Shown piece by piece: positions 1-64,000 of a stretch of DNA of 64,000 bases. Origin of the DNA: a virus (Duplodnaviria; Caudoviricetes). The notes under the pieces were generated by a model. The model was not told the DNA's origin. It ran no database searches and saw only the letters and a list, made by a program, of their open reading frames with translations. Numbering within the stretch: the first letter of the stretch is position 1; each line of letters starts with the position of its first letter. The translations under genes and the position numbers were made by a program. The stretch lies in IMG/VR virus record IMGVR_UViG_3300028275_000007. One strand, 5' to 3'.

Positions 1-1466
1 GCAACTGATGTTCCTTGACTAATATATGGAGATCCAGAAATTGGTGATCCAATAGTTGGACTAGTACCATCAAATGCTATCTGTGTCGATGAAGCCGGTG
101 TATTAAATTTTGAAATTACGGTTAAATTGTTTCCGTTACTGTAAACAGAAAATGTTGGTTGCCCAATACTTGCTCCAGTATAAAAACCAGCTTGTCTTAT
201 TTGAATAAAGGATGTATATAAACTTTCTCCGTTTACTGTTCCCACTTTAGCAGAAGAATAATATGTAAACGAAACTGAACTTGGAATACTATAAATTAAA
301 AACGATCCTTCTGCTCTTCCAAACCCATTTACTGAAGGATTTGTACCTTTGACTGTAATCGGTTGTCCAACGGTAAATCCGTGTGTTCCTGAAGTTGTGA
401 CAGTGATCAATGAAGATCCGAAATATCCTGTATTTGATGAAGCGTCAGTGGTGATAGCCACAACCGAAAGATCAGTTCCTGGAATTTCGTACACCGAAGG
501 ATATCCTCGAATCAACCCCAGGGCCTGCCACTTAGTAGGTTGTAGTCCATATTCAAAGTCAGCGTCGAGCATGGCCTGCGGTGCAGCAACACGCATACGC
601 TCAATAGCATCAGTACCAAATTCCCAAGGACGGATCTGTTGACTTGGTTCTTCAACAAATATCTGTAAACTTGCAGAACTGCTGGTTTGACTTGTATCTA
701 CAGATAATTCAATGGTTGTAATAGTGTCAGTGATCATCCACCAAGTTTTAAAATCAACATCACTTAATAGTTGTCCGTCACCGCTTGATCTACCTTGTTT
801 AAATGTACAAGTGATTGTATTTCCAGGATCTGCAAAGTTGTAAAGGATTTCTCCTGTATCAGTATTTGTGATTAATAATATTTCATTAGGTTCATATTTT
901 CCTAATAATCTAATAGAACTTACACCGGGAAGTTTTGCAGGCATACTAGGTATGCCGTCACTGATAACTGTGCTGAACACCGACCACAAAGAAGTATTTC
1001 TTGCAGCCGCACCGGATTCTGCATTAGAGCCTACATATTTTGTTTGTGTTAGTCCGTTGCCGTATGAAGGAGTTACTGTTAAGTTAGTAAAAATAAAATT
1101 GTTAATAACATCTCTTAGGTACGCTTGTCCAGTAATCTCAGGACTAACATCTCCACGAATCTGTGGCTCACCGTCAATCCAAAAATAATCTGCTACTTGA
1201 CGACATTTAACGTTTCCACCGTATCTTAAATCGTGAATGATAGCATCTAAAAAATATCCAACATCTCGTGTACATTTTGCTGAAGCATATGTGTAATCTA
1301 CATACGGTGCAACATCGTTGGCTATCTGATCGTTAATAAACGCAACTACCTGTGCTTGTAAAAATGCTTTGTTAGCTGTCAATAATGCCACAGCATTTGG
1401 AAATAAGTTATCATCCTTACCTACACCTGGTTCAAATACATATTGTTTTATCTGTTTCTTTGCCAT
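1..1466 (-). CDS. Large virion structural/fibre-associated protein, partial (runs off left edge)
   Basis: Absent from the ORF track because no stop lies in the window. ATG at 1466 gives MAKKQIKQYVFEPGVGKDDNLFPNA..., read manually in frame to the edge (...SQGTSV). Contains KCTRDVGYFLDAIIHDLRYGGN, a module repeated in the 2764-aa fibre. Confidence 0.8.
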   Translation of the reverse strand, partial: MAKKQIKQYVFEPGVGKDDNLFPNAVALLTANKAFLQAQVVAFINDQIANDVAPYVDYTYASAKCTRDVGYFLDAIIHDLRYGGNVKCRQVADYFWIDGEPQIRGDVSPEITGQAYLRDVINNFIFTNLTVTPSYGNGLTQTKYVGSNAESGAAARNTSLWSVFSTVISDGIPSMPAKLPGVSSIRLLGKYEPNEILLITNTDTGEILYNFADPGNTITCTFKQGRSSGDGQLLSDVDFKTWWMITDTITTIELSVDTSQTSSSASLQIFVEEPSQQIRPWEFGTDAIERMRVAAPQAMLDADFEYGLQPTKWQALGLIRGYPSVYEIPGTDLSVVAITTDASSNTGYFGSSLITVTTSGTHGFTVGQPITVKGTNPSVNGFGRAEGSFLIYSIPSSVSFTYYSSAKVGTVNGESLYTSFIQIRQAGFYTGASIGQPTFSVYSNGNNLTVISKFNTPASSTQIAFDGTSPTIGSPISGSPYISQGTSV

Positions 1467-1478
1467 TTATTTTTTTCC

Positions 1479-2075
1479 TTATGCGCCAAACGCAATAGCA
1501 AATGCTGAAATTCTTGAATCAACATAATCTTTTCTTGTAGCGTGGTTTGGTTGAGTAGGTATTTCACTTAAATTTACACTTCCTAACACGTCAATACTTC
1601 CAGTAACATCTACATTTTGTGTAACGCTAACATTTCCTTGAACTGATAATTCTCCAGAACTATCACCTGGACCAATGTTTACTGATTTAAAATTTGCGTC
1701 GCCTGGGTCTTTCAAACCTATATCAATATTATCAATGGTGCCAACTGCGGCCACTGAATTGATAGTAACAACTCCGTTTACAATTTGAATGTATGGAGAT
1801 GATCCTTGAGCAATGGTAAAATCGCCATCAATTTCTAAACCATCTAATACTCCTAACTGTGTTAGTGAGCTGTGTTTAATTTGATCGCCAAGGCTGACTA
1901 CAGAGTCAGTGTTATCAATAATTAATACACCATTAACTGTAAATGTTGGTGCGACATCTAACTGACTTGTGAATAAAACTGCGCCGTTTACACGCAGGTC
2001 GCCAACTTCGTTGACGTAGAAACCGGGGCTTTTAAAACCGCTTTTTGACTCAAAAGGAATATAAGATACTGTCAT
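1479..2075 (-). CDS. Fibre-like virion protein, 198 aa, hydrophobic C-terminus (SAFAIAFGA)
   Basis: ORF track. Beta-strand repeats (GNVSVTQNVDVTGSIDV), a HATRKDYVD motif typical of phage fibre segments, and an exact TATAAATA upstream. Confidence 0.7.
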   Translation of the reverse strand: MTVSYIPFESKSGFKSPGFYVNEVGDLRVNGAVLFTSQLDVAPTFTVNGVLIIDNTDSVVSLGDQIKHSSLTQLGVLDGLEIDGDFTIAQGSSPYIQIVNGVVTINSVAAVGTIDNIDIGLKDPGDANFKSVNIGPGDSSGELSVQGNVSVTQNVDVTGSIDVLGSVNLSEIPTQPNHATRKDYVDSRISAFAIAFGA

Positions 2076-2123
2076 TTAGATCTCCGCTATCACTCCAACT
2101 TCACCTTCTACAAAGACTATGTG

Positions 2124-2131
2124 TATTTATA
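2124..2131 (-). promoter_or_regulatory. T4-type late promoter (TATAAATA)
   Basis: Exact T4 gp55 consensus in the intergenic gap upstream of 1479..2075; gp55 is encoded in the window. Confidence 0.7.
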
Positions 2132-2143
2132 CGGGCTGAAAAG

Positions 2144-2581
2144 TTAATAGCTAACAAGATCATTAATAGTGTGATAGTAAGTTACGCTGTGTATTACTTT
2201 GGCGCCTTCTAACAATGTAGAATTGTCATAGGTGCTATCTTCTGGGCTGTTTGCTGGATTTATTAACACCTGTACTTTTGCTTCGTTAACCGCAGTGGAT
2301 AATTCTATTAAGTTTTCACCTAAATTAGTTTTTCCATATACTGTAACGCTGGCTGTCTCTGGTCCTGCTACAACTAATGCTTTTACAATTTCTTTTCTAA
2401 AATTTCCCACATCTACAACTATCGTGTATTCTGCTGCCATAAAATCTCCCACATACCATTCGTCAAGAACAGTACCTGGAAAAACAGACATCCACGGGCC
2501 TTTATAGGCAAAATTCACGCCGTTTTGAATACGCAGGGTATTCTTAATTCCTTGGAAAAAGTATTTTGCAAAATTGATCAT
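2144..2581 (-). CDS. Hypothetical virion protein, 145 aa
   Basis: ORF track. Beta-rich; resembles the C-terminal domain of 26930..27844. Confidence 0.7.
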   Translation of the reverse strand: MINFAKYFFQGIKNTLRIQNGVNFAYKGPWMSVFPGTVLDEWYVGDFMAAEYTIVVDVGNFRKEIVKALVVAGPETASVTVYGKTNLGENLIELSTAVNEAKVQVLINPANSPEDSTYDNSTLLEGAKVIHSVTYYHTINDLVSY

Positions 2582-2588
2582 AGTTTAG

Positions 2589-2596
2589 TATTTATC
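2589..2596 (-). promoter_or_regulatory. Late promoter variant (GATAAATA)
   Basis: TAAATA core 7 nt upstream of the ATG at 2581, immediately after a terminator. Confidence 0.55.
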
Positions 2597-2603
2597 GGAA
2601 AAC

Positions 2604-2627
2604 AAAAAAGCCCTTTCGGGCTTTTTT
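2604..2627 (-). terminator. Rho-independent terminator (possibly bidirectional)
   Basis: AAAAAAGCCC-TTTC-GGGCTTTTTT at the stop of the carbamoyltransferase; GAAA loop on the minus strand. Confidence 0.85.
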
Positions 2628-4452
2628 AGTTATTCGGAATATGAACTAATTTTCCGTATTCTGGAAGAAATAGATATTCAATATCCGAATTTTGAAGTGT
2701 CCACACAGCATCGTCTAGGGTTTCAACTAACGGTTCTCCACCTAAATTAAAGCTGGTATTAAACAAGATAGGAACTCCTGTTTCTTCTTTAAATGCACTG
2801 ATCAAATTATAGTAGTGTTCGTTCTGTTCTTTAGTAACAGTTTGAATACGACAAGTATGATCTTCGTGGATAATTGACGGAATCTTTTCCTCAATTCCGG
2901 GTTGACAATTTACAGCGTACATCATAAATGGGCTATCTTCCATTCCTCGTAGATCAAACCACTCGTGTACATCGTCTTGCAAAATACTTCCGGCAAATGG
3001 ACGGAAATATTCACGATGCTTAACTGTATTCACAAAATCTTTACCGTCTTTGAACGTAGGGTCAAATAAAACCGAACGATTACCTAGAGCACGTGGACCG
3101 TTTTCTGAGCGGCCTTGGAACATTGTAACAATGTTTTTCTCTCTTAAGAGTTTAACAACATCTTTGTAAGTAGCATCAGTAACTGTTCCGCCTACAGAAG
3201 AAACTTTAGTTTCAATTTCTTCGTTGGTATAAGAATACGCAGGTCCAAGATACAGAGTGTCGTATTTTCTAACGGTAAAATCGTTATACATTCCGTGCCA
3301 GAACATTAATGCTGCACCAATGGCTGTACCTGCGTCATTTGAAATAGGTTCTACATAAAATTCAATACCTTCGTCTTTTAGATATTGCAGATAATAGTAG
3401 TTTGCAACACAGTTTAATCCGTAACCGCCTGACAATACAACCTGTTTCTTACCGCTTTTTTCAACAGCCAATCGAATTAATTTTAAAACTTGTTCCTGAC
3501 TTTGTGTTTGAATAGCATATGCTAGGTCTCTACGACTTTGCATTTCAGTAACATCTTGTCCTTCTTGCGGAAGGTCTTCTAATGAGCTGAACAAGTTCAT
3601 ATTAACAATACTGCTCATTGGATATTTGGGAACAATTAAATTCCTATTTGATAGTGGGAAACTTCCACTTTCATCAAACAATGGGGGGATTTGATCGTTG
3701 GGTTTACCGTAGGGGAACAATCCCATGGTCTTACCTGCTTCGATAGCAGAGAAACCGCAGTATTCAGTTACACCTTCATAGACCTTAACAATGCCTGCAC
3801 GATCAGTGAGTAATGCCTCGTGAGTTTGATTGTTTTCTCCTAGCGGTGCTGAATCAAAATCTGGAATATAAGAAGCAGGAATTGGTTCTCTAGTACCGTA
3901 GTGTTTTCTTAAAGTTTTAAATTCTGCAGGATATTCGCAGTCAACAATAGATTCAACTTCCCAAAACCATAGTTGTTGATTATCGTAGCTAAATGGAAAG
4001 AATGTTCCAGCACCGTCGACGATTAAGGATACAGCATCTTTAAATCCGCTTCTATAAAAAGCACAGGCAGCGTGAAGCTTATGATGCATATGGCTGAAAT
4101 CAATTACCTGAGGGTGGCGCAAGGGAGTACTGGTTTTTCTATCAATTAAACCTAACTTACGAGCCATACCTGTGTAAATGTCGTCACCGGAGTAATCAAT
4201 TTTACCAGCAGTTTCATACAAATTCTGTGTATGAGCAACAATAAGATAATCTAGTTTATCAGTATACTCTAGAATTTTTACCATCGAAGCAAGAGGGCCG
4301 CCGTCATACTTTTGGCGTGTTAGTCTTTCTTCTTCGACTGCAAATACAATCTCACCATCTTTTAGTAAACATATACCAGCATTATGTCCTCTGGTAATAC
4401 CGGCAATCCATACTGGTTTTTTATTTGATTTTTTTACAGATGTAACACTCAT
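2626..4452 (-). CDS. O-carbamoyltransferase, NodU/CmcH/TobZ family, 608 aa
   Basis: EEERLTRQKY, HHKLHAACAFYRSG, DGAG, GKTMGL, LSGGYGLNCVAN (Kae1-like domain) plus GPRALGNRS, KHREYFRPFA, NTSFNLGGEP (YrdC-like domain). Confidence 0.92.
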   Translation of the reverse strand: MSVTSVKKSNKKPVWIAGITRGHNAGICLLKDGEIVFAVEEERLTRQKYDGGPLASMVKILEYTDKLDYLIVAHTQNLYETAGKIDYSGDDIYTGMARKLGLIDRKTSTPLRHPQVIDFSHMHHKLHAACAFYRSGFKDAVSLIVDGAGTFFPFSYDNQQLWFWEVESIVDCEYPAEFKTLRKHYGTREPIPASYIPDFDSAPLGENNQTHEALLTDRAGIVKVYEGVTEYCGFSAIEAGKTMGLFPYGKPNDQIPPLFDESGSFPLSNRNLIVPKYPMSSIVNMNLFSSLEDLPQEGQDVTEMQSRRDLAYAIQTQSQEQVLKLIRLAVEKSGKKQVVLSGGYGLNCVANYYYLQYLKDEGIEFYVEPISNDAGTAIGAALMFWHGMYNDFTVRKYDTLYLGPAYSYTNEEIETKVSSVGGTVTDATYKDVVKLLREKNIVTMFQGRSENGPRALGNRSVLFDPTFKDGKDFVNTVKHREYFRPFAGSILQDDVHEWFDLRGMEDSPFMMYAVNCQPGIEEKIPSIIHEDHTCRIQTVTKEQNEHYYNLISAFKEETGVPILFNTSFNLGGEPLVETLDDAVWTLQNSDIEYLFLPEYGKLVHIPNN

Positions 4453-5384
4453 TCTTTATTCCCCATTACGTGGTTAACTACTAGCGTAGTAATATCATCA
4501 GTCATAGTCATTAGTCTTTCATTTTTTCTATCAATTCTTTCGTCTAAGGTAATTCTAATAGGGCTGTATTCTCTTTCGACTTCTCCCATATCTAGAATAT
4601 CTATTCCTTCAACATTTGGATAACTAACATTTATTGGATAGGTAGCGCCAGTTACAACAACTGCCTGTGTTCCTACTGAATATGCTAAATGTTGTCCTAG
4701 ACTGTCGCAGCCTAAAAACGAATCTGCATACTTGATAATTGAAGCCCATACTCTAATATTAGTATTTTCCGGTGTTGCAACTTCATCTTTTAATTTTGCA
4801 TCAGAAAAATCAACTTTAAACTCACTCATCAAAATTACAGCATATCCATTAGTCTGTAATTTTTTAATAATCTGTTTAACATCTTTAAGTTCAAAACTAC
4901 GGCCAGTTTTATCAATTAATGTTTCGTCGACGTATTCAATACTGCGACCAAATGGCTGGAATACAACTAATTTTTCTTTTTTGAGTTTTTTCTTAACTTC
5001 ATTTACTACATACCTGCCCTGCAATAGTTCGTCTTTAGATAAATTTAACGTAGGCTTAGGAAGGTCTCTAACTCCCTTGCCGTTCAATTCAATATCAAAC
5101 GCCTGTGCAATAGAGCATTTTTGATTGTAGTATTCCCAAATTCTATAAGGTTCCGGAGTAGCAACATCCATATCTTTTAGTTTGTCTTGGAATAGGTTCT
5201 TGTGCCAAACATCGTATACTCGGTGATCTAATGTTGGATGGCCTTTAAACACATCTGTTCCACCTTCACATACAATAATGAAATCTTTGTCTCCGGATTC
5301 CTCTTCGTATTTTTCGAAAGCAGGAATAGAGCAAATCATACGGCCCGCGCCGCCGTTGATAAAAAATGCTTTTGATCTTGTCAA
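4449..5384 (-). CDS. GT-B glycosyltransferase, GT9 (heptosyltransferase)-like
   Basis: N-terminal GGAGRMICSIPA and C-terminal IIKYADSFLGCDSLGQHLAYSVGTQAVVVTGAT match the GT9 pattern. Start placed at TTG 5384 because GGAG lies just upstream (ORF track starts at 5396). Confidence 0.75.
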   Translation of the reverse strand: MTRSKAFFINGGAGRMICSIPAFEKYEEESGDKDFIIVCEGGTDVFKGHPTLDHRVYDVWHKNLFQDKLKDMDVATPEPYRIWEYYNQKCSIAQAFDIELNGKGVRDLPKPTLNLSKDELLQGRYVVNEVKKKLKKEKLVVFQPFGRSIEYVDETLIDKTGRSFELKDVKQIIKKLQTNGYAVILMSEFKVDFSDAKLKDEVATPENTNIRVWASIIKYADSFLGCDSLGQHLAYSVGTQAVVVTGATYPINVSYPNVEGIDILDMGEVEREYSPIRITLDERIDRKNERLMTMTDDITTLVVNHVMGNKE

Positions 5385-5400
5385 TTTAAACTCCAATAAG

Positions 5401-5451
5401 AAAGGCCTTGTGTTGATTATATATCCTTACGGATACATTCACAAGGCCTTT
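5401..5451 (-). promoter_or_regulatory. Extended hairpin in the leader of the glycosyltransferase gene
   Basis: 12-bp inverted repeat AAAGGCCTTGTG/CACAAGGCCTTT enclosing TATCC-GTAA-GGATA (GNRA loop on the minus strand). Confidence 0.55.
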
Positions 5452-5468
5452 TCTGGCTTTAAATTAAT

Positions 5469-6125
5469 TTAGATTTGAATATTACCTAAATCTGGATGCT
5501 TTGGAAACGCAATTTTCCAGTGATCAACTCCCTTGTATTTTGTTGGAAGATCACGCAAAAATGTTTGATATTCTCGAGCTTCGGCAATGGTCTCGTCTGA
5601 TAATCTAGAAAGATCACCGCTTAGTACACGATCATAGTATTCAACCTGCAATGAAATACCGTTCCAGAAATCTGCAGAATTAATTGGATGACCTATAAAC
5701 TTTGGCTGAGTAAACACCTTAAGATTTTTGTCATATTTTAATTCGTTCAAAGCGTGGCAATGTTCAACGATTCCGTCTCCGTTTTTGTATTCATAGACCC
5801 ACTTCTCACCCGTAGGCAACATTTCTTCATAATTGTCAACATCGCCGTGTGTGTAAAATCCTGTGAAATATGCAGCTTCCCAAGGATGGTCTTTTGCTGA
5901 AAATACAAAGAAATCGTAAGTTGGACCGTCGTCAACAATCGATGCTTCCAATTCTTCTTTATTATTGCTCATCCTTTCAACATTTAGACAAACACCAGTT
6001 TGTTCCCATTGTCTTACCAATAGAAATTCTGGTCCGTTATATACGCATTCAACTGTTTTCTTTTTAGCAGTTGTTTGCTTATATGGCTCATCTGGTAGTT
6101 GATGAGTAAATTTTACATTGATCAT
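5469..6125 (-). CDS. Tail-fibre assembly chaperone-like protein, 218 aa
   Basis: C-terminal REYQTFLRDLPTKY...WKIAFPKHP resembles the YRQALRDLP...WP..P signature of phage tail assembly chaperones; follows the fibre-tip-like genes. Confidence 0.6.
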   Translation of the reverse strand: MINVKFTHQLPDEPYKQTTAKKKTVECVYNGPEFLLVRQWEQTGVCLNVERMSNNKEELEASIVDDGPTYDFFVFSAKDHPWEAAYFTGFYTHGDVDNYEEMLPTGEKWVYEYKNGDGIVEHCHALNELKYDKNLKVFTQPKFIGHPINSADFWNGISLQVEYYDRVLSGDLSRLSDETIAEAREYQTFLRDLPTKYKGVDHWKIAFPKHPDLGNIQI

Positions 6126-6131
6126 ATTTTA

Positions 6132-7136
6132 TTACCTCGGAATATAGTTAATTCTTACTAGACCGTAACCGCCTCTCCATCCAAAGTTACAGTGGTCGCC
6201 GCAAGGTGTTGGCATTGTACCGCCTGTACCTGTAGGCATCATTACTTGACAAGCCTGGAACTGATAGCAGCCGCAGCTTTTATCTGATGACCAGCAAGAT
6301 GTTCTTGGAATACCTCTATGTGGTGTTCTAGAAAGAGCATTTACCATAAATTGGAATTGGTGGAAACCTGACCCGTTCCATTGAGAGAAATCAGAGTCTG
6401 TTTCAAAACCGTGTGTTACCACAGCACCGTCACAGGCAAACAAACCTGGCGGAATAGCCACGTGAGCCTGTGTTGAACAAGGGCAATTACTGTAGCAGGT
6501 CCAGAAAGTAGCACAACTAAATCCACCAAATTTATTAATGTCGCCGCCCCAGGCCTGAGCACATCCAGCAGCGCCTGTTGCTGTACCATAGTTACATACA
6601 ATACCGCAGGTTCCGTTTGAATAGTTTGTAAAGCAGAATCCGCCACTCTGGAAACAGCACAATACCGCTGCCGATCCAGGAGCACAATACGCTGTGCCTC
6701 CTCGGCCACCTTGAGCACATATACATCCGTTTGTTGATGCTCCGGTATATTGGTTAATACCTGTCCAACAAACCTGTGTTGGATCAGAACATCCTTTAAA
6801 ACAGAATGTTTCTGGGTTACCACAGCTAATTCCAGCAATACCGCAGATTGTACATCCAGCTACTACGCAGATGCATTTACGAGCCCAAGCTCCCGGGTTT
6901 CCAGGAAGACCAACTCCGCAGCATCTAATACCTGCTGAAGAGCCGCCAGCTCCCCAAACATCAATAATTACACGGCCTGTACCAGGTGCAACCCAACAAA
7001 AGTAGTTGCTAGGGGTAAATTGCATTCCATTATTGCTTGTATTGGAATAGGTAAAAACTTGTCCTTTTTCTAGGCCAATTTCGTCGGTGTCGATTTGATT
7101 TATTTTATTTTCGACTAAAGTTCTTAAAGTTGCCAT
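6132..7136 (-). CDS. Cys-rich glycine-motif protein C (~31 Cys, 334 aa), putative adhesin/fibre tip
   Basis: IDVWGAGG...GCICAQGGRGG...GGDIN...RGGYGLVRINY skeleton shared with two neighbours. Start MATLRTL at 7136 sits 1 nt after the upstream stop (ORF track starts at 7157). Confidence 0.75.
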   Translation of the reverse strand: MATLRTLVENKINQIDTDEIGLEKGQVFTYSNTSNNGMQFTPSNYFCWVAPGTGRVIIDVWGAGGSSAGIRCCGVGLPGNPGAWARKCICVVAGCTICGIAGISCGNPETFCFKGCSDPTQVCWTGINQYTGASTNGCICAQGGRGGTAYCAPGSAAVLCCFQSGGFCFTNYSNGTCGIVCNYGTATGAAGCAQAWGGDINKFGGFSCATFWTCYSNCPCSTQAHVAIPPGLFACDGAVVTHGFETDSDFSQWNGSGFHQFQFMVNALSRTPHRGIPRTSCWSSDKSCGCYQFQACQVMMPTGTGGTMPTPCGDHCNFGWRGGYGLVRINYIPR

Positions 7137-7137
7137 A

Positions 7138-8337
7138 TTAGTACGTATTGCCTCCATCTGTTGGGATGTAACGAATTCTTACGGCACCCATACCACCACG
7201 TCCACCGTGGTCTCGAACGTCACCGCACACGTTTGTAGGATAGCCCCCTTGTCCCATAGGCGCCATTGGAATACAACCGAATGCTTCATAGCATCCGCAG
7301 GCCACTGATCCGTCCCAGCAATGCGCTACTGCATTATGGCTTGGATGACGACTTAATGTTTGTACGCCTGCAATCTGTGCCATTAAACCGTTTCCTGAAA
7401 CTCTTCCGCTTGGGGAATCTGTATCCATTGGGAATGTATATACTCCGCCTTCTGTGGAGTACTGCATAGCTGGAGTGTTATAATGATACAATAGTCTACA
7501 GTTGTTATTGTTTGCTGCGCAGTCAAAGTTTGATGTACAAGAAATTGTGCCGCAACAGTTTATGTCGCCACCAAAAGCACATACTGGGCCACCTGTGTTA
7601 TAAGGCTGATAGAAATCGCTGCAATAGTTACATACTCTAGCACAGATCCACCAACCGCAAATTTCTTTGCCGCCGATTGTTTTTTGACAAAATCTTGTTC
7701 TAGCAAAACATTGCATAACACTCATACCACCGTCAATACACCAGAACACTCCAGACTTACCGCCTTGAGCGCACATACAACCTCTAGTTGAACCAGCAGG
7801 GCAACAAATGTTATGTGTACAGTCACTAGATCTTGGAGCCCAGTTGGATGCCTTAGAATCATTTTGACAAATATTTCCCCAGTTTTCTCCGTTGCCCCAG
7901 CCCCAAGGATTGTTACCTTTCCAAGATGCTGAAGACATTGTTGGATTCATTCCACCGTTGTATATAGGTGTTGGAGAACATCCAAACCAGCAAATACATA
8001 CAGCTTCTGAATAACCTCTACAGTAAGCAGGTGTATCACCGCAGGCTCTTCCAATAAATCCACAGACATAATTTGATGGGCATACGCAGATACATTTTTT
8101 TGCATATGCACCAGGGTTTGGTGGTACTGACATACCGCAGCAACAGCCACGTCCCATACTACCACCAGCACCCCAAATTTCAATAACTGCCAGTCCGCAG
8201 CCCGGTGGCTTCCAACAGAAACCGTTACACAGACCTGTGTATTCGTTTCCGTCTCCGTATACCCAAATACGGCCCTTTTCTAGCTGATCTTCCCAGGCTA
8301 GTTCTCTGTTGCCTAATAATTGACTCAATAGGGCCAT
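7138..8337 (-). CDS. Cys-rich glycine-motif protein B (~39 Cys, 399 aa)
   Basis: IEIWGAGG, GCCC, GCMCAQGG, GGDINCC, RGGMGAVRIRY; paralog of its neighbours. Confidence 0.8.
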   Translation of the reverse strand: MALLSQLLGNRELAWEDQLEKGRIWVYGDGNEYTGLCNGFCWKPPGCGLAVIEIWGAGGSMGRGCCCGMSVPPNPGAYAKKCICVCPSNYVCGFIGRACGDTPAYCRGYSEAVCICWFGCSPTPIYNGGMNPTMSSASWKGNNPWGWGNGENWGNICQNDSKASNWAPRSSDCTHNICCPAGSTRGCMCAQGGKSGVFWCIDGGMSVMQCFARTRFCQKTIGGKEICGWWICARVCNYCSDFYQPYNTGGPVCAFGGDINCCGTISCTSNFDCAANNNNCRLLYHYNTPAMQYSTEGGVYTFPMDTDSPSGRVSGNGLMAQIAGVQTLSRHPSHNAVAHCWDGSVACGCYEAFGCIPMAPMGQGGYPTNVCGDVRDHGGRGGMGAVRIRYIPTDGGNTY

Positions 8338-9365
8338 TAAAATTCTCCCAATTTTACGTGAATTTGATCTTCGTTAACGTTAGTGCCTCTATATGTGATA
8401 CGAATTGCACCGTGACCGCCTCGACGACCAGAATCTCTAACATCTGGACAAGGAGTAGCAGCAGTACCTGGCATACCATATGGCATATAATTCATACAAG
8501 CGTGGTGCTCATAGCAGGTACAGAACGCTGTTGATCTCCAGCAGGTTGTCCAAGGTTGGCCTCCTGTTGGTGATTTAGATGTATAGTTAATCATCATACC
8601 TGCACCAGCCATACCTGATCCTGCCCAACGATCTGGGCCCATATCATTAGGCCAACTAAAACTCATATATCCGCCGTCTTCTGACCAAGTTCCGGCAGGA
8701 TATGGTAATCTTTGAATAAAGTTACAAATACAGAACATTTGTCCGCCACGGAATTCCATAATACCAATACAGCCACAGCAGTTTTTATCTCCGCCGTAGG
8801 CACAGGCAATAAACAAACCTGGACAATAGTTACAGATAATTCCACAGCTATTGCAGATTAATGTTCCGCAGTATCCTGTAGCATAGTAACAGCAGAATGG
8901 GCTCCAAGCACCGGTCCAACAGCAGGTTTTGCCGCCAGCGCCACCTTGTGCGCACATACATCCGTTAGTGTTACCACACAGATCTCTTGCTTTTTCCCAG
9001 ACTACGCAAGTACCTTCTGAGCAGCCAGAGAATGAAAATCCTGAACCAGGGCCGTTACAAGCAACACCTGGTCTACCAAAAATAAACGAACAGCGATCTA
9101 CTGCAATCGTTTTCTTAGAATATGCTCCGGCGTTTCCTGGAAGGCCTACTGAACAACAACAGTTACAAGAACCGGTACCGCCTGCACCCCATATTTCAAT
9201 GGTAGCAGTACCACATCCTGGTGAATTCCAACACCACTGATGTTCAGTTCTGATACAGGCATACATTCCAGACCCACCAGAAACAGAATAAATCTTTCCT
9301 TTAGGCAGATTTTCCTGAAAGGCTGTAATCTGTCTAGTAGAAAGTAAATCGGAAAGTTTTCCCAT
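8337..9365 (-). CDS. Cys-rich glycine-motif protein A (~34 Cys, 342 aa)
   Basis: IEIWGAGG, NCCC, GCMCAQGG, GGDKNCC, RGGHGAIRITY; paralog of its neighbours. Confidence 0.8.
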   Translation of the reverse strand: MGKLSDLLSTRQITAFQENLPKGKIYSVSGGSGMYACIRTEHQWCWNSPGCGTATIEIWGAGGTGSCNCCCSVGLPGNAGAYSKKTIAVDRCSFIFGRPGVACNGPGSGFSFSGCSEGTCVVWEKARDLCGNTNGCMCAQGGAGGKTCCWTGAWSPFCCYYATGYCGTLICNSCGIICNYCPGLFIACAYGGDKNCCGCIGIMEFRGGQMFCICNFIQRLPYPAGTWSEDGGYMSFSWPNDMGPDRWAGSGMAGAGMMINYTSKSPTGGQPWTTCWRSTAFCTCYEHHACMNYMPYGMPGTAATPCPDVRDSGRRGGHGAIRITYRGTNVNEDQIHVKLGEF

Positions 9366-9380
9366 ATCTTTTATTTCCTA

Positions 9381-9707
9381 TTATGGTCCAATGAATACCC
9401 AACCGTATGAACCGCCGCTGTAAATCATTGTAATTGCAGCATTATTCAAATTCAAAACTAAATCTTCTGCTAAGTTTTGAATTTTGCTACCGTTTCTACC
9501 AATGGTTACATTGTTTGTAGCAAAAATTCCAGCCACATCAATAATTTGAAGTGTGTCACCAACGCTAGGTGATGCTGGTAATGTAATTGTAAATGCAGCT
9601 GAAGTTGCATCTGCAAAAATTCTCGTTCCTGCGGTAACAGTTGCTGAGCTAGTTAGCGTTTGATTAACTACTGAATCTGTCCCGAACGATGATACTTGTC
9701 TTCCCAT
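9381..9707 (-). CDS. Small fibre-associated protein, 108 aa
   Basis: TITLPASPSVGDTLQIIDVAG.FATNNVTIGRNG..I motif typical of T4-like tail fibre domains. Confidence 0.7.
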   Translation of the reverse strand: MGRQVSSFGTDSVVNQTLTSSATVTAGTRIFADATSAAFTITLPASPSVGDTLQIIDVAGIFATNNVTIGRNGSKIQNLAEDLVLNLNNAAITMIYSGGSYGWVFIGP

Positions 9708-9723
9708 GTTTATCTACTCCCTT

Positions 9724-10044
9724 TTATACTGTAGAGGTTTCTATGCCAAATGCACTTACACTTACGCTAGCATTGCTGGCATAGACAACTAAAAGTTTAC
9801 CTGTGTTCATCATAATTCCAGTTCTTTCTAGAACGCCATTTGGCCCAAGCTGTGCATCATATTCAATATATTCTGCGTTCGTAGGTGTTGATGAACTTGC
9901 TAGTGCAACTCTTACTGAAGCTGTGGTAGTTCCTCTGTTTACTATAAAAACTGATAATACAGTAAACGTAGTTGCTGGAACTGTATAAATGGTCGTATTT
10001 GTTGTAGCTGCTAAAGCTGCTTGACCTAAAATTCCTGTTGCCAT
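9724..10044 (-). CDS. Small beta-rich virion protein, 106 aa (paralog of 24246..24578 and 28400..28804)
   Basis: ORF track; shared pattern N....ASV.V.L......YI.....P.N.....G..L..G..L.V..S...SV......E. Confidence 0.7.
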   Translation of the reverse strand: MATGILGQAALAATTNTTIYTVPATTFTVLSVFIVNRGTTTASVRVALASSSTPTNAEYIEYDAQLGPNGVLERTGIMMNTGKLLVVYASNASVSVSAFGIETSTV

Positions 10045-10059
10045 TTATTAATTTCCCCG

Positions 10060-13000
10060 TTAATTGTTTAGTAAAAAGTAATTTAACACTAGCGCATCGC
10101 CTACAATACCGCCTTTGAAATTTACTTTTGTATTTATGTTAATCGCAACATTTGTAGTTGTTGCAATGGTTTGCCCTGCTATGTATATAACGCCCGCTGT
10201 TAGGGTGTTAACGTTCAAGCTGGAACCGCCGCCACCAATTTGGCTAGTAATATACGCTTTAATAGCACGTTGCGTTGGTACTACAGAGTCAGAATCTGCT
10301 GTAAAGAACGGATCTGTTGAGAATTCTGTAATTGTTGCACCTGATCCACCAAGTGCTACAGAACCCAAGCTCAATTCGTTCAATCCTGCAATGTTAAACG
10401 CATCAGCATTCAATGTAGCAATACCAGTTGCCTGTTCAACGTTGAACAATCCACCAACTCTAAAATTACCGTCTTGGTCAGTTGAAGTATAGAATACACG
10501 ACCACCTTCTGATAATCTGTATTCTTGCGCTGGAACTGGATCAACTAATGGTAAACCAGGATAGTTAGAACTAATAATATTACCTGTACCGATATCTAAC
10601 AAATCGTGACCTGTTAAACGAACCTGTGAATATCTACGTCTAATTGTGACCGCTGCTTCGTGCTCAGGTGCTTCCGCAGCACCTAGTGCTGGACTCAATT
10701 GTAGAGTAGCATTATAAGTTCCGTCACCATTTGGAATTAAACCAGTAACGTTAACTAATCTATACCATACATCGTCGATGCCTGCAATCTGTACGTTTGC
10801 ACCTGCTTTTGGAACGCCGTCTAAATTTTTAAACGACACATATGTACTTACCTGATAGTTGTCAGCATAACCATTACCAGATATGTCTGCAGATGCTGCG
10901 GTATATCCAGTTCCTCTGTTTGTGAACATTGGTTGTGCAATAGCACCGTTGCCAACTCTAACAGTTGAAGTTGCATCTGAGCCTGTGTTATTAGGATCAG
11001 TGATAGTCATTGTTGGAGGTGTAACATAACCCGAACCTGGCTCAGTGATCCAAATTTCAGTAATTTGATTATCTGGAGAAACGTATGCTCTAGCTCTTGT
11101 TGTTGCACCTTGGCGAATATTTTGTACGCCAGCAGTACCTGTTGCAAGAACAACCCATCTTGGATCTGCATTATAATTACCGAGTGCAGATGCTACAAAG
11201 TCTCTGCTTGCTAAGAATGCCGATGTACCAGATCCTGTTGTTAGTACAACATTAGAACCTCCTTGTGTTGTTGACACAGTGAATTCAGTGCTGCTAGGAA
11301 CGCTGGTAATATAATAGTAGCTTCCAGATATCAAACCGCCAAGTGTTGTTCCTGTAAACTTAACTTTATCTCCTGCACGTAAGTTTGTGGTAGAAGATGT
11401 TGTTACATAGTTTGTATTCAATACAAATGTAGCTTTAGATGCATATGTAGTACCAGTAGCAGCAGAAACTAATGTAGTTCCGCCGTAGGCTGCTGGTCCC
11501 CAGTTTCTGCTAGTTGCCTGTGCTGGTCCTTCGACCCAGGTAATACCATCTTCTGAGTATGCAGTTCTACTGCTACCGTAGGCAAATGCCACATATCCTG
11601 TACTTGCATACACAACCTTGTTCCAGTTTGCGGCGGCACCTGGCATTGTAGCTGCGGTCCAAGTTGTGCCGTTAGTACTGTATGCTGCCTTGGTAGTTGG
11701 TGTGCCGCTGCTACCTGCAACTGCAACAAACTTGCCATTACCAAATGTCACTGAAGACCAGTATGATGAACTTGGCAATGTGTTGCCTGAAGTCCAAGAT
11801 ACACCACCGTTGGTAGAATATGACGATGTTTGAGAACCAGTTGAATAACCAGATACTGTTACAATATAATTTGTTCCACCGATATTACCATAGGCAACAC
11901 TGGACATTTCTGACGAACCGCTGGTTACAGCAGAGTTAGTCCAGGTAGTACCATCTGTTGAATAGTTAACCGCTGCTCCGTCACCTCTTAGAGCAATATA
12001 TCTATCGCCTGCCCAAATTACCTGTTTCCAGTATGCGTTACCACTTAATGCATTAAGCTGTCCGGTCCAAGAAGTACCGTTCGATGAGTAAGCAATATTT
12101 CTTGTACCGCCGTTACCACCAATAATAGCAACATATTGATTCGTACCATTGTATGCAATACTTGTATATTCATATGTTGAGTTAACTGTTGGTAATGTGC
12201 TGTTTGTCCAAGATGTACCGTTTGTACTATACGCATATAAACCTGCTGAACCGCTGTAACCTACGGCATAGAAAGAAGAACCTGTATAAATTACATCAGT
12301 CCAAGTTCCAGAAGTCAATGCTGTTGATTCTGTAAATGCAGTAGAAATTTTATTTTTAGCAGTTGAAGTTGCATTTAATGAAGCAGTCGAGCCGTCTCTT
12401 AGTGTCCAGGTTACACCGTCTGGAGAAGTTGCTGAATATTCTCCTTTAGATGTTACGTAGAATACACCTTGACCGTAGTTGATGCTGCTCCACTCGTACA
12501 ATCCTGGTAGGTTACTCTTGTACCAAGTTGCTCCGTTAAAGCTGTACGCTGCCATTGCAGAGCTATCTGAAATAGCAACAAAACGCCCGTTACCGTAGGC
12601 AATGTCAACCCAATTAGATTCGGTAGAATCGTCGTTGCTTGGTAATGTAGTTACTGTCCAAGCGGCACCTGATGCTGAATATGCAACAGAATTTGAGAAA
12701 TTACCTTCAATTTCAACAAATCGTGATCCGCCATAGGCAATTGCAACAGCACCGTTAGCTATGGTGTTAATGCTCCATGAGGTTGCATTAGTAGATAATG
12801 CACGGAATGCGGATGATGAATCGCTTGCGGCAATTGCAACAAACGAACCATTTCCGTAGGCAACATCGCACCAATCAGCAACTTCGCTTAGGCTTGATGC
12901 TGTCCAGTTAATACCGTCTCTAGAATATGCACCGGTAGCAGATGCTTTTGCAACAGCTACGTAAAAACTAACACCGTTGATCGCTCCATAGGCAATTGAC

Positions 13001-16000
13001 GACCATTGATTATTTGGTTCACCGCCGCCGCCGCTGGCCGCAGTTGGCATTGTTACAGATGTCCAAGTTACGCCGTCTAAGGAGTAAGCAGCAACACCAG
13101 TACCAACTGCAACATATTTGTCGCTAATTGCAGTACCGCTGGATGTGATATACGAAATAGAGCCGCTTGGGCTGTTTACTGTTTCAACAGTGATTGTAAC
13201 ATCGTTTGCTGGAGAAGTTCCGCCGAGTAGGGCTCCGGAAATTGTTAAAGTATCTCCGGCAGTATACAATGCTCCTGGTACTACCAATTCTACTGTATAA
13301 ACACCTCTTCTTCTTGAAACATCAAATGTTGCTAAACTTCCAGTTCCGCCAGTTGCAGATAAACCAGTATATGCGCCATATCCGTCACCGTAGACAACAT
13401 CTGCCCAGGCTGCGCTTGTAGTAATGTCTGCTACAGTTTTTGTAAATGGAGGAGCAGTAAATGTCAATCTTGGAGTAATAACATAAGAACTTGTAACGTC
13501 TAATGCTGCTTCAATTGGAGTTCCGGCAACAATATGCTCCCAACCAGCTGTTCCTGTAGATGGTTTATAGATTGTTGCTATTTTAGAACCTGCACTATAT
13601 GTATTAATATAACCGTATTGTCCAGCACCTGTACCAGCAATAATATCAATTCTCATTCCTACATATGCTGCACTCGATGAAGTATCAGCAGCAGCTAGTG
13701 TAATTTGAGTTGTGTTTCCGTCTTGTGCTAGGTTTGCGGCAGTTACATAACCCACGCCACCAATGCCCGAACTATCGCCCGGATCGGTTAAACGAACATT
13801 GAATACTGCGCCATCTCTAAATTCATTTGCTACAGTAGTAACACCGTAACCAGCACCAGATGTTGTAAATGTTGCTTCAGTATAGTCTGTACCAGCATTG
13901 CCAAACTCATATGCTAATATTTGTTGTCCGTCAGTTAATACACTTCTAACGTTGGCTTCAGATGCACGGTTGTTAATTTGTCCTAATACTGGAACTTCTG
14001 TAACGTCAACACCTTCTGCCACAGAACCAAAGTCTCCGTAGGAGTTGTTACCGTTTGTAGCACGGATCTTACCACCGTTTTCTGCTAGATATCCAACGTG
14101 TGAGTAGTATGTGAACACAGAAACAAGTTCTGCACGTCCTAGGTTAGTTACCCACGCACCAATACCTCCAGAGATAACCTGTGTAAAGTCGTTGGAAACG
14201 ATAGAATCAACTCCGCCAGCGTGTAGTGATCCGTCAATCTTTTGACCTGTTGCTCCTGTACCAAAAGTTGTTACGTTTTGTACATATGTAGATCTTGTGG
14301 TTACCCATACACGATCGTCATTTGGACCCCAACCTGGATCTAGAGAAACATAAGCACCAGCTACTGGTCTGCGAGTACCAAATTCGTTGGCTTCGTATAG
14401 ACCGTCTGGATAACTTCCTGCACCGGAAATATTACCGTCCGAACTACCGTCTAAACCAAATAATGTTTGATTACGGATTCCGCAACCGTTTCTTACATAG
14501 AACATCCATTCTAATCTAGAACCTGTTAATGCACTTCTGTAGTAACGTGCTGCTCTTGTAGAGTTGTAGTTACCTGTGTACATCAAATCTTGAGAAATTG
14601 CTGTGATGTAGTTTCTTACATCATTCTCACAAGATGCCTGATTGTATGAATACTTAACAGTCATTGTGCCAGTTGCTGTTGATAAGTCAACTGGAGTAGT
14701 ACTGTCTAATGAAGTAGATACTTTAAATGTTGTAGCTGTTAATCCGCTAGCTAATACATAGTAAGTTGTCGAAGTTGTAACTCCACCAAATGTTGTACCT
14801 GTGAATACTACAGCATCACCTGCAACCATCCAAGTTTGAGAACTGCACGTAAATGTATCAGTTCCTCCGGTAGATGCTGTTACAGTTGCCTTGAATGTAT
14901 TAGCAATGTATGCGGTAGCTTCTGCAACCATGAATTCTTTGTTAAGTTCGAGAATTTTTCCGCCGTTGATAACATTAACATCAGTGTTTGGAAGATTTGT
15001 TCCAATAATAATTGGTGATGTTCCAGTATTAGCATAATTGATAATATCTGTCCACAATAGATCGGCTTGAACCACAGCTCCGCTGGCTGCTGCAAATGAT
15101 GCTTTCTTAGAAATAAAATCAATAATTGCTAGAGTTTCTGTTTTCTGAGATGTTAGAACAATACCTGTGCTTTCTAGACCTCTATAGTAGGCCATGCCGT
15201 TCTGAATAGATAAGAAGTTCGAACCAAACATCAAATCATAGCCAAGAGCATCAATCATATAACCAACGTCACGAGAACAAGTTGTTGTGTTAAAGTTTAG
15301 AGTTGGATATTCTCTCTTGATATATTGAACTGCATCTGCTTGAATGCTTGACTTTGCGGCATCTAAGACTGTTTTTGCAGTTACTAATGCTGTTGCTACC
15401 CAGGCGGTGCTTGGAGCGATTGTTGTAGGCTCAGTACCAGTATTGATAGTGTCGTACATTTCTTGGATGCGAGCCTGTGCAAATTGTGCAGCAGCTAAAG
15501 ATCCTGGTGTACCGCTAACATCTTGTGTTAAACCAGTAGTCTTTGTCCATCCTGCGGTATTACCTTGTGCAATATTGTCAATAATATCTTTGATGCGTAG
15601 TTGAACAGCTAGGGCTTGAGATTTCTCTCCAGTTTCAACAAACACGCCATTACTGTAGTAAGAACGTGCTGCAATTTGAGTTGCAAGGTTTCCGCCGTAG
15701 GTTAAGTCGTAGACCAATGCATCAACAATATAACCAACGTCACGCTCGCATTTTGTTTGTCCAGTTCCGCCATATACGAATCCAACAAACGGGCTAATGT
15801 TTCCAGAAATTTGTGCGTTAATCCATGCACTAACTTCAGATACTAAGAATGCCTTGTTTGCAAGAATTAATCTTCTTGCATTAAAGTAGCCTGTGTCATA
15901 ACCTGTTGGATCTGGATATACATAGGCATTGGCAGATCCTAATCCGTTAGCAACAATGTCTTTAATTTCAGCAGCGTTTGCAATTACTGAACTAACTGCT

Positions 16001-18354
16001 GTAGTGCTACCTGTGCTACCTGCAAGTTGTGCGGTAGTAATTTGAGTTTCAGTATTTCCAGTTGTTGGAGTAACAGAAACGTTAGTAATAATTTCGTCTG
16101 TAATAGCTTGTAGACGTGTTAATGTTGCAATTGTTTTTGCTTTGTCGTTTGTAGGAATAATCTTTCCACGAGGACTAATTCTTGCAGAACGTAGTTCGTC
16201 ACCAACAATGGCTGTATTTGCCGGTACGTGCATTGGAAGAACTTCATAGTACTCACCAGTTTTTACGTTAACTGTATAATTTGGAAGGTCCTCTAACGGC
16301 ATTCCGGCAGTTGTACCTGCGGTAACTGCATCTGTAATAATTGCTGCTAGGCTTACACAAACATCTTCTGCATCAGTTTCTGCTGTGTAGCTAGTATCGA
16401 TGATCTGTTTTGTCTTAGAAGAAACACCGTTTAATGTTTGGTAGTTTGCCGCTGGTGCTGTATTTGCTAAAACGCTTTGTAATACAGTAACACCGTAGTT
16501 GATTGCAGCAACTAATTGATCGTCTTCGTCTTGAATTGCAGTGATCAATGCTGTTCCTGCTGCGTTGAAGTAAGATTCAGTTGCTTCGCGAGTTTTTACG
16601 TTACCAGTATGTGTTAGGTCATAGATAATTGCGTCTACAATTAATCCCATATCACGTTCACATAGTGCATCGTTATCGTTGGTAAATCCAACCCAAATAC
16701 CTGTTGGATGTGCAATCTGATATTTCACCCATTCAGCAATTTCACGTTGAATGAATGTTCTATTCATTTTTAATAGATATGCTGCGTTAGGATACTCTGT
16801 TCCTGCTTCTACTTGTTCAAGAGCATAGCGAACGCTAGCCCAAGGTTTATCTAAAGTTGTTCCGTATGTTGGCGCAGGAGAATTTGTACCGCCTGGTGCA
16901 ACATAGAATACATTTTTAACTTGGCCAAAATATTTCCAAGTTGGAAGTCCTGAATTAACTGTTAATACTTGTCCTTCATCACCGACTGGCAAACGTGTTG
17001 GTCCAGCGCCGGAGTAGTAAACTAAATCACCGATTGATGTTAAAACACTTTCTTCATTACCAGCTGTTAATAGATTCCAATATGTGCCGGTGATATCATT
17101 ATCTGGTCGATCAGATCCTGTAGTAGCGGTGTGCGCTTGAACGCAAATATAGCTGTTTGGTCCGTACTTAACAGCGTCACCAAGTACGTATACAGAGCCA
17201 TTTAGCCAGTTTCCAGACCAATTAATACCTTCATTTAATTTTGACCAATATGATCCGTTTGGTGGTTTATGATTTGTACCATCTGCTGTAGCAACATAGG
17301 TGTAGCCGCCTAGTCTAACAATTTGTCCTACGCGATATGCAGTACCAGCATCCCAGTCACCAATTAACGTAAATCCGGTTGTGAATAAATCGTAATTTGT
17401 TGAATCATTAGATGGTGTGTCTGATGCTACTAAAGAATTCTTAACAATGTAAGTGTTTCCACCGTATTTTACTATGTCGCCTGGTTGATACTCAGTTGTC
17501 GATGCCCATTCACCTTTGAAGGAAACACCTTCGACAAATTGATTCCAGTTTGAGTTATCTGTTACAAAGTTTGCTGATGTGTGGTCTGTAACACAGATCC
17601 ATAATCCGCCGCTAGATTTAACTACATCGTTGACTTTGTATCGAACAGCAGATAACCAATCACCTTTATATTCGATGCCTCTGTTAAAATAGTCCCACTT
17701 GCCTTGATCGTTTTCTAGTCCTAATGAAACTGTAGCAGCTGATGTGTGGCCTTCATTACAAACGTATGTTGTTCCGCCATATTTGACAATGTCACCAATT
17801 TTATATTTTTCGTTGGTGCTCCAATCGCCCTTCCAGTCGTTGCCTTTGGTAAAGACATCCCATTTTCCTAAGTCAACTTCTAACCCGTCAGTGGTTGTTG
17901 AAGCCGATGTATGTGCTGTATTACATAGGTAAACATATCCGCCGTATTTTACTAGGTCATTAACTTTATAAACAGTATTTGTATCCCAAGATCCTGTCCA
18001 ATCAAAACTTTCCGCAAATAAATCCCAATCACTTTGGTTAGTTTCTAATACAGAGCTTGAAGTATGGCCGTTGTTACAAATATAAACATATCCGCCGTAT
18101 TTTACAATATCGTTTTGTTTATAAAGTGTAGTTGCTGTCCAATCACCTTTCCAAGATTGTCCATCGCTAAATTGGTTCCAACGTGCTGGAATATTTTCTA
18201 AATCTGTATAAAAATCTGCATCTGCGGTGTGACCAATAACGCACACGTAGGTCTTACCACCGTAAGCCACGATATCATCTTTGTAGTACGAAGTACCGGT
18301 TGCCCAGTTGTCTTTCCATACAAATTTAATTCTACCTAGTTTAAATTCAGCCAT
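10060..18354 (-). CDS. Giant multidomain tail fibre/appendage protein, 2764 aa
   Basis: N-terminal W.G.W...T.Y...D.VKYGG..Y.C...HTS repeats (CBM5/12-like), a beta-helix-like region, four C.RD[VM]G..[IV]DA-type modules, two blocks of S.[DN]G..W Asp-box-like repeats; C-terminus homologous to 18402..23870. Confidence 0.85.
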   Translation of the reverse strand: MAEFKLGRIKFVWKDNWATGTSYYKDDIVAYGGKTYVCVIGHTADADFYTDLENIPARWNQFSDGQSWKGDWTATTLYKQNDIVKYGGYVYICNNGHTSSSVLETNQSDWDLFAESFDWTGSWDTNTVYKVNDLVKYGGYVYLCNTAHTSASTTTDGLEVDLGKWDVFTKGNDWKGDWSTNEKYKIGDIVKYGGTTYVCNEGHTSAATVSLGLENDQGKWDYFNRGIEYKGDWLSAVRYKVNDVVKSSGGLWICVTDHTSANFVTDNSNWNQFVEGVSFKGEWASTTEYQPGDIVKYGGNTYIVKNSLVASDTPSNDSTNYDLFTTGFTLIGDWDAGTAYRVGQIVRLGGYTYVATADGTNHKPPNGSYWSKLNEGINWSGNWLNGSVYVLGDAVKYGPNSYICVQAHTATTGSDRPDNDITGTYWNLLTAGNEESVLTSIGDLVYYSGAGPTRLPVGDEGQVLTVNSGLPTWKYFGQVKNVFYVAPGGTNSPAPTYGTTLDKPWASVRYALEQVEAGTEYPNAAYLLKMNRTFIQREIAEWVKYQIAHPTGIWVGFTNDNDALCERDMGLIVDAIIYDLTHTGNVKTREATESYFNAAGTALITAIQDEDDQLVAAINYGVTVLQSVLANTAPAANYQTLNGVSSKTKQIIDTSYTAETDAEDVCVSLAAIITDAVTAGTTAGMPLEDLPNYTVNVKTGEYYEVLPMHVPANTAIVGDELRSARISPRGKIIPTNDKAKTIATLTRLQAITDEIITNVSVTPTTGNTETQITTAQLAGSTGSTTAVSSVIANAAEIKDIVANGLGSANAYVYPDPTGYDTGYFNARRLILANKAFLVSEVSAWINAQISGNISPFVGFVYGGTGQTKCERDVGYIVDALVYDLTYGGNLATQIAARSYYSNGVFVETGEKSQALAVQLRIKDIIDNIAQGNTAGWTKTTGLTQDVSGTPGSLAAAQFAQARIQEMYDTINTGTEPTTIAPSTAWVATALVTAKTVLDAAKSSIQADAVQYIKREYPTLNFNTTTCSRDVGYMIDALGYDLMFGSNFLSIQNGMAYYRGLESTGIVLTSQKTETLAIIDFISKKASFAAASGAVVQADLLWTDIINYANTGTSPIIIGTNLPNTDVNVINGGKILELNKEFMVAEATAYIANTFKATVTASTGGTDTFTCSSQTWMVAGDAVVFTGTTFGGVTTSTTYYVLASGLTATTFKVSTSLDSTTPVDLSTATGTMTVKYSYNQASCENDVRNYITAISQDLMYTGNYNSTRAARYYRSALTGSRLEWMFYVRNGCGIRNQTLFGLDGSSDGNISGAGSYPDGLYEANEFGTRRPVAGAYVSLDPGWGPNDDRVWVTTRSTYVQNVTTFGTGATGQKIDGSLHAGGVDSIVSNDFTQVISGGIGAWVTNLGRAELVSVFTYYSHVGYLAENGGKIRATNGNNSYGDFGSVAEGVDVTEVPVLGQINNRASEANVRSVLTDGQQILAYEFGNAGTDYTEATFTTSGAGYGVTTVANEFRDGAVFNVRLTDPGDSSGIGGVGYVTAANLAQDGNTTQITLAAADTSSSAAYVGMRIDIIAGTGAGQYGYINTYSAGSKIATIYKPSTGTAGWEHIVAGTPIEAALDVTSSYVITPRLTFTAPPFTKTVADITTSAAWADVVYGDGYGAYTGLSATGGTGSLATFDVSRRRGVYTVELVVPGALYTAGDTLTISGALLGGTSPANDVTITVETVNSPSGSISYITSSGTAISDKYVAVGTGVAAYSLDGVTWTSVTMPTAASGGGGEPNNQWSSIAYGAINGVSFYVAVAKASATGAYSRDGINWTASSLSEVADWCDVAYGNGSFVAIAASDSSSAFRALSTNATSWSINTIANGAVAIAYGGSRFVEIEGNFSNSVAYSASGAAWTVTTLPSNDDSTESNWVDIAYGNGRFVAISDSSAMAAYSFNGATWYKSNLPGLYEWSSINYGQGVFYVTSKGEYSATSPDGVTWTLRDGSTASLNATSTAKNKISTAFTESTALTSGTWTDVIYTGSSFYAVGYSGSAGLYAYSTNGTSWTNSTLPTVNSTYEYTSIAYNGTNQYVAIIGGNGGTRNIAYSSNGTSWTGQLNALSGNAYWKQVIWAGDRYIALRGDGAAVNYSTDGTTWTNSAVTSGSSEMSSVAYGNIGGTNYIVTVSGYSTGSQTSSYSTNGGVSWTSGNTLPSSSYWSSVTFGNGKFVAVAGSSGTPTTKAAYSTNGTTWTAATMPGAAANWNKVVYASTGYVAFAYGSSRTAYSEDGITWVEGPAQATSRNWGPAAYGGTTLVSAATGTTYASKATFVLNTNYVTTSSTTNLRAGDKVKFTGTTLGGLISGSYYYITSVPSSTEFTVSTTQGGSNVVLTTGSGTSAFLASRDFVASALGNYNADPRWVVLATGTAGVQNIRQGATTRARAYVSPDNQITEIWITEPGSGYVTPPTMTITDPNNTGSDATSTVRVGNGAIAQPMFTNRGTGYTAASADISGNGYADNYQVSTYVSFKNLDGVPKAGANVQIAGIDDVWYRLVNVTGLIPNGDGTYNATLQLSPALGAAEAPEHEAAVTIRRRYSQVRLTGHDLLDIGTGNIISSNYPGLPLVDPVPAQEYRLSEGGRVFYTSTDQDGNFRVGGLFNVEQATGIATLNADAFNIAGLNELSLGSVALGGSGATITEFSTDPFFTADSDSVVPTQRAIKAYITSQIGGGGSSLNVNTLTAGVIYIAGQTIATTTNVAININTKVNFKGGIVGDALVLNYFLLNN

Positions 18355-18380
18355 TTATAGCTCCATATTATTCTTAATCA

Positions 18381-18388
18381 TATTTATC
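18381..18388 (-). promoter_or_regulatory. Late promoter variant (GATAAATA)
   Basis: TAAATA core in the 47-nt gap upstream of the 2764-aa gene, followed by a GGAG RBS. Confidence 0.55.
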
Positions 18389-18401
18389 TAAAAAAATTAT
18401 C

Positions 18402-21400
18402 TCACGATTTTGTAAAATAATTCAATGCAAGTAACGTACCGTCTACTCCTCCGGTAAAGTTTACCTGGCTACCAAATATTAACTCATCTCCGCTGGTTGT
18501 AGATATTAGGTCTGGACCAATAGTTACAACACCTGCAGTCAACGATCCAGTGGTAGCATCTGAACCACCTCCTGAAACTCTTGCAGTCAAGTATGCTTTA
18601 ATTGCTCTCTGTGTAGGAACAATGTTATTACTGTCAGCGATAAAAGTTCTGTCTGTTGAGAATTCTCTAATAACTGTTCCAGAACCGCCTACAGAAACTC
18701 CACCTATTCTAATTTCTTCTAGACCTTCTAACTGGAAGAATTGTGCGTTTAATGTTACAGTACCTGTAGATTGTTCAACAGCAAATAATTCTCCGCAACG
18801 GAAATTACCTTCTTCGTCAGTTGATGTATAGAATACACGACCTCCGTTGGCTTCATATACCTGGTTTTCAGGAGATATTACTGACCCGTTTGGATTTAGT
18901 GTATCTGGATAATTTGTTTGATAGTAGTTTCCTAGACCAATTTCTAAGAAATCGTGACCTGTTATGCGGCATTGTGAATACAATTGTCTAATTGTTACAC
19001 CGGTACCGTGTTCAGGACTTTCTTCTCTACCTAAATCTTTAGCAATTTCTAATTGTGCTGTATAATTTCCGGTAGATCCTCCTAACACAACAGCTCTCAA
19101 CAGTTTATATGTGTAGTCGTTAATACCTGAAATATTAACGTTATCGCCCGGGCTTGGAATTCTATCTAATCCCTGTACAACTAGATATCCGCCTATTTGA
19201 TATTCATCTTTGTATCCGTCGCCAGAGACTGATACTCGTGTACTGGTTGTTTCGTATCCTTCACCTGCATTTAGAATGGTTGGGTTTCCTAAAACTCCGT
19301 TGCCTGTTCTTACCTGTACAAATACATCTGTGTCTGCATTTGGATCAACAATAGTCATAACCGGAGCAGAAGTATAACCACTACCTGGTTCCCAAATTGT
19401 TAATGCAGTCATTCTTCCGGCTACCACATATGCTCGTGCTCTAGCTGTGGCTCCTGTCTGTACAGATCTAACAATTGTAGAGTTTGCTGTAAGTCCTGCT
19501 AATACTAACCACTTTCCTGGTTTTGTATTTGCGCTATAGGTTACAGAACACCACGGAGATGAAGTTCCTAATGATTGGTAATTCCACAATACACCGTCTC
19601 TAGACGTTGCACATACTGTAGTTCCGTTAGCGACTGCAAAGAATATGCCCTGAGCATATGTAATTTCTCTCCAATCTTGTGCTTGAATAGTTTTTTCTGT
19701 CCAGGTAATACCATCCCAACTTATAGAAACTTCAGTTGCACCGGCATATCCTCCAGACAATGCAACAAATCTTCCGTTACCGTAGGCTAAAGAATAACTT
19801 CCCTGAGTGATTGAACCTAAGGTCCAGGTAATTGCATCAGAACTGTATGCTACTGCTGCTGAAGTAGAATCACTTAATGCTGTAGTCACATACTTGCCCT
19901 TACCATAGGCTACAGAATTCCAGTCAGCGCCTTCAGGAAGAGTAGATGCTATCCAAACCGATCCGTTTGTACTATAAGCAGCCTTAGTGCCACCGCTTGC
20001 TACAGCTACCCATTTTCCGTTACCGTAGGTAACATCACGCCATTCAGCAGTCGAAGGCATAGTCATTGATGACCAATTAATTCCATCAGTTGACGAAGCT
20101 GCGCTGCCGTTTGAAGCAAATGCCATAAAAATACCATTTACATAACGAACTCGAGTCCACAATGCTGAGGAAGGTAATGTTGTAGTATCCCAGGTCACAC
20201 CATTATCTGTGGTATATGCTACAGAATTTGTATCCAACGCTACAGTCACAGCAATTTCATCGCTGGCTGCAATGCTAGACCATTGTCTATTGGCTGGTAA
20301 AGTTTTAGCAGAACTACTAAAACCAGGACTACTCAAAGTTACTCTTGGTTCTATAAAATAATTTGTTGACTTATCTAGTGTAGGTTCGATGGCTCGACCT
20401 TCATCTAAATGTTCCCATCCTAATTGATGTAAGGTCATTGTGCCTACACCATTTACTAAATTAAATGTTGCTCCCGGACCTGCTGTGTCACTTATTGTAA
20501 TCGATGTACTGCTAACAATAGTTTTTACATAATAAACAGTCAATGATTCAATATTTCCGTATGTAGTTCCAGTAAACATTATAGGATCATTAACAGATAA
20601 TGCTGAAGTAGATCCTACAGTAACTCTCATTCCAGAGGATGATGTTCCAGTTACTGCAATAGAACTTGTTGATTCTTTAGCAATGTAAGCATATTTTCCA
20701 GTTTCGTCAAAGTCAGCAATATATCCATACTGTCCTGTGCCTGTTCCTCTTCCGATAACTAATCTTAGTCCTCTGTAGGCTTCAGCAGTTTCAATGTCTG
20801 AACCAGCTAACTGTATTGACACAGTATTTCCGCCTTGTGAAGAATTAGTAATAAATTTATATCCAAGGCCGCCTTCAGCAGACGAGTCTCCTGGATTAGC
20901 GATTCGAATTTCTTGTACACCGCCGTTTCTAAATTCATCAACTTCTACAGAAGCATTAATACCTGATCCAGTAATTGTAAATGTTCCGGCCGTGTATTCT
21001 ACACCTGCATTACTAAAGAACATTTTTTGAAGACCACCTTCGTCGTTGATTAATGTTTGATAAACGTCTGCATCATAGTATCTATTGTTAACTGTTGCTG
21101 TAATAGGTGTTTCAGCAATATTATATCCTTCTGAAACTGCACCTAATACTCCGTATGAACAGTTGCCGTTAGCAGCTCGAATTTTTCCACCGTTGGTTGC
21201 TAGGTAACCAATATAATTATAATATGTAAACACTGAAATACATTCAGTTCTTCCTGTGCCGTTGGCCCATACACCGATACCATCGCTGATAACCTGTGTA
21301 AAGTCGTTGGAAACCATAGTTTGATTTCCGCCAGAGTGTAGGTTTCCGTCAATCTTAAATCCAATACAGCCAGTACCAAAGGTTGTGCAGTTTTGAATAT

Positions 21401-23870
21401 ACGGAGATCTTGTTCCTACCCAGGCCGATTCGTCTGAAGGACCGTATCCAGGATCTAAACTAACAAATGCACCAGCAGTTGGTCTGCTGGTTCCGTATAC
21501 GTTAGGAGCACTTAGAGTTCCCTCTAATCCTCTCATGGTCATATTTCTAATACCGGCAGCGTCTCTGCAATAGAACATATTGCTGGCTTTATTGGCTGTA
21601 AAATCTGAACCGTTAATAAAGAATGTTGAAGCTTCTACTGTTTTATAATTTCCAACATACAAAATGTCGTATGCAAGAGCATCAATAATTCTTTCAATGT
21701 CAAAATCCCATCTATCAGGCAATGGCATTAATAGTGGATTAGTTTCTTGAACATATCCTGCAACCTGGGCTTTTATAAATTCATAATTGTTTTCAATCTG
21801 CGCATTTGCGTTTATATTTCCTGCCGCAGCAGATGGTGTATTTGTACTGCTTATCGATACATTATACTGCGTTTCAATTCTATTTTTCAACATTTCAATC
21901 AATGTTGTTAAAGAAACAATCTGTAAATTTTCTGCTGCTGATGCTGTAAAATCTTGAAATATATCTGTATTGTATAAAAGAACATCGGGTTGATCAACAA
22001 TAGTTTCACCTACTGCTACACCTAATACAATTCTAGAAATTAAAGGTTGTAGATAATCTAATGCTGACAAGATTAAACTAATATAATCTGAACTAAACGG
22101 TGTGTCTGCTGGAAATACTGTCACAGATCTAATGTCATCACCAACTAGTGCTACATAAGGCTGTACTCTAATTGGTAATATTTCTGGATAGTCGCCTGTT
22201 CTAATAAAAATTGTAGAATGAATAGGAACATTTTCTGTAGCGTATCTGATGGATCTCCATGCGCTTTGAGGACTTGTTCCTCTGTTAGGGCCGTCTATCC
22301 CTTCTGGTGAAACAAAGAATACATTCTCTGAATTTAATAGATATTTCCAAGCTACTTCGCTGTTATATGCTGTAAGTGCTTGACCTTCTTGGTCTACTGG
22401 TAATGCTTTATAACCAATTGTACTTCCATCACCAGTGTCGCCAAATGTTCGAACATCGCCTACATTTTTTAATCTATTAATTCTATTACCGTCGGTAACT
22501 TTTTTCCAATATCTTCCTAGCAAAGAACTATCAACTAAGCCATCATCATCGGGTCTATTCCCATTATCAGAAATGTGTTTATCTAAACAGGTATATGTAC
22601 TGGATACCCATACAACAGTATCTCCAGCAATATAAGTGGTATCAGGAGCCCATACTCCTCTCCACTTTATTCCTGTGGTTAATAAATCCCAGTATACAGA
22701 ATTAGTTGTGCTGTTGTCGTCTAAAAAGTCTGGGTCTTGATTTGTATTATCTAACAAACAAGAATAAACATTTCCTCCACGTCTAACAACATCTCCTAAT
22801 AGATATTGAGTTGCCTGGTTCCAATCGCCTCTCATTTTTAAACCAGTATATAATAATTCCCAGTTAAATGGTGAGAACGGAGGTTCTTGATTGGTGTGAA
22901 TTCTTAGAGATTTATATAAATGACCACCATAACTTACAATATCACCTATTTGATATAATGTAGTTTCATCCCACTGAAGGTCATACTCGTTACCTGGACA
23001 GTATATGTCAAACTGTTCTGACCCAAACACAGATTCCGATGTGTGGAATGTGTTTGCAATATAAAGATATGCACCGTATTTTACAACATCATTAACTTTA
23101 TAAATTGTAGAAGATTGCCAATCACCTTTGTACTCTGTTGACTGATGTAATAAAGTCCACTTTCCTTGATCTTTAGGTAATCCTAATGTGTCAGTTTCTG
23201 CAGAAACGTGAGGAATTTGACAAATGTAAACATTTCCGCCGTACTTTAAAATATCCCCAAATCTATATCTGGTATTTGTTGACCAACTATCTCTCCATGA
23301 CTGAGAAATAACTACCTCTTCCCAAGATGATTGACTTGCTTCTAATCCTTCAACTATTGTTCCTGCTGAAGTATGAGACAGTACACATCTATAAACTTTT
23401 GCCCCATATATTACAATATCATTTATTCTATAATATGTACCAATAGACCAATTAGTTCTCCAGTTCGTAGACGAAATGTATGTTGTCCATTTTCCAGAAT
23501 CAATTTCAAAACCAGATTCTAAATTTGCAGTTTCAAGTTCTGGAAATTTTGAGGTATGGGCTTCTGTACAAACGTAGGTTACGCCGCCAACGGAAACAAT
23601 ATCACCAACTTTATAATATACATCATTAGTCCACGCTCCTAGCCAACTTGTGCCGTCTGCTACTAATTCCCACTTTGGAGATAAAACAGGAGGTATATCG
23701 CTGTTATAATAATTTAAATCGTAATAAAAATCTGCGTTTGATGCATGAGATTCAATACAGTTATAAACTTTGCCGCCAAAACTTACAACATCATCTGGGT
23801 TATATTTGCTGTGAGCACTCCATACACCTCTCCAGGTATATTTAAATCTGCTTATTTTAAAATCTGCCAT
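18402..23870 (-). CDS. Giant multidomain tail fibre/appendage protein, 1822 aa (paralog of the 2764-aa gene)
   Basis: Same start (MADFKISRFKYTW vs MAEFKLGRIKFVW) and shared blocks RSPYIQNCTTFGTG, SNDFTQVIS, YSQCRITGHDFLEIG, GGRVFYTSTD..GNFR. Confidence 0.85.
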   Translation of the reverse strand: MADFKISRFKYTWRGVWSAHSKYNPDDVVSFGGKVYNCIESHASNADFYYDLNYYNSDIPPVLSPKWELVADGTSWLGAWTNDVYYKVGDIVSVGGVTYVCTEAHTSKFPELETANLESGFEIDSGKWTTYISSTNWRTNWSIGTYYRINDIVIYGAKVYRCVLSHTSAGTIVEGLEASQSSWEEVVISQSWRDSWSTNTRYRFGDILKYGGNVYICQIPHVSAETDTLGLPKDQGKWTLLHQSTEYKGDWQSSTIYKVNDVVKYGAYLYIANTFHTSESVFGSEQFDIYCPGNEYDLQWDETTLYQIGDIVSYGGHLYKSLRIHTNQEPPFSPFNWELLYTGLKMRGDWNQATQYLLGDVVRRGGNVYSCLLDNTNQDPDFLDDNSTTNSVYWDLLTTGIKWRGVWAPDTTYIAGDTVVWVSSTYTCLDKHISDNGNRPDDDGLVDSSLLGRYWKKVTDGNRINRLKNVGDVRTFGDTGDGSTIGYKALPVDQEGQALTAYNSEVAWKYLLNSENVFFVSPEGIDGPNRGTSPQSAWRSIRYATENVPIHSTIFIRTGDYPEILPIRVQPYVALVGDDIRSVTVFPADTPFSSDYISLILSALDYLQPLISRIVLGVAVGETIVDQPDVLLYNTDIFQDFTASAAENLQIVSLTTLIEMLKNRIETQYNVSISSTNTPSAAAGNINANAQIENNYEFIKAQVAGYVQETNPLLMPLPDRWDFDIERIIDALAYDILYVGNYKTVEASTFFINGSDFTANKASNMFYCRDAAGIRNMTMRGLEGTLSAPNVYGTSRPTAGAFVSLDPGYGPSDESAWVGTRSPYIQNCTTFGTGCIGFKIDGNLHSGGNQTMVSNDFTQVISDGIGVWANGTGRTECISVFTYYNYIGYLATNGGKIRAANGNCSYGVLGAVSEGYNIAETPITATVNNRYYDADVYQTLINDEGGLQKMFFSNAGVEYTAGTFTITGSGINASVEVDEFRNGGVQEIRIANPGDSSAEGGLGYKFITNSSQGGNTVSIQLAGSDIETAEAYRGLRLVIGRGTGTGQYGYIADFDETGKYAYIAKESTSSIAVTGTSSSGMRVTVGSTSALSVNDPIMFTGTTYGNIESLTVYYVKTIVSSTSITISDTAGPGATFNLVNGVGTMTLHQLGWEHLDEGRAIEPTLDKSTNYFIEPRVTLSSPGFSSSAKTLPANRQWSSIAASDEIAVTVALDTNSVAYTTDNGVTWDTTTLPSSALWTRVRYVNGIFMAFASNGSAASSTDGINWSSMTMPSTAEWRDVTYGNGKWVAVASGGTKAAYSTNGSVWIASTLPEGADWNSVAYGKGKYVTTALSDSTSAAVAYSSDAITWTLGSITQGSYSLAYGNGRFVALSGGYAGATEVSISWDGITWTEKTIQAQDWREITYAQGIFFAVANGTTVCATSRDGVLWNYQSLGTSSPWCSVTYSANTKPGKWLVLAGLTANSTIVRSVQTGATARARAYVVAGRMTALTIWEPGSGYTSAPVMTIVDPNADTDVFVQVRTGNGVLGNPTILNAGEGYETTSTRVSVSGDGYKDEYQIGGYLVVQGLDRIPSPGDNVNISGINDYTYKLLRAVVLGGSTGNYTAQLEIAKDLGREESPEHGTGVTIRQLYSQCRITGHDFLEIGLGNYYQTNYPDTLNPNGSVISPENQVYEANGGRVFYTSTDEEGNFRCGELFAVEQSTGTVTLNAQFFQLEGLEEIRIGGVSVGGSGTVIREFSTDRTFIADSNNIVPTQRAIKAYLTARVSGGGSDATTGSLTAGVVTIGPDLISTTSGDELIFGSQVNFTGGVDGTLLALNYFTKS

Positions 23871-23874
23871 TTAA

Positions 23875-24246
23875 TTATTCCTCTGATGAACCTTCGTCAT
23901 ATGTATAACCATTGTTTATTCTAGCAACTAATTGCCCCTCATCATCAATATAATAAAATATTGCTCTATCGTCCCAACGATATTGTTGATATTTTAAATT
24001 TTGATACTCAACATTGTGGTTTACATCAATGCCTTCGTAAAAGTCCACTCCAATTTCAAAACCATTAAAATTTTCTGTTTCGTCGCCGACTCTGTTAATT
24101 TCAATTGAATCGTTAGATCTCATTTGATCATTTCGTTGTAAAAATAAACTACCGTTTTCGTTTTTTCTAATACCGTAAAAAAATCTAGGAGTATCGCCTA
24201 ATCTTGTTAACGGGTCTGTACCTAAATAATAATTTGAATTAGACAT
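23875..24246 (-). CDS. Hypothetical virion protein, 123 aa
   Basis: ORF track; tightly packed in the structural operon; aromatic motif QYRWDDRAIFYYIDDEG. Confidence 0.7.
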   Translation of the reverse strand: MSNSNYYLGTDPLTRLGDTPRFFYGIRKNENGSLFLQRNDQMRSNDSIEINRVGDETENFNGFEIGVDFYEGIDVNHNVEYQNLKYQQYRWDDRAIFYYIDDEGQLVARINNGYTYDEGSSEE

Positions 24247-24578
24247 TATGATATCTCCACGTAACTTACAACCACTGAAATACTATCAGCCTGACTGCTG
24301 GTAATTCGTAATCCGCAAAATTCCGGCAATATTAATTTTTCACCGTTGGTTATTATTTTTGCAGAAGTATTTGGCGGTATAGTTAAACCTTTTATGTAAT
24401 AAGCTGGTACGCTGTCTGAACCTGTTACAAACACATCAACATTAACTGTATCATAATCAGTAATATTTGCAATATTGCAGCCGATTACAGTTGCTCGAAT
24501 ACCTGCGTCAATAGTTAAAACATCGTTTGGTTCGGTCCCTAACGAATTGTGTGTAACATTTTTAAATAGTGTTGGCAT
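24246..24578 (-). CDS. Small beta-rich virion protein, 110 aa
   Basis: Paralog of 9724..10044 and 28400..28804. Confidence 0.7.
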   Translation of the reverse strand: MPTLFKNVTHNSLGTEPNDVLTIDAGIRATVIGCNIANITDYDTVNVDVFVTGSDSVPAYYIKGLTIPPNTSAKIITNGEKLILPEFCGLRITSSQADSISVVVSYVEIS

Positions 24579-24581
24579 TTT

Positions 24582-25634
24582 TTATCCTAGAGTTAATGCA
24601 AATGCAACAGAAATATCATTAGCCTGTGTTTCTGACACAGCTCCAGATGCACCTGCAGGACTAGCCCAAGAAACTCCGTCCCAAATTTCCAAAGCCTTTG
24701 AATTAGTATTATATCGTGTCATTCCGACAACCGCATAAGATGTTGGACGCTGCGCATCATTTCCTCTTGGCGGAACAAACCCATTGGTACCAACAATTTT
24801 AAGATAACCATTACCTGTATGGGTAATTGTTGTAACAGCACCGGATACTACGTTAGTAATAGAACTATCAATAATTTTAATATTACCAGTTCGTATACCT
24901 CCCGCAGCATTTCCTTCTAATCGCAAATCTGTACCAGTTGTGGTAGTAATTATGTTATCTTGAAAAATAACACTTCCTACTTCAAAATAAGGAAGGTTCA
25001 TTGAAGTAGTATATAAATCTTTAGTGTAAACAGCTCTCCATCTTACTGAACTAGAACCAATATCATATGTAGCATCAGTTTGAGGAATAATATCACTAGT
25101 AACGCTGGCATTAAAAACAATGTTATCGGTTAGTGCGTCACCAATTTGAATGTTGCCGCCGATCACTACATTTCCAGAAGTATTAATATTTCCAGAAACA
25201 TCAAGATTTCCTGTAATATTTGTACTTGCTGAAATATTAACTGTGCCGGTACCGTTTGGTGCTAGATCAATTGAACTGTTAGAAACAGTAGTAGAAATAG
25301 TATTTCCTTGTAATTGAAGATCATCAATTTGAAGTCTGCTGTGATAAACAGTTGCTTCGCCGGCAGCGGCTTGAAATACTATTGTGCTGGTATCGCTGGT
25401 AATTGTATTGCCAGTAAAGTGTAAATTACCGACATTAATTTGTGTGTCAACAGTATGATTTATACCGTGTATATTACCGTTGACATCTAGGTCTGTAGTG
25501 GGGGCTGCTGTACGTATCCCGATACGAGAGTTAACAACATCCAAATAGAGAAGATCAGTCTCAAAAGCTAAATCCACACCATCTCTGATGAGATTTGACT
25601 TTAAGAGCTGACCGGAAATACGACCAATAGCCAT
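24582..25634 (-). CDS. Fibre-like virion protein, 350 aa, hydrophobic C-terminus (VAFALTLG)
   Basis: GRISGQLLKSNL.RDG.D.AFETDLLYLDV.N.R shared with 25786..26919; C-terminal G.TRYNT...LE.WDG..W module; strong AAGGAG RBS. Confidence 0.75.
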   Translation of the reverse strand: MAIGRISGQLLKSNLIRDGVDLAFETDLLYLDVVNSRIGIRTAAPTTDLDVNGNIHGINHTVDTQINVGNLHFTGNTITSDTSTIVFQAAAGEATVYHSRLQIDDLQLQGNTISTTVSNSSIDLAPNGTGTVNISASTNITGNLDVSGNINTSGNVVIGGNIQIGDALTDNIVFNASVTSDIIPQTDATYDIGSSSVRWRAVYTKDLYTTSMNLPYFEVGSVIFQDNIITTTTGTDLRLEGNAAGGIRTGNIKIIDSSITNVVSGAVTTITHTGNGYLKIVGTNGFVPPRGNDAQRPTSYAVVGMTRYNTNSKALEIWDGVSWASPAGASGAVSETQANDISVAFALTLG

Positions 25635-25760
25635 TAGCTCTCCTTAACAGACCCCGTGTTTCACGGTTAACCTAATTTGGACTAACGTCCGCAGCCTTAT
25701 GGCTCTTTGCTGGTTTACCACAGTCGGATCTTGCAAAAGTTTTGGTCTACCTTTGCAATT
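25635..25760 (-). ncRNA. Candidate structured 5' leader RNA with a possible pseudoknot
   Basis: Five short hairpins in ~125 nt between a TATAAATA promoter and the RBS; loop AGACC can pair with GGTCT beside the RBS (see findings). Confidence 0.5.
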
Positions 25761-25765
25761 AGTAG

Positions 25766-25773
25766 TATTTATA
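25766..25773 (-). promoter_or_regulatory. T4-type late promoter (TATAAATA)
   Basis: Exact consensus upstream of the structured leader. Confidence 0.7.
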
Positions 25774-25785
25774 CCAAATGGAGAA

Positions 25786-26919
25786 TTAGCCGAGGACTAG
25801 GGTCCAAATGTTTCCAATATCGTACATAAGTTCTTGTGTAACTTCGATACCACCACCTGTTGCCACTGACCATACAGTACCATCAAAACATTCCAGGTAC
25901 CCTCTTTCTGTGTTGTATCTAGTTTCACCTACTTCTGGACTTAAAGGACGTTCGCTATCGGATCCGTTAGGAACAACCATACCGTTTGTACCGGTAAACT
26001 GAATGTATCCTATTCCTGTAGACTGTAATAATAAAGGATTGTTTTCTGGATTTATTATAGCATTTTCGTTAAATGCAATTTTTTCTAAGTATGTGTCTGC
26101 TGAATCGGCGGTTATTATTAAATCTTCATTGGACTGTGTTGTTGTAATTGTAGTTGTAACACCGTTAATTTCTACTTGATCACTGATATAAGCATAAGAC
26201 GTATGGATACCTAATCCTGAATTTCCTATCGAAGTCCAATCAGATTGATAAACTTTATCCCAACGCTTTGTAGGTTTCCCTAGATCATAAACTTCATTGT
26301 TACCTAAGACAATTGTTTGAGTAAAATCGGTATTAATACTAGCAGTATCAGTAGTTTGGTCACCGATAGTTAGAGTACCAATTCCTGTTAAATCTCCCTG
26401 TAACGTTATGTTCCCTGTTACAGTTAAATTTCCTGTAATGTTTGTGTCTGCAATAAAATTAACTTTGCCTGTTCCGTTAGGATCAAATACAATATTTGAA
26501 TTGCTAATACTGCTAATTTGATTATCGTTGAATATTAAACTGCTGGTAGTTAATCTATCGTGAAAAATATCACTTCCGGCTATCATAACCTGTATGCCGC
26601 CAACTGAAGTTGTAAATGTATTTCCGTTATTAATTTTAAGATTTCCAGCAATTAACTGTGTATCAACAGTTAAATTATGGCTATGAATATCTCCGTCTAC
26701 ATCTAAGTCGTAGGCAGGCGGAGATTTTTTTATACTAACTCGTTTATTTGTAACGTCAAGGTATAATAAATCAGTTTCAACAGCGATGTCAATGCCGTTT
26801 CTTTGTAGGTTAGCGGTTAATAATTTTCCACTAATTCGGCCAAGCTGAGACGAATAATTAGGTTCACTACCGTAGGTGTTTGAACCTAATAGACCGTCAT
26901 CATCGCCCAATATACCCAT
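25786..26919 (-). CDS. Fibre-like virion protein, 377 aa (paralog of 24582..25634)
   Basis: LGRISGKLLTANLQRNGIDIAVETDLLYLDV and GETRYNTERGYLECFDGTVW. Confidence 0.75.
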   Translation of the reverse strand: MGILGDDDGLLGSNTYGSEPNYSSQLGRISGKLLTANLQRNGIDIAVETDLLYLDVTNKRVSIKKSPPAYDLDVDGDIHSHNLTVDTQLIAGNLKINNGNTFTTSVGGIQVMIAGSDIFHDRLTTSSLIFNDNQISSISNSNIVFDPNGTGKVNFIADTNITGNLTVTGNITLQGDLTGIGTLTIGDQTTDTASINTDFTQTIVLGNNEVYDLGKPTKRWDKVYQSDWTSIGNSGLGIHTSYAYISDQVEINGVTTTITTTQSNEDLIITADSADTYLEKIAFNENAIINPENNPLLLQSTGIGYIQFTGTNGMVVPNGSDSERPLSPEVGETRYNTERGYLECFDGTVWSVATGGGIEVTQELMYDIGNIWTLVLG

Positions 26920-26929
26920 AATTTAGTCC

Positions 26930-27844
26930 TTAATCGTTACTAGCCATTTCAATAGCGTGTACACTTGTTACTACGCTATTAGTTAAACTTGTTGGTCGAC
27001 AAGTAATTTCTATTCTGTTTGTTGTAGAATTCCACTGTCCGTCAAAAGTAGCAAGAGGAGTGGCACTTGAATATGTAACACCGTATGCAGTAACGTAAAC
27101 AACGTCATTTACATATCCTCTTATAGCAATGATATCGCAGGCCTGTGTTTGCCAACTAAGTCCACCATCTTCATAGCCTTCTACCATAACAAATAATTTA
27201 ATAGCGTGTTGATATTGACCTGTTGAAGTGTAGATAACTGTATCAACACCTGCTAGACAAGATGTTGAATCCTGGTGACTCTGTTTAACATCTCCAGGAT
27301 AATTTACATTACCTAATGTATCAATACTAACTTCATATCCATCTTGAGAAATTGCAGCAGGAATTGCACCCGAAGCTGCAAAAGTAATAGTATCCGTTGA
27401 TGAATCAGTTGTAATTGTTATTCCAGGACCTTCTACTAATGTCAGCGTATCACTCGAGCTATCTGCAATAACGTTTGATTGTCCTGCAACAACAATAGTT
27501 TTAAATGAATCTGATACTGCTCCAGAAACTATATTGTTTAATAGGTTAGAAGGAATAGTACAAAATACTGTTTTGCCGCCTTCTAGAAAATTAACTGGGA
27601 AATTGCCGTTTGAAGAACTGTATATAACGTCTCTTGATAAAGATTCTGTTCCGCTAGAATTAGTATATGTGCCTCTTCCTACTTCCCAATTGCCGGCAGC
27701 ATCTTCAATTCCGTAATAACATTCATTTCCAGAACCAACTGCCGAAAACGATTGAAAACCGGGAATTACAGTTTCTAATGTTATTGTACCTGTGCCGGTA
27801 CTATATGTTCTAACTTTAACCTTATCAGCAACAACCAGGGCCAT
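26930..27844 (-). CDS. Virion structural protein, 304 aa
   Basis: MALVVADKVKV..YSTGTGTITL start and a TLTLVEGPGITITTD fibre-type segment. Confidence 0.7.
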   Translation of the reverse strand: MALVVADKVKVRTYSTGTGTITLETVIPGFQSFSAVGSGNECYYGIEDAAGNWEVGRGTYTNSSGTESLSRDVIYSSSNGNFPVNFLEGGKTVFCTIPSNLLNNIVSGAVSDSFKTIVVAGQSNVIADSSSDTLTLVEGPGITITTDSSTDTITFAASGAIPAAISQDGYEVSIDTLGNVNYPGDVKQSHQDSTSCLAGVDTVIYTSTGQYQHAIKLFVMVEGYEDGGLSWQTQACDIIAIRGYVNDVVYVTAYGVTYSSATPLATFDGQWNSTTNRIEITCRPTSLTNSVVTSVHAIEMASND

Positions 27845-27868
27845 TACATATCTCCAAATCGATATGTA

Positions 27869-27876
27869 TATTTACC
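27869..27876 (-). promoter_or_regulatory. Late promoter variant (GGTAAATA)
   Basis: TAAATA core in the gap upstream of 26930..27844. Confidence 0.45.
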
Positions 27877-27887
27877 CGTTTTTGGTT

Positions 27888-28403
27888 TTAGTTAGCGAAT
27901 CCAAAGTATACTGTTACGTATTTTCCTGTAGGAACTGGGCTTGTAAAAATAAGATATGCGTTTCCGCTACCACCGTAGTTTGAATTTAATGTAAAGTTAG
28001 TTGTAGAAATTTGAAATACATTTTCTACCAATACAATAATATTATCTGCTGAACTAGGAACAGCATATAATGGGCCAAAGTCTGTCTGTATATCGTCACC
28101 TGGGCCTAAAGTTTGTTTATAAATTGAAGATGCGCCCGGAGCTCTAATAACTTCCCAGGCATTGCCTACGTAGCCTTCTATTGAATTTGTTGTTGTGTTA
28201 TATCTAATTGTACCGTTAGCATCTGTAGGCTGACGAACTCCTGTTAGCTGAGGACGCTGAGATTGTGTGCCCTTAGGTAACATTAGGCCACCGTGGCTAT
28301 TCATTACTACGCGGCCGCCAGGACCGTTAGCATCTGGATAGGCTATTAATGTTCTATCGTTGATACTAAACTTAGAAATGTTTTTAGTCTTTAAGAATTT
28401 CAT
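27888..28403 (-). CDS. Virion structural protein, 171 aa
   Basis: LPKGTQSQRP...GTIRYNTTTNSIEGY.GN.W module shared with the 350- and 377-aa proteins. Confidence 0.7.
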   Translation of the reverse strand: MKFLKTKNISKFSINDRTLIAYPDANGPGGRVVMNSHGGLMLPKGTQSQRPQLTGVRQPTDANGTIRYNTTTNSIEGYVGNAWEVIRAPGASSIYKQTLGPGDDIQTDFGPLYAVPSSADNIIVLVENVFQISTTNFTLNSNYGGSGNAYLIFTSPVPTGKYVTVYFGFAN

Positions 28404-28804
28404 ACTTCTAATGCGCTCACTGTTACAGACAATTTGCTTGCAGAACTAGTACCTACCCAAATTTCGTCGCCACTTTCTAATACAACTCTTTCTTCACTAA
28501 AAAATACAGTTTCGCCTGCTGGAACGGTTAGGTTGTTTACAATTAAATTTCCGTTAGTTGCAGATTTACCATTTCGAACCAAATAAACATTTACATTAAC
28601 TGCATTTGTAGTTTCGTCGGCTGCGCTAGGTGCTGCTGTGTTACAAAATGCAATAGTAGTAATTGCATTAATTCTTCCAGTAGCTCCGCCGACACCAATT
28701 GCTGCACCAGTTGTTGAACTAGTAAAGACTTTTACGGGAGAAGTTACACTAATAGAATCAATTAATGCTATTGTGCCTTCCGGAGTTTCGTAATTTCTAA
28801 TCAT
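28400..28804 (-). CDS. Small beta-rich virion protein, 134 aa
   Basis: Paralog of 9724..10044 and 24246..24578 (VPAGET......VVLESGDEI.V..S.....SV). Confidence 0.7.
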   Translation of the reverse strand: MIRNYETPEGTIALIDSISVTSPVKVFTSSTTGAAIGVGGATGRINAITTIAFCNTAAPSAADETTNAVNVNVYLVRNGKSATNGNLIVNNLTVPAGETVFFSEERVVLESGDEIWVGTSSASKLSVTVSALEV

Positions 28805-28813
28805 ATTTTTCTC

Positions 28814-29875
28814 TTAAAATAACATACTGAACACAAGTGCTTTATTTTTACTTATTAACTCGCCATTTCTTTTCGAAGTTTGTGTACTGTCGTTGACAAA
28901 CCAAATTCCAGAAGAACCTACGCCCGGACTAGCAGCGTAAATTAAATTGCTGTCTGAAACATACGCAGGTGTTACAGCAATTTTATCTAATTGAACAGCG
29001 TAGTTAGTTTGTAATTTACCAGTTCCTTGTGTTCTAACATATATATTCTCGTTGGTAATACCTGCTTTGGAAGTAATTTCTGTTCGAGAAGGGCCACTAC
29101 CTAATTCTAAATTTCCTAATTCAACTCGATTAGTAAAAAACTGGCTTACTAGATAAGAATCTACAACAATAGAAACTGCACTTTCTCCAAACGTCGAATA
29201 TCCAGTAGTGTTTGTAAAATATTCTAACGAACCTGCCTGAGTTGATATATTAGGTGTAATGTCTTTGTCAGAAATAATAACACTGGTATCTTGACTTTGA
29301 GGAGCAACAATCTGGAAGGTTGGGTTATTTAAAATTGCATTATCAACATATAACTTATTTGGAATATCATCGTCGTGTATAACGTGTTCCTCATATGTAT
29401 CTGTTCCAAAAACGGATATTACTCCAGTTCCAGAACCAATCAATGTTAAGTCTCCGTATCGACCTTGACCTGAAAAATTTAAATTTTCAGTTTCATTATC
29501 TGTTAAAATTGTATTAACTTTAATACCAACTTCACTGTAGTTGAATGGGCCTGGAGAATCATTGGCTGCAAACAACCAAGTCTTTGATGATTCCTCAAAT
29601 AACAACATTGCAGGAGTTAAATCACCCCTATCAATTTTTACTCCCGAATAACCTAAAGTTACTCCTGATCCTGTTTCTCCAGCATTTAGTGTTATAATAT
29701 TGTCATTGATATCTAAATTTGTAGCAGCAACAGAAACTGTTTGACCTTCTACAACTAAGTCCCCTGTAACTATTACACTACCACCAGCAGAGGCTGGACC
29801 GGTGTCAAACTTTATTTTGGCACCGTCGGCAGTTTTAATGTTATAATCACCGTTTACACGGAGAAACTGTCCCAT
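28814..29875 (-). CDS. Fibre-like virion protein, 353 aa, hydrophobic C-terminus (ALVFSMLF)
   Basis: VTGDLVVEG...DNIITLNAGE..G..IDRG segment common in T4-like fibre proteins. Confidence 0.7.
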   Translation of the reverse strand: MGQFLRVNGDYNIKTADGAKIKFDTGPASAGGSVIVTGDLVVEGQTVSVAATNLDINDNIITLNAGETGSGVTLGYSGVKIDRGDLTPAMLLFEESSKTWLFAANDSPGPFNYSEVGIKVNTILTDNETENLNFSGQGRYGDLTLIGSGTGVISVFGTDTYEEHVIHDDDIPNKLYVDNAILNNPTFQIVAPQSQDTSVIISDKDITPNISTQAGSLEYFTNTTGYSTFGESAVSIVVDSYLVSQFFTNRVELGNLELGSGPSRTEITSKAGITNENIYVRTQGTGKLQTNYAVQLDKIAVTPAYVSDSNLIYAASPGVGSSGIWFVNDSTQTSKRNGELISKNKALVFSMLF

Positions 29876-29889
29876 TGTTAATTCCTAAA

Positions 29890-30273
29890 TTAAGTTGGTG
29901 TTAAGAAAATTTGATCGCCTGTAGAGTCTGCATAGTTGCCTAATCTCCAAGTATATCTTACACCGTTAAAGTCAATAGCTGTACGCTTTTGTAGTTTAGC
30001 AATTCTAACAGCACTTGCATCAGCGCCTGTTTCTAAATAACCTGTTAGGCGCATTTCTCCAGCAGCACTAGGTGTTCCGCTGACTAATTTGCAAATTGCT
30101 TGTGTGCTAGATGAAGTATCTTGAACTAGGTATCTCTTAGAACCTTTTTGCTTAACAATAAACACATCAGTTTGATTAGAACCAATGTATGCTTCGCAGC
30201 GAATACCTGCATCGCCTGTGTAGGTGCCAAATACCTTAACACCATTCTTATCTGATTTTACTGGACGTCCCAT
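29890..30273 (-). CDS. Hypothetical protein, 127 aa, directly downstream of the capsid gene
   Basis: ORF track; own RBS (AAGGAG), promoter variant and leader hairpin. Confidence 0.75.
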   Translation of the reverse strand: MGRPVKSDKNGVKVFGTYTGDAGIRCEAYIGSNQTDVFIVKQKGSKRYLVQDTSSSTQAICKLVSGTPSAAGEMRLTGYLETGADASAVRIAKLQKRTAIDFNGVRYTWRLGNYADSTGDQIFLTPT

Positions 30274-30340
30274 TTGTTTTCTCCTTGTGTTGACGTTCTA
30301 GGCCTACGCGGTGGGTGCCGCATAAATCACTTAGATACTT

Positions 30341-30348
30341 TATTTATC
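30341..30348 (-). promoter_or_regulatory. Late promoter variant (GATAAATA)
   Basis: Immediately after the gp23 terminator and upstream of 29890..30273. Confidence 0.55.
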
Positions 30349-30357
30349 CAGCCAAAC

Positions 30358-30381
30358 AAAAAGCCCCTTTCGGGGCTTTTT
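30358..30381 (-). terminator. Rho-independent terminator after the major capsid gene
   Basis: AAAAAGCCCC-TTTC-GGGGCTTTTT. Confidence 0.85.
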
Positions 30382-30408
30382 GAATACGTTGTATAATCTT
30401 TTTAAAGA

Positions 30409-31584
30409 TTAAGCAAAACGTAGGTTTGCAGATGTAACATCAACAAGAGCCAAGTAGTCAGCAGCATTACCTAGAGATGATGCTGTGTTTGTTAACTCAA
30501 CATAACCGTATCTGGTCATGAAAGAAACTACTGGTTCAAATGTAGATGGATCTAATACAACACCGCTGCTCATCAATGGAATGTATGGGCAGTAGAATGC
30601 TGCTGCGTCAGACTCGGAAGTACCTTTGTAACCAATCAATACTTTGTCGTCTTCTGCGTATGTGTTTACATACACTTTCATTGCGCTGTTCAATGTACCA
30701 ACGAACTTGGTGTTTGTTGGAGCTTCGAAAGTGCCTTCTGTAGTGCGAGCAAAAGCAGAAGTTGTAGCAGACTGTAATAGTGTTAATACAGTTGGTGATA
30801 CAACAGCCCAGTTACCTGCGCCACGACGTGTACGTTGTGCGATCAAGTTAGAAGCACGGTTGATTTGAACAGCTAGAGCAGCGTGTTCGTCACCAACGAA
30901 TGTAGCTGTACCAGAAACTGCTGCTTGGTCGTATGTTAATACGGCTGTACCAGCTAGTGTCTTCAAGCTACGTAGAACTTCTTGATCAATCTCAGCTGTG
31001 ATCTCTTGTGCAAGAGCAGCCATGATTTCTGCTTCGATGTCAATACCTTGTTGGGCTTGTGCATCTTGAGCAGCTTCAAATGTCCAGCGAGCAGACAACT
31101 TACGTGTCTTAGCTTCGACTGTTTGTTTCAAGATTTGAATGCTTAGTCTGTTACCTGCTACGCCTTCTAAAGCTGCTGTAGAAGCTGCCTTATCAGAACC
31201 AGATACACCAGAATAGCCTTCAGCAATCTTGAATGGGCTTAGTGCCTCATCGCCAGCTGTAGTGTTACCACCAGCAGAACCACTGAATGTGTCGCTGTAG
31301 CGAACACGTAGAGTATGGATCTGACCAACTGGGCCTGTCATTGGTTGTACACCAACTAGTTCATTAGCAATGACTGTTGGCATTACACGTCTGATCACAG
31401 GTAGGATCACACGATTTAGGGTTGCAACGTTACCGGCGGAAGTAGCACCAGCTGTAGCACTCTCTGCCAAATACTTGCGGGTATTCTCTAGAGTAGTTGC
31501 CATAACTGTACGCTTGTTACCTTGTAGGCCTTCTAATAGAGCCTCTTTAGTTTCCGACCAGCGTGACTCGAGTAGTTGTGACAT
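30409..31584 (-). CDS. gp23: Major capsid protein, T4 gp23 family, 391 aa
   Basis: VIRRVMPTVIANELVGVQPMTGPVGQIHTLRVRY, VEAKTRKLSARWT.EAAQD, EIMAALAQEITAEIDQE, FYCPYIPL, FMTRYG. Confidence 0.96.
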   Translation of the reverse strand: MSQLLESRWSETKEALLEGLQGNKRTVMATTLENTRKYLAESATAGATSAGNVATLNRVILPVIRRVMPTVIANELVGVQPMTGPVGQIHTLRVRYSDTFSGSAGGNTTAGDEALSPFKIAEGYSGVSGSDKAASTAALEGVAGNRLSIQILKQTVEAKTRKLSARWTFEAAQDAQAQQGIDIEAEIMAALAQEITAEIDQEVLRSLKTLAGTAVLTYDQAAVSGTATFVGDEHAALAVQINRASNLIAQRTRRGAGNWAVVSPTVLTLLQSATTSAFARTTEGTFEAPTNTKFVGTLNSAMKVYVNTYAEDDKVLIGYKGTSESDAAAFYCPYIPLMSSGVVLDPSTFEPVVSFMTRYGYVELTNTASSLGNAADYLALVDVTSANLRFA

Positions 31585-31595
31585 ATTTGTTCTCC

Positions 31596-32690
31596 TTAAA
31601 CTTTAAGTCCCGCAAGCCTGCGGATGTCAAAAATTTCTGCGGTTTTTTCTTCTTTACCGCTAGATTGTGGTGCCTGTTTATCGCCTGTAATTTCTTTAGC
31701 CTCTGAGAGTACTTTCTTCGCCGGTGTACCGCCATTCATTACTGCTGGCATATACTTGTCGAAAGCTGTACGTAGCTTTTCAGTTTGAACTGATTCTAAT
31801 AGACTGCTCATTACTTCACGCTTATCTCCAGTCAACGGGCCTAGCAATTCGCTCATAACTTCCTTGCGTTGGTTGTTTTCTTTGATAATACGTAGTTCAC
31901 GTTCTTTGCTTTCTACTAGTGATTGTGCTTCTGCAACAACTTTTGCTGCTTCTTCTAGCTCTGCTTCTTTGGTAGCAACTACCTTTAGAAGTTTTGCTGT
32001 TTCAGATTTCTCATTTAGGTGAGATGCAGCATACTCGCTTGCGAAAGATTCAAAAATTCTGCGACCAAAGTCATTTCTACGAGCTGCATCAATGTCTTCA
32101 CGTAGTTGAGACATTTCAGTGCGTAGACCGCCCTGAACTGTTTCTGCAACCATTGTAGAAGCTTTGCTAATAAATTCTTTCTTGAGAGATTCGAACTTAG
32201 CCTTAGACTCACGTACTAAACGTACTTTAGTTTCAGCTAGGTCTTTCTTATCTGTGTGGAATTCTGCGATTTCTTTCGCTAGAGCATCCACAATAAAAGA
32301 TTCTAGTTTAGCAACATTGTTGGCAACTTGCTTACGATCTTCGTGTAGTTCTGCAAGTTCTTTCTTAAGATTTGAAAGAACAAATGATTCCATTGCTGCG
32401 GAATCGTCTTTCATCTTTTGAACATAACGAGCACGAGCTTCAATTAGACCTTGGCGATCTTCTGCAAGTTCGCCTAATTCTGCTTGTAAACGATCAGTTA
32501 GCATAGCTTCAACAGCTTCTACCATTGCTGATTTATCGTGTTCGTATTTTTGTGCAAATTCTTCACGTAGTGTAGCAGTGACTTGCTCACGGTTTTCTTG
32601 AATTCTGCTTTCCCAAGCAGTTTCAATTTCCGATTTGATTTCTTCGGAAATCACATTGTTTTCGAACAATTGTTTTACGATGTCTAGCAT
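31596..32690 (-). CDS. gp22: Prohead scaffolding protein, gp22-like, 364 aa
   Basis: Glu/Lys-rich coiled coil lying between the protease and capsid genes, as in T4. Confidence 0.85.
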   Translation of the reverse strand: MLDIVKQLFENNVISEEIKSEIETAWESRIQENREQVTATLREEFAQKYEHDKSAMVEAVEAMLTDRLQAELGELAEDRQGLIEARARYVQKMKDDSAAMESFVLSNLKKELAELHEDRKQVANNVAKLESFIVDALAKEIAEFHTDKKDLAETKVRLVRESKAKFESLKKEFISKASTMVAETVQGGLRTEMSQLREDIDAARRNDFGRRIFESFASEYAASHLNEKSETAKLLKVVATKEAELEEAAKVVAEAQSLVESKERELRIIKENNQRKEVMSELLGPLTGDKREVMSSLLESVQTEKLRTAFDKYMPAVMNGGTPAKKVLSEAKEITGDKQAPQSSGKEEKTAEIFDIRRLAGLKV

Positions 32691-32706
32691 TGTGATTCTC
32701 CTACTG

Positions 32707-33332
32707 TTATTTGAGTCCAGCGATTATTCGCTTAAGACCCTCTGCTAAGTATTTTTGTGCCTGTGGTCGCCTTTAACTTCTTGTGCAATTCTATAAGCCT
32801 GATAGCCACCTGTGTTATTCATTAGGTGTTCATAAACTGGTGTTGGATAAGCGCCTGGTGCGCTAGGTTGAGCAACAACGTCAACTGTAATAATTTCAAA
32901 CCCGTTAACTTTTCCTTCGTTATCAACTTCACCTGATCCACGAGAGGAAACGCCAAGTTTAACTCCTGACTCCAACATTGTCTGTACTAATTGACCCATT
33001 GGAGTTGGGAGGATTTTAAGTTTTCCGTAGCCGTTAGGACCATCCATCCACATCTTGGTAATCATATGACTAACACGATCTAGATTGATTCTTAAATCCT
33101 GCGGGTGATCAACTTCGCCTAGCACTGAATATCCGCCAGCGATCTGTTCGTTGAGAGTCTTGACAGCCCTGCCAATTTCTTGAGAAGAATAAACACGTTG
33201 ATTTGCATTGCGAATGTCGCCCTGAATGCAAATCCCGTTTAGATAAAGGCTCTTACTCGAGCCTTCACCTTCACTCTCAAGGACAATCTTAGCCTGGTCG
33301 AAACTCAAATTTTCTGCTAGGGTAGATCTCAC
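32707..33332 (-). CDS. gp21: Prohead protease gp21, with an apparent 1-nt frameshift near the 3' end
   Basis: GELDH-like GEVDHP, NANQRVY, KLGVSSRGSG, DVVAQPSAPGAY. The annotated frame stops at TAG 32745; the -1 frame continues QAQKYLAEGLKRIIAGLK to TAA 32707. Confidence 0.88.
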
Positions 33333-33344
33333 GTTAGTGTCCTA

Positions 33345-34181
33345 TTATCTACGACCACGGAAAAGGCTTTGCTTGTTGTCAGCTGATTCTTTTGCACCAG
33401 CTTTCTCAGCACCGTGTCCTGGCTCTTTCTTGCTAAAAGCATTTCCTGCTTTGCCGCCTGGCACGTTAATATTACCAGCGTTGTCTTCTGTTGGCTTTTG
33501 CTTGATTAAGCTAGAACCTTGCAATTGGCCTTTGTTTGCTTCAACGCCGCTTTCTGTTTTGCTTTGAGCGATGTTAGAAGCTGTACCGCCCATATCATTC
33601 TTACCAGCTACGATTGACTTGGTATTTGCACCGTTATCACCCATTTTTGCTGGAGCAACTTTTTCTACGTATTCACGAACTGTTTCTAGATCGTTGATAT
33701 CGTCTTTCATTTCTTCGTCGTCACCGCCCATTTCGTCACCGAAATCGTCGCCGTGTTCTTTACCTTCAATACCTTTTAGCTCGTCAAACTTAGCTTGTAG
33801 CTCGTCAACAATAGATTCTAGGTCTTGAAACAATTCTTCTTCGCCCTTTTCTGCTGGCTCTTCTTCCCCGTCCATTTCGCCTTCTAGGTCGTCTGTTGGG
33901 TCGCCACCAAATTCTGGCATATCGTCACCGCCTTCAATTGCGATGTCTTCAAAGTTTTCGTCGACTTTGTCTTCTTCAGCATCTTCATCAGAAGCTGCTT
34001 CTTCCATATCTTCGTCGTCTTCGTCTTTTTCTTCTTCTTCAGCAATTTCGCTGTCGATCATTGATTCATAAATTTCACGTGATTGTTGTACAACGTAATC
34101 GTGAAATAATTCTTCTGCTTTGGCTTGATCGCCTTCAACAAGATGTGACAACATCTGTTGCAATAATGTTTTATCTGCCAT
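33345..34181 (-). CDS. Acidic prohead core protein (gp67/gp68-like position), 278 aa
   Basis: Very Asp/Glu-rich N-terminal half; lies between the portal region and the protease. Confidence 0.65.
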   Translation of the reverse strand: MADKTLLQQMLSHLVEGDQAKAEELFHDYVVQQSREIYESMIDSEIAEEEEKDEDDEDMEEAASDEDAEEDKVDENFEDIAIEGGDDMPEFGGDPTDDLEGEMDGEEEPAEKGEEELFQDLESIVDELQAKFDELKGIEGKEHGDDFGDEMGGDDEEMKDDINDLETVREYVEKVAPAKMGDNGANTKSIVAGKNDMGGTASNIAQSKTESGVEANKGQLQGSSLIKQKPTEDNAGNINVPGGKAGNAFSKKEPGHGAEKAGAKESADNKQSLFRGRR

Positions 34182-34218
34182 GTTAAAATCTCCTCAAGAT
34201 GGTTTTAGGCTGTGTTTT

Positions 34219-34226
34219 TATTTACT
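34219..34226 (-). promoter_or_regulatory. Late promoter variant (AGTAAATA)
   Basis: TAAATA core in the gap upstream of 33345..34181. Confidence 0.5.
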
Positions 34227-34246
34227 ACGTAGATTAAAAAACTACG

Positions 34247-34903
34247 TTAAATGATAGTTTTTTGATCGTTTTCATTTGAATATATAGTTCCCGGGAACGT
34301 TTTTTCAAAATCTTTAAAATTTATATGGGTTAAATTAGTTAGTGCAGGTCCCAATTTATCTGGAATAAATGCACCATCTTGTATTACCCTAAAAAAATTA
34401 ATGTGTCTAAACTCCTTTATAACTTTTTCTGTTTGACTAAGCCAATTTCCAAAGTACGTAGGTGCGTCTGTTGACTTTTTATAATTGTATGTATCTGCGT
34501 ACACATTATTAAATTTTCCCTCTAATCCTTGATAATCGAACCCAAAAATGTATATATCTTTGTGTCCTTGTGTACAGGCTAACCATAATGCGGTAGGCCC
34601 TGAACTCCAGCCTTTATGAGGGTTAAAAAAGTTAATATGATGTTTAGTTTGTACACCTTTGTTAGGATTTGTCCATACTTGATGAGTTTTGTGATAGCCC
34701 GATGATATAATTTCATTGACCATTTTAACATCAACAGCTATTAGATAGTGAGGTTCATACTCTCTATACTGTGCATTACAGCCGTAGACAACTCCTTTAG
34801 TAAGTAAGGATTCTGGATTTATTGTTAATCGACTTGTACCGTTACCTAGAACAAAGGCCGGATTATTGTGGTGGAGCTGCTTCTTCGCCAACTGGTGTTC
34901 CAT
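34247..34903 (-). CDS. Maf/DUF115/CstII-like (GNGxS motif) putative glycosyltransferase, ~218 aa
   Basis: AFVLGNGTSR...VYGCNAQYREY.P.YLIAVD...WSSGPTAL..A...GHKDIYIFGFDY. Start codon uncertain because it overlaps the upstream gene. Confidence 0.6.
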   Translation of the reverse strand: MEHQLAKKQLHHNNPAFVLGNGTSRLTINPESLLTKGVVYGCNAQYREYEPHYLIAVDVKMVNEIISSGYHKTHQVWTNPNKGVQTKHHINFFNPHKGWSSGPTALWLACTQGHKDIYIFGFDYQGLEGKFNNVYADTYNYKKSTDAPTYFGNWLSQTEKVIKEFRHINFFRVIQDGAFIPDKLGPALTNLTHINFKDFEKTFPGTIYSNENDQKTII

Positions 34904-35114
34904 ACATTTGTCTAATAAAACCCAGTTCAGACTCTTCTTCCATTTGATGCGCTTCTGATTGAAGTCGCAATTGATTAATTTGACGTAGTGTCAAGCGAAT
35001 TTTTCTATTATCTGTTAACTTAAGAATAGACTTATCTCTGCTAGAGTCGTATCTACGATCATTAGCAAAGTCGTTGTTTTTTTCGTTAAAATAAAAAAAT
35101 TCGTTTAGAAGCAT
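34863..35114 (-). CDS. Small head-module protein, 83 aa (MLLNEFF...)
   Basis: Start moved to ATG 35114, just after the portal stop; basic RKIRLTLRQINQLR segment. Confidence 0.7.
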   Translation of the reverse strand: MLLNEFFYFNEKNNDFANDRRYDSSRDKSILKLTDNRKIRLTLRQINQLRLQSEAHQMEEESELGFIRQMYGTPVGEEAAPPQ

Positions 35115-35118
35115 AATG

Positions 35119-35126
35119 TATTTATT
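35119..35126 (-). promoter_or_regulatory. Late promoter variant (AATAAATA)
   Basis: Overlaps the portal stop, 4 nt upstream of ATG 35114. Confidence 0.4.
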
Positions 35127-36828
35127 ACTGAACTGGTGCTTCTGCTGGAGCAGCTTCACCTTCGGCTCCTGGTTCGGCTTCAGCAGCCATATCAGGACTA
35201 GCTTCTGCTGATTGTCCAGCTAGGTCTGCTGCCATTCCTCCGGGAGTAATGCCTGCAGATCTTAATTGACTCTGAGAATCCGGTGTTGCCTGTAGAGTAT
35301 CGCCGTTTTCTTCTCTCCAAAGTTTTTCGTTTTCTTTGATCTCTTCCTCGGTCATTCCTAAGAATCGCTTCATAGCAAAACGTTTACTTAGATGAGGAAT
35401 TTGAACAACTTGACTGAATGTTGCTGCTCTTGCTGTGTCAAGTTCTGATTGACGATAAGCAGCAAAGTTTTGTGGTGAATTAAATTTTAGCTCAAATAAA
35501 CTATTATCAATGTTAATACCGTTGTTGTTTAACCAAAGTTTAAATTCTAGATCAAATGTTTCTACAATCATAGATTGTAAACGTTTGCAGTACTCGTTAA
35601 AACGTAATTCTTGAATATACGCTGTGCCTACTTTACCATCAGAGATGTTGTTAGGCTGTTCATCAATGGCAGTAGGAAGGTATGAAGCAGGTATACGCAA
35701 AGCCCTAAAGAGCTTGTTAGTAAAATAACGTAGGTCAGTAATTTCGCCAAGGTTGGTACCTCCAGGTAGTGTTTCAACTTTAGAACCACGACCTTCAGCA
35801 GTTTGTGGGAAGAAGTAATCTTCGTTTACACTTAGTGGATTATAACTAGCGTCTATAACGTTATTTCCACCGCCGGTTGAACTAGGAATACGTCGTTGTT
35901 GAATTTCATTTTTAACCCGTTCAACAAAGCTCATAGCCATATGCGCTGGCATATTTCCAACGTCTACATAGAAAATACGTCTTTCTGGAGCACGTTGTAT
36001 ACGATAGATAATAATAGCATCTTCAAGCAATTCTTTCTGCTTGTAGACTTTAAATACTGATTCTAGAATACTATTACCAAAAGGATAATTTGTATCTAAA
36101 CCTTCTGATAATGAAATATGGACTACGTGTTTTGCATCAACTGTGATTTCGTTTTGTGCATTACTAAAACGTGTGCCAGGAGGCTGTGCTGCTGCACCAA
36201 CCATCCCTCGGCCAAAGCCTCCGCCGGATGTGTAAGAGCTTGAACCACTAGGTGATGTGTTAGTTGTATTGTGTGGTGTTGTAGCAATTAAATTTACAAA
36301 ATTAAAGTTAATATCTTTAATTCCGTACTGCTCAGGAACTTTACCTTCGCTTTCGTTAACAATAATTTTATTAACCTTAGAAGGATCAACATATAACCAT
36401 TTTTGAGTTTGTGGATCTCTAACAAAGAAACAATCTCCGTATTTTAATGTGTTACGGAAAATACGGAAAATTCTAGTTTCAAACTGCTGTTCTTTAACCC
36501 ACTTTTGTAGTGCGTCTTTTAAAATTTTAACTTCGGTTGAAGTAGGCGCACCTTTAAAAAATGTCTGGAATGGTGTGCGATTTTCTTTATCTTTTTGTGT
36601 GCAAAATTCTGCAAGAATATCAAGTGCAGCATTAACTTCACTGTCCATATCCATTGTATCGTATTGCATATATTTTTCAACACGGTTTGGACTACCTGCA
36701 TAAACATCCGGTAAAAAGCTAGAATAATTTGCTCTAGCAGGACCCGGACGGCCACGGCCCGAAATTGGGCTCATTGAACCTCCGTTGTTGCTAACATTAA
36801 CAGGTGTAAAGTATTTTTTCCAACTCAT
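35125..36828 (-). CDS. gp20: Portal vertex protein gp20, 567 aa
   Basis: MDMDSEVNAALD, LLEDAIIIYRIQRAPERRIFYVDVGNMP, EDYFFPQTAEGRGSKVETLPGG.NLG, LFRALRIP.S. Confidence 0.95.
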   Translation of the reverse strand: MSWKKYFTPVNVSNNGGSMSPISGRGRPGPARANYSSFLPDVYAGSPNRVEKYMQYDTMDMDSEVNAALDILAEFCTQKDKENRTPFQTFFKGAPTSTEVKILKDALQKWVKEQQFETRIFRIFRNTLKYGDCFFVRDPQTQKWLYVDPSKVNKIIVNESEGKVPEQYGIKDINFNFVNLIATTPHNTTNTSPSGSSSYTSGGGFGRGMVGAAAQPPGTRFSNAQNEITVDAKHVVHISLSEGLDTNYPFGNSILESVFKVYKQKELLEDAIIIYRIQRAPERRIFYVDVGNMPAHMAMSFVERVKNEIQQRRIPSSTGGGNNVIDASYNPLSVNEDYFFPQTAEGRGSKVETLPGGTNLGEITDLRYFTNKLFRALRIPASYLPTAIDEQPNNISDGKVGTAYIQELRFNEYCKRLQSMIVETFDLEFKLWLNNNGINIDNSLFELKFNSPQNFAAYRQSELDTARAATFSQVVQIPHLSKRFAMKRFLGMTEEEIKENEKLWREENGDTLQATPDSQSQLRSAGITPGGMAADLAGQSAEASPDMAAEAEPGAEGEAAPAEAPVQ

Positions 36829-36831
36829 AGT

Positions 36832-39669
36832 TTATGCTCGATATAAGTTTCCAGACAAACTCTTAGTAGCATTGATTTGTTCATATGTGTTTGTTGTAGT
36901 CTGAGCACTTAGTTTAAGTAATTGTCCCATCTTAGTATTTAATTCCGCAAGCAGGGTTTCTGCTGATTCTTGAGTAGGTCCTCGTTCTTCAGCTCTTTTC
37001 TTTTCTTCTTCTTGTTTGGCTTTAGCAGCGGCTTCTTCCTCTGCTTTCTTAGCGGCTGCTGCACGTTGAGATTCTTTATCAGCTTCTATTGCAGTTTTGG
37101 CAGCATCTGCTTTTGCGGATGCTTGTTGTTCTCTTGTAGTAGGACTAGCGGTTTTAGCAGCATCTGCTTTTGGCACTAGGGCACTACCTTCTCTTGTAGC
37201 GTATTGTTTTAATAGTTCTTCTGGACCGGCTGTATAATCTACAGATGCTTGTTCAGCGGCCTTAGCAGCGGCTTCTCTACCTGCAAGTTCTTTTTTGGAT
37301 AACTTATTGTTAGCTTCAGTGAAAAGTTGTTTTTCAGCAAATTTTTTCTTTTCAGCTTTGACTTCTGCAAGTTGAGTTTGGATTTTTGCATCTTTCTCTT
37401 CTTTGGCAGCTACCAATGCTTCGTCTCTGGCTTTGGCTCTAGCTTCTCTGTCTTTTTTACGCTGTTCGTAAACTTCGTCACTCATTCCGCCAAATCTATT
37501 TGGAATTAAGTTTAAGATTTTGTCTATCATTGCTTCAAACCCATCATTTAGGTTTGCAAATATTGCCTTAATTCCTTCTACACTAAAATATTTTCTAAAT
37601 GTTTGCCAAACATCAGATATAACTTCACCTAGTGTTTTAAAATACTTAGAAACCGTTTCCGATTTCATAACAACTTCATTGAACCATTTATAAACATCTG
37701 TGGCAGTATCTATTACCCACCCGAGTACTGCGCCTAGGATTTTAAATGCATCTCCTACTACCTGTCCAACTTCGAGTATAGTTCTTTCTAACCAATCAAG
37801 ACTCCCTACTAACTCGTTGCCGCTGGTAAAAATATCAGTTACAGCTTTCCAAAGATTATCTAAAGGTTGCATTAGTCCTGTGACAGCTTCCCATAGGCCG
37901 CCAAAAGCTGTTTCTGTAGCTTTGACCACACTACTCAAAATACCAAATAACCAGTTTAATCCTTCGTCTACAAGATCTATAGCACCTTTAAAACTTTCAA
38001 ATTGAAGGCTAACACCTTCTAATGTTTTGCTTATTTTTTGAATAATTGGTTCAAATATTATTTTAAGACCAAAGCCTATTTTTTCAAATAGTGCGCCTAC
38101 GACTGCAAATACCGGAGGTAACACTCTTGTTAGAATATCAATTATTGGTCTAAATCCTGCATCTAATGCTTTGAGAGCAGGAGCCAGTACTCCTGTAAAT
38201 ATCTGTGCAACTAGTTCAACTCCAGAAATCATTAAATCTAAAAATCCACTAGATGCTAGTAGTTCTGTAAAAGTATTACTGATGCTATTAAGCACCTGAG
38301 ACATCTTTTGCATTTTTTCGTTAAAGCCGTCTGTGTTTTTCTTAGTTGACTCTTGTTGTTCGCCCGCGGTTTTAATAGCGTCCTTATTGACCTTATTCCA
38401 ACTTCCTAAGGCTGCGGCTGTTCCTCGCATTTCTTCGCTGGCTGCTGCTGCGTATTTGATATTTTTCAACGATGATGTTGCTTCGGCTCTACCAATATTC
38501 AAACTTTGATTCATTTGCTCTTGAGAAACCTTAACACCTCGTTGTGTTTGAGCGTGTAGGTTGGCAAACTGAGCACCTAGTTGAGGCATTTGAGCTAGCA
38601 ATGCTCGGTTAGCATCTGTAGTAGCAGTTCCGTTGGCAATTAAATCTTTGGCAAAGTCCTGCATTTCTTTGCTAGGCATACTTTGAATTAATGTCATTGC
38701 CGAAGCTTCAACCTCTGGTCCAAGACCTGCCATAGCCGCTCTAAACTGTCCGTCTGCTGCTAATGCTTCTCTTTCTTTTTCTTTTGCAGCACGTTCTTCT
38801 CCAGTTACCTTGGCCAGCATATCCATTTCTTTAAGATAGCTCTTAGCACCTGCTGCTAACTCTGCATTGGACTTTGTTCCTTGAGCGCCTTGGGCTCTTA
38901 ACAACTTACCATAATTTGCAAGACCTTGATTTATTTCCTGTGTATTATATCCTAGAGCATAAAGGTCTGAACTTGTTGTTCTTAATGTTTTAGATACCTG
39001 TGCAAATCTCTTTGAGCCGTCTTCAGTAGTAACACCGAACGCCCCCATAGCTTCACCATTCTTAGAAATTAAAGCACCAAATTCTGCAAGATTCATTCCA
39101 GCTGCTGATGCCGCTGCAGAAAATTGACCTATGCTTCCACCAAAGGTAGCACCAGATGCTGTAGCTTCACCGTAGGCTTTGACCATTTTATCAGCTGCAC
39201 CTGCCACTGCTCCAAACACTTTAGCTAATAATCCGCCAACACCTGGAATCATTGATAATACTTCTGCTGCGGAAGCTGCTGATCCGTCTATTTTAGATAA
39301 TTTTTCTGCGGTGTCTACACCCGATTCTGCAAGTTTTGCCATTTTTCCAACAACAAATCCTGCACCAGTGGCTAATTTTCCAAGACCTCCTACAACTCCT
39401 CCTGCAGCTTTACCAAGGCCAAACATTGTCTTTCCTGCTGCGCCTGCGGCTTTGCTAAAAAACCCGCCACCGCCTCCGGCTGGAGTACCGCCACCGAGAC
39501 CTCCTCCTCCACCAGGAGATCCTCCACCACCAGGACCACCGCCACCACCTCGACCTCCTAATCCACCGCCTTTTATTGCTTTAAGGATTTCTTTTAAGGT
39601 AGCTTCAGTCGCGGCATTTTTGGCTTCAACGTTGCCAATTCCTGGGATATCAATGAATACACCTGCCAT
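36832..39669 (-). CDS. Tape-measure-like protein, 945 aa
   Basis: Long Ala/Gly-rich helical protein with amphipathic central repeats and a charged C-terminal coil; divergent from the tail chaperone pair. Confidence 0.7.
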   Translation of the reverse strand: MAGVFIDIPGIGNVEAKNAATEATLKEILKAIKGGGLGGRGGGGGPGGGGSPGGGGGLGGGTPAGGGGGFFSKAAGAAGKTMFGLGKAAGGVVGGLGKLATGAGFVVGKMAKLAESGVDTAEKLSKIDGSAASAAEVLSMIPGVGGLLAKVFGAVAGAADKMVKAYGEATASGATFGGSIGQFSAAASAAGMNLAEFGALISKNGEAMGAFGVTTEDGSKRFAQVSKTLRTTSSDLYALGYNTQEINQGLANYGKLLRAQGAQGTKSNAELAAGAKSYLKEMDMLAKVTGEERAAKEKEREALAADGQFRAAMAGLGPEVEASAMTLIQSMPSKEMQDFAKDLIANGTATTDANRALLAQMPQLGAQFANLHAQTQRGVKVSQEQMNQSLNIGRAEATSSLKNIKYAAAASEEMRGTAAALGSWNKVNKDAIKTAGEQQESTKKNTDGFNEKMQKMSQVLNSISNTFTELLASSGFLDLMISGVELVAQIFTGVLAPALKALDAGFRPIIDILTRVLPPVFAVVGALFEKIGFGLKIIFEPIIQKISKTLEGVSLQFESFKGAIDLVDEGLNWLFGILSSVVKATETAFGGLWEAVTGLMQPLDNLWKAVTDIFTSGNELVGSLDWLERTILEVGQVVGDAFKILGAVLGWVIDTATDVYKWFNEVVMKSETVSKYFKTLGEVISDVWQTFRKYFSVEGIKAIFANLNDGFEAMIDKILNLIPNRFGGMSDEVYEQRKKDREARAKARDEALVAAKEEKDAKIQTQLAEVKAEKKKFAEKQLFTEANNKLSKKELAGREAAAKAAEQASVDYTAGPEELLKQYATREGSALVPKADAAKTASPTTREQQASAKADAAKTAIEADKESQRAAAAKKAEEEAAAKAKQEEEKKRAEERGPTQESAETLLAELNTKMGQLLKLSAQTTTNTYEQINATKSLSGNLYRA

Positions 39670-39697
39670 TAGTTATTTTTCCTGGGTAAAATGCGCA

Positions 39698-39705
39698 TAT
39701 AAATA
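39698..39705 (+). promoter_or_regulatory. T4-type late promoter (TATAAATA)
   Basis: Exact consensus upstream of the gp26-like gene. Confidence 0.7.
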
Positions 39706-39721
39706 GATTAGAGCACTATTG

Positions 39722-39729
39722 TATTTATT
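39722..39729 (-). promoter_or_regulatory. Late promoter variant (AATAAATA), face-to-face with the plus-strand promoter
   Basis: Upstream of the tape-measure-like gene in the 69-nt divergent gap. Confidence 0.5.
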
Positions 39730-39738
39730 GGAGACAAA

Positions 39739-40602
39739 ATGAGTGAGATCACAAACCCTATGCAGTCTAAACGAAATCCTTTGGCAAGTTTTTATAGACA
39801 GCCAAAAATTTATGTAACATTACCTTCTAAAGGAAAGTTTTATCCAAAAGGTGCATTAGATGTAAGTGCTAATGAACAATATGCCGTCTATGCTATGACT
39901 GCCAAAGACGAACTAATGTTTAAAACACCGGATGCTCTATTGTCAGGACAATCAACTGTAGAATTAATTAAAAGTTGTATTCCTGCAATATTAGATCCTT
40001 GGTCAATGCCTAGCATTGATTTAGATTTTGCTCTAATTGCTATTCGTATTGCTACCTACGGAGAAAAAATGGAAGTAGGCTGTAACTGTCCTCATTGTAA
40101 TGCTGAAAACTCTTATGAAATAGATCTTACTTCTTGGTTCCAGGTCTTTAGCAGTTTTAACTACGAAGATAATATTAATATAGATCCGTTAACAGTACAT
40201 ATTAGACCGTACTCTTATAGAGAAATCACTAAAACTAGTATTAAAACATTAGAACAACAAAGAATTTTTAATATTGTCAACGATGAAAGTATGAGTGACG
40301 AAGAAAAATTAGAAAAGTTTGGCAAGAGTTTTGTTAAGTTAACTGAACTAACTGTTGATTTAATTGCAGACTGCATTACTCAAATTGATGCACCGGAAGG
40401 TCCTGTTACAGACAAAACAATAATTAAAGATTTTATCAATAACTGTACCAAAGATATCTTTGATAAAATTGCTGTGCATATTACATCAATGAAAGATCAG
40501 ATTGAATTCAAAGCACAAGATGTTCAGTGCGGTGAATGCACTAAAGAATTTAGTTTGCCAATTACTATGGATCAGGCAAATTTTTTCGGCGTAAAATCTT
40601 AA
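39739..40602 (+). CDS. gp26: Baseplate hub/tail assembly chaperone, gp26-like, 287 aa
   Basis: RQPKIYVTLPSKG, MTAKDELMFKTPDALLSG, DLDFALIAIRIATYGE, CNCPHC and CGEC Cys pairs. Confidence 0.8.
   Translation: MSEITNPMQSKRNPLASFYRQPKIYVTLPSKGKFYPKGALDVSANEQYAVYAMTAKDELMFKTPDALLSGQSTVELIKSCIPAILDPWSMPSIDLDFALIAIRIATYGEKMEVGCNCPHCNAENSYEIDLTSWFQVFSSFNYEDNINIDPLTVHIRPYSYREITKTSIKTLEQQRIFNIVNDESMSDEEKLEKFGKSFVKLTELTVDLIADCITQIDAPEGPVTDKTIIKDFINNCTKDIFDKIAVHITSMKDQIEFKAQDVQCGECTKEFSLPITMDQANFFGVKS
40581..40587 (+). other. Predicted -1 programmed ribosomal frameshift heptamer T TTT TTC
   Basis: In phase (AAT TTT TTC); the -1 frame is open (F-R-R-K-I-L-T) into the ATG at 40605. Confidence 0.65.
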
Positions 40603-40604
40603 CA

Positions 40605-48694: not shown

Positions 48695-49828
48695 ATGCTC
48701 AAAATGTCTTTATCTATTAATCCTCTTGCTCAATTGGTATCAAACATATCGCAGAGCGTTTCACAGGCTTCAAACGAAGCTGGCTCTGCAATGACTAGTT
48801 CTTTTTCTGAGCTATCGAAAATTGATTTAAACAGTAAAATTTCTTCCTTGTCGGGAGAAATTGGGTCAGGACTTAACGGGCTAACAGGAAATATTAAAAG
48901 TTTAGCAGGAAGTGCTTCCGGATCACTAGGTGGTATTTCTGGTTTAGGAAACATTTCGTCTGAAGTCCAGAGTAAGGTTGGAGGAGCAATTAATTCTTTG
49001 CAATCTGTAGCAGGTTCGACTAGTAACATAGCAGCAGACATCTCCGGGGGGTTAAACAAATTAGCTGGAGGTTCTGTTGGCGGCGGCCTAATGGCATTAG
49101 CAACAGGAATTAGTAAGACAGCTGGAATGCTCAACAATATACTTAGTCTAAAGCGAGGAGCAAACATTCCATCGGGAGCAGATGCATTTGTTAAACAAGG
49201 CACGGCTATAAAATTAAACACAAATCCTGGAAATGATTGGCGTGTAAGAATTAATTGCCAATGGAATACTTTTAATAGTCCGATGTTTGAACTTTTAAAA
49301 AATACAGGAGGAGTTGTTTGGCCTTATAATCCAAATATAACTGTATCAACAAAGGCAGAATACAATTCTCAAAGTATGATTCACAGTAACTACCAAGTAC
49401 ACTCTTACAAAAATAGTGTTGTGGATGATATTCAGATTAGTGGAGATTTTACCTGCGAAACAGAATCTGATGCAGCATATTGGATTGCAGCAACTACATT
49501 CTTTAAAACAGCAACTAAAATGTTCTTTGGTCAAGGAGCATACGCAGGAAATCCACCGTTGGTATGTAATTTATCTGGTTACGGTGCTAGTGTTTTTGAT
49601 AACATTCCTGTAATTGTAAAATCTTTTTCGGTAGACTTAAAAGACGATGTAAACTACATTCACTGCGACAAGTGGAAAACAAATACGTGGGTTCCTGTTG
49701 TTAGCACTATAACAGTAACCGTTGCTCCTATATACAGCAGACAGCGTCTACGTCAATTCAGTTTACAAGATTACGCCAGTGGCGGAATGTCTATGAAGGC
49801 CAGTGGCGGTGGTGTAGGATATCTATAA
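48695..49828 (+). CDS. Baseplate tail-tube initiator (gp48/gp54, CIS-tube-like), 377 aa
   Basis: Ser/Gly low-complexity N-half; C-half GVVWPYNP.I...Y...GNPPLVCNLSGYG..VF..IPV.V.SF; directly precedes gp53. Confidence 0.7.
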   Translation: MLKMSLSINPLAQLVSNISQSVSQASNEAGSAMTSSFSELSKIDLNSKISSLSGEIGSGLNGLTGNIKSLAGSASGSLGGISGLGNISSEVQSKVGGAINSLQSVAGSTSNIAADISGGLNKLAGGSVGGGLMALATGISKTAGMLNNILSLKRGANIPSGADAFVKQGTAIKLNTNPGNDWRVRINCQWNTFNSPMFELLKNTGGVVWPYNPNITVSTKAEYNSQSMIHSNYQVHSYKNSVVDDIQISGDFTCETESDAAYWIAATTFFKTATKMFFGQGAYAGNPPLVCNLSGYGASVFDNIPVIVKSFSVDLKDDVNYIHCDKWKTNTWVPVVSTITVTVAPIYSRQRLRQFSLQDYASGGMSMKASGGGVGYL

Positions 49829-49829
49829 T

Positions 49830-50129
49830 ATGGCAAAATATTCTAAAACAAGTCCTTGGTTAACTACTCCTCAGAATTCTTTATATATGGAATTGCTGAA
49901 CATTCGACCTGTTCCAGCAGAAGCAGATGATTTTCGTTATATTATAGAAAATCAATATAAACACAGACCTGATTTGTTAGCATACGATGTATACGGCGAT
50001 GCTAAGTTATGGTGGGTTTTCGTTCAAAGAAATATGAGCGTGTTAAAAGATCCAATTTACGATTTTACTCCTGGAACAACAATCTATCTTCCTAAAAAAA
50101 CTAACTTAGAAAAATTCTTAGGAGTCTAA
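49830..50129 (+). CDS. gp53: Baseplate wedge protein gp53 (LysM-like), 99 aa
   Basis: YKHRPDLLAYDVYGDAKLWWVF...N. Confidence 0.85.
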   Translation: MAKYSKTSPWLTTPQNSLYMELLNIRPVPAEADDFRYIIENQYKHRPDLLAYDVYGDAKLWWVFVQRNMSVLKDPIYDFTPGTTIYLPKKTNLEKFLGV

Positions 50130-50131
50130 AT

Positions 50132-52573
50132 ATGGCATCTATTTTAGATTATCTTGGAAAAGCATTAGAAGTAAAAAAGCCCGACGGTACTCCTATTATT
50201 CCTAACCCTGTAAATTCTACTATTAACATAGGGTCAGTATCTAATATTACAAATTTAGTTGCAGGCGGTGCAACAAACTTTTTAAGAAACGGGCAATCAT
50301 CAATACTTCCTGATACAAAAACTACAGCGGGTAGTGCAGTTCCTAATTTGCCAAATGTTAAACCAAACCCAATGGAACAATTTGCTTCTGTTAATGTGTT
50401 ATGGACATTGGCTTGTTTAACTCCTGCACAATTTAATAACCCGTCGTCATATAGAAATTCACCAGCCGATTTAAAAAACATTGTATTTTCTTCAGCTGGA
50501 AGATTTGATGAACAACGTGTAAAAACATTTTATGGTACACCTGAATATTATGTTAATAATTTTCAAATGAAATGTATTATTGGTTCAACTGAAAAAACAG
50601 GAAACAGTAATGCTATTAAATTTGAATTTGACATCTACGAACCCTACAGTATGGGATTACTTTTACAAAGTATGCAGGTTGCCGCAGTAAACTCTGGCTA
50701 TGCAAATTATCTAGACAATACTCCATATTTGTTAAAAATGGACATTCAAGGTTTTGACGAATTAGGAGTTTCAATCAAAGCTGTTAAATCGAAATATTTT
50801 ACACTAAAATTGGTTTCTATGAAATTTAGTGTAAACGAGGGAGGAAGCAGCTATAAAGTAGAAGGTATTCCATACAACCATCAAGGTTTTTCAGACGCAA
50901 TGAATACAACTTTCAAAGATATAAAAATCTTTGGAAAACAAAATGGTGTAGGTAATGTAGTTGAAGTACTAAGCACAGGAGATAAAAGTCTTGCAGCAGT
51001 ATTAAATGATAATGAATATAGATTAAAAAAAGAACAGCAGATTAAGGAACAAGACGAATACCATATTGAGTTCCCTATACTTGCCAGCGACCTGTATTCG
51101 ACCGCAGGCAATCCTCCTAAGACAAATCGAGCAACAGTTAATCCTGCAATGACTGAACAGCAAAGGATGTTAGCAGAACAAACAGCAGACTTTGAAGAAG
51201 CAGATAGTAAACCAGTTAATCCTATTGGGCTTGCTAGCTTAGGATTTGATCAAACTAGAGGCGGTAATCATATTTTTAAACGTGCTCAAGATCAGTATGA
51301 TCCAAAGACTGGTGTTGTTAAACGAGATAATATGACCATTGATCCTAAGTTGAGAGCATTTCATTTTTCACAGGATCAAACTTTAACTTCAATTATAAAT
51401 CAAATTGTGCTTAGTTCTAATTATGCATCAGATGCAATATCAAAAGCTAATCTAACCCCAGAAGGTTATATTAAATGGTTTAAACTAGATGTACAAATGA
51501 AATTGTTAAACTATGACGATTTAATTGGAGATTATGCAAAAAAAATAACATATAGAGTTGTTCCTTATTTCGTGCATCAATCTATATTTGCAAATCCGTC
51601 AGCAGCACCTGTTGGTTATGCTGAACTACAAAAGAGTGTATGTAAACATTATCAATATATCTACACAGGTCAGAACGTTGATATATTAAAATTTGACATA
51701 AACATTAACAATTTATTTTTTACAGGGGCAAATCCTTCTCCTGAAAGCAAGGCTGCAACAACAGCCAACCAAGACCAACAAGGGCCTGCTGAAAGAACTA
51801 ACAGTTCTACAAAAAGCGGGCAAGGTCAAGATGCCAGCGCACAGGCAGCTCCAATGGGCAGAGCTAGGAAAAAAAGAGATCCTAAATTACTTGAAGGACT
51901 TAAAGGTGGTGCAGGATCTAAATCAACTGAACAGAATGTTGCTGAAAACTTTCAATATGCTTTCCTTTCTGGAAATAGTGCAGACTTAGTTACTGTTGAT
52001 TTGGAAATCCTTGGCGATCCGTATTGGTTGGTTGACAGCGGTATGGGAGGATATTTTTCCGGAGCTCCCAGCGAAACTTCTCAGATTACAAACGATGGTA
52101 CAATGAACTACGAAAGTGGAAACGTCTATGTATATCTAACATTTAGAACACCGTCTGATGTAAATGAAACCACAGGCTTATACGATTTTTCAATTGCAGG
52201 AAAAGAAAGTCCGTTCGGTGGTATATATCGTGTTAATATGGTAGAAAATTACTTTTCAGATGGATTTTGGAAACAGAAATTAAAATGTTTAAGAATGCCA
52301 GGACCACAGGGACCTGAGATTAATTCTGTAACAGGTGATACACCTGGACCAATTTCTAGAACAGATAACCAAGCTACTGAGATTAGTGATGCTGAGCCTA
52401 AAGATACATCAGTTGTTGACGATGCTGCATCATCGTCAAATTCAACAACAGATACAGCAACCGCTAATGGAAATACTGGACAATCTGGGCAAACTACACA
52501 AACCGTGACAACATCTAACAAAACAAAACCTGTTGCTGGTTACAGATATTATAGAGACCTAGGACAACAATAA
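50132..52573 (+). CDS. Baseplate hub protein (gp27-like position), 813 aa
   Basis: Lies between gp53 and gp5; LEILGDPYW and GIYRV..VEN.F..G.W.Q.L C-terminal hub pattern. Confidence 0.6.
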   Translation: MASILDYLGKALEVKKPDGTPIIPNPVNSTINIGSVSNITNLVAGGATNFLRNGQSSILPDTKTTAGSAVPNLPNVKPNPMEQFASVNVLWTLACLTPAQFNNPSSYRNSPADLKNIVFSSAGRFDEQRVKTFYGTPEYYVNNFQMKCIIGSTEKTGNSNAIKFEFDIYEPYSMGLLLQSMQVAAVNSGYANYLDNTPYLLKMDIQGFDELGVSIKAVKSKYFTLKLVSMKFSVNEGGSSYKVEGIPYNHQGFSDAMNTTFKDIKIFGKQNGVGNVVEVLSTGDKSLAAVLNDNEYRLKKEQQIKEQDEYHIEFPILASDLYSTAGNPPKTNRATVNPAMTEQQRMLAEQTADFEEADSKPVNPIGLASLGFDQTRGGNHIFKRAQDQYDPKTGVVKRDNMTIDPKLRAFHFSQDQTLTSIINQIVLSSNYASDAISKANLTPEGYIKWFKLDVQMKLLNYDDLIGDYAKKITYRVVPYFVHQSIFANPSAAPVGYAELQKSVCKHYQYIYTGQNVDILKFDININNLFFTGANPSPESKAATTANQDQQGPAERTNSSTKSGQGQDASAQAAPMGRARKKRDPKLLEGLKGGAGSKSTEQNVAENFQYAFLSGNSADLVTVDLEILGDPYWLVDSGMGGYFSGAPSETSQITNDGTMNYESGNVYVYLTFRTPSDVNETTGLYDFSIAGKESPFGGIYRVNMVENYFSDGFWKQKLKCLRMPGPQGPEINSVTGDTPGPISRTDNQATEISDAEPKDTSVVDDAASSSNSTTDTATANGNTGQSGQTTQTVTTSNKTKPVAGYRYYRDLGQQ

Positions 52574-54183
52574 TGGCAGAATTACAAAGACCCTCAGCAG
52601 AAAATGAAGGACGTTCCGGTACTCTTGGTAACGGAATATATCTTGCGAGGGTTATTAGTCATTTAGATCCTACGTTTATGGGATCTTTAGAAGTTAATTT
52701 ATTAAAAGACCAAGCAAATACCTCCGGCGAAGATGCCGAAACGTATATTGTAAAATATGCTCCGCCGTTCTTTGGCCATACACCTTTTGAGTTTATGGGT
52801 AAGAATGATGGCGCCAGTTCAACAATTGACGGATATAACGACACACAAAAATCTTATGGTATGTGGTTTGTGCCTCCAGACATTGGTGTTAACGTTTTAG
52901 TATTATTTTTAAACGGAGATCCTGCTCAAGGATTTTGGTTTGCCTGCGCACCTGGTAGATACATTAATAATATGGTTCCAGCTATTGCTGGATCAACTGA
53001 AAATTCTTTAGATGCTACAGATAAAGCACGATACGGTCCAATGAAATCCTTAGATGGTAAACCGTTGCCGTTGCCAGTTGCAGAAATTAACAAACGTCTA
53101 AATGCAGATAAAGACCAAGAAATTAATCCGGAAAAAATTAAAAAAGTTGTACATCCTATTGCCGATAGATTCTTAGAACAAGGTTTATTAGAAGACGATG
53201 TTAGAGGAGTTGTTAATTCGTCTCCACGAAGAGAAGCACCATCTATGGTATTTGGTATTTCAACACCAGGACCAGTTGATAGACGAACTAATGCTAAGAA
53301 AGCAAAAGTAGGAAAATCAGATAGTCAGTCGGACCCTGTACCAGTCAGTCGTTTAGGCGGAACACAAATTGTAATGGATGATGGAGATGATAGATATCAT
53401 CGAGCAACAGCAGCAGCAGATGGTCCTGTAAAATATATTGACTTATTAAACGACAAAGAAAAATATGAACCGGAAGTTCCTTACGGAGAATATTTTAGAA
53501 TTAGGACCAGAACTGGTCACCAGTTGTTAATGCATAATTCTGAAGATATCATTTATATTGCTAATGCAAGAGGAACAGCTTGGATTGAAATGACCAGTAA
53601 TGGTAAAATTGATATCTATGCCCAAGACAGCATCAGCATTCATACACAAAATGATTTAAATCTACGTGCTGATAGAGATATCAATTTTGAGTGTGGCCGC
53701 AATATGAACTTTAGAACAGAGACAGGAAAGTGGCACGCTGAAATAGGCTCAGATATGGAGTTTTTAATTAATAAGGATGCAAAACTGACCGTAGGATCTA
53801 ATCTAGATATTCTTATTGGTGCTGCAACAAAATTTTCTACAAACACTAACTTTGATATTGCTGCCGGTGGTGAACTTAGAGTTAGTTCTACCGGAGATTT
53901 AAGCATAGGTTCTGGAGCACAAATTATAGAAACGGCTCCAACAATCCACTTAAACGATACAACTAATGCAACACCTGCAGAAGTTGCAGATTTTGTTAAA
54001 CCATACGACCTAAGAGATAACCCTGCAACAAGTACAACATCTAGTTGGGAAACTAAAAAGTATCAAGCTGGGGTTGTTCAGAGCTTTATGAAACGCATAC
54101 CGATGCACGAACCTTGGGCCTTGCACGAGAATCAAGCACCAGAACAATTGACTCCAGATAAAACAGATAGGGATGCAGACTAA
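52573..54183 (+). CDS. gp5: Central spike gp5/VgrG-like, 536 aa
   Basis: N-terminal OB fold (ARVISHLDP..MGSLEV; GMWFVPPDIG..VLVLF..GD), RTRTGHQLLM, C-terminal ~8-residue beta-helix repeats. Confidence 0.8.
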   Translation: MAELQRPSAENEGRSGTLGNGIYLARVISHLDPTFMGSLEVNLLKDQANTSGEDAETYIVKYAPPFFGHTPFEFMGKNDGASSTIDGYNDTQKSYGMWFVPPDIGVNVLVLFLNGDPAQGFWFACAPGRYINNMVPAIAGSTENSLDATDKARYGPMKSLDGKPLPLPVAEINKRLNADKDQEINPEKIKKVVHPIADRFLEQGLLEDDVRGVVNSSPRREAPSMVFGISTPGPVDRRTNAKKAKVGKSDSQSDPVPVSRLGGTQIVMDDGDDRYHRATAAADGPVKYIDLLNDKEKYEPEVPYGEYFRIRTRTGHQLLMHNSEDIIYIANARGTAWIEMTSNGKIDIYAQDSISIHTQNDLNLRADRDINFECGRNMNFRTETGKWHAEIGSDMEFLINKDAKLTVGSNLDILIGAATKFSTNTNFDIAAGGELRVSSTGDLSIGSGAQIIETAPTIHLNDTTNATPAEVADFVKPYDLRDNPATSTTSSWETKKYQAGVVQSFMKRIPMHEPWALHENQAPEQLTPDKTDRDAD

Positions 54184-54185
54184 TT

Positions 54186-54623
54186 ATGGGAACAAAAATT
54201 TATAATCAAAAAACAGTTGCAACATCAAATGCACAAGTTACTACTAATTACGGAACTTTTACCTATAGGGGATTTAGTTCTTCAAACGGAGCAAAAAATT
54301 ATAAACTTTATGACATTGATCTAGTTAAACAAGATCTAATAAATCATTTTTATATCCGCAAAGGAGAAAAATTAGAAAACCCAGAGTTTGGTACAGTCAT
54401 CTGGGATATGTTATTTGAGCAGTTCACTGAAGAAGTTAAAAAAATTATTGCAAAAGACGTCGAAGATATTATCAATTACGATCCTAGAATAGCAGTTAAT
54501 GAGATTCAAATCGATACTACAGATCAAGGAATAAGAATTCAAGCAGATATCGTTTACGTTCCATTTAATATTAGTGAGCGTATGACGTTTAATTTTGATA
54601 AAAACAATTCTATCATAGTATAA
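54186..54623 (+). CDS. gp25: Baseplate wedge/sheath initiator gp25, 145 aa
   Basis: DLINHFYIRKGEKLENPEFGT.IWD.LFE...I.YDPR. Confidence 0.9.
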   Translation: MGTKIYNQKTVATSNAQVTTNYGTFTYRGFSSSNGAKNYKLYDIDLVKQDLINHFYIRKGEKLENPEFGTVIWDMLFEQFTEEVKKIIAKDVEDIINYDPRIAVNEIQIDTTDQGIRIQADIVYVPFNISERMTFNFDKNNSIIV

Positions 54624-54643
54624 AATACCCACATAATTTTTAT

Positions 54644-54651
54644 GGTAAATA
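54644..54651 (+). promoter_or_regulatory. Late promoter variant (GGTAAATA)
   Basis: Gap upstream of gp6. Confidence 0.45.
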
Positions 54652-54669
54652 TTGGTATAGGGATAGGAA

Positions 54670-57600
54670 ATGACTACTACAAGCAGACAAAATAATTTAA
54701 TTCTAAACCAAGACTGGACTAGAATATATCAGACATTTAAAAATGCGGATTTCAAATCTTACGACTTTGAAAATCTACGCCGCGTTATCATCACGTATCT
54801 GCGTGAAAACTACCCAGAAGATTTTAACGATTATATCGAATCTAGCGAATATATGGCGCTTATTGACGCTATTGCATTCTTAGGTCAAAGCCTATCCTTC
54901 CGCATTGATCTTGCTAGCCGTGAGAATTTTATTGAACTTGCGGAAACAAAAGAAAGCGTGTTAAGGATTGCTCGTATGCTTTCCTATAACGCTAAAAGAA
55001 ATATAGCTGCTAGCGGTCTGTTAAAATTTACATCAGTGACTACTACAGATAGTATTGTTGACAGCAACGGAAAAAATCTTTCGCAACAGGTTATTTCTTG
55101 GAATGACCCAACAAACACTAACTGGTTAGAACAGTTTATTCTAGTTTTAAATTCTGCAATGGCAGATAACACAGAGTTTGGTCGAAGCCAAGGATCTGCT
55201 ACAATTCAAGGAATTCCAACAGAACAGTATCGTTTTAGAACAACCACTGCTGACGTTCCTTTGTTTTCTTTTAGTAAATCTGTTGCTTCTAGAGGAATGC
55301 CTTTTGAGATAGTTTCTACAGCATTTGCTAACAGTGAAAATATCTACGAAGAACCACCAGTGCCGGGCAACCAGTTAGGTTTTGTTTATCGTAATGATAG
55401 CACTGGACCTGGTTCAGCAAATACTGGATTCTTTTTAATGTTTAAACAAGGCACTATGCAACTTGCTGATTTTAGCATAGATGCTCCTACTACTAATGAA
55501 AAAATTGCAGTTGATGCAAATAACATTAATAACAACGATGTTTGGTTATTTTCTTTAAATGCAGCCGGAGCCCAATTAGAAGAATGGACAAAAGTTTCAA
55601 GCCTTGTTGGAAATAATATTGCTTATAATAGTGTTAATCAGAACGTTAGAAATATCTATGCAGTCAACACAAAAGAAAATGATAACATTGATTTAGTGTT
55701 TGCTGACGGAGTCTATGGTAATTTGCCACAAGGCCCTTTTAGAGTTTATTATAGAACCAGCAACGGATATAGATATACAATTTATCCAAACGATTTGCGA
55801 GGAATCAACATAAGCATTAATTATGTAAATGCTTCTGGCGTTGCTCATACTCTAACAATCGGGTTGGCACTACAGTCAACTATCACTAATTCTGCTGCTT
55901 CAGAAGATATCGATACAATTAGAACAAATGCTCCTGCTGTATATTATACACAGAATCGTATGATTACCGCAGAAGATTATAATCTAGCACCGTTAACTAG
56001 TTCTCAAAATATTTTAAAAGTAAAATCTATTAATAGAACTTCTAGCGGAATATCTAGAAACTACGATATCATCGATGCGTCTGGAAAATACAGTTCAGTT
56101 AATGTATTTGCTAATGACGGTTATATCTATAAAGAAGAAACAGAAGAAACTTTAACTTTTAAATTTAATAATAGACTAGACATTATTAATTTTATAAGAG
56201 GTTACATCGAGCCTGTGTTTTCTAGTAACGAAGTATATAATTTTTATTTTACAAAATTTGATAAAATTTTATTCACAGACGATAAAACCGTTTGGGAAGC
56301 TGTCACCACAATAACACCAACTGGATACTTTAAAAATACAGTAGATTCATCTTTAACAAAAGTTGGTAGCTATTCTACTAACCTATTAAAATATTTTTAT
56401 GTAGGATCTCTTATCAAGTTTGTACCAGAAGAAGGCAAAGCATTTAAAAACGGAGAAATGGTAGCAGCAGATCCTACAGATCCTTTACAGACTAATATGA
56501 TATGGGCAGAGGCTGTTAAAATTACTGGAGATGGCACAAACACAGGAAGGGGTGCTTTGACTAACGGATTGGGACCTATTGTATTAAACAAAACAGTTCC
56601 AACAGGAGCCATTGCTTCAAGAATTATTCCTAGATTTATAAACGATTTAAATGTTTCTTTAGAAAACGAAATAGTAAATCAAGCATATCAAAATTTAAAT
56701 TTTGGCTTGAGATACGATGTTGAAACACTACAATGGTCGATTATAACATCATCTAATTTAAACTTAATTGATAATTTTACTCTAGGCAAATCTGGTGATA
56801 TTTCAAACACCGGAGTCGACTCGTCATGGATTGTTGCTTTTGTAAAAGAGGCTGACAGCTATACTGTTAGAGTAAGAAAGTTAAATTACATATTTGGAAG
56901 TTTACAACAAAATAGATTTTATTTTGATGCCAACGAAAAACGTTACAATGATCAAACAGGCAATGTTGTCAAAGATACAGTTACAGTTTTAGGTATCAAT
57001 ACATCGAGTGATTTTATAACTGAATTAAAACAAGATGTTTCTTTTGAAATTAGTGATACTATAAAATTTGATGATGGATATGAAAGTACTTCAGAAATTA
57101 AATTATCATTCTATGATTCTAACAGTGATGGAATAATTGATAATCCTGAATCTTTTGAAACAATTGTGGGCGACGATCAGTCTTTAAATTATTTGTTTTT
57201 TAAACAGTCTGTTGATCAGTACGGAACAGTTTACTACTCATTAATTGATAATTCAATTAACTCTGTGTTAGTTTTAGAAAAAGAATCAGTTGTTGATATT
57301 AACGATACTGCAACTTATCCAGACGGACAACTTATATATTTCTATGATGTTGACGAGGACGTGATTAAACAAGTTAATAGAACAACAAATACATTAGATC
57401 TAGTTACATCCTACAAAGCAGTTTTAGGCCGTCGAAATTTAAAATTCCAGTATGTTCACAATGCTACAACTTATCGTAGAATTGATCCTTCATCGAGTAA
57501 CATTATTGACACATATATGTTGGTAAGATCATATGACGAAGATTACAGAATGTATTTACAGGGCGGAATATCTACAGAACCAACTCCACCAGATACAGAA

Positions 57601-58077
57601 GTATTAAGAACTACGTTTGGCGGAACATTGTCTGCGATTAAATCTCTCAGCGACGAAATAGTTTACCATTCAGCCAAATATAAAGTATTGTTTGGATCTA
57701 AAGCTGATCCAAAATTACAAGCAACATTTAAGGTAGTGAAAAACCCAAATAAAACTATTAACGACAATGATTTAAAAGTGAGAGTAATAGGTGCAATTAA
57801 CAATTTCTTTGATATTAACAATTGGGACTTTGGAGATAGATTTTATATGAGCGAATTGACAACTTATATTTTAAATTCCTGTGCTCCGGACCTAGCAAAT
57901 ATTGTTATTGTTCCAAAACAAACAAATCAGGTATTCGGAAGTCTTTTTGAGATTCAAAGTAGATCGGACGAAATCTTAATTAGTGGTGCAACTGTTGATG
58001 ATGTTGAAATAGTTTCGGCTATTACAGCAGCTGAATTGGGTGCAAGTATTACAACTATTGTTTCAACAACTTATTAA
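54670..58077 (+). CDS. gp6: Baseplate wedge subunit gp6, 1135 aa
   Basis: DFKSYDFENLR...DFNDYIESSE...LID..A, SV...ARMLSY..KR, APAVYYTQNRMITAEDY, DFGDRFY.SEL. Confidence 0.88.
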   Translation: MTTTSRQNNLILNQDWTRIYQTFKNADFKSYDFENLRRVIITYLRENYPEDFNDYIESSEYMALIDAIAFLGQSLSFRIDLASRENFIELAETKESVLRIARMLSYNAKRNIAASGLLKFTSVTTTDSIVDSNGKNLSQQVISWNDPTNTNWLEQFILVLNSAMADNTEFGRSQGSATIQGIPTEQYRFRTTTADVPLFSFSKSVASRGMPFEIVSTAFANSENIYEEPPVPGNQLGFVYRNDSTGPGSANTGFFLMFKQGTMQLADFSIDAPTTNEKIAVDANNINNNDVWLFSLNAAGAQLEEWTKVSSLVGNNIAYNSVNQNVRNIYAVNTKENDNIDLVFADGVYGNLPQGPFRVYYRTSNGYRYTIYPNDLRGINISINYVNASGVAHTLTIGLALQSTITNSAASEDIDTIRTNAPAVYYTQNRMITAEDYNLAPLTSSQNILKVKSINRTSSGISRNYDIIDASGKYSSVNVFANDGYIYKEETEETLTFKFNNRLDIINFIRGYIEPVFSSNEVYNFYFTKFDKILFTDDKTVWEAVTTITPTGYFKNTVDSSLTKVGSYSTNLLKYFYVGSLIKFVPEEGKAFKNGEMVAADPTDPLQTNMIWAEAVKITGDGTNTGRGALTNGLGPIVLNKTVPTGAIASRIIPRFINDLNVSLENEIVNQAYQNLNFGLRYDVETLQWSIITSSNLNLIDNFTLGKSGDISNTGVDSSWIVAFVKEADSYTVRVRKLNYIFGSLQQNRFYFDANEKRYNDQTGNVVKDTVTVLGINTSSDFITELKQDVSFEISDTIKFDDGYESTSEIKLSFYDSNSDGIIDNPESFETIVGDDQSLNYLFFKQSVDQYGTVYYSLIDNSINSVLVLEKESVVDINDTATYPDGQLIYFYDVDEDVIKQVNRTTNTLDLVTSYKAVLGRRNLKFQYVHNATTYRRIDPSSSNIIDTYMLVRSYDEDYRMYLQGGISTEPTPPDTEVLRTTFGGTLSAIKSLSDEIVYHSAKYKVLFGSKADPKLQATFKVVKNPNKTINDNDLKVRVIGAINNFFDINNWDFGDRFYMSELTTYILNSCAPDLANIVIVPKQTNQVFGSLFEIQSRSDEILISGATVDDVEIVSAITAAELGASITTIVSTTY

Positions 58078-58082
58078 TAATT

Positions 58083-61000
58083 ATGGCAGATAAATTTTAT
58101 CCTAAGAGCAACTTACCAATTAGAAGAACAGTTGAGCTATTGCCTTCTGTTTTTCAAACATCTAGTAACGATAAGTTTTTATCAGGAGTATTAGATCCTT
58201 TAGTCCAGCCTGGCGTATTAGATAAGGTTGTTGGATATGTAGGAAGAAGATACGAAAAAACTTACACTGGCACTGATGTATATGTAGATACAGACAATAC
58301 TTTAAGAAGCAGATACCAATTAGAACCCGGTGTTGTTTATAAAAATCTTAATAAAATTGAAAATTTTTATGACTACCTTGACTTTAAAAATCAGTTAAAG
58401 TTTTTTGGAAACATTGATGAGCGTGACGACAAGATAACAGAACAAGAACATTATACTTGGAATCCTCCTGTTGATTGGGATAAGTTTATTAATTACAGAG
58501 AATACTACTGGCAACCAAGCGGTCCGCCAAGTTTACCTATATACGGCCAAACCGCCAAGGTAACAAGTACATATAAAGTTGTTTTAGGAACAACAGGAAA
58601 CTCTTTTGTATTCACTCCTGATTCTTATACAAACAATCCTACAATTACTTTGTACAGGGGACAAACATATAAGTTTAAAGTTAATGCTCCGGGAGAAGGA
58701 TTTTCTATTAGAACAAACTATGATACCGGTTCATTAATTTTCCAACCTTATCACTCTTATAAAGCAGGAAGCCTTGCAGTTTATGATGGAAACCTATGGA
58801 AAGCTAAAAGAGATATTTCGCCAAGTGACGGCAGCTCTATTAGTATAGATAGTCAAGACTGGGAGTTTGTCGACCTAGCATCGTCGACTACTGCGTTAGA
58901 ATATTCTAACGGTGTAACAAATAACGGAACTCAGAATGGTACTTTAACATTTGAAGTGCCCTACGATGCTCCGGACACTTTATATTATCAAGGATTAATA
59001 ACTCCAGATCGCTTTGGAAAATTTTTAATTGCCGACATAGAATCAAATTCTTTCATTAATATTAATAAAGATATTATTGGAAAATCTCAATACACTTCTA
59101 GCAACGGAATAGAATTATCAAGTGGAATGATTGTCGAATTTAGAGGAAACGTAACTCCTGCTGAGTACTCTCATAATAATTGGTTAGTCGAAGGAGTAGG
59201 CGATGCTATTACACTAACAAGATTCGATAGTCTGGTCGTTCCTGTATTGACAACAGATGTACCGGAAGTTTTATTTGACAATGAAGGATTTGATACGCAA
59301 CCGTTTGACGATGCGACCGCATATCCAACATATAAAGATTATACAACAATTCGAAGAGATAGTAGAGATTTAAATCCCTGGAGTCGATATAACAGATGGT
59401 TTCATAGATCTGTTTTAGAAAAATCATATTCCTTAAGAGGAGAAGATTTTCCAGCAACTGAATCTTTAAGAGCAAAAAGACCTATTATCGAATTTAAACC
59501 AAATCTACAGTTATATAACTTTGGTTCTGTAGCTAAACAAACAGTTGATTATTTAGATACAAATACTACTGATATTTTTAGTATCATAGAAGGTAGTTCT
59601 GGTTACAACATTGACGGTGAGTTTTTATTTGAAGGCGCAAGAGTTTTATTTGTTGCTGATACTGATAGTCTTGCAAATAATAAAATTTATGAAGTACAAT
59701 TTATAACACATAATAATCTACGCCAAATACATTTAAAAGAAGCCTTAGATAGCGAATCTGCTGTTGGTAGTTGTTTATTAATTAGACGCGGCAATAAAAA
59801 TTCTGGCAAGATGTTCCATTTCACAGGAACAGCTTGGAAAGAAAGCCAGCAAAAAATTACAGTTAATCAAAGTCCAATGTTTGACGGGTTTGACAACAAC
59901 GGAATAAGTTTTTCTAATGAAGATACATATCCGACTAATACGTTTGTTGGTACTGAAATTTTAAGTTATAAAGTTGGCTCTAGTGTTGTTGATAAAGAAT
60001 TAGGATTTAGTATAAGTTATCTCAACATCAATAATATCGGAGACATACAATTTAATTGGTCTTGGGATTCTGCTAAATTTGAATATGTGATCGATAGAGT
60101 TACATATTCTAAAGATCTAGCCACCGGCTTCTATAAATTTAACAACATCAACGGAGATGATTATCAAAACGGTTGGTTGCTAGCAGATACAAAATATTTT
60201 CAACCTATCATTGACAGTCAAATTGTAAAAGAATCTACAAACATTTTAACTTTTAATACTGTAAGATGGGAAAATCTCAAAGAAGATAACGAAATTAATT
60301 TTTATGTTAACGGTACAAAGTATCTTGGAGACTGGACACGAACTCTAGGAACTTTTACATTCTCAACAACATTTGAAATAAATGATGCAGTTTCTTTGAA
60401 ATTAATTTCAGACATTGAACCAGACCAAGGATATTACGAAATTCCTGTAGGTCTTGAAAAGAATCCATTTAACGATAATTTAATAACATTTACTCTTGGC
60501 CAAGCAATTGATCATTTAACAACTGCATTAGAGTTTAATATTGATATTACTGGCATAGTTCCAGGAAATTCTAATTTGCGTGATATATCTAATTTCCAAA
60601 AATTTGGAAAACGATTTTTAAAACATTCTGGTTTAACTCCAGTAGTGTTGATGTCGCTATGCGATAAAACTCATAATATTGTTAAATCAATACAGTATTC
60701 TAAGCAGTCATATACAGAATTTAAAAATAATTTCTTATCAAGAGCATTAGAAATAGATTACAATGATAATATTCCAGATTTTGTCGATGAGATTATAAAC
60801 AGTTTAACAAAAACTAAAAATTCAACAAATCAATTTTCAGAGTCCGATATGATTGGTAGCGGAGCATTCACTTCAATAGTATATGAAGTTGATGATCCAG
60901 GAATAAAAACATTTTCTCTTAGCACGAAATTTGATTTATCTACTCCTAGCAGTAGAGCCGTTTACGTTTATTTTAACGGAAACCAATTATTAAATTCTCA

Positions 61001-64000
61001 AGATTACACATTTAATTCTACTTTTGGTTTTGTACAGTTATCAGTTAATTTAACCGAAGGTGATGTAATTGAAATTAGAGAATATGTTTCTACATCTTCG
61101 AACTATATTCCAGCAACTCCAACGTCAATGGGATTGTATAAAAAATATACTCCAATGAAATTTGTTGATGATACCTATGTAGAACCAAGAGAAGTTATTC
61201 AAGGTCACGACGGTAGCATTTCAGCAACATATGGCGATTTTAGAGATGATCTATTATTAGAATTAGAATATAGAATTTATAATAATATCAAACAAGAATA
61301 CAATGAAGACATTTTTAATATAGACGATATTGTTGGCGGTTACTACGGTGTCGGATTATATAAAAAATCTCAATTGGACATTATAGTGTCTCAAGAATTT
61401 TTAAAATGGATTCAAAATACAAATATTAATTATACATTAAATTCTTATTTTGACAGTCAAAATTCTTTTACATATACCTACACAAATATGACAGATCCTA
61501 CAAGGTCTGAAAATTTACCAGGGTATTGGAGAGGTGTGTATCAATATTTCTACGATACTGATCGACCACATCGTTGTCCTTGGGAAATGTTGGGCTTTAG
61601 TGAAAAACCAACTTGGTGGGAAAGTGAATACGGCCCTGCACCTTATACTAGAGGAAATTTAATTCTTTGGGAAGATTTAGCAAACGGAATTATACGTCAA
61701 GGTACAAGAAAGGGCAGATACGCTCGATATACAAGGGATACATTACTATCTCATATTCCTGTAGACGACGAAGGTCGTTTATTGAGCCCATTAGATTCTG
61801 GATTAGCTAGAGATTTTTCATTAATTAACAATCAAGGATCGTTCGTATTAGGCGATATAGCTCCTGTCGAATACGCATGGAGATCAAGTTCTGAATGGCC
61901 ATTTGCTGTTGTAATAGCAATGGCATTAATGAGACCGTTTGAATTTATTTCGAATAATTTTAACAAAGACGGAGTATCTTTAAACAACCTAGGACAAACA
62001 ATTTATTCGTCTACTGGCAAATTTATTACAAAAGAAAATTATGGTCAATCAACTGACAATATAGTTGGTCTTGGAAAATATATTATCGATTATGTAAAAT
62101 CAAAAGGTATCGATGAAACTACCTTATGGGATAAGATTAATAATATTGATGTACAAATATCGCATAGAATGTCTGGATTTGTTGACCAGCAACAACAAAA
62201 ATTTTTATTAGACTCTAAGAGTCCAGCAGCATCGTCATCTAGCGTATATGTTCCTCCAGAGAACTACGATATTATTTTTAATGTAAGTTCTCCTATTGCT
62301 AGCTTGTCTTACAGCGGAGTAATTATAGAAAAAAATTCAAGCGGGTGGGTGTTAAAAGGCTATGACGATATACAACCATATTTTAATTATTTCCAAGCAC
62401 TTCCAAACCAACGAGATCCTATTATATCTGTTGGCGGCACAAGTGAGAATTTCTTAGACTGGCAAGCTAATAAATTATACTCTAATGGAATATTAGTGAG
62501 ATATGCCAACGAATTTTATAGAGCACTTAAATCTCACACCAGCGGAGATGTATTTGACATTGATCTATGGAAAAAAGTAGCAGGAATTCCAAAAACTGGA
62601 GCAGTAGAAGCAAGCGGTAGAAGAACATTTAACACACTGGTAGTTAAACGTCTAAGTTACGGAACACAATTTACAACTATTCAACAGGTTGTTGATTTCC
62701 TATTGGGGTACGAAGCCTATCTCAAATCAGTAGGATTTATATTTGATAATTACGATCCTGAAAATAAAGTATCGCAAGACTGGCTATCTGCTGCAAAAGA
62801 ATTTATGTTCTGGACCAAGCACAGCTGGCAAGTCGGATCGTTGATCTCACTAAGCCCTGCAGCACAAAAAGTTAACATAACAGTTCCTGTTGGCGTTGCT
62901 GATAGCGTATTAGAAGGATTTTACAATTATCAAGTTCTTAAAGGTGACGGTAAACCTCTGCAACCAAAATATATTGATGTTAGCAGAAATTTTCAAAATA
63001 TCACAGTTACTACCACAAATACCACTGACGGTATTTACTATCTAAAGTTATTTTATGTTCTGAAAGAACACGTAACTATTTTTGACGATAAAACAGTTTT
63101 TAACGATACTATCTATGACAAGACAACCGGTTACCGTCAAGGAAGAATAAAAGTACACGGATATAGAACAACCGATTGGGACGGAGATTATACCAGCCCA
63201 GGATTCTTATTTGATAATGTTAATATACAACCTTGGGTACCATATACTGATTACAAGTTAGGCGATATTGTTTCTTATAAATCTTACAATTGGACTAGCT
63301 TGATTAATCAGCCGGGCTCTCAAACATTTAATGATGCCTATTGGAGCAAGTTAGATACAACTCCAGAAAAACAGTTAGTTCCTAACTTCGATTACAAAAT
63401 TAAAGGGTTCTCTGATTATTTTGAAGTAACGTCAGACGGCCTAGACAAGAGTCACAGAGATTTAGCTCGTCATACAATAGGATATCAAACTAGAAATTAT
63501 CTACAGAATCTTTCAGAAGATCCAGTTACACAATTTCAAATATATCAAGGATTTGTTCGTGAAAAAGGAACAGCAAATTCGATTACAAAAATATTTGGAA
63601 AATTAAGTCGTTCAGAAACTGATAGTATTTCTCTCAACGAAGAATGGGCATTTTTAGTAGGAAAAGTCGGAGGCGTTGATCAGCTTACTGAAGTTGAAAT
63701 ACAAATTGAAAAAAATAAATTAGAAGTTAACCCTCAACAATTTTTAATAGAAACTACTAAGTCTGCTTTAACTACAGATCAAAAGTATAGAATAACTTCT
63801 TCTGATTTTACAATAGTACCAACCCCATTTAATGTTAATATATCACCCACTGCTGATTTATCTTGCCCTTATACCGCAGGATATATTACTTCGACTACTA
63901 TTGATCATTCTATTAAGACAAGAGAAGATTTATTAACTTTAGATATAAATTCTATAAAAGAAAATGATCACATTTGGGTTACGTTTGAAAAAGATTCTTG
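58083..64000 (+). CDS. Giant baseplate wedge-like protein (gp7 position), partial, >1970 aa
   Basis: ATG at 58083 (MADKFYPKSNLPIRRTVELLP). Absent from the track, consistent with no stop; the same frame reads ENDHIWVTFEKDS at the edge. Not every codon was checked. Confidence 0.75.
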   Translation, partial: MADKFYPKSNLPIRRTVELLPSVFQTSSNDKFLSGVLDPLVQPGVLDKVVGYVGRRYEKTYTGTDVYVDTDNTLRSRYQLEPGVVYKNLNKIENFYDYLDFKNQLKFFGNIDERDDKITEQEHYTWNPPVDWDKFINYREYYWQPSGPPSLPIYGQTAKVTSTYKVVLGTTGNSFVFTPDSYTNNPTITLYRGQTYKFKVNAPGEGFSIRTNYDTGSLIFQPYHSYKAGSLAVYDGNLWKAKRDISPSDGSSISIDSQDWEFVDLASSTTALEYSNGVTNNGTQNGTLTFEVPYDAPDTLYYQGLITPDRFGKFLIADIESNSFININKDIIGKSQYTSSNGIELSSGMIVEFRGNVTPAEYSHNNWLVEGVGDAITLTRFDSLVVPVLTTDVPEVLFDNEGFDTQPFDDATAYPTYKDYTTIRRDSRDLNPWSRYNRWFHRSVLEKSYSLRGEDFPATESLRAKRPIIEFKPNLQLYNFGSVAKQTVDYLDTNTTDIFSIIEGSSGYNIDGEFLFEGARVLFVADTDSLANNKIYEVQFITHNNLRQIHLKEALDSESAVGSCLLIRRGNKNSGKMFHFTGTAWKESQQKITVNQSPMFDGFDNNGISFSNEDTYPTNTFVGTEILSYKVGSSVVDKELGFSISYLNINNIGDIQFNWSWDSAKFEYVIDRVTYSKDLATGFYKFNNINGDDYQNGWLLADTKYFQPIIDSQIVKESTNILTFNTVRWENLKEDNEINFYVNGTKYLGDWTRTLGTFTFSTTFEINDAVSLKLISDIEPDQGYYEIPVGLEKNPFNDNLITFTLGQAIDHLTTALEFNIDITGIVPGNSNLRDISNFQKFGKRFLKHSGLTPVVLMSLCDKTHNIVKSIQYSKQSYTEFKNNFLSRALEIDYNDNIPDFVDEIINSLTKTKNSTNQFSESDMIGSGAFTSIVYEVDDPGIKTFSLSTKFDLSTPSSRAVYVYFNGNQLLNSQDYTFNSTFGFVQLSVNLTEGDVIEIREYVSTSSNYIPATPTSMGLYKKYTPMKFVDDTYVEPREVIQGHDGSISATYGDFRDDLLLELEYRIYNNIKQEYNEDIFNIDDIVGGYYGVGLYKKSQLDIIVSQEFLKWIQNTNINYTLNSYFDSQNSFTYTYTNMTDPTRSENLPGYWRGVYQYFYDTDRPHRCPWEMLGFSEKPTWWESEYGPAPYTRGNLILWEDLANGIIRQGTRKGRYARYTRDTLLSHIPVDDEGRLLSPLDSGLARDFSLINNQGSFVLGDIAPVEYAWRSSSEWPFAVVIAMALMRPFEFISNNFNKDGVSLNNLGQTIYSSTGKFITKENYGQSTDNIVGLGKYIIDYVKSKGIDETTLWDKINNIDVQISHRMSGFVDQQQQKFLLDSKSPAASSSSVYVPPENYDIIFNVSSPIASLSYSGVIIEKNSSGWVLKGYDDIQPYFNYFQALPNQRDPIISVGGTSENFLDWQANKLYSNGILVRYANEFYRALKSHTSGDVFDIDLWKKVAGIPKTGAVEASGRRTFNTLVVKRLSYGTQFTTIQQVVDFLLGYEAYLKSVGFIFDNYDPENKVSQDWLSAAKEFMFWTKHSWQVGSLISLSPAAQKVNITVPVGVADSVLEGFYNYQVLKGDGKPLQPKYIDVSRNFQNITVTTTNTTDGIYYLKLFYVLKEHVTIFDDKTVFNDTIYDKTTGYRQGRIKVHGYRTTDWDGDYTSPGFLFDNVNIQPWVPYTDYKLGDIVSYKSYNWTSLINQPGSQTFNDAYWSKLDTTPEKQLVPNFDYKIKGFSDYFEVTSDGLDKSHRDLARHTIGYQTRNYLQNLSEDPVTQFQIYQGFVREKGTANSITKIFGKLSRSETDSISLNEEWAFLVGKVGGVDQLTEVEIQIEKNKLEVNPQQFLIETTKSALTTDQKYRITSSDFTIVPTPFNVNISPTADLSCPYTAGYITSTTIDHSIKTREDLLTLDINSIKENDHIWVTFEKDS

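Follow-up and report, generated by a model that had tools for sequence, protein, structure and literature searches.

Why should a tightly packed block of phage structural genes make room for a long untranslated stretch between two fibre-like genes? The question is posed by a 64,000-nucleotide piece of DNA from a Caudoviricetes virus (IMG/VR record IMGVR_UViG_3300028275_000007), which in its full length is called the window here. On its minus strand a gap of 151 nt (25635-25785) separates the fibre-like genes 25786-26919 and 24582-25634. An earlier note on this DNA had proposed that the gap holds a pseudoknot-capable, possibly switchable leader, exceptional in so compact an operon and placed between paralogous genes. 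The last two of these points are borne out: gaps in the structural block mostly measure 3-15 nt, with no more than two others longer than 100 nt, and the two flanking genes are paralogues with 38% identity over their full length, the leader preceding the second of them. The two other long gaps have features of their own. That at 30274-30408 (minus strand) contains a terminator-like GC hairpin with a T-run, followed by ATAAATA at 30341-30347, and that at 34904-35124 (minus strand) has ATAAATA at its end (35119-35125).

The gene that follows the leader (24582..25634, minus strand, ATG at 25634) encodes a fibre-like virion protein of 350 aa with the conserved N-terminus MAIGRISGQLLK. This protein matches only phage families without an assigned function, and its neighbours in a protein atlas are viral clusters, some of them with PTL_trimer, Laminin_G_3, DUF1565 or PKD domains; searches of PDB and NCBIfam with it yielded no name. 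The window phage, which derives from a riverine metagenome, is T4-like, with a gp23 capsid gene at 30409-31584 (minus strand) and a gp20 portal gene at 35125-36828. The closest cultured relatives of its capsid protein are the jumbo phages Sinorhizobium phage Phosso (72%), Vibrio phage 2.275.O (71%) and PA5oct (67%). Some of the other contigs that bear the leader motif are 195-357 kb long, and together with the jumbo-type capsid this suggests that the leader family may be largely a jumbo-phage element.

That the gap forms an RNA structure beyond what chance would give is upheld by the window copy itself, which folds with z = -2.5, a value equalled by one of 200 shuffles, and by its relatives. 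A search with the downstream protein recovered 72 viral contigs, about half of which carry a clearly similar leader upstream, and a pattern search for the invariant core in viral and metagenome collections added many further copies. After parsing, there are 147 distinct copies on viral and metagenome contigs, with river, lake and marine viromes as their habitats, and each of the 147 is followed by an ORF that starts M-x-(I/V/L)-G-R-I-S-G. The proteins so linked span 83-2461 aa and have diverged to 30-50% identity across lineages. A covariance model built from 143 copies scores the window leader at 120.5 bits (E 5e-29), with nothing in the rest of the 64 kb better than E 0.49, and gives one strong match in each of 94 loci. 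Two loci show weak second matches of 27-28 bits (L094, 6381-6431, minus strand; L301, 193-246, plus strand), which may be look-alikes of the promoter and ribosome-binding site only.

The earlier note did not recognise the family and had suggested an Rfam scan. At gathering thresholds the 4227 models of Rfam 15, among them ribozymes, riboswitches and phage leaders, matched the whole window only at 44142-44279, and at E values up to 10 the 301-nt leader region returned only a 10-bit noise match on the opposite strand. The one hit outside the leader is a full-length Polynucleobacter-1 RNA (RF01718; minus strand; 106 bits against a threshold of 37), which sits in the gap between the ORFs 44292-44726 and 42011-43783. 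Among 50,697 records of cultured phages neither the leader nor the gene had a match at the DNA or protein level. When the covariance model was run on Phosso, Vibrio phage 2.275.O and PA5oct it found nothing convincing, the best score (19.5 bits) being a promoter and ribosome-binding-site look-alike, and our literature searches turned up no description of the leader. Judged from these comparisons, the leader is a conserved, structured RNA family without an Rfam 15 match, carried by uncultured T4-like aquatic phages, in which a late promoter leads into one fibre-like gene.

What structure do these RNAs share? Over the family alignment the covariation score is 0.364 as against 0.130 in shuffles, with none of 500 reaching it; overall 82% of cells are paired, as compared with 65% in shuffles and about 40% when the partners are slid. 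Compensatory changes are present in each of four helices, P1 to P4. P1 is the hairpin TTGCAAAGG/CTTTTGCAA (25758-25731, minus strand, as for all elements below), in which a 9-bp stem (25758-25750 paired to 25739-25731) carries a loop of 10 nt. Each of the eight pairs modelled varies in a compensatory manner, with as many as six pair types, and 84% of cells are paired; the GACC at the centre of the loop is nearly invariant. The single-stranded segment ACUGUGGU (25724-25717) that separates P1 from P2 is invariant in all 143 aligned members. P2 (25716..25669) closes a multi-helix junction by pairing AACC (25715-25712) with GGUU (25672-25669); A25716 faces A25668, and the helix is extended by a pair A25711-U25674 across the bulged A25673. 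Pair counts in P2 (AU 133, UA 7 and CG 3 at one position, with none unpaired; AU 103 and GC 29 at another) and at the extra pair beyond the bulge (CG 48, AU 30, GU 9 and GC 7, again with none unpaired) mark it as a strongly covarying helix, the last of these being the top mutual-information pair of the alignment. Inside it lies the junction GCAAAG (25710-25705), of which GCAA is invariant. As both ACUGUGGU and GCAA belonged to the search pattern, their apparent invariance is inflated in the pattern-seeded set; ACUGUGGU is also conserved in 36 members found through the protein alone, and GCAA likewise holds in the protein-seeded set.

The remaining helices are modular. P3 (AGCC-AUAA-GGCU, 25704-25693) is an optional hairpin found in 76 of the 147 members, with stems highly variable in sequence and length that nevertheless keep their pairing, and with frequent GNRA loops; the other 71 members constitute a short form with 1 nt in its place. 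Like those of P1, the stems of P3 show no sequence conservation. P4 comes in two types. Type A, which in the window is CCGUG-AAA-CACGG (25666-25654), has a covarying stem with CCG..CGG in 71 members and CGG..CCG in six. Type B, GGGA-CAGGA-UCCC, occurs in 61 members, with compensatory GCGA/UCGC in three more and GGCA/UGCC in one. The short and the long form each occur with either P4 type. The type-B loop ACAGGAU, together with the GGA of the ribosome-binding site some 12 nt further on (for example in L036, 3829-3973), presumably resembles the paired GGA sites of CsrA/RsmA; type A lacks this feature.

Against this architecture the sequence elements listed in the earlier note all lie where it had placed them on the minus strand, including AGACC at 25748-25744 and GGTCT at 25653-25649, but only part of the fold drawn from them survives. 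Three of its hairpins are P1, P3 and P4, conserved with covariation; a fourth, GGAC-GUUA-GUCC (25690-25679), is a lineage-specific insertion outside the family core, represented elsewhere by GGA-GAAA-UCC (L043, L054, L078, L090 and L135); and P2 had been missed. The proposed TGG-TAAA-CCA hairpin conflicts with the strongly covarying P2 and finds no support as a feature of the family. Nor is the two-state switch between TCCG/CGGA and the GGAC/GTCC hairpin conserved, as it needs both that hairpin and the GATCCG linker, present in only part of the family.

The pseudoknot, too, has to be redrawn. It had been suggested that the P1 loop pairs through AGACC with GGUCU just upstream of the ribosome-binding site, and that an alignment upstream of MAIGRISG homologues would tell. 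Such pairing can form in the window, but unlike the stems it is not conserved: in 128 relatives, the mean contiguous helix between an 8-nt stretch of the loop and the region from P4 to the ribosome-binding site is 3.5 bp, as against a mean longest helix of 6.2 bp with codons 2-5. The alignment instead identifies UUGGUC in codons 3-5 as the conserved partner of the loop sequence GACCAA. In the window GACCAA (25747-25742) faces 25627-25622, within the strand UUGGUC(G) (25627-25621) that spans the codons AUU GGU CGU at +8 to +14 from the A of the AUG. Across the family 86-89% of these cells are paired, and substitutions in the core are wobble-compatible only.

Several departures from the common sequence keep the complementarity. 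In L182 the loop reads GUCCAA and the gene UUGGAC, a double compensatory change at a synonymous site, and in one clade (L050, L103, L285) the strands are swapped, the gene having GGCCAA at codons 2-3 and the loop UUGGUC or UUGGUU. The flanks covary as well, with GACCG facing CGGUC in L123, L125 and L189, and GACCUA facing UAGGUC in L076, L107 and L116. The loop base 3' of GACC and the third base of the preceding codon form U:A in six cases against 2.4 expected and G:C in three against 0.4. These variants occupy about 4-5 separate clades when placed on a quick-search tree built from residues 15-150 of the downstream protein. Comparing native with swapped partners by duplex energy gave counts of 328 and 359 in 2000 permutations, with too little variation among members to discriminate. 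Other partners for the loop fared worse. Pairing with the UGGU of ACUGUGGU gives a mean helix of 4.65 bp and no rescue in L182 or the strand-swapped clade; GGUY in the linker directly after P1 is available in only 27 of 128 members and would be clade-specific at most; and a second GGUC at codons 8-9 gives a mean helix of 4.2 bp. A shift of the L050 partner to the P3 loop is ruled out, as L285 has no P3, and the true partner is the GGCCAA at codons 2-3. The pseudoknot is not universal, however: three members without P1 (L133, L165, L208) and a 9-member clade with a short P1 devoid of GACC keep both the core and the GGUCG codons. Therefore the core is universal and the pseudoknot an accessory that is not indispensable, and for the same reason the pseudoknot does not fully explain the codon bias described below.

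This bias in the first codons ties the leader to its gene. Gly4 is GGU in 142 of 147 leader-linked genes (97%), as against 41% in the background of the window phage, and Arg5 is CGN in 143 of 146 (98%, background 46%). Further on, Pro9 is CCG in 92% (background 11%), Leu10 is CUC in 115 of 142 (81%, compared with 2% of the phage's Leu codons) and Lys12 is AAG in 82% (background 24%). In 52 paralogues that lack the leader the corresponding peptide is mostly written with AGA and UUA: Arg is CGN in 17 of 48 (35%) and AGA or AGG in 31 of 48, and Leu is CUC in seven of 48. The window's own upstream paralogue spells GRISGKLL as GGC CGA AUU AGU GGA AAA UUA UUA. This contrast between leader-linked and leaderless genes argues that the first 12 codons are under RNA-level selection specific to the leader-linked ones. 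The GGU-C portion of the bias can be attributed to the pseudoknot, which does not account for CCG-CUC-UUA-AAG.

The ribosome-binding site AAGGAG lies at 25645-25640, and GGAG is found 5-9 nt 5' of the start codon in 145 of 147 members. GAGAGC (25642-25637) forms the purine-rich spacer side of this region (25645..25637). Codons 8-12 of the window gene (GGU CAG CUC UUA AAG, 25613-25599) are held on rare codons and include GCUCUU (25608-25603, +27 to +32), which is complementary to the GAGAGC/GGAG of the ribosome-binding region; a minimum-energy fold of the transcript with the start of the gene does pair GGAGAGC with GCUCUU. In the family alignment no covariation between the ribosome-binding region and codons 8-13 was found, and a pairing of the ribosome-binding site with GCUCUU is thus suggested by the folding model. 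Across 140 loci the homologous codons are frozen on the rare codons CCG CUC UUA AAG, and complementarity to the ribosome-binding site is the sole lead for them, with no covariation-backed pairing.

Conservation that runs from the promoter through the leader into the first codons, followed by proteins that differ greatly in sequence and in length (83-2461 aa), is also what one might see if the DNA itself acted as a linker that helps phages to exchange fibre modules by recombination, with the RNA structure being incidental. However, the pairing-preserving compensatory substitutions in four helices and the pseudoknot point to selection on a folded single strand, and P1 and P3 are maintained without any sequence conservation, which makes this explanation a very improbable one.

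How is the leader expressed? Immediately upstream lies the predicted T4-type late promoter TATAAATA (25773-25766), from which a transcript start is expected at about 25759-25760, so that P1 begins 1-3 nt after it. All 146 members with enough upstream sequence have TAAATA, 6-8 nt 5' of P1 or, where P1 is absent, directly 5' of the core. Within the window HTAAATA is depleted about three-fold (23 copies against 76 expected), and most coding-strand copies of ATAAATA stand just ahead of genes, a pattern as expected if the motif is avoided except as a late promoter. It is because of this depletion and placement that we read TATAAATA as a probable late promoter. A further motif, UCUCC at 25779-25783 (minus strand), lies between the upstream stop codon and the promoter and was considered as a block to the ribosome-binding site on read-through transcripts, but with TCC in only 62 of 140 relatives it is not general.

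The gene is covered by RNA-library contigs from four runs, of which two end at 25743/25744, one ends at 25632 and one spans the gap, with a higher depth downstream of the leader. These are assembled contigs, possibly including DNA, which show neither starts nor strand, and their ends at 25743/25744 and the downstream depth give a weak hint of a late start. In a further observation, a 5.5-kb contig of RNA run X19 shares just the 22-nt P4 region (25651-25672) with the window and then continues into the short-form core of another phage's copy, so that the river sample must contain two or more phages with the motif.

The same contigs bear on two other explanations. The earlier note had left the choice between a translational operator, a riboswitch-like element and a small ribozyme. 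A conserved pseudoknotted cis element is what the family indicates, and the ribozyme is the part of that proposal that falls away. A self-cleaving or processing site that trims the late mRNA could be imagined from the contigs of two runs that end inside the P1 loop; but contig ends cannot show RNA ends, these fall where coverage would be expected to fade near the transcript start, and the fourth run's contig spans the site. Moreover, no Rfam ribozyme model (hammerhead, twister, pistol, hatchet, HDV-like) matches at E values up to 10, the order of conserved bases is on inspection unlike that of the hammerhead or other known catalytic cores, and the 71 members of short form lack the partial CUGA(A/G)AA that follows P3. 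We consider cleavage hardly credible. To an equal degree we discount a separate small RNA gene with a trans-acting product. A promoter of its own and a stable fold would suit such a gene, but no terminator separates the fold from the ribosome-binding site, the fold extends into that site and pairs with codons of the gene, and one RNA-library contig continues from the leader into the gene.

Taken together, these features lead us to propose that the leader and the first ~12 codons form one cis-acting RNA unit on the late transcript, a translational operator that would close the initiation region in a pseudoknot and respond to an effector; we put the probability of this reading at roughly one half. 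The parts of the predicted unit for which the alignment supplies covariation are the 5'-terminal P1, the core (ACUGUGGU, P2, the GCAA junction, the optional P3 and P4) and the pseudoknot of the P1 loop with the codons. At +8 to +14 this pseudoknot would occupy mRNA that the 30S subunit must hold single-stranded, and it could thereby limit or gate initiation. If the ribosome-binding site also pairs with GCUCUU, crossing the first helix, a double pseudoknot would surround the start codon. An effector that either stabilises the closed state or opens it might then dock on the core at its unpaired, invariant bases. This effector would most likely be a protein, a candidate being the unassembled fibre's own N-terminal domain or an assembly partner, so that synthesis would be tied to assembly. 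Whether the outcome would be repression or activation is gauged from the geometry of the model only. Most likely, then, the leader controls the amount of fibre-like protein made.

It is conceivable that the same fold works constitutively, with no effector, holding translation of a low-copy virion protein at a set, probably low, rate, while the 5' hairpin protects the late mRNA from decay that depends on the 5' end. Stem-loops at the 5' terminus stabilise bacterial and T4 mRNAs, and P1 lies in just such a terminal position; the neighbouring paralogues have no promoter of their own, which makes a separate dosage setting plausible; and no conserved, mutually exclusive alternative fold exists. Yet about 20 invariant unpaired bases and a junction of three helices, retained while the proteins have drifted to 30-50% identity, are more than simple stabilisation or attenuation would require, and specific recognition is suggested by the two P4 types, which are interchangeable and have conserved loops. 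On balance we find a constitutive element unlikely, albeit one to be taken seriously. A specific effector is favoured by the unpaired bases, which are invariant, and by the leader's strict association with a single gene family.

If there is an effector, it might be a small molecule or ion, with ACUGUGGU/P2/GCAA/P4 as the aptamer of a new riboswitch class and the pseudoknot of the P1 loop with the codons as its expression platform. Small pseudoknotted riboswitches have a compact junction, invariant unpaired bases and a pseudoknot to the initiation region, and the leader, with its optional P3 and frequent GNRA loops, displays the covarying helices and invariant junction bases that are generic to riboswitches. 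Riboswitch classes, however, normally precede several functionally related genes, and all 147 copies precede a single family encoding a structural protein without a metabolic link, rather than several genes with one theme; the leader pairs with the gene's own codons, and no conserved alternative fold was found in the family. Autogenous operators such as the leaders of ribosomal-protein operons are linked to one gene family and pair with its own codons. An operator is favoured over a riboswitch because of precisely this tie and this pairing, so that a protein is the more likely effector than a metabolite, and we hold the riboswitch proper to be improbable.

More tentatively, for we lean somewhat against it, the leader may represent a new regulatory RNA class of uncultured T4-like, partly jumbo, aquatic phages, whose core ACUGUGGU/P2/GCAA/P4 would sense either a small molecule or the unassembled fibre protein and gate one receptor-binding fibre through the pseudoknot at codons 3-5. 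If this were true, a phage could tune the fibre make-up of its virions, and hence adsorption, to the state of assembly or the physiology of the host. To our knowledge phage structural operons seldom contain structured cis-regulatory RNAs, and we know of none described before tail-fibre genes. Being abundant (at least 147 distinct copies), modular and supported by covariation, the leader is a candidate for a new Rfam family, and its link to the coding sequence is tight, with synonymous codons frozen across lineages. The GACC/GGUC pairing offers a concrete model, testable by mutation, for translational control of a host-recognition protein. In the annotation of uncultured phage genomes the leader also shows where a fibre gene truly starts and where its late promoter lies.

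The leader probably represents a new family of structured cis-regulatory RNAs whose general kind, the pseudoknotted translational operator or riboswitch-like element, is known. The feedback that it would provide has a counterpart in the scaffolding protein of phage P22, where translation is coupled to assembly in that the unassembled protein turns down its own mRNA; no such RNA element is known to be described there, and the shared logic would at most be an analogy of function. Like the preQ1-II and SAM-II/V riboswitches, in which the ribosome-binding site is sequestered, the leader is a small junction and pseudoknot RNA that reaches into the initiation region and has invariant unpaired bases, but it differs from them in matching no model, in its single structural-gene context and in having a pseudoknot strand inside the gene. 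Another comparison is with the T4 genes e, soc and I-TevI, in which a late start removes half of an inhibitory hairpin and unmasks the ribosome-binding site. There, as here, a late promoter immediately 5' of a structured leader decides the structure of the 5' end, but the whole structure of the leader lies 3' of the late start, and the late transcript itself would carry the closed fold. The leader of T4 gene 32 likewise belongs to a T4-type phage and contains a pseudoknot in the service of translational self-control: gp32 controls its own synthesis, with the pseudoknot, situated far upstream of the start, nucleating cooperative binding along unstructured RNA. It has no sequence similarity to the present leader and, unlike it, does not pair with the coding region.

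The nearest parallel in working is perhaps the leader of the E. coli alpha operon (rpsM), which has reportedly, in work by Tang and Draper (1989) and later, been recognised as the pseudoknotted translational operator of S4 (Rfam Alpha_RBS). The two differ in that there is no sequence or model similarity between them, and in that the present leader precedes a phage fibre-like gene rather than rpsM, belongs to a phage late mRNA and possesses an extra conserved junction core (ACUGUGGU, P2, GCAA, P4). In both, however, the loop of an upstream hairpin pairs just 3' of the start codon (here at +8 to +13), a (double) pseudoknot encloses, or in the phage would enclose, the ribosome-binding site together with the start codon, and the element is tied to one operon, whose translation it controls or, here, would control. 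By analogy, the pairing of the P1 loop 3' of the start codon suggests an S4-operator-like mode of working rather than membership in that family.
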